IMG/VR virus record: IMGVR_UViG_3300009104_000835
Coordinates: 1 to 26,906 of that record
Strand: one strand, 5' to 3'
DNA length: 26,906 nucleotides
DNA from: a virus
Lineage: Duplodnaviria > Caudoviricetes
Positions 1-26,906 of this stretch are shown one piece after another (position 1 is the first letter of the stretch; every line of letters starts with the position of its first letter). The notes under the pieces were generated by a model. That model was not told the origin of the DNA. It did no database searches and worked only from the letters and a program-made list of their open reading frames with translations. Made by a program: the position numbers and the translations under genes.

Positions 1-1
1 G

Positions 2-907
2 AAACGTGATGCGACTGTATCCGTCAGCACTATTGCGTGTTCGGCGGATCTGTCGCTTACGTTTGCATATGTTTATACACCGAAACGTCCGGGTGGCGTA
101 GGCTATTCAAGCGGTTATGACTACAACAAGACCGGGTTCGATTACAACGAACGTGACACCTCGGTACCCGATAACCGTGTCTTGGTGGATTACAGCCAGT
201 CAGGTGTTGGCTATTCCCAGCCTGTTGATACTGGTTTTACTGTTGCGGCGATTGCGACACCGGCCACAATCGGTGTTACGACGACGTTCTCGGCAGGCGT
301 ATCGGTCCCGGCGACGGTTACTCCGTCTACAGTCGCCTGTCCGGTAGTAATTGTACCTTCAGTTACTGCCAACTCAATCGTCGTACACGGCGGCATTACT
401 ACCCCAGCTACCCTCCCCTCACCCACCATCTCAGCGGTCGTTACACCGGCTACGGTGGCGGCTGCGGCGACATTCCCCGGTCACTCGCTCTACATCACTG
501 TCGATGCGACGCCGGGAGTCATTGCAGCTACGACAACGATGCCTTCGGAAACACCGAGCGGTAATTACACAGCAGTTGTAGATACCATTGCGGCGACAAC
601 AGTGATAGGCGCAGACCCAATGTATCGATTAGTAGAAATACCTACTTCGAATATCGTGCCGCCGATAGGGAGGCGGGAAGACACAACCCCCGCCGGGTAC
701 GCACTAATGCGACATTTCCAACCGGGAGCACGGGGCGATAATATATTTATTATTAACGGAACAACTGTCCAAGATTATTTACCTGCTGACTGGGCAACAG
801 TTACACGGTGGATATATGGAGGGCATGACAGTCCGAGAGATTTAACAGAGTCAGAAGAAACAGTGTTAGTTGCAGCCGGATATTCGTTCAGAGTAGGACC
901 AGAGTAA
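2..907 (+). CDS. Virion structural protein (T/V/A/P-rich, fibre or decoration-like), 5'-truncated
   Basis: The frame of ORF 182..907 is open back to base 2 (KRDATVSVSTIAC...). It has repeated VTPATVAA-like and DYxxxGxxY units and lies upstream of tail-like genes. Confidence 0.7.
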   Translation, partial: KRDATVSVSTIACSADLSLTFAYVYTPKRPGGVGYSSGYDYNKTGFDYNERDTSVPDNRVLVDYSQSGVGYSQPVDTGFTVAAIATPATIGVTTTFSAGVSVPATVTPSTVACPVVIVPSVTANSIVVHGGITTPATLPSPTISAVVTPATVAAAATFPGHSLYITVDATPGVIAATTTMPSETPSGNYTAVVDTIAATTVIGADPMYRLVEIPTSNIVPPIGRREDTTPAGYALMRHFQPGARGDNIFIINGTTVQDYLPADWATVTRWIYGGHDSPRDLTESEETVLVAAGYSFRVGPE

Positions 908-1317
908 TGCCAATCTATGTTTACCGATGCCTCGATTGTGGGTTGTCACATGAGATCCGTCATGGATTCGATGAACCACATGACGGTGTTTGCGATACGT
1001 GCAAAGGCACTCTTCGTAAATACTTCGGTGAAGTACATATCGCTGCGTCAGCTACACCGACAAGAGGTATGCATGATGGAAAAGCGATCGATTGGTCTGG
1101 GAGTAAAGTTAAAGAAAGAGAAAAAGAAAGGGATATGGCAGCCTACAAACGCCTCCGGTCTGAAGGTATTCAGCCGAAGAACATTGATGGCTCTGCCAAA
1201 ATGGAACGAGAAGCCTCAACCTCTCACGAAATTAAAGCCGGGACGCTTCTTCAAGGGCCGAAGTCAGAAAAGAAACGCAAAGAACGTGCCCTTAACGATG
1301 TTCTTGGGAGTGGATAA
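907..1317 (+). CDS. FmdB-family zinc-ribbon protein
   Basis: N-terminus MPIYVYRCLDCG...CDTCKG matches the MPxYxYxCxxCG...CxxCG pattern; TAATG coupling to the upstream gene. Confidence 0.8.
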   Translation: MPIYVYRCLDCGLSHEIRHGFDEPHDGVCDTCKGTLRKYFGEVHIAASATPTRGMHDGKAIDWSGSKVKEREKERDMAAYKRLRSEGIQPKNIDGSAKMEREASTSHEIKAGTLLQGPKSEKKRKERALNDVLGSG

Positions 1318-2210
1318 TGACTGCACAGGCTTGGATTGATGAGACAAGAGACATGCTTTTGTCTGGTTATGTAGAAGAGCTACTTCTTTTAGCATCCAAT
1401 ATAGGTACCACTTCAGAAACAACGATTGAAGTTACAGGTGCAGGTGATTCTGGGATAGTACCCGGTGTCATCATTGAAATAGGTATGGAAGCTATGTACG
1501 TTAGCGCAGTCGCTGGCTCAACAGTCAGCGTCATTCGTGGGTATGGAGGATCTACTGCAATAACTCACACCGCTGGTGACATCTGTCGTATATCACCTAA
1601 GTTCCCTACTTACAGAATATTTGACGCACTCAATAATGACCTTCGTGATTTAACTTCTCCCGATAGCGGGATCTTTCAAATGAAAAGTTTGCAAAGCATT
1701 ACATACAATGCTGCGAAACAAGGCTACGACCTTACAGGTTTAACAAGTGAAGAAGTTCAATCGATTTATTCTGTTACTTATACTGATCCAGTAGTTGTTG
1801 AGGCACGAGAGCCGGATATCCGCAAGTGGGAATTAAAACGTGATAGAGCCACTACCTCATTCGCTAGTGGGTTAGCGTTGGTTCTGTATCAACAAGCATT
1901 CCCCGGAAAGAAATTAAATATTAGTTATAAATCTCCGTTGACTTTGTTGACATCGACCGCAAGCACAAAGGCATCAACCGGGTTGGCTACTACTGCCTAT
2001 GATTTACCTCCTCTTGGCGCTGCTATCTCATTGATGGTTGGTACTCCCATACGGCGAGAGTTTATAGATGCACAAGGAAGCTCACGTCGGGCCGAAGAAG
2101 TACCACCCGGCGCTATCTCTGCTTCAATGCGAGATCTATGGGGACGTAGAGATAACCGAATAGCTGCGGAGGCTGCACGCTTACACGCCATGTATCCACA
2201 GAGGTCATAA
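1317..2210 (+). CDS. Putative head-tail adaptor / tail tubular protein A-like
   Basis: 297 aa, coupled within the structural operon and directly before a large beta-rich protein. Function inferred from position and size only. Confidence 0.5.
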   Translation: MTAQAWIDETRDMLLSGYVEELLLLASNIGTTSETTIEVTGAGDSGIVPGVIIEIGMEAMYVSAVAGSTVSVIRGYGGSTAITHTAGDICRISPKFPTYRIFDALNNDLRDLTSPDSGIFQMKSLQSITYNAAKQGYDLTGLTSEEVQSIYSVTYTDPVVVEAREPDIRKWELKRDRATTSFASGLALVLYQQAFPGKKLNISYKSPLTLLTSTASTKASTGLATTAYDLPPLGAAISLMVGTPIRREFIDAQGSSRRAEEVPPGAISASMRDLWGRRDNRIAAEAARLHAMYPQRS

Positions 2211-2211
2211 C

Positions 2212-4137
2212 GTGGCATTCAACTCTGAGCTTCTACCCGTAGAACTGAATGGTGTTTCCTACGCAATAGATACAGAAATGTATCGACGCACCACAGTTCC
2301 TGTTGCTCGTCAACAACGAGATAACAGTAAAGAGCCGGGAGAAAATACTCTTGACACCACAGGTGCATGGGTTAGATCACAAACAGATTGGTCTTATGGG
2401 GCAGGCCAACTGTATGTAGATAAAGAAGATTCAGATCGACGCCGATTTTATTCATCGCAAGGTATAGACATTTGGACTAAAGGTCAGATGACTTTGCTGC
2501 CGACGACAGAAGATGCAGCTTCATCCCACACATTAGGTACAGAAGATCTAATAGTTAAAAGATTCGTAGCCACAGATGGTACTGAATATATTTATCTTGT
2601 ATCAGATTCAATTATTTTCTACAGCAGTACTGGCGGAGCAAGTTGGACGACATTCAGTGTCACGAACAACGTAACCAGCATTACCTCAGATGGGACATCC
2701 GTTTATATAGGGCGAGATACCACCAATACACCGCTCACAGCCGCACTCGGAAGCAGCACGACATCAGCTTACGGAACAGAAACACCAGACATTCTCGCTG
2801 TTGTCGCTGGTCGTATGATCGGTGCAGATGCTAACTCGATTTACGAACTCGATGCTTCGGGTGCAAAGGTTTCATCTTCATTAGATTTTTCATTTTCGCT
2901 TTCATCAACAACATGGGTTGCAGTAACAGCAGCTTCAAATGGTATCTACGCAGCAGCTAACGCTGACAACACAGGCGCTCTCTATTACATAGGAGTCAAC
3001 AACGCCGATGGCACATTGCGTACCCCAACTATCGCTGCTTCCTTACCTCGGAACGAAACCATTAACGCAATTATTTCTTATGCAGGTCTTATAGGTGTAG
3101 CTACAAGTGTTGGTTTCAGGTTAGCTTTAATCGACCAAAGCTCATCAGGTGTTACCTTAGGGCCAGCGATTGATACAGCGGGAGAAGTTTATTCTCTTGA
3201 AGCTGATGGCAGATTCATTTGGTTTGGAGCAGATAACGCACAGGTTTACCGTGCAGATCTATCTAAATTCACAGAGATATTGGTCCCTGCTTATGCATCA
3301 GACTTACAAATGTCAGGCACAGTAGCGGCAGGAGACAAGGTAGTTTCTTTAGCACGTTTAAATAACTCCTCTGACCCAAAGCTATTCCTTGCCGTGAACA
3401 AAGCTTCAGGTGCTGGCGCTCTTTATAAAGAAAGTTACACAGGGGTAAAGGTATCTTCGGGAGAACTAATTGCAGGGGAATGTACGTGGTCAACGGTAGT
3501 TCCTAAACTACTTCGATCAGGTGTCATCGACCTTGACCGTTCACAATATGAGCGATCCAAAACACCGTATCGTGAATCAGGTACTGACTATACAGATGGC
3601 GATAACACGTACACATTGGGTGAAGAAACAACGACTGCTGCGGGAAAGATAAGACTTAAAGCAGTTAACAGACAGAACACTTCCGCTTACATTCCTAGTT
3701 CAACAGGTTCTTTAACAACAGGGAACGCAGCTACATTTGTATTCCCGACTGACGAGTTGACAGCAATCTCTTATGATTTGACTGTCGAATTGGAAAGGTC
3801 AGCTACAGCTACCACTGTCGCACCTATTTGCCATGACTGGCAGCTAACTGCTGTCGCTGTGCCACCTCGTATAGATGAAATCATTCTTCCTATCTTTTTA
3901 AAACGAGAAGTAAGAACAGCCCGAGGTTCTGGCATAAACAAAACTCTCGCAGCTAAAGAAACTTTTGACAGCTTTCGCACATTGATGGATAGAGGTGAAG
4001 CGATCACTTACAAGGAAGGAGATCGCACAGACACAGTAACCATCGAAAGATTAGAGATGCAACCCGAACGTCTATCCGATGATGGTAGCTGGTGGGAAGG
4101 TACTCTACTGATTAGGTTATTAACTGTTCCATCCTGA
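2212..4137 (+). CDS. Putative tail nozzle / tail tubular protein B-like (beta-propeller-like)
   Basis: 641 aa with GTG start; S/T/G-rich repeated beta-strand segments (YSSTGGASW, SITSDGTSVYIG, SLEADGRFIWFG); follows the adaptor-like gene. Confidence 0.55.
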   Translation: MAFNSELLPVELNGVSYAIDTEMYRRTTVPVARQQRDNSKEPGENTLDTTGAWVRSQTDWSYGAGQLYVDKEDSDRRRFYSSQGIDIWTKGQMTLLPTTEDAASSHTLGTEDLIVKRFVATDGTEYIYLVSDSIIFYSSTGGASWTTFSVTNNVTSITSDGTSVYIGRDTTNTPLTAALGSSTTSAYGTETPDILAVVAGRMIGADANSIYELDASGAKVSSSLDFSFSLSSTTWVAVTAASNGIYAAANADNTGALYYIGVNNADGTLRTPTIAASLPRNETINAIISYAGLIGVATSVGFRLALIDQSSSGVTLGPAIDTAGEVYSLEADGRFIWFGADNAQVYRADLSKFTEILVPAYASDLQMSGTVAAGDKVVSLARLNNSSDPKLFLAVNKASGAGALYKESYTGVKVSSGELIAGECTWSTVVPKLLRSGVIDLDRSQYERSKTPYRESGTDYTDGDNTYTLGEETTTAAGKIRLKAVNRQNTSAYIPSSTGSLTTGNAATFVFPTDELTAISYDLTVELERSATATTVAPICHDWQLTAVAVPPRIDEIILPIFLKREVRTARGSGINKTLAAKETFDSFRTLMDRGEAITYKEGDRTDTVTIERLEMQPERLSDDGSWWEGTLLIRLLTVPS

Positions 4138-4147
4138 TCGGGGGCAC

Positions 4148-4903
4148 ATGGCTAAGGTTCTTTTCTTTGATATAGAAACAGCACCGAACTTGGCTTATGT
4201 CTGGGGTCAATGGCAACAAGATGTTATCGATCATCAACGAGAGTGGTACATCTTATGCTTCTCATACAAATGGGAAGACCAAAAGAAAACTCACGTCGTT
4301 TCTTTAGATGACTTTGATCTTTACAATGAAAACTCTGAGAACGATTTGGAAGTAGTAAAGAAACTCTGGGAACTATTGGACAAAGCGGACATTGTTATCG
4401 GTCACAACTCAGACGCATTCGATATTAAGAAAGCGAACGCAAGATTTGTTTACCATAACTTTGGGCCACCAAGCCATTACAGTTCTGTTGACACATTAAA
4501 GATCGCACGACGACATTTCAAATTCAATAGCAATAGACTAGGACACTTAGGCGAACATCTCGGCTTAGGTGGAAAAGAATCGACAGGGGGTTTTGAAACA
4601 TGGGCAGGATGCATGAAGGGTGACGCTAAAGCGTGGGCAGTAATGAAGAAGTACGCTAAACAAGATGTCGATTTACTTATCGATATCTATGAACGATTGC
4701 GTCCTTGGGCTACAAACCACCCGAACAGAAATGTTATCGATCAAACCACGTTCGCTTGTCCAACGTGCGGCAGCAACAAGTTGCATAAGCGTGGTGTCAG
4801 GCGGACACGCACACTGACCTATCAGCAGTACCAATGCCACCGCTGTAAAGCGTATTGTAGAGAGCGGCTGGCACAACAAGTTGAACGCCCCGAAGTTATT
4901 TAG
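4148..4903 (+). CDS. Stand-alone RNase H-fold (DnaQ/PolB-type) 3'-5' exonuclease with C-terminal zinc ribbon
   Basis: ExoI FDIETAP, ExoII GHNSDAFD and ExoIII YAKQDV motifs; C-terminal CPTC...CHRC. Confidence 0.85.
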   Translation: MAKVLFFDIETAPNLAYVWGQWQQDVIDHQREWYILCFSYKWEDQKKTHVVSLDDFDLYNENSENDLEVVKKLWELLDKADIVIGHNSDAFDIKKANARFVYHNFGPPSHYSSVDTLKIARRHFKFNSNRLGHLGEHLGLGGKESTGGFETWAGCMKGDAKAWAVMKKYAKQDVDLLIDIYERLRPWATNHPNRNVIDQTTFACPTCGSNKLHKRGVRRTRTLTYQQYQCHRCKAYCRERLAQQVERPEVI

Positions 4904-5067
4904 AGTCCGTTATATCTGGCCGGTAATGTTCGTTCCATGTCTGGTTTAAGAATATGTTTCTTACATTTGTGACAGCGGCACTCACCAATTAAATACTTAG
5001 CTATTGTGCCATGTTTTTTAAAGTCTTTTTTTTCCCAACGAATGTGACCAAGGTCGTCAACCTTCAT
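4900..5067 (-). CDS. 55-aa zinc-finger-like protein (HGT...Y...CRCxxC), not in ORF track
   Basis: Hand translation MKVDDLGHIRWEKKDFKKHGTIAKYLIGECRCHKCKKHILKPDMERTLPARYNGL; start overlaps the upstream stop (TAATG). Confidence 0.75.
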   Translation of the reverse strand: MKVDDLGHIRWEKKDFKKHGTIAKYLIGECRCHKCKKHILKPDMERTLPARYNGL

Positions 5068-5237
5068 TAGTAATCTTCCGGGTTAGAAGCATCATCCTTA
5101 AATAGTTGAGCCATCCGAAGGGCTTCCTCTTCACTGCGATACCAGTCACGAATCTGACTGTCACATATCACGGCATAACCTTGGACATTCAAGCTCGGTC
5201 CTATTTGCGCAGCAATTTCTTTAACTTTTATATTCAT
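5067..5237 (-). CDS. Hypothetical protein (56 aa)
   Basis: Start moved to MNIKVK, which is preceded by GGAGAA; coupled to the next gene. Confidence 0.7.
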   Translation of the reverse strand: MNIKVKEIAAQIGPSLNVQGYAVICDSQIRDWYRSEEEALRMAQLFKDDASNPEDY

Positions 5238-5286
5238 CGCTATTCTCCAATCACGATGTCCCATTTATTTTACCACGGATAGTGGT

Positions 5287-5336
5287 AGGTAGGGTGCCCC
5301 GGCGAAAGGAGAGGAAACTCCGAGGCACCCTGACCT
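5287..5336 (-). promoter_or_regulatory. Intergenic stem-loop with anti-SD-like loop
   Basis: Arms 5287-5302 and 5320-5336. The C/A mismatch on + becomes G.U on -. The loop on - reads AGUUUCCUCUCCUUUCG. Confidence 0.6.
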
Positions 5337-5719
5337 TATTTCAAAGTCCGACGTAGCTCTCGGAGTCGCTTAATATTTTCTTCAAGACTCAATGATTCCT
5401 TAGTCATGTCATCTAAGTTCTTACGAGTTGCCTCGATACTTGCAACGATAGAAGCACGCTGGTCCTGCTGCGCTACCGCTTTCTCGTCAGCGATGCGCCG
5501 CAGCGCTGTCTCGAAAGCTGCTTCTGTGAAACCCCATGTGATTTGTAGAGCTTCGTAACATTCATGGACTGTCCATCCTGCGCCATGTGCAATCTCGACA
5601 AGATGTCGGATGCGGGTTGGTTTAACACCAAAAGGTTTACGTTCAAGTTCCTTCCACCAATGATTCAACATCGCTGTCAGATCCGTGAACTCTTGGTTTA
5701 GATATACTACCTCGCCCAT
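5336..5719 (-). CDS. Hypothetical protein (127 aa, coiled-coil-like C-terminus)
   Basis: RBS AAAGGAGAG upstream; part of the leftward operon. Confidence 0.75.
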   Translation of the reverse strand: MGEVVYLNQEFTDLTAMLNHWWKELERKPFGVKPTRIRHLVEIAHGAGWTVHECYEALQITWGFTEAAFETALRRIADEKAVAQQDQRASIVASIEATRKNLDDMTKESLSLEENIKRLRELRRTLK

Positions 5720-6059
5720 CCATTCTCTCCTTTATTAGCTGTGCGAATGTATGCATTTCCATGACTACATATGCACCGCCTGTTCCAAAGTTGCGCCGCT
5801 TAACTATAGCAGCAGCAAATGTAGCATCAGCGTTAACTCGTTCATGCTCTGTTTCTTTCATAATCTGAGACAAAGACGAGAGAGCATCCTTCCTGTTTTT
5901 GCATTCAAATACAAATTCAGGTAGGTCAAGGCATCGGATATCCCCTACGTCCTTTGTCCCAGTCAGGGGCAACCGCATGAACTCATGCTTTGTATAGCTT
6001 TCGAGAAACCTAACGCATTCAGTTTCCCAAGCTGTCCCCTTTTGTTTAGATTTATTCAT
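5643..6059 (-). CDS. Holliday junction resolvase-like PD-(D/E)XK nuclease
   Basis: Start at MNKSKQKGTAWE; motifs KG..WE, DVGDI, FECKN, VKRR, AYVVM typical of phage Hjc-like resolvases. Confidence 0.8.
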   Translation of the reverse strand: MNKSKQKGTAWETECVRFLESYTKHEFMRLPLTGTKDVGDIRCLDLPEFVFECKNRKDALSSLSQIMKETEHERVNADATFAAAIVKRRNFGTGGAYVVMEMHTFAQLIKERMDGRGSISKPRVHGSDSDVESLVEGT

Positions 6060-6330
6060 CGGCCTCAGTTTGTCTAGGCAAATACATCTCGGGTTCTTCT
6101 TCAACCATGTCTAAGTAACTATTGATTGCTGTTTGAAGGATGTACGACTGCGCTTGCATGAGCTTGTTGTTCTCATCCAACATTCCATTACTTGACGGAT
6201 GGTTCTCAAACGCTTCAACCATCCTTAAAGCATGTAGTTCTAAGCGATCTGCAAATTCAGCAGGTACAACTACAGTTAAGATCCGTAGAGCCTCCGATAA
6301 TACGGGCACCATGATGCTTTCTTCTTCCAT
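6052..6330 (-). CDS. Hypothetical protein (92 aa)
   Basis: TAATG coupling to ssb; in the leftward operon. Confidence 0.7.
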   Translation of the reverse strand: MEEESIMVPVLSEALRILTVVVPAEFADRLELHALRMVEAFENHPSSNGMLDENNKLMQAQSYILQTAINSYLDMVEEEPEMYLPRQTEADE

Positions 6331-6722
6331 TAGAAGGGTTCCTGATCGTCGATGAATGCGTCTTGGACAGTTTTAACTGCCTCTTTCGCAACATTATCAC
6401 GATCCTTACCCTTCGGATACCAGCGCCAAGACGGGCCACCTTCGTCTGCATACAGGCAAAGTTTGCTTCGGCTCTCGCCTTCTTTACTTTCCCAACGATC
6501 CTGTTTCATGCGACCTATAAACATAACCCGAGTGCCCTTAGGTATCTCAGATATTCGTTCAGCTAGATCACCGAAACATTTAACGTCATACCAATCTGTT
6601 TCTTTAGTGTCATCACGACCACGTGTGACAGCTACGGGAACAGTAACAAATGCATTACCTGATTTAGCGTAACGCAGAGTAATGTCAGCGCCGACGTTGC
6701 CAGCGATAGAAATATTACTCAT
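6330..6722 (-). CDS. ssb: Single-stranded DNA-binding protein
   Basis: MSNISIAGNVGADITLRYAKSG, TDWYDVKCFGDLAE, KGTRVMFIGRMKQDRWE and acidic DDQEPF tail. Confidence 0.92.
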   Translation of the reverse strand: MSNISIAGNVGADITLRYAKSGNAFVTVPVAVTRGRDDTKETDWYDVKCFGDLAERISEIPKGTRVMFIGRMKQDRWESKEGESRSKLCLYADEGGPSWRWYPKGKDRDNVAKEAVKTVQDAFIDDQEPF

Positions 6723-7137
6723 CTTTATCTTCCTCTCGTTTGCTGAGAATGTTTGCGAGAACATAGTTCCCGTCATGTTTATGCCAGAGATGTAGACCTA
6801 AGCCCAATCTCATTGCACATCGTTTGATTCCGTCAGATGCACATGCCTTTAAACGTGCTCCGTCCGTCTTCCAATTGTTTGGATTTTCGCACTCACCAAC
6901 CTCTTGTATCGAGGTAGTTCGTCCGTCAACATCAACAGTAATAGTACAAAGGCAGCCAGTGACAGTACCATCAGCATCCCTAATAACATCATCAATAGAA
7001 AAATCATAAGCTCCCAAAATTCCTAAGAGAAATTGTGTAACTATTCCGTGCGGAACATAAGCTGCTGCAAATTTCCCCGGCTTAGTTTCAATGAACTTGT
7101 CAGGGAAGGGAACGGCTAGCTTAGTTAGTTGAGTCAT
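6715..7137 (-). CDS. Rad52/Sak-like single-strand annealing protein
   Basis: KLAVPF, AAYVPH, LKACASDGIKRCAMRLGLGLHLW match the Rad52/22-family pattern; RBS AAGGAG; lies between the nuclease and SSB. Confidence 0.8.
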   Translation of the reverse strand: MTQLTKLAVPFPDKFIETKPGKFAAAYVPHGIVTQFLLGILGAYDFSIDDVIRDADGTVTGCLCTITVDVDGRTTSIQEVGECENPNNWKTDGARLKACASDGIKRCAMRLGLGLHLWHKHDGNYVLANILSKREEDKDE

Positions 7138-7936
7138 AGCTCTCCTTAATTTGTAATACATCTTCGACATAAGACACGGTTGGACATACCTCTAAGTGGG
7201 GGCAGTACCTACATTCCCAAGGCAACTCGTCTTCTGATTGAAAGGTTCCGTTCCAAGAACTCAATAAACCTATCGGTAGCAGACCAGTGTCTAAAACATT
7301 TTGCGCCATGTCCTTGTGCTGTTCTAAGAAGTATGCTGTCATCTGACTTAAAGATGCACCTGTGTCACTGATGTCATCGTGGATGTTGAACACCCATTCA
7401 TACATGTCACCAGCTTTAGCGGAGTCCTTCCATTTTCCCGGCGTAGCATCAGTACAGACGTACACCATGTGGATGTAATGAACATCAAGAGCCAAAGCGT
7501 AAGCAGTTGCTTGGAATAGATGCTCCTCTTTGGGCATGTTGTCGTTACGTGCTTTACGAAACCCGTAGTTACGCATCGTTTTAATCTCTAAGATACGACG
7601 CTCTCCGCTTGGTGCCTTATACACACCATCAGTGTGACCAGAAGTTAAAGCATATGGAATACTTACTGGTATCTCACACTCAAAATCTCTGATCGCTTGT
7701 TTATCTGTAGCGAATGCTTCCTGAATGCAATCATGCAAGGTGTTACCTATTTCCCTCGCTACGAAACCATTGATTGCTTCATCCCCCTCGTATCTGATAG
7801 GCAATTGGAACCCATCAAAGATTTGTTTCCTGTCACATGAAGTGATACTGGAAATTCTGAGGAATGAACCATCAGCGGTTGGCTTGGGTTCAGGTACACG
7901 TACAAAATCACGAAGGACTAGTTCTGCAAGACTCAT
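7121..7936 (-). CDS. Cas4-like PD-(D/E)XK exonuclease, probably Fe-S binding
   Basis: N-terminal SSITSCDRK, GNTLHD, GHTDG, EIKT, QATAY and C-terminal CRYCPHLEVC give the 1+3 Cys arrangement of Cas4/AddB-type nucleases. Confidence 0.85.
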   Translation of the reverse strand: MSLAELVLRDFVRVPEPKPTADGSFLRISSITSCDRKQIFDGFQLPIRYEGDEAINGFVAREIGNTLHDCIQEAFATDKQAIRDFECEIPVSIPYALTSGHTDGVYKAPSGERRILEIKTMRNYGFRKARNDNMPKEEHLFQATAYALALDVHYIHMVYVCTDATPGKWKDSAKAGDMYEWVFNIHDDISDTGASLSQMTAYFLEQHKDMAQNVLDTGLLPIGLLSSWNGTFQSEDELPWECRYCPHLEVCPTVSYVEDVLQIKESYDSTN

Positions 7937-7962
7937 CGCTCTCCCTTTCCACGTGCAGTCTA

Positions 7963-8103
7963 TCAGTTTCCTCGGGCCTCATCAATGCGGCGATCCCAAT
8001 AATCTGATTCAGCAATCTCTCTAGCTTCGAGCATTTCTTCATATTCTTCTTCACTCAAATCTGCATACGGATCGTCGGGTGGGTCTATCGAAAAGTATTC
8101 CAT
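7963..8103 (-). CDS. Small acidic hypothetical protein (46 aa), not in ORF track
   Basis: MEYFSIDPPDDPYADLSEEEYEEMLEAREIAESDYWDRRIDEARGN; RBS AAGGAG and TAATG coupling. Confidence 0.7.
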   Translation of the reverse strand: MEYFSIDPPDDPYADLSEEEYEEMLEAREIAESDYWDRRIDEARGN

Positions 8104-8333
8104 TAATCTCTCCTTTGAAAAATTAGTGTGTCATCTTTTTTCGAGGTTCGTATTTTCATTCCACGCTTTTTGGCCTGACTAAACAAACTGATTCGCATAC
8201 TTTCAAGCGTGCAATTAAAGTCAATGCCTTTAGTTATTTTCCAGATTTGTCCATCAAACCATTCATCGTATGGATACAGACATTCCTGCGGACCCCATTG
8301 AACGAACTCATAGTCTTCTAATATTTCTGCCAT
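8103..8333 (-). CDS. Hypothetical phage protein (YPxDEWFDGQIW type)
   Basis: 76 aa, coupled on both sides; motif YPYDEWFDGQIWKITKGIDF. Confidence 0.75.
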   Translation of the reverse strand: MAEILEDYEFVQWGPQECLYPYDEWFDGQIWKITKGIDFNCTLESMRISLFSQAKKRGMKIRTSKKDDTLIFQRRD

Positions 8334-8707
8334 TAATCTTTCCTACTTTCATAATAAAATTCAGGCGTAGTTCGCCACATATATTGCGGACCAGCATGAC
8401 GTTCTTTTCTTTCAGATAACCGAGTCTCTTGCCTACGACATGACTCGCAAACAACAGGTTCAATGACCCCTGTTCTCTGTGCTTGTTTCATTAACGGGCC
8501 AAGCAAGCGAGCGTTGTCTAAGACAATTCCCATCCACTTCAACTCGGCATGAACTTGATCGGTGGTCCATGAATACCACGGTCCCCGTCTAGCAGCCACT
8601 CGTTCTATTGCTTTTTTGGCAGCAAGTTTCTGGGATGGACGGGCTGATGCCTCGACCCGTGCCATCCCAATGTCACGTTGCTGCTTGCCTTCGTCAAGCT
8701 GTGACAT
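8333..8707 (-). CDS. Hypothetical protein (124 aa, possible winged-helix)
   Basis: Start at MSQLDEG with RBS AAGGGAGAAC; WTTDQV...RLLGPLMKQAQRTGVI segment; CESC. Confidence 0.7.
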   Translation of the reverse strand: MSQLDEGKQQRDIGMARVEASARPSQKLAAKKAIERVAARRGPWYSWTTDQVHAELKWMGIVLDNARLLGPLMKQAQRTGVIEPVVCESCRRQETRLSERKERHAGPQYMWRTTPEFYYESRKD

Positions 8708-8969
8708 GTTCTCCCTTACATATTGCAATCAGGGCTTCCGCAACTGCATTGATGAAATTATCGTCATCAAGATCAAGTTTCGCTGGGTTATCCTGCATGT
8801 GTTCTCTTATGTAGTAACCAATATCGTTTGATAACGTGTCAGTGACAATGCCTTCAACTTCGCCACTGTCTCGGATCACATCAGCAACGATGTCACCTAC
8901 CATGTCGCAGAATCCGCTGTCATTAGCGAACTCTCCGACTTCTATTTCTACTGCTGCGTAGATACTCAT
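8694..8969 (-). CDS. Acidic hypothetical protein (91 aa)
   Basis: RBS AAGGAGAA upstream of ATG. Confidence 0.75.
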   Translation of the reverse strand: MSIYAAVEIEVGEFANDSGFCDMVGDIVADVIRDSGEVEGIVTDTLSNDIGYYIREHMQDNPAKLDLDDDNFINAVAEALIAICKGEHVTA

Positions 8970-8997
8970 TTGTTTTCTCCTTATTATTGAGATCTAT

Positions 8998-9042
8998 TGA
9001 GATGAGGTAGCACCAAGGAGGGCAAAGTGCTACCCCATCTCA
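8998..9042 (-). promoter_or_regulatory. Intergenic 16-bp stem-loop with anti-SD loop
   Basis: Arms 8998-9013 and 9027-9042. The one A/C mismatch on + becomes G.U on -. The loop on - reads UUUGCCCUCCUUG. Confidence 0.65.
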
Positions 9043-9045
9043 GGT

Positions 9046-10065
9046 CTAGTTAGCTACCAGAATCTTGGCAGCTTTCTCAGTCATCGGTAGCTTGCCGAAC
9101 ATGACGTTGGCTTGATGCCTACGGTCACGTTCTAGGTTGCTGTTCACACCCTTAACTGTTTTATCTTTCTGTTCCCATGCTTGAACAGCCATGAGTGCGC
9201 CCCACTTTGTGCTACGCACACCCCTTATGTCTTGATCTTCGTGGAAACGTTTATTTAATGCACGTCTAGTGTTAGCCCAACGAGTTTGTTGATTTCTGAA
9301 ACCCTGTAGTGATAACTGTTTGCCAGTAACCACATCAGTTATTGCTTTCTCATACGATGGAGCAGGACCAATGAGATCAACAATAAGTTTGTTCCATTCC
9401 TCATCAACAAATAGTTGATTAGACATACGTTCAATCTGTTGCTTGTATGTCTCATGTCTTTCATAGCTATCACACAATGCTTCAACAGCTTCTTGCATCA
9501 TGCCTTGCGGATCACCCATCTTCTTAAACTTGAAGACAGCGTTCTTATCCAAGATGTTTAGCTTGAAAGTATTGGCACACACAACAGCCCGTGCAGACTG
9601 AGTAGCAATCAATGGAATATTTTTGTCATGTCCGTTACCGATATTGAACATCGATTCAACTGTTGACCAACCCGGAATCTCTATGTCTTCCTTAAACTTT
9701 AGAGACACATAACCAACAGCACCGTTATCATAGGTACCAACTGATTCAATAGTCTCCACTAGCCCAGTGTCGATAAGCAATCCAGTTAAATCATCAGCCA
9801 TGAACCGATGCTGAACTACCTGATATCGATTACTTACTTCAGCATGAGCATATGGATAGTTGACCATCTTCAAAACATTTCTGCCTTCAAGAACTTCTTC
9901 TACTCCATGATGCTCAATTAATATCGGGCTTCGTTCAACCTCAGACCAGTCAAAAGCCTCACGAGCTTTCTCCCAATCGATAGGTCCAACGTTACCCATC
10001 CCATGCCAAGCAGCCTTACGGTATAAGGCATGTTCAGCATCTAACTTTGTCATCCTATGTGACAT
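9046..10065 (-). CDS. DUF932-family phage/plasmid protein
   Basis: AWHGMG N-terminus, VSNRYQVVQH, NGHD, VVCANT and STKWGALMAV motifs; RBS AAAGGAGAA. Confidence 0.8.
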   Translation of the reverse strand: MSHRMTKLDAEHALYRKAAWHGMGNVGPIDWEKAREAFDWSEVERSPILIEHHGVEEVLEGRNVLKMVNYPYAHAEVSNRYQVVQHRFMADDLTGLLIDTGLVETIESVGTYDNGAVGYVSLKFKEDIEIPGWSTVESMFNIGNGHDKNIPLIATQSARAVVCANTFKLNILDKNAVFKFKKMGDPQGMMQEAVEALCDSYERHETYKQQIERMSNQLFVDEEWNKLIVDLIGPAPSYEKAITDVVTGKQLSLQGFRNQQTRWANTRRALNKRFHEDQDIRGVRSTKWGALMAVQAWEQKDKTVKGVNSNLERDRRHQANVMFGKLPMTEKAAKILVAN

Positions 10066-10207
10066 TCTTTTCTCCTTTATATGTAATGAACATTGGATTA
10101 GGTTCTTTTGCTTTTTCAGCTAGCAAATTCCCTAAGTTTTGTATGAAAAGATCCCATCTACAAAAATCACATCCTCGATCTTTGCACCGGCTACACCACT
10201 CTTTCAT
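10055..10207 (-). CDS. Small CxxC-x4-CxxC protein (50 aa), not in ORF track
   Basis: MKEWCSRCKDRGCDFCRWDLFIQNLGNLLAEKAKEPNPMFITYKGEKNVT; RBS AAAGGAGAA. Confidence 0.7.
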   Translation of the reverse strand: MKEWCSRCKDRGCDFCRWDLFIQNLGNLLAEKAKEPNPMFITYKGEKNVT

Positions 10208-10302
10208 TTTATTTCTCCTTTATTTAGATCTTCGGGAGAGGCTGAGGACTTAGCTGAATAGCACGTTTCAGCCCCTCCCTTTCTTGCGACCTTTCAGGAA
10301 AT

Positions 10303-10311
10303 ATTATACCA
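10303..10311 (-). promoter_or_regulatory. Putative extended -10 promoter (TGGTATAAT)
   Basis: Exact TGnTATAAT on - in an intergenic gap upstream of the DUF932/recombination genes; no clear -35. Confidence 0.55.
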
Positions 10312-10381
10312 GCAATAGATACTAAACCCCTTCGGATCTGTACCTAACACAGGATTAAGCCTCCGAAAGGTCACGTCCTGT

Positions 10382-10588
10382 TCACTCTAGTTCAAAGAGT
10401 TTGTTCCTCTCACCAAAAGCTTTATCGAGTTCGTCTAAGAACATCACACAATCTTCTGGTTCAAGAACAGCTTCAGCTACGACCACAATTATGTCGCCAA
10501 TCTCTTTACCAGCAGATAAAATTCTGGTTTCGAGTTTGTCGAAGGCTGTATCAACTGCACCTTGTACTTCTTCAAAGACATCGGTCAT
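10382..10588 (-). CDS. Acidic hypothetical protein (68 aa)
   Basis: RBS AAAGGAGAA. Confidence 0.75.
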   Translation of the reverse strand: MTDVFEEVQGAVDTAFDKLETRILSAGKEIGDIIVVVAEAVLEPEDCVMFLDELDKAFGERNKLFELE

Positions 10589-10733
10589 TGTTATTCTCCT
10601 TTGTGGAAGTGATCCACATGTATGTTTCGATGATATCTATCCACGACATAGCACCGTCATCACCGACACTATGCAAATAGACAATCAACCTATCTAACAT
10701 TTCTTTAGGTAGAGAGATAGTCTCAGTATTCAT
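10572..10733 (-). CDS. Hypothetical protein (53 aa), not in ORF track
   Basis: MNTETISLPKEMLDRLIVYLHSVGDDGAMSWIDIIETYMWITSTKENNNDRCL; ATGA overlap with the upstream stop; fills the gap. Confidence 0.6.
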   Translation of the reverse strand: MNTETISLPKEMLDRLIVYLHSVGDDGAMSWIDIIETYMWITSTKENNNDRCL

Positions 10734-10936
10734 ATCAGATCCTCCATATCTCTAGCTTTAAGAACCTGACTCCGAGTCAACGCATCGTCATAAGCAATGG
10801 GAGTATCCCTACTTTTCTTCCGCTTCTTAACTCGTTCCTCTTCTCCATGTATTCGCCATGCATCACGACAATCAACACACCTACAACCATTGGAATAGTT
10901 ATAAGCAGAAGGCTTACCTTCACAGCTACCCTTCAC
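10730..10936 (-). CDS. Zinc-finger-like protein (Y..GCRCxxC), 68 aa
   Basis: GTG start after AAGGGG; CEGKPSAYNYSNGCRCVDCRDAW resembles the motif in 4900..5067. Confidence 0.7.
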   Translation of the reverse strand: MKGSCEGKPSAYNYSNGCRCVDCRDAWRIHGEEERVKKRKKSRDTPIAYDDALTRSQVLKARDMEDLI

Positions 10937-11234
10937 TCTGTTCCCCTTCAAGCAGATGTATTGCCTTATCGTAAGCACGATCTTGATATGCCTGCGCTTG
11001 CTCATTCAACATATCATCAATATCTAAATCAATACGGTCACGCCATTGCTGTAACTCCGTGATGATTGTCCAGAAAGCTGAATGTCCAAGCTCCTCAGCC
11101 GCACTCATACGATGGTCATCATGGCTGTCATGCCACGTCACCGCAGCATCCATCAACTCACTAATCCTATTGGTCAGACCCTGACTCACCGCTTCCGCAG
11201 TCAACAACGGTCTCCTAATGCAGTCATCTATCAT
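10926..11234 (-). CDS. Hypothetical protein (102 aa)
   Basis: ATGA coupling to the upstream ORF; AAAGGA upstream. Confidence 0.7.
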   Translation of the reverse strand: MIDDCIRRPLLTAEAVSQGLTNRISELMDAAVTWHDSHDDHRMSAAEELGHSAFWTIITELQQWRDRIDLDIDDMLNEQAQAYQDRAYDKAIHLLEGEQSEG

Positions 11235-11407
11235 AACAGGTTTTTCCTTTCATAGATTTCGTTCATGCACGCTTTCAATGCGTCGTCTAGGTAGTCATCA
11301 TGTTCGCCATTGCGTATGTCTACCCAGAAATCACGCATCCTGTAAATTGCTGCGTACTCTGGTATGTCACGTGAACTTGGTATGTCTTGTTTGAGTTTGT
11401 GATGCAT
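11231..11407 (-). CDS. Hypothetical protein (58 aa), not in ORF track
   Basis: MHHKLKQDIPSSRDIPEYAAIYRMRDFWVDIRNGEHDDYLDDALKACMNEIYERKNLL; purine-rich leader; ATGA overlap with the next gene. Confidence 0.65.
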   Translation of the reverse strand: MHHKLKQDIPSSRDIPEYAAIYRMRDFWVDIRNGEHDDYLDDALKACMNEIYERKNLL

Positions 11408-11547
11408 AACCTTTGCCCTTTCCCTTCCTTCGATCCTATTACTATGGATTGTTAGCTATCCTGAAACCGCTCGCTTCTCGCCACTCCCTCAGGAGTGAAG
11501 AGAAGCGGTGTGAATGTGCTCTCTGATTCGGCCTTCGGTAGTAGCGC

Positions 11548-11587
11548 AAAAAAAATGCCAGCCGAGGACCGAAGTCCCCGACTGGCA
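11548..11587 (-). terminator. Intrinsic terminator after the 318-aa gene
   Basis: On -: UGCCAGUCGGGGAC-UUCG-GUCCUCGGCUGGCA followed by U8; cUUCGg tetraloop and two G.U pairs. Confidence 0.9.
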
Positions 11588-11609
11588 AAATCCAGGGTGA
11601 AGCTAATTT

Positions 11610-12566
11610 CTAGCTAAACTCTACAGGCCCACGTGTCTTACGTGACCAACGCTTGGCAGCATTCTCTTCACGTTGCAGTCTCCAAGCCGCAGAGTCATTC
11701 GTCTGCGCCTCAGACTGCCCGATCAGTTGGTAACCCTCAGCAGCCATCGCATTGACCGCCTCAATCATCTCAGGAATCAGAGCTACCTCATCTTCTGGGG
11801 TAGGTATCCGATGCACCTGATACAGGTCGTAACGTCCAACCGAAGGAGCCTTAGGTGGTGCGTACTTAGACCGACGCTTCGCTGGTTTCTGTGGACCAAA
11901 TAGAGCCACAACCACGTCCACGCCGGGTACTACACGCCACTCCTCAGTTGAGTACGTTTCACCGTCCTCGGGTTCGATAACCTCACCGGTTTCTTCGTCC
12001 ACTGGTGGAACGTTAACCCCGGCGTTGGCCTCATAACCGACCCACAGTTGGTAACCTACCTGCGGTATATCGGCTGTCTTACCACGCCCCGGCTTTAGAT
12101 CTAGGAACATTTCAACCATAGGGTATGTCCAGTTCTCATCAAGAATGAGGCCATCGCCCGGTTCGTCATCCCACGGCTTACGCTCATCGTAATCCTCTGG
12201 AACGTTGAACGGGTTAATAACCCCGTACATCTTGTCCCTATAGACGTCCGTTAACAACATGGCGTGTTCGTCAGTCAACTCAGGACCAGCCTCAGTTGTT
12301 TCGACGAGATGCATCAGGGACTTATCAGTACCCGTGATACCCTCCATGTCCTCAACGGCCATGAACCATTCCAACGGCCAAGCCGAGTTACCATCATGCC
12401 GTGCGTTAGTAACTTTGGATAAGAATTTAACCCTAAAGTTCTCCGCCACGATGGTATCGTGATAGTTCTGCGGTAAGTTACCAATCTCACTCGGATTGAA
12501 CGCAGGTCGATAACGATCGCCCCGTAGTGAGGTGAATATAGTTGCTAAGTTAATTCGATCAGACAT
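11610..12566 (-). CDS. Acidic hypothetical early protein (318 aa)
   Basis: Strong RBS UAAGGAGG and its own terminator; no motif recognised. Confidence 0.85.
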   Translation of the reverse strand: MSDRINLATIFTSLRGDRYRPAFNPSEIGNLPQNYHDTIVAENFRVKFLSKVTNARHDGNSAWPLEWFMAVEDMEGITGTDKSLMHLVETTEAGPELTDEHAMLLTDVYRDKMYGVINPFNVPEDYDERKPWDDEPGDGLILDENWTYPMVEMFLDLKPGRGKTADIPQVGYQLWVGYEANAGVNVPPVDEETGEVIEPEDGETYSTEEWRVVPGVDVVVALFGPQKPAKRRSKYAPPKAPSVGRYDLYQVHRIPTPEDEVALIPEMIEAVNAMAAEGYQLIGQSEAQTNDSAAWRLQREENAAKRWSRKTRGPVEFS

Positions 12567-12588
12567 AGCTGACCCTCCTTATATGTTC

Positions 12589-12637
12589 GGGACTGATTAG
12601 CCCCCATGACCCACCCGGGCACGCCGAGTAGGTCATA
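12589..12637 (-). promoter_or_regulatory. Tandem stem-loops in the leader of the 318-aa gene
   Basis: On -: UAUGACCUACUCGG-cgugc-CCGGGUGGGUCAUG (three U.G pairs), then GGGGCU-aauc-AGUCCC, just before the RBS. Confidence 0.6.
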
Positions 12638-12640
12638 CTG

Positions 12641-13015
12641 TCAATCAGTCAGTTCGGATAACGTTTGGTCTTCTACCGACCAGTGAACAACCTTGTCCAC
12701 AATCAGTAAATCCAAGGCCCAAGACCAGCGGTCCTGCTTCCTTACGTCACCAACACGATGCAACGGCACCGTTTCCCATTTAACTTTGGACATGTCGTCC
12801 CTCCTGTTTTGTAACATCTGGTTCTGTAACACCTTCAACCTCTCGATCCGTTCAACTACATGCTGATTCCACTGGTCACCAGTGAGGTCACAAGGAAGGC
12901 AACGTTCGTTTACGTTGCCGCAAAAAAGAGCGTGATGCAACGGCGCTCTTTTCCGTTGCCCGCCGGAGGCGAAAATTTCTTTAAAATCCAGGGTAAACCT
13001 AATTCCTTTAAACAT
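12641..13015 (-). CDS. Hypothetical protein (124 aa)
   Basis: AGGAGG upstream of ATG; overlaps the end of the upstream gene. Confidence 0.65.
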   Translation of the reverse strand: MFKGIRFTLDFKEIFASGGQRKRAPLHHALFCGNVNERCLPCDLTGDQWNQHVVERIERLKVLQNQMLQNRRDDMSKVKWETVPLHRVGDVRKQDRWSWALDLLIVDKVVHWSVEDQTLSELTD

Positions 13016-13352
13016 CCAGCACCTCCTGTCCCTTGCACTCAGCCCTATGCCCGCAAATCAGTCTCTCTTCGAAGTTAAGCTCCGTCTTCTTGTATCCTTC
13101 GCCCTCGTTCTCCCCAATCTGTATCCAAATTGGAGTCCTGTAGTAAAACCGCTGCATCCGAGGCTTAAAACACCAAGCAACGTCGTAAGGTCCCATGTGT
13201 TGCGCCCAAAACTCGTTAACTTTGTCAATTTTCCAAGGCAAGTACTTAGGAGAAGAGCACTCGCCCTCTAGGAGTTCCCCCGCCTCGTCAAGTTCAAGGA
13301 AAACTCTCTCTCCCCACTCTTCCCACTTCAAGCCACTTCTAAATTCAGGCAT
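13008..13352 (-). CDS. Hypothetical protein (114 aa), first gene of the leftward arm
   Basis: Purine-rich leader GGGAGGGAAGGAAAGGGAA before ATG. Confidence 0.65.
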   Translation of the reverse strand: MPEFRSGLKWEEWGERVFLELDEAGELLEGECSSPKYLPWKIDKVNEFWAQHMGPYDVAWCFKPRMQRFYYRTPIWIQIGENEGEGYKKTELNFEERLICGHRAECKGQEVLDV

Positions 13353-13374
13353 AATTCCCTTTCCTTCCCTCCCC

Positions 13375-13860
13375 CCTTGGGCGGGCTAACGCCCTCGAAA
13401 CGCAAATTCGAGTGCTTGTCAAGTACCCGCAGTCCGCCGGGTTTTATGTTACAGAGTCTCTTGTTCTCCCCTCTGTAACATAAAAGCAATCTCTCCCGCA
13501 GAGTAATCCGCTCTAGTCAAATGAGATTGCACGAGCGGATCCGCAAGGAGGTACTTTACAAGTGCTTGAACCCAACGGGCGGTCACATCCGAGCATCGAC
13601 TGGTTCTCATTCTCCCTTAGAGTTTCTGGCCCCCCAAAACAGGGGCCGGGAGAAACTCGTCTCGTTCTCCCTGTCGATGTTCGAACTCGGATGTGATCGT
13701 TTGCGTAAGCTCCAAAAGGCCCGCAGCATCCCCGAGGCAATCCCCGACTTCTTTCCCCGCATTTGGGAAAGATGCGGGATTGTCGGACACGCCTAATCCC
13801 TGCTCCGCCGGGAGCGCCCGGCTGATCGTCCACGGATCACTCCGTGGCCGCCGGAGGCTC
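13375..13860 (+). ncRNA. Putative large structured ncRNA (or ssDNA structure), family not recognised
   Basis: At least 12 mutually compatible helices, including 13407-13427/13550-13570, 13442-13456/13471-13485, 13580-13593/13686-13699 and 13400-13406/13700-13706. Wobbles read G.U on +. Confidence 0.7.
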
Positions 13861-13876
13861 ATTAATCCCTAAAGCT

Positions 13877-14075
13877 CACACCCCCCACACCCACACAACC
13901 CTTCAAAATCCAGGATCTACCCCCATCGTTAAATCTTTAGTCTTCCTACCCCCGTGTGGTTAACTTCGTTTGTTTGGTTCGTAAGGGGGGATGTGCCGAG
14001 GCCCTGCCCTTTCTTACACGTGTTATACGTTGTTTTGGTGGGTTTGGTTCAGTTGTTTGTTTGGTGTGTGGTTTA
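13877..14075. repeat. Low-complexity C/A-rich tract followed by G/T-rich tracts (candidate genome end / pac / ori region)
   Basis: CACACCCCCCACACCCACACAACCC at 13877-13901, then GTTGTTTTGGTGGGTTTGGTT...GGTGTGTGG at about 14029-14075, located at the divergence of the two gene arms. Confidence 0.5.
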
Positions 14076-14288
14076 TTCCTTGGTATCCTCCGAGTGTTGG
14101 GGCCTCTCTTGCCTTGACCTAGCCTCTCTGTGCTGGTCGCTCCGTGCCCCCCGGTTTGTGTTGGGCCGTCGTGTCTGGACACGGAGTCAGATGCCCCTCT
14201 GACGGGCGATCGGACCGGTGTTAGCGGCGAGTGCGTTTGTACTGTATCATGTCGGGTCTGGGGGTTCACTCAATTTTTGGAGTTTTTG

Positions 14289-14414
14289 ATGGCTGAAAAG
14301 AAAATGATTGTGGAGAGGGAGCGTTCCCAGATTGAGGCTGAAGAGATTTGGCGTTTGATGCGTGGTGATGGCAATCAGTCTCGTATTAATGATGGGAAAC
14401 TCTCACCTTCGTAG
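14289..14414 (+). CDS. Hypothetical protein (41 aa)
   Basis: C-terminal part of ORF 14130..14414; GGAG upstream of ATG (MAEKKMIVERER...). Confidence 0.55.
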   Translation: MAEKKMIVERERSQIEAEEIWRLMRGDGNQSRINDGKLSPS

Positions 14415-14421
14415 ACGGAAA

Positions 14422-15003
14422 ATGAAAGTTCTTGTTGCTTGCGAGTTTTCTGGTCGTGTGCGAGATTCCTTTGTGGAACGGGGGCATGATGCTGTTAGTT
14501 GCGATTTGTTGCCTTCGGAGGGCGACCCTCTGAATAGTCATTATCAGGGTGATGTGTCAGATATTTTGGGGGATGGCTGGGATTTGATGATTGCGTTTCC
14601 GCCATGTACGCATTTAACGGTGTCGGGGGCGAGGTGGTTTCCTGATAAACGTGAAGAACAGCGTGAAGCGTTGGATTTTGTCAGGTTGTTGATGGAAGCG
14701 CCTATTGACAGAATCTGTATAGAAAATCCGGTGGGTTTGATTAGTACCCATATTCGTAAACCGGACCAAATTTTTAATCCTTATCAGTTCGGCCACGGGG
14801 AACTTAAACGGACTTGTTTATGGTTAAAAAATCTGCCAATGTTGAGGTCTACGAATGTTGTTAGGGGGAGAGAGCAGAAGTCTTGGCTTATGTGGCCTTC
14901 ACCTGATAGAGCGAAAACGAGAAGTCTGACATATTCGGGGGTTGCGGAAGCGATGGCTTCTCAATGGGGTGTTCCTTCTCCTGTCCAGTTGGAATTGTTG
15001 TGA
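14422..15003 (+). CDS. DNA cytosine-5 methyltransferase-like protein (short phage type)
   Basis: Start MKVLVACEFSG; SCDL, DLMIAFPPCTHL (catalytic PC), IENP (ENV-like), QFGH, KRTCLW motifs. Confidence 0.8.
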   Translation: MKVLVACEFSGRVRDSFVERGHDAVSCDLLPSEGDPLNSHYQGDVSDILGDGWDLMIAFPPCTHLTVSGARWFPDKREEQREALDFVRLLMEAPIDRICIENPVGLISTHIRKPDQIFNPYQFGHGELKRTCLWLKNLPMLRSTNVVRGREQKSWLMWPSPDRAKTRSLTYSGVAEAMASQWGVPSPVQLELL

Positions 15004-15281
15004 CTATTGAGGATGTTGCTGATAAAGCGGATGCTTGGTCAGAAGCAATAAAAAAGATTATTAAAGCGATTACTGCTGCTGGGGTAGCTATTGCTACCGC
15101 TATTGGTGCTTTGTTGATGTGGTGGCCTTTTGGGTCTGACCCGGAACCTGAGATTCCTGCGTTGTTGCAGGGAACGGGGTATGGTGCCCAGTGTTCTCAG
15201 CTTTACAATACAATCGACCATAACTGGACAGAATCTCAATGGTCAGTGTGGGAGCAGTTACGAAAAGATATGGGTTGTTAA
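15000..15281 (+). CDS. Membrane protein with one TM helix (93 aa)
   Basis: GTGA overlap start; hydrophobic stretch IIKAITAAGVAIATAIGALLMWW; two Cys in the C-terminal domain. Confidence 0.7.
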   Translation: MTIEDVADKADAWSEAIKKIIKAITAAGVAIATAIGALLMWWPFGSDPEPEIPALLQGTGYGAQCSQLYNTIDHNWTESQWSVWEQLRKDMGC

Positions 15282-15464
15282 ATGGGAACAAAGTTTAAGC
15301 TTTCAGTGTGTGCCGGTCAGGGTTTCAAAATTAGACCGATTGTGCGTCCGTATTTTGTTGAAGATCGGATCTGGTTTAACCACGACTCTGTTTTTGAGAA
15401 ACATTCATTGATGTACCCTTACAAGAAATATGTTCCTGAAGACACACATGGCGGTGAAGGATGA
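15282..15464 (+). CDS. Hypothetical protein (60 aa)
   Basis: Abuts the upstream stop (TAAATG) and overlaps the next start (ATGA). Confidence 0.6.
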   Translation: MGTKFKLSVCAGQGFKIRPIVRPYFVEDRIWFNHDSVFEKHSLMYPYKKYVPEDTHGGEG

Positions 15465-15544
15465 GGAAATGCCTAAATTGTAGTTGTGAGTCATGCCCGT
15501 GTAGATGCAACCATTGTGACTGCTGCGGACACATGGATGGCTAA
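15461..15544 (+). CDS. Metallothionein-like Cys-rich peptide (27 aa), not in ORF track
   Basis: MRKCLNCSCESCPCRCNHCDCCGHMDG: 9 Cys, 2 His, no aromatic residues. ATGA overlap upstream and TAATG overlap with the ferredoxin, filling the gap exactly. Confidence 0.75.
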   Translation: MRKCLNCSCESCPCRCNHCDCCGHMDG

Positions 15545-15786
15545 TGAAAGTCTGGATCGATCAAGATCTCTGTACCGGTGATGGGTTGTGTGCAGAAATA
15601 TGTCCTGAAGTTTTCGTTATGCGAGATGACGGGCTTGCCTATGTGCAAGAAAACGGGCATGTGTTCGACGACCCGGGTGGGGCGTTTGGGTTAGCGAACT
15701 TCAAAGACGACGATTTGGAAGCTGTTATAGAATCAGCGGAAGAGTGTCCGGGGGAATGTATTTACATTGAAGTAAGTTCTGGGTAA
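15544..15786 (+). CDS. fdx: Single-cluster [3Fe-4S]/[4Fe-4S] ferredoxin (actinobacterial type)
   Basis: MKVWIDQDLCTGDGLCAEICPEVF (CxxDxxCxxxCP) and C-terminal AEECPGECI. Confidence 0.93.
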   Translation: MKVWIDQDLCTGDGLCAEICPEVFVMRDDGLAYVQENGHVFDDPGGAFGLANFKDDDLEAVIESAEECPGECIYIEVSSG

Positions 15787-16058
15787 TGGTTATTTACGGT
15801 TGTGATTGTGAAGAAGAAGAATGTATTTGTCACTTCTATCATTACGACTGTGCTTGCGATTATTGCCCTGACTGTGCCGATGACTGTTTTTGTTTTGATT
15901 ATGGAGAACCTGTAGATGTGGAGCCGCTGACACTTATGGAAGTTTTTGAACAGAACCCTGAATTGATGGGGGAACGACTAGAAGTAGATCCTTTTGATGA
16001 TGACGAAGTAATCGAATGTGATTTAGAAAATCCAGAGATTTGTGAATCTTGCCAATAA
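15786..16058 (+). CDS. Highly acidic Cys-rich protein (90 aa, 13 Cys)
   Basis: Ten Cys in CxC/CxxC motifs within the first 36 residues; ends CDLENPEICESCQ; TAATG-coupled to fdx. Confidence 0.8.
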   Translation: MVIYGCDCEEEECICHFYHYDCACDYCPDCADDCFCFDYGEPVDVEPLTLMEVFEQNPELMGERLEVDPFDDDEVIECDLENPEICESCQ

Positions 16059-16067
16059 GGGGCTGAT

Positions 16068-17999
16068 ATGCCATCAGGGAAAGCAATAACTATAGAGAAA
16101 TGGGCGGATTACCAAGCTCTTCGCCGTCAGGGGAAATCGCTTTATGCCGCAGCAAAAGAATGCGACATTTCTTACCACGCTTGCCGAGACGCAGAAGGGG
16201 ACAAAGCCCCGAGAAATTACATCGCCGCCCAAGAAGCCCTCGGCAAAACAATTCAACCGGAGGTACCTAAATATGATGAACTTTGTCCCGAGGCGCAGGC
16301 TGCTTACGATAATATCGAAATCTTTGCCAAAAGGTATTTCGGGATTATTTTACAACCGTGGCAAGTTGAAGCAACCGAACGCATTATGGGTCTCATGGAG
16401 ACAGAATACGAAGAGTACGTCGTAATTAACGCTCCCCCCGGTACGGGAAAATCAACATTCTTTGCTAAAGTATTACCCGCATGGGCAACTGTGCGTAACC
16501 GAGCTATCCGTGGGATGATCGGTTCCTCAACACAACGACTAGCAGAATGGTATTGCCGCAGGTTGCGTGCCGAACTTGATCGAGCGCACCCTGTAAAAGC
16601 AGAGTTGAACGATGTTCGACTTAACTTAGCGGTTGACGCTGAGGCTACGTTGCAAGAGGACTTCGGCATGTTCAAGCCAGATTCGTCAGAAATCTGGCGG
16701 GCCGAAGCATTCACTGTTTTACAAAAAGACGACACACCCCTTTCCCAAAAAGAACCAACGTGGTCTGCGTTCGGAATGGACTCTGGTTTCTTGGGTGGCC
16801 GTTTCGATCTAGTGATATGGGACGACGTATACGACCCACGAAAGATGAGATCCGCTGAGGCCCGTGAAGATATGCGAAGATGGTGGGATGAAGTGGCTGA
16901 AACTCGGCTCGAACCCGGTGGATTACTCGTATTACAAGGACAGCGAATGTCCGCTGACGACATTTACCGATACGCACTTGATAAAGTTGCGCCCCCGGAC
17001 GACTACGAACTCGACGAATTTGACCCAGAAGACGCTCCAGACGAATGGAGAAAATACGCTCATCTCAAATATCAAGCACATTATGAAGAGATTTGTTCAG
17101 GTGATCCTGAAACACACAAACCACATGCAGAACCGTGGCCCGAAGGATGCCTCTTGTATCCGAGGCGGTTACCTTGGCGACGATTACGGCATATCAAAGC
17201 ACAAACGCCTGATAGATTCGAAATTCTTTATCAGCAGTTGGATGTAAACCCTGCCAATGTGCTGGTAGACCCCCTTTGGGTGACCGGCGGACCGGGTAAA
17301 GATGGGGTACACCACCCCGGATGTTGGGATAATGACCGAGGTTTGTGGGAGTTACCACAAAATGTGAGTGGTGAAATGTTTGTTATAGCAACAGCAGATC
17401 CCTCTCCAGCGAACTATTGGGCTATCCAATGTTGGGCGTATAACCCCGAAACAGAGTTTCGTTACCTTTTGGAGTCATATCGGCGTAAGATGGATGCACC
17501 GTCCTTTTTGGATTGGAGCCATGAACAACAACGATTCACGGGTGTAGCCGAGGATTGGTGGCAGATAAGCAACGATATGGGGCACCCGATTACTCATTGG
17601 GTGATTGAAGCTAACGCTGCACAGAAGTTCATTCTCCAATACGACCATTTCCGACGCTGGGCGGCATTACGAAATGTCCAACTTATCCCTCATTACACGC
17701 ATTCTAAAAATAAAGGCGACCCCAAATACGGAGTGCAAATGCTCGCTCCATTATGGCGTGTCGGCAGAGTGCGTTTGCCCGGTAAACAGAACACTGAAGC
17801 AAGACCTCATTCGCTACTTCTCGTCAACGAAGTAACACGCTGGAATGCTGAAGGGACCGGTTCACGCACGGATGACTGCGTTATGGCACAATGGTTTCTC
17901 GAACATAATTTAGAGAAACTTTATATGCCGACTATAGTTAACAATCGACAGTGGCGTCCGACTTGGCTTACGGGTGACGCAGAACTTTTGGCGAGGTAA
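16068..17999 (+). CDS. terL: Terminase large subunit with N-terminal HTH-like extension
   Basis: PWQ adenine-binding motif, Walker A APPGTGKST, Walker B DLVIWDD, nuclease acidic motifs TADPS, IEANAAQ and TDDCVMA. Confidence 0.93.
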   Translation: MPSGKAITIEKWADYQALRRQGKSLYAAAKECDISYHACRDAEGDKAPRNYIAAQEALGKTIQPEVPKYDELCPEAQAAYDNIEIFAKRYFGIILQPWQVEATERIMGLMETEYEEYVVINAPPGTGKSTFFAKVLPAWATVRNRAIRGMIGSSTQRLAEWYCRRLRAELDRAHPVKAELNDVRLNLAVDAEATLQEDFGMFKPDSSEIWRAEAFTVLQKDDTPLSQKEPTWSAFGMDSGFLGGRFDLVIWDDVYDPRKMRSAEAREDMRRWWDEVAETRLEPGGLLVLQGQRMSADDIYRYALDKVAPPDDYELDEFDPEDAPDEWRKYAHLKYQAHYEEICSGDPETHKPHAEPWPEGCLLYPRRLPWRRLRHIKAQTPDRFEILYQQLDVNPANVLVDPLWVTGGPGKDGVHHPGCWDNDRGLWELPQNVSGEMFVIATADPSPANYWAIQCWAYNPETEFRYLLESYRRKMDAPSFLDWSHEQQRFTGVAEDWWQISNDMGHPITHWVIEANAAQKFILQYDHFRRWAALRNVQLIPHYTHSKNKGDPKYGVQMLAPLWRVGRVRLPGKQNTEARPHSLLLVNEVTRWNAEGTGSRTDDCVMAQWFLEHNLEKLYMPTIVNNRQWRPTWLTGDAELLAR

Positions 18000-18001
18000 G
18001 A

Positions 18002-19771
18002 GTGAAATCCGTAGAGGAAATTATTAGTTTATATACGGCACGATCTCGCACCAACGATAGCGCAAAAGCTAAAATGCGTGAACTGCGAGATTACTATAAC
18101 GGTGATGTTGTTATTCCGTTACCAGAATTAAACAGCGACGAAAAATCTGCTGTTGCTAATCTTCTCGGCCAAGGCTTAGATCAAACAGCGATGCGTATTG
18201 CATCGACAAGCCCCGATATTTATTGTCCGCCGGTAGATACACGTACTAAACGAGCACGAGAAAACGCTGACATACGTCGCAAAGCTTTGTTTGGGTTTTG
18301 GGAAAACAGCCGAATGGACCTCCAATTAGCGAAACGGGCACGTCATCTCATTGGTTACGCCAGCACATGCACACATCTTAGGTTTGACAGAAAGATTGGG
18401 GCACCGACATGGCATGTGCGTGACCCATTAACTACCTATCCAGCGACAATGTTGGGGGTAGATGATGTTCGGCCACGGGACGTTATCTTTGCTTATGAGC
18501 GTCAACTTGGTTGGATACGTCAAATGTATCCAGAAGCCGCACGACAATTCGGTGGAGATGGTACAGCCACAGAAGATACAAGCCTTCAGTTAATCGAATA
18601 CGTTGACCATGAAGAACAAGTTCTCATCGGTATGCGTACCGTTACACCCAAATCCTTACCTTTCATGTCACCAGTTAGCCCCGGTGAAGCAAAACAAATC
18701 ATTGTTGAATTAGAACGGATACCTAATCCGCTTGGGCAAACCCCAGTTGTTTGTGCACAACGAATTAGTCTCGATAACGCACAAGGACAGTTCGACGGCA
18801 TCCTCGGTATGTACCAAATGCAGGCACGACTGATGGCCTTAGAAGTTATAGCTGTCCAAAAAGGTGTATTCCCCGACACATATCTCATAGGTCGGGCCGG
18901 AGAAACCCCACAAATTGTGAACCCAGCCGACGGTTTAACCGGTGAAGTTGGTGTTGTCCGAGGTGGGGATCTTCGGGATATACAAACCCAGCCGGGGTAT
19001 ATGACAAACCCAGCCATCGACAGGTTGGAACGGGCGCAACGTTTAACTGCTGGCATCCCACAAGAATTTGGTGGCGAATCAACCTCCAATATTCGGACAG
19101 GGCGACGAGGCGAAGCTGTTCTTTCGGCTGTAGTTGACTTCACAGTACAAGAAGCGCAACGGATAATGGCTCGGTCGCTTCAAGAAGAAAACCGTTTAGC
19201 CATAGATCTTTGTAAGGCATACTCCGGGGGACGGAAACGTAGCTTTTATGTCAGTACCAAAAACGCTAAAGGCGCAGTTGACTACGTGCCCAATCAAAAC
19301 TTTGATAGCAACGACAACGTGGTTTCCTACTCCCATCCCGGTGCAGATATAAACAATTTAGTAATCGGTGGTGGGCAACGAGTTGGTATGGGAACAATGT
19401 CGAAGCGTTCGTTTATGGCTATCGATCCACTTGTAGAAGACCCCGAGTTTGAACACGACACGGTAATAGCTGAACAATTAGAACAAGCACTTCTTTCTTC
19501 TGTGCAACAACAAGCTTCAGAAGGTGTTATTCCTGCTGGTGACTTAGCTCGGATTATGGAATTAGTGAAGAACGACCAAATGGAATTGGCTGAAGCTGTC
19601 GAAAAAGTGCAACGTGAAGCGCAAGAAAGACAGGCAGAAGTAATGCCAGCAGGTTCCCCAGAAACAATGCCGGGGTTAGCAGCCCCCGGAATGGGAGCAG
19701 AAGCTATGGCCGCTATGCCACCTGAACCCGCATCGCCGCAGTCACTCGAAGAATTAGTGGCGGCGCTGTAA
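18002..19771 (+). CDS. Portal (head-tail connector) protein
   Basis: 589 aa directly after terL; helical composition, LRDYYNGD N-terminal region and Q/A/P-rich C-terminal tail. Confidence 0.85.
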   Translation: MKSVEEIISLYTARSRTNDSAKAKMRELRDYYNGDVVIPLPELNSDEKSAVANLLGQGLDQTAMRIASTSPDIYCPPVDTRTKRARENADIRRKALFGFWENSRMDLQLAKRARHLIGYASTCTHLRFDRKIGAPTWHVRDPLTTYPATMLGVDDVRPRDVIFAYERQLGWIRQMYPEAARQFGGDGTATEDTSLQLIEYVDHEEQVLIGMRTVTPKSLPFMSPVSPGEAKQIIVELERIPNPLGQTPVVCAQRISLDNAQGQFDGILGMYQMQARLMALEVIAVQKGVFPDTYLIGRAGETPQIVNPADGLTGEVGVVRGGDLRDIQTQPGYMTNPAIDRLERAQRLTAGIPQEFGGESTSNIRTGRRGEAVLSAVVDFTVQEAQRIMARSLQEENRLAIDLCKAYSGGRKRSFYVSTKNAKGAVDYVPNQNFDSNDNVVSYSHPGADINNLVIGGGQRVGMGTMSKRSFMAIDPLVEDPEFEHDTVIAEQLEQALLSSVQQQASEGVIPAGDLARIMELVKNDQMELAEAVEKVQREAQERQAEVMPAGSPETMPGLAAPGMGAEAMAAMPPEPASPQSLEELVAAL

Positions 19772-20169
19772 TGCCACGCAAAGGTAAAGGTTCCAAAACC
19801 CAACCAATCCAAACAGCAACTGGTCAAACATATGGTGATGCTGGAGTACAAGAACAAGCACAAGAAATTGTGCCGTTGCCGCAAGTCATCGATGCAGAAA
19901 TAGTGGAGCCTGCTCCTCGAACCGGCCCGCAACCGGGGGCTATGGGTAGTCCCTTTAGGCAAACAGAGTTCCCAAACGAATCTGTGATGACAGGAGAAAA
20001 TTATTCTCAGGCAGCCGGTCCTCCACTTTCAGCAGCACGGGCACAACAATTGCCAAGGTTCTTGCATGTAATGGGTGCTTTAGCTAATAACCCCTACGCA
20101 GATGACGGAATGAAAGAAATAGTCCGTCGAATGGAACAATTCGTACCACCATCACCTAGAGCACGATGA
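19771..20169 (+). CDS. Hypothetical P/Q-rich protein (132 aa), probably virion-associated
   Basis: Coupled to the portal (TAATG) and to the giant ORF (ATGA). Confidence 0.75.
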   Translation: MPRKGKGSKTQPIQTATGQTYGDAGVQEQAQEIVPLPQVIDAEIVEPAPRTGPQPGAMGSPFRQTEFPNESVMTGENYSQAAGPPLSAARAQQLPRFLHVMGALANNPYADDGMKEIVRRMEQFVPPSPRAR

Positions 20170-23100
20170 GTTTCGGTAGTCGGGTTTGGAAGATATTCCG
20201 CAATATCCCTGATATAGGGATACAAGCTGCGGACTTTTTTGTTGATGGTATTAGTGCATTGGGGGATGACGAGTTTGGTGTTGTCGAAGGTTTCATAGAA
20301 TCGTGGGAAGATAACGTTTTAGGGAAACCTTCCGGCACGGGAACAGCCGAACGCAGCCTTATAGGTGCAACAATGGGACCGGAAGGTATTATCGGGGCAA
20401 CTGTAGGAGCGATACCTGAAGACGTAAGAAAAGAACTGGGGGCCGACCAGTGGAACTTGATGCTCAGTGGGTTGGATTTCACATGGACATATGGGATTGC
20501 TCGTCCCGTTGCGACTCTTGCCACTATCGCTAACCTGAATCAACTTAGTTTTGAACAAAGTAAATATTTGCAAGCTATCCGGTCTGGAGAAGTAGATCCC
20601 CGTGTAGCAAGCATGAACGGTTGGCTCCCGTTTAATCACCGGACATTTGATCCGACGACGTGGCGTGAAGCATGGAATTTGACACAGCACCGTTCACCCG
20701 GTCAAGCAATGACGCTGGCGTTAAACGGTGTAAATATTTACAATCCTGAAGAACTCAAAGAGTTCAAAGAAACAAATATGTATTACATAACGTCTGGGGT
20801 TCTGGACGTCGGATTAGCTGTTGCGGCTGACCCAACTTATCTAGGAGCAAAAGCCGCACGGTTGAAGGTTTTGAATAGACGAGCACGGAATCTTCACGAT
20901 GCATCGGGTGGCTCAATTACTAGCGTTGGACCATATTTAGAACATGGTGTTGTGCGCCCCGGGTTGTTTGGCGAACGACCTTACATGGAACCGTTTATCC
21001 AAACACAACGTCCGGCAGCACAGCGGGAGTCAATTATTTTGCGGACACCAAGCCGCAGAGATATTCGCATCGGAGGTGAAAAGTTACATAACTGGATATT
21101 GGAACATGAAGCACCTGCCTTAACACGTCTTCTCGGTGGAAGCGTCACAGAGATGTTGACTATTCCGGGCGGCAGAAAAGTTGGATCTCCGGGCCGTGTA
21201 CGTGACGAACTTTTCTTTGAAAACTATTCGTATAAACCTAAATGGATGGACGATCAACCATCCACAATGGATGAAACATTAACAAGCTACGTCGGTGAAG
21301 CAGAACGCATTAAAACAATATTCGACGATGAATTAGAGTCTGCATTAAATAAGGGAGATATTCCTCTTCATGTGATAGGTACGGGGGAAGCAAGCCTCGA
21401 CCCTAGATGGGGCACTACCCCAGCCAGTTTCATTTGGGAATTAAACCCGGACAGCATAGGTGCTTCTCCGTGGCGGACACTCGAAGATAACACTCGCAAT
21501 ATGATTGAGGACTTCCAAACAGAATTCGATAACTTTGCAGAAGGTTTAAGTAGTGGAAAATACTGGGATGCTCGAAGTTTTGGAGATGAGCAAGGACTAT
21601 TTGATGGCCCAACGTTAGATCGGCTCCCCGAAAAAATAGACGAAATCTTTGAGGGTTACCTGCCTTTAGAAGAAGCTTTCCAAGAAACCGTCAGGCGTAC
21701 TGCTGACGTTACGATGACACCCACTACGGGTTTGTTCGCAGTTTTACGAAGCTTGGATCAATTCATCGAAGACACACTTGGTGCTTACACCGACAGCTTC
21801 AATATTGACCCCACTAGTAGTTTGGGCAGGGTATTGCCTGAGCAATACCATGAATTAGCTGACGATCTTTATTCTTTACGGGGACGCTTCATAGCTCTTT
21901 TGGCTGACAACCCTTTGCCAGCACGTGCAAGAGAAACGCTGAAACGTGCCGAAGACGAGGGAAGAGGATTTGCTAGTTGGACAGGTGTCGCAGAGGCACC
22001 AGAGTCAGGACAACTTGTTCGCAATACTGGCTTCACAATGGCCTTGGAAAATCTAATCGATGCGCACCGATTAACAACTAGAACAAATCTCACAGAAGAA
22101 CTCAACCGTGTTATTGAACGCTCCTTAAACGAAATAGATGGTAGCGAGAACTATGCAATAAATAATCTCTGGAATGCGCTTCACCCCGGACGAGGAAGCG
22201 TCGGGCCTCGAAAATTGAGAGAATTAATTCAACGGTTGGACGAACAGTTCCCCGGTATGGGTTGGGATGATTTCCTTGATAATGATTACCTAAGAGATGT
22301 TTTACGAAGACAAGCTGGGGGGAACGAAGATGCTCGTCGTCCATTTGATTCGTCTGAGTTTGGGGACGATTGGTCTGTTAACGAAGGAAGACAAGAACAG
22401 TGGGCTATATATGTAGATCAAGCAACTACCGTCATAGAGGATTTACTTGACCGACAACGAAATACAGCACCATTAAGAGATGCAGATAGCCCTAACCCCT
22501 ATGCAGATTTAGAACAACGCATAGAACAAGTACGGCAAGTTATCGAAGACATCATTGTTGAAGGCGCAATCGAAAGACGGCTCGATGCTCCTGAAAACCG
22601 TGTAAGTCTTTGGGGTCCAGCAGAGTTCGAAGCGATGCAGTCAGGGTTTAACTATTTAGTCGCTGCCACCGACGAAATGATAGATGATTACGTTAGAGCC
22701 GCAATCCCTAATAATCTTCTCGAAGCACAAGAGGCTTATCGAGAGGTTCTCGGTGAGCAATCATCCTTGATGGGGATGGCTGGTGAAATGTCTCCAGATG
22801 ATTGGAACCGGTATGTCGATGATATGTATGGCAAAAATCGTTGGGCTGGGGCAAGAGGATCGTATACAACTGAAAAGTTTTTGGATCGTTTAACTTTACG
22901 TTTGTTTAAAGAGTTGCCTACATGGGGACCGTTCTACAAAGTATTGCCCAAAGATCAGCTTTGGCAGCGAGCACAGATATATGCACGCCTAGCTAATGGT
23001 GGCCCCGTAGACGGTTCTTCGTGGCTTCCTTATTACAATCTTATTCGATTAGAAAAAGGTAACCCTGCTGTCAAAGCAGCGATGACGGCACAAGCAAAAG

Positions 23101-26100
23101 ACTTTTCTTACATTTGGTCTTTGCTGCGAGATATCGAAGCGCCTGTTATCAGGAATATTTCTGGTGATGAAGTTCGAAGTCTTTATGATGCAGAACAACC
23201 TGTGGAGCCTCGTGGTATTAGAGACACCGGAGGAGATCTGTTAGAGATTGATCCCAGAAGGCGACCAGACGATCCCGATACCATCGACTTTTCCTATAGA
23301 CGAGACTTCGAGGAAACACTCAAACTTAGTGATGAAGGCATCGACAAAGTTGTAGATCGCACCAGAGAACCGGGTGACGAAATGCAATATGGGGTACCCA
23401 ATTCGATGAAGATTAGACATAACCAAGAAAGAGTTACGGTTCATTGGCACTTTAGAGAAATTCGACACGCACGACAAAACATTCTTGCTCTTGAAGAAGC
23501 AATACGGAAGCGCAAATTCGATGAAAAAGTAAGACGAGAAGATAAAAACTACGGGGAAGATGAGGTCAGTATTTTAGACGAAGCGACTGAAATAATGGAC
23601 ACAAATGTGTCCTTTGAAATGCTTTCGAAAGCGAATGCTGAACGGTTACGTCTAACACTTAAAGCCAAAGAAGCAGCCCACGCTCTTTATATTAAGAACT
23701 ATTTGTTTAGTCCACGTGCCCTAGCGCAAATGGCCGAAGTCCAAGGCAAACGGCTTATCGAAGACTTAATGAACGAAGTCTGGGAAACAATGCGGATACC
23801 AGAAGCACAACCAGATGCTCCAGCTTGGGCTTGGTCACAACTTGGCCTAGACGTATCGGAAGAAGCTTTACGTCAAGCTGGCGACATAATCGATATGTAC
23901 GAACACGTTAGGTTCGATCATGCTTTAGGTCGGGAAATGGGTTTCACTGACTTTGAAGATCTCTTTCCGGTCGTGCCACCAGCGAGAGGGTTTGTTCGTG
24001 AGAGCGCAAATGATCTCATAGATTTTGCTGGGTTTGATCCCAATAGTCCTTACATGGAATTGATTGACCGCATTTCGGAAATGGATAAATTCCCTTGGCA
24101 AGCAGTCTTGGGGCTAGATGATGCATTAGTGGGGATGTTGGTTAAAACCTATGAACGCATCCCCCCTCTCGGTTTCAAAGAAGATATAGCTACAAATGTT
24201 ATGCAGACAAGAACTGCTCCGTTCGATGATCCAGTTCCCGAAATGCTTAGTTCTACTGAAGCTCATTCTTTAGTCGCAGATCAAATAATAGAAGCTGCGA
24301 TGGCTCCGTTGAATCCTGCGTTAGCTAAAGCTTTGCCATCTGCACCGTCAACAAAGACAGGGGTGCTAGCGAAAACTTTGTTCAGTAAATCAGGACCACT
24401 AGCAGGTCCGATGAATAGTCGTTTCGTTAGGTTGTTCTCTGAAAAAATTCCTCATGGAGTTATAAACGTCCATGACCGGAGCACAGTTGCTAGCCAACTC
24501 GACGTTATGTTCCGTGAATTAGGACGTATCAATCTTTTAGTGCCTCCCGGCATGAGTAGACGTGAGAGAAAAGCAACATTAAAAAATGCTCCCCCCGAGA
24601 CACCTCGGCGTTTAGCTAGTGGTGAAGATTTTACGCTTCTTGATCTTGCGATTATGACTTACAAAGGTACGCCGGAAGCTCCGTGGCCTGTTCCTCGGGA
24701 TCGGGTAGAAGCAGCGCAACGTGTCGATGATCTAATGATCGAGTTCCTTGATTCGTATGGGGATGAATTAGCAATCAAAATTGATCGTCTTAACGAAGCG
24801 GCTCTTAACGGTGCAATAAACGCAGTAACCCCCCACCCAATATTTAAAGATATTGATTGGGGAAGCGCCGGTGTTTCGGCTGCAATGAAAGGAATACTCC
24901 GAGGCGATATTGATGCAGCCAAACGTTTATTAGAAGATGCAGCAGAACACACAGAACGACGATACGGAAATAGTGATTTCACTGAAGTAGTAATCCCAGA
25001 ATTAGGTGGAACGACATTCATTTATAAACCAATGTCTCCGTCCCAAATGCGGCAAACATTAGTGATGCCACGGTGGGACAAGTTCCAACGCCTTTTCCAA
25101 GTACTCCAAGGCGATATAAAAACTATTATCGGACCTAACGGAGAAAACCTTGATGTTTCAGTTAGTGCCAGAAATGCGATAGTTAGAGCGACACGTCGTG
25201 AAGCATTAACAATGTGGAAGCGTCACACACTGTTGACCCCACGTTGGCAAATGGTAGTTAACACAGATTCGCAATTACGCAATATCGCACATTTGGGGGC
25301 TGCGATGGCGTTGGGGCGTCTTGGTGGGTCATTCGATGAATTACGTGTTCGTTGGCTTCGTAAAGCTGGTGTAGATATAAACGCTGTGGTGGCTGACAAA
25401 CTTGTCGAGCAGTTGCCGGATGGCTATATGGGGGCAGGTTGGGTTAAGCAAGTCGAGTTTTATAAACGATCACACGATGAAGGTGTGGTCGGATTTGAAA
25501 GAACAATAGAAGAGTTTGTAGCTGATGCGATTGGGGAAGAGTACGCAAATAAACGTGCGAATATAAGAACTCTTGCCATGACTGGATCAGGTTGGTTCTT
25601 TGGTGGTCCGGTAGGCGCTGCTGCTGCGGCTGGACTTTACACAGCATACAGCCGTGACAGTTTGGCGAAACTTGCACGTCGCCAATTGGCTGATACATAT
25701 GGTGTGGCTTTGCGGGCAGAAGCGTTGGATCTGGTTGAACGTGCGAACAGGCTAGATATTTCGGAATTTATGCGGGCACAATATCCTGACCTTCCGCAGT
25801 ATGCGCTTGACGAAGTAGCAGAGATAAAAGCTGAACATTGGTTAGTCAGAGATGAAGCGTGGAATAGTTGGATCAATGAAGCAGGCACTACAGAATCTTG
25901 GATGTACAGGCGACTGTTAGAAGATGAAGGGTTAATCAATGCAGGAGATATCGCTGCTCGTATAAATTGGCAGCTTATTCAAGAACTAGGTGCTAAAGCT
26001 AGAGGGGACACACCCTTTGGGCGGTATTTCATCGATCCAATGGTAACTCCAGCTTCTGACAAAGCTATGAGGAATATGCGTGCTTTCCGCGCTAGGCGAG

Positions 26101-26906
26101 ATGGCGTCGACCGGAGCGGGGTTCCACTTCGTGGTGACAGAGTTAGTTGGGACGATATTGCTAATACTGAGGTATATAGCAGAAGCTCATATTTAACCCA
26201 ACTTATTATCGAACATAGGTTCAATAAGCTTCAGGCGGTAAATGTGGACGGTTTGGACTTAATTGTTTGGCCGCCTATGCAAGGCTCATTGATGCCAGAT
26301 ATACAGTTCTTTATCCAAGCAGAAGATGTAACTCAGATACTTGATACACAAGGCTCATTAAAAAATCTGGCAGAACAGCTACAAACTACGATTAAAGATC
26401 GCAACGAAGTCGCTCGACTATTGGCTACCCGTGCCGAAATTGTAAATGACTATCAAACCAAAATTGTTGGTGATGCGAAATTAGATCCGAGCATGGGTAA
26501 ACCAATTTCTATGCTCGAAGAAGCAGCAGAGATTCTAAACGAGTGGGGTTACGGGTCAACACAAGTTGGGTCCACACGTGTAGATAAAGCGTTCGGTAAC
26601 ACTCCGCAGCAACAAGAAATTTGGCGACGTGGAATATCAGCTAATCCAATGGCAAGAGCACAACTTGACGCTGAAGCCGATGTGCAAAGACGTTTCGAAA
26701 AATTCCAAGGCGCTCACCAATACGACATATTGAACCAATACGAAGAAGCTAATTTTTCTAAAGCGTATGACGATTTCTTAATTCGCCACGTGATTCCACA
26801 GGATCTCGATAAAACAAATCTTGCTCAACAATTGTGGGCGAAAGTATTTTCGGAAACAGAAAGAGTGGGGGGATATGATCCTAATGAAATTGTTAAGTGG
26901 ATGCGT
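20166..26906 (+). CDS. Giant protein (at least 2247 aa, 3'-truncated), probable internal virion / DNA ejection protein
   Basis: ATG at 20166 (MSFGSRVWKIFRNIPD...). The same frame is open wherever I translated it and at the window end (...DPNEIVKWMR). The ORF track has no closed + ORF here, consistent with no stop codon. Confidence 0.85.
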   Translation, partial: MSFGSRVWKIFRNIPDIGIQAADFFVDGISALGDDEFGVVEGFIESWEDNVLGKPSGTGTAERSLIGATMGPEGIIGATVGAIPEDVRKELGADQWNLMLSGLDFTWTYGIARPVATLATIANLNQLSFEQSKYLQAIRSGEVDPRVASMNGWLPFNHRTFDPTTWREAWNLTQHRSPGQAMTLALNGVNIYNPEELKEFKETNMYYITSGVLDVGLAVAADPTYLGAKAARLKVLNRRARNLHDASGGSITSVGPYLEHGVVRPGLFGERPYMEPFIQTQRPAAQRESIILRTPSRRDIRIGGEKLHNWILEHEAPALTRLLGGSVTEMLTIPGGRKVGSPGRVRDELFFENYSYKPKWMDDQPSTMDETLTSYVGEAERIKTIFDDELESALNKGDIPLHVIGTGEASLDPRWGTTPASFIWELNPDSIGASPWRTLEDNTRNMIEDFQTEFDNFAEGLSSGKYWDARSFGDEQGLFDGPTLDRLPEKIDEIFEGYLPLEEAFQETVRRTADVTMTPTTGLFAVLRSLDQFIEDTLGAYTDSFNIDPTSSLGRVLPEQYHELADDLYSLRGRFIALLADNPLPARARETLKRAEDEGRGFASWTGVAEAPESGQLVRNTGFTMALENLIDAHRLTTRTNLTEELNRVIERSLNEIDGSENYAINNLWNALHPGRGSVGPRKLRELIQRLDEQFPGMGWDDFLDNDYLRDVLRRQAGGNEDARRPFDSSEFGDDWSVNEGRQEQWAIYVDQATTVIEDLLDRQRNTAPLRDADSPNPYADLEQRIEQVRQVIEDIIVEGAIERRLDAPENRVSLWGPAEFEAMQSGFNYLVAATDEMIDDYVRAAIPNNLLEAQEAYREVLGEQSSLMGMAGEMSPDDWNRYVDDMYGKNRWAGARGSYTTEKFLDRLTLRLFKELPTWGPFYKVLPKDQLWQRAQIYARLANGGPVDGSSWLPYYNLIRLEKGNPAVKAAMTAQAKDFSYIWSLLRDIEAPVIRNISGDEVRSLYDAEQPVEPRGIRDTGGDLLEIDPRRRPDDPDTIDFSYRRDFEETLKLSDEGIDKVVDRTREPGDEMQYGVPNSMKIRHNQERVTVHWHFREIRHARQNILALEEAIRKRKFDEKVRREDKNYGEDEVSILDEATEIMDTNVSFEMLSKANAERLRLTLKAKEAAHALYIKNYLFSPRALAQMAEVQGKRLIEDLMNEVWETMRIPEAQPDAPAWAWSQLGLDVSEEALRQAGDIIDMYEHVRFDHALGREMGFTDFEDLFPVVPPARGFVRESANDLIDFAGFDPNSPYMELIDRISEMDKFPWQAVLGLDDALVGMLVKTYERIPPLGFKEDIATNVMQTRTAPFDDPVPEMLSSTEAHSLVADQIIEAAMAPLNPALAKALPSAPSTKTGVLAKTLFSKSGPLAGPMNSRFVRLFSEKIPHGVINVHDRSTVASQLDVMFRELGRINLLVPPGMSRRERKATLKNAPPETPRRLASGEDFTLLDLAIMTYKGTPEAPWPVPRDRVEAAQRVDDLMIEFLDSYGDELAIKIDRLNEAALNGAINAVTPHPIFKDIDWGSAGVSAAMKGILRGDIDAAKRLLEDAAEHTERRYGNSDFTEVVIPELGGTTFIYKPMSPSQMRQTLVMPRWDKFQRLFQVLQGDIKTIIGPNGENLDVSVSARNAIVRATRREALTMWKRHTLLTPRWQMVVNTDSQLRNIAHLGAAMALGRLGGSFDELRVRWLRKAGVDINAVVADKLVEQLPDGYMGAGWVKQVEFYKRSHDEGVVGFERTIEEFVADAIGEEYANKRANIRTLAMTGSGWFFGGPVGAAAAAGLYTAYSRDSLAKLARRQLADTYGVALRAEALDLVERANRLDISEFMRAQYPDLPQYALDEVAEIKAEHWLVRDEAWNSWINEAGTTESWMYRRLLEDEGLINAGDIAARINWQLIQELGAKARGDTPFGRYFIDPMVTPASDKAMRNMRAFRARRDGVDRSGVPLRGDRVSWDDIANTEVYSRSSYLTQLIIEHRFNKLQAVNVDGLDLIVWPPMQGSLMPDIQFFIQAEDVTQILDTQGSLKNLAEQLQTTIKDRNEVARLLATRAEIVNDYQTKIVGDAKLDPSMGKPISMLEEAAEILNEWGYGSTQVGSTRVDKAFGNTPQQQEIWRRGISANPMARAQLDAEADVQRRFEKFQGAHQYDILNQYEEANFSKAYDDFLIRHVIPQDLDKTNLAQQLWAKVFSETERVGGYDPNEIVKWMR

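Follow-up and report, generated by a model that had tools for sequence, protein, structure and literature searches.

Promoters that host RNA polymerase reads on folded single-stranded DNA (ssDNA) are known from conjugative plasmids and from ssDNA phages, both of which clearly pass through a single-stranded stage, and single-strand origins such as ssoA and ssoU are known from plasmids. In the Frpo/ssi promoters of F, ColIb-P9 and pESBL (classes 1-3) the folded strand rebuilds a −35 and a −10 box for the host holoenzyme, and does so only as ssDNA, according to three reports (PMC9849209, PMC11541004, PMC12672017), through which we also refer to the earlier work of Masai and Arai (1997). M13ori is described as acting without the usual −10 and −35 and yielding an 18-nt primer (PMC7430646). 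Phage N4, a tailed dsDNA phage, reads its early promoters with its own virion polymerase on a folded single-stranded template carrying GGA or GAA mini-hairpin loops; GNA mini-hairpins are highly stable as DNA and much less so as RNA, and are found at phage ssDNA origins and priming sites as well as at the N4 promoters (PMC13037366).

The element described here lies at positions 13381-13724 of a 26,906-nucleotide stretch of phage DNA (the window). It resembles the Frpo/ssi promoters in that a non-coding stretch of the template strand directly ahead of a gene is predicted to fold back and rebuild −35 and −10 at promoter spacing, in that the duplex has no good promoter at the sequence level, and in that SSB is among the predicted target genes. 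Unlike in those large stem-loops on conjugative T-strands, the boxes here lie 60-186 nt apart and are predicted to come together only through a four-way junction; the carrier of the element is a tailed dsDNA phage in which no relaxase was found among the scanned ORFs, and blastn returned no match in 72,556 plasmids (E ≤ 0.1) or 50,697 phages (E ≤ 1). Neither sequence nor T-strand context thus makes it a member of the Frpo/ssi group. With the M13/f1 minus-strand origin and the plasmid single-strand origins (PMC7430646, PMC7948647) it would share the property of being folded ssDNA on which host polymerase starts RNA, but unlike M13ori it has full, conserved −35 and −10 boxes aimed at a Shine-Dalgarno (SD) sequence, and no rolling-circle initiator was found among the scanned ORFs. 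The likeness to N4 lies in the tailed dsDNA carrier, the predicted reading of early promoters on a folded single-stranded template and the mini-hairpin loops, and the difference in the boxes, which are those of a host sigma factor. Our literature search, beyond which most subscription papers lay, listed no account of a tailed dsDNA phage with an ssDNA promoter for host polymerase, nor of any such promoter split by a junction.

The window is a complete 26.9-kb viral contig of a tailed phage, contained at 99.9% identity in IMG/VR record G001 (37,994 bases), and a relative, G003, is complete at 36.2 kb, closing via a 230-base assembly overlap. The stretch occurs in marine metagenomes; no RNA run was listed among them, which carries no weight for or against a transcript. 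A family scan of 37 + 29 ORFs from the window, G001 and G003, short ORFs and those G003 ORFs with an obvious window counterpart being left out, identified capsid, terminase and endolysin genes. To the right of the fold lie the terminase, a DNA methyltransferase-like gene and a ferredoxin; to its left, on the − strand, lie genes for DUF932, a Cas4/RecE-like exonuclease, a Sak/Erf-like annealing protein, SSB and RusA. The scanned ORFs gave no match to primase, helicase, polymerase, integrase, relaxase, transfer or rolling-circle Rep families, and several proteins had no family, among them an early protein of 318 aa with 14 homologues, none of them named, and no Atlas match. In G003 (L293) a staphylococcal-nuclease-like gene and a second SSB (2553-3512) are among the first early genes downstream of its own copy of the element. 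A giant protein without a family is encoded at 20166-26906 of the window and at 6349-15669 of L290 (1,827-3,106 aa in relatives), with a weak Atlas likeness to LPD38/LPD3 polyvalent proteins. As three such giant proteins share no RNA polymerase catalytic motif pattern in a crude motif search and have no PDB match at E ≤ 1, an N4-type virion polymerase is not supported.

The host is likely a marine acidimicrobium, because the named relatives of the phage ferredoxin (15544-15786) belong to Acidimicrobiia (Iamia, Microthrixaceae, Acidimicrobiales; 73-78% identity); counter to this, three of the seven genome-collection contigs carrying the terminase are binned as Dehalococcoidia. A cysteine-rich 90-aa ORF follows the ferredoxin. 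A second structured stretch (12795-13005, local z −4 to −5) contains a − strand terminator-like hairpin (12898-12919) and two GTAACA repeats, and the 124-aa ORF at 12641-13015 probably represents a 50-aa gene whose start, at 12793, follows a GGAGG site. The sequence AAAATCCAGG occurs three times in the window (11583-11611, 12979-13007, 13901-13921), each time near the start of a leftward unit, and may be a regulator site.

The original prediction placed at 13375-13860 a new structured RNA of ~490 nt built around a perfect four-way junction. The folded feature is real. All eleven of its named helices that we tested pair as claimed, including the long helix 13407-13427/13550-13570 (20 of 21 paired, three G.T), and the four abutting helices on the + strand are borne out by covariation in homologues, counted on motif-anchored columns. 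The idea of a single unit does not hold, since the core is confined to 13381-13724 and the domains 3′ of it are separate and swapped among relatives. As RNA, a 496-nt region reached z −8.60 on the + strand and −8.33 on the − strand against dinucleotide shuffles, none of 100 shuffles equalling it on either strand; as DNA, 13372-13740 reached −9.79 on + and −6.69 on −. The tile at 13301 was the most stable of 38 tiles of 360 nt over the window (−26.7 kcal/mol relative to shuffles; runner-up −13.4). In the DNA ensemble the junction pairs have probabilities of 0.82-0.98, and the closing helix 13381-13387/13718-13724 only 0.41-0.48. The Rfam comparison foreseen with the prediction produced no hit at the gathering score, whether for the window or for 12 related loci; at E ≤ 10 only chance miRNA-type hairpins appeared (E 0.14-3.5), with no 6S match, and ARAGORN found no tRNA or tmRNA. 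A coding reading was rejected: no family matched the ORFs of 81-107 aa that lie inside the element on either strand, and relatives could not be aligned here as coding sequence. Among four DNA runs, the contigs of one have a gap at 13729-13876 and those of another span it; such gaps and contig depths carry no weight. The parts of the element and its surroundings are listed in Table 1.

Table 1. Predicted and candidate parts of the folded element and neighbouring features (positions in the window)
Feature	Position	Strand	Remarks
First leftward gene, 114 aa, no family	13008..13366	−	Ribosome-binding site ~13357-13366; predicted target, 36 nt from predicted start
Core fold, four-way junction predicted to rebuild a sigma-A promoter	13381..13724	+	Homologues L084, L201, L079, L171, L190, L139, L135
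Predicted transcription start, leftward	~13387-13388		Placed from promoter geometry
Template side of predicted pre-opened bubble	13388..13399	+	Opposite 13707-13717
16-nt template spacer	13401..13416	+	Pairs with 13561-13570 and, across the junction, 13700-13705
Template-side −35 half, TGTCAA (TTGACA read leftward)	13417..13422	+	Invariant in 8/8
Arm 1, upstream of −35 in the fold	13428..13549	+	Candidate UP element or regulator site
A/T-rich hairpin in arm 1	13442-13485	+	Conserved TTACA/TGTAA stem, pyrimidine-rich loop
Non-template −35 box TTTACA (relatives TTGACA/TTGACT)	13555..13560	+	Pairs with 13417-13422 in the fold
Spacer loop-outs, the two junction arms: mini-hairpin CCC-AAC-GGG and arm 2	13571..13699	+	
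Non-template −10 box TAAGCT (TANNNT)	13706..13711	+	T-12 pairs with A13400; A-11 and T-7 mismatched
Two extra hairpins	13744-13786, 13807-13822	+	Not conserved in family members
Mobile module: pseudoknot-compatible stems, then GCC-GGA-GGC mini-hairpin	13823..13858	+	Second copy at 12926-12970
C/A-rich tract, no predicted structure	13878..13935	+	
Conserved non-coding block from WWGTC motif (A|GTC 13939/13940)	13938..14250	+	Candidate terminase cut and direct terminal repeat

Relatives of the terminase were found at 75 loci, which share a non-coding block at ~13940-14250. Anchoring on this block gave 212 matches, 97 of them with at least 400 nt upstream, and 58 distinct slots in the place of the fold; counts given below for 57 slots omit one that is a near copy of the window. 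The slots hold several unrelated sequences, often strongly folded. Family A, homologous to 13381-13724, comprises eight complete and non-identical members, which amount to only four independent lineages (the window with L084 and L201; L079; L171; L190 with L139 and L135), and in addition L081, truncated at its 5′ side. New members were obtained only through the anchoring: pattern scans returned 2, 5 and 46 stretches, a profile search of which gave no further member. Since the −35 of L079 was misaligned in the sequence alignment, covariation was counted on motif-anchored columns, with three columns omitted for L190.

When the fold is followed along its non-template path, a −35 box, 16 nt and TANNNT succeed one another in all eight complete homologues from the four lineages, and in the window these boxes are 145 nt apart in the linear sequence. 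The long helix of every complete member pairs TGTCAA of the 5′ arm with TTTACA, TTGACA or TTGACT of the 3′ arm, and the adjoining 16 nt of the 5′ arm pair first with the bases that follow the −35 and then, across the junction, with those just before TANNNT. The −10 hexamers are TAAGCT, TACCCT (twice), TAGTTT, TAGTGT and TACTTT (three times), with TATGCT in L081. The best-scoring register is 16 nt in seven of the eight; in L190 the two sides differ by one, with 16 nt along the non-template path and 15 along the template. The usual spacing is 17, and 16 nt is shorter. The TT.AC of the −35 is invariant, and the spacer columns show two to four Watson-Crick pair types each. With L190 omitted, the spacers of the seven other members match their own partners at 11-14 of 14 columns, whereas 34 pairings across lineages average 4.9 (range 2-11). 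T-12 is paired with A in all eight, A-11 in none, and T-7 in one, as G.T. On fork-junction DNA, sigma-70 reads T/A-12 in its paired form but A-11 and T-7 as unpaired bases of the non-template strand (PMC3753650); as the paired T-12 and the unpaired A-11 and T-7 match this recognition, the fold would present a pre-opened promoter. The probability that T-7 is unpaired in the window is just 0.25-0.31 at 10-20 °C, and a junction in the middle of the spacer may not stack like straight B-DNA.

Read as duplex, the leftward strand has a perfect TTGACA followed after 16 nt by TT or TC, never by TA at −12/−11 (8/8). Ahead of the first gene a linear leftward promoter is absent in seven of the eight, L079 having one 4/6 promoter-like site in arm 1, and none was found to the right of the element in the eight homologues or in the window scan. 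The predicted +1 lies 33-50 nt before an SD sequence and start codon in every member, and the first genes are of four different kinds. A scan for this fold-promoter layout matched 10 of 58 slots on the + strand, none of 58 on the − strand and 4 of 174 shuffles. The matches are seven members of family A and three of family C, an unrelated straight hairpin with the same layout, and 48 slots had none. The scan was designed after family A was known, so its seven matches there are not independent, and it missed the members L190 and L135. The rightward promoter offered with the original prediction, TTCAAG-N17-CATAAT (13327-13355), is present as a sequence, but it runs into the start codon of the leftward gene, does not pass the consensus scan and loses the final T of its −10 in both close relatives (CATTAC in L084, CATAAC in L201).

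To get clues to the molecule that folds, we counted loop types. In the 57 slots, stems of at least three pairs carried 59 C(GNA)G triloops (23 distinct), against 11.5 in shuffled sequences, and stems of at least four pairs carried 20 against 2.6; read on the other strand, the triloops numbered 19 against 11.3. GNRA loops stood at 19 against 20.7 shuffled (9 against 5.0 on stems of at least four pairs) and C(UNCG)G loops at 1 against 2.1. In family A alone, C(GNA)G loops numbered 10 against 1.5 and GNRA loops 7 against 3.0. The looped-out arms vary freely in sequence and length among relatives, their mini-hairpin ending there in GAA, GCA or TT, and homologous tips exchange GAA, GCA, TT and, once, GCAA; the GCAA tetraloop seen in the window by the original prediction is present. 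DNA energies favour the + over the − strand in all eight members, and RNA energies in five. In the paired core columns 19 cells are G.T and none is A.C, and when all slots are counted more crudely (460 G.T against 545 A.C) there is no strand bias; as far as the alignments go, the wobbles of the core fix the + strand and not the type of molecule. Five short motifs of the element were absent from the searchable supplements of PMC10690425, other files of which may list it as a candidate RNA. The element is probably not an RNA, and from the loop types and the conserved TTGACA we infer DNA as the folding molecule. The headline of a new RNA thus gives way to the second option of the original prediction, a folded ssDNA element near a genome end, which fits the evidence: the loops are of the DNA type, the proposed promoter is not conserved, and the conserved letters are precisely those of a sigma-70/sigma-A promoter put together by the junction.

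The 13823-13858 module, with its two interlocking stems, recurs in relatives with compensatory changes in both stems. It was found in 13 of 18 distinct GGA-hairpin contexts, against 20 of 1450 random slot positions; two of these 13 may come from unrelated DNA. The two copies in the window are possibly protein-loading or priming sites on ssDNA.

Where single strands could come from depends on the position of the fold in the genome. The closest named terminases are those of Streptomyces Beephvirinae, at only 22-23% identity. In these phages (Manuel, Immanuel3, Stella) terL lies close to the left end, while the right end has small leftward genes and a long stretch without coding sequence, a layout like that seen here, and exact terminal repeats of 276, 275 and 263 bp start at A|GTCCC in all three genomes, which recalls the A|GTC of our block. 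The motif WWGTC within 20 nt of a switch from C/A-rich to G/T-rich sequence occurs in 51 of 57 slots, against 163 of 961 background windows, and lies at 13938-13942 in the window. The block that it opens is conserved in all close relatives, more so than the folded slot, and is a candidate terminal repeat and packaging signal. By eye, its end carries a conserved TACTGTATCAT / TAGTGTAACAT (14240-14250), which may be the −10 of a rightward late promoter. Contig ends do not cluster at WWGTC; a terminal repeat would not require this, and it draws no support from it. More weakly, the fold would sit ~230 nt inside the right-hand direct terminal repeat of a linear genome, on the strand with its 3′ end at the right terminus. 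5′-to-3′ resection of the AdnAB/RecBCD type, or unfinished lagging-strand synthesis as in T7, leaves a 3′-ended strand bare, and the + strand would be exposed by either because its 3′ end is at the terminus.

We read 13381-13724 as a junction-assembled ssDNA promoter for the host sigma-A polymerase that would drive the leftward early genes, and put the probability of this reading at about 0.6. Sequence comparison shows the features on which it draws: the geometry and its covariation, T-12 paired and A-11 unpaired, a −10 that is dead in the duplex, and the position before an SD sequence and start codon. The + strand, laid bare when the incoming end is resected 5′ to 3′ or when lagging-strand synthesis is left unfinished, would fold into the four-way junction, which would join the boxes into a pre-opened promoter with 16-nt spacing. 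Host sigma-A RNA polymerase would then bind and start leftward at ~13387, and the transcript would run into the operon with DUF932, the Cas4-like exonuclease, the Sak/Erf annealing protein, SSB and RusA. The promoter is likely to be active only while the DNA is single-stranded and would be switched off by synthesis of the complementary strand. Its RNA may also act as the primer for this synthesis, a role proposed for Frpo.

That priming could instead be the main job. The folded-DNA promoter might serve chiefly to make a short primer for copying the + strand from the genome end, as a single-strand origin, with the early genes transcribed otherwise. The scanned ORFs of the window, G001 and G003 offer no primase, helicase, polymerase or integrase family, Frpo also primes replication (PMC12672017) and GNA mini-hairpins mark phage priming sites (PMC13037366). 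We nonetheless consider this unlikely: an mRNA start would fit the constant 33-50 nt to the SD sequence and start codon and the first gene's want of a linear promoter, the scanned ORFs gave no rolling-circle Rep, and the element is not a universal origin because most relatives lack it by our scan and yet share the replication gene set. A non-productive dock at the genome end, where the fold would bind holoenzyme or a phage protein for end protection, DNA entry or concatemer joining with no useful transcription, appears decidedly improbable. It would suit family B, a distinct large fold (L277, L170, L134, L145) that retains the GTCAAG/CTTGAC helix and the TGTTAC..GTAAC hairpin of family A without a −10 at 16-18 nt spacing, and the many other slots that are strongly folded, with DNA-type loops and no promoter match, but mere binding has no need of the exact −12/−11/−7 pattern of family A or of its link to the SD sequence.

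The remaining rivals make the folded molecule an RNA. 6S RNA has the shape of an open promoter, and GOLLD and ROOL are large multi-branch phage ncRNAs. A + strand transcript could fold as a promoter mimic that traps sigma-A polymerase in the manner of 6S, or be another large phage ncRNA like GOLLD and ROOL, which it resembles in size, multi-branch fold and non-coding location. The strong RNA fold, the G.U-type wobbles on the + strand, the covariation, the pre-opened bubble with equivalents of A-11 and T-7 and the single GCAA loop would all agree with this, but we regard it as improbable, in that DNA-type triloops are enriched and RNA tetraloops are not, and homologous loops swap GAA, GCA and TT. 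Unlike 6S, GOLLD and ROOL, the element has no Rfam match, and no conserved rightward promoter upstream or terminator downstream of it was found in the window or its homologues. As RNA, moreover, the − strand folds better in the window and two other members of the eight, and a decoy leaves the fixed link to an opposite-strand SD sequence unexplained. A structured 5′ leader of the − strand early mRNA, made from an ordinary promoter further right, would agree with the − strand RNA fold and with the place of the element, which adjoins the first leftward gene upstream. It is the least probable of these readings, and very improbable: the wobbles become A.C on the − strand (19 cells), there is no linear leftward promoter to the right in the eight homologues or the window scan, the loops are stable only on +, and TANNNT would be meaningless.

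The slots of other relatives suggest a wider picture for the junction-assembled promoter. By sequence, family C (L037, L038, L167, L296, L297, L155, L177) is a simpler, Frpo-like form in the slot that family A occupies elsewhere: its long straight hairpin carries TTGCAA-17-TATGGT on the 3′ arm, and in other members CAAGGT or CAGGCT, with a bubble that by eye opens at A-11. That arm pairs, in addition, with the sequence complementary to the first gene's ribosome site and start codon. In families B and D no fold promoter was found in the slots. One to four boxes CGAAC-N4-GTTCG, which we take to be the actinobacterial LexA box, occur in 6 of 58 slots (L048, L050, L051, L065, L068, L188), none of them a fold-promoter match, and in G007 four of the six copies in the genome lie within 300 bases (control 0). 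LexA likewise responds to ssDNA. By eye, the slots of the distant relatives L062, L068 and L070 show GTNAC-N6-GTNAC repeats, presumably of the GlnR/MtrA type, beside ordinary leftward promoters, and their GTTAC/GTAAC word also builds the arm-1 hairpin of family A. Tentatively, and as a possibility that we would not yet bet on, these tailed dsDNA phages may carry, just inside the first-entering end, a split promoter that is an ssDNA sensor. End-resecting host nucleases, or replication, would strip the opposite strand, so that the attack itself would switch on genes for SSB, annealing and resolvase, and relatives would fill the slot with interchangeable ssDNA sensors such as straight hairpin promoters or clusters of LexA-type boxes.

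Comparison of the homologues gives strong evidence for the promoter geometry; the single-stranded stage is an inference. The element departs from the Frpo/ssi kind in the predicted joining of its boxes across a four-way junction and in having a tailed dsDNA phage as carrier. A −35 and −10 joined by a junction escape promoter scans and resemble a structured RNA in RNA-motif screens, and if a junction promoter can be mistaken for a structured RNA, some candidate phage ncRNAs may be DNA devices. Comparing C(GNA)G with GNRA and UNCG loops would be a cheap way to tell DNA from RNA in such cases. A natural promoter gated by ssDNA could potentially be reused in synthetic biology. For the phages themselves, such a promoter, if true, would point to an unrecognised single-stranded stage at the genome end.
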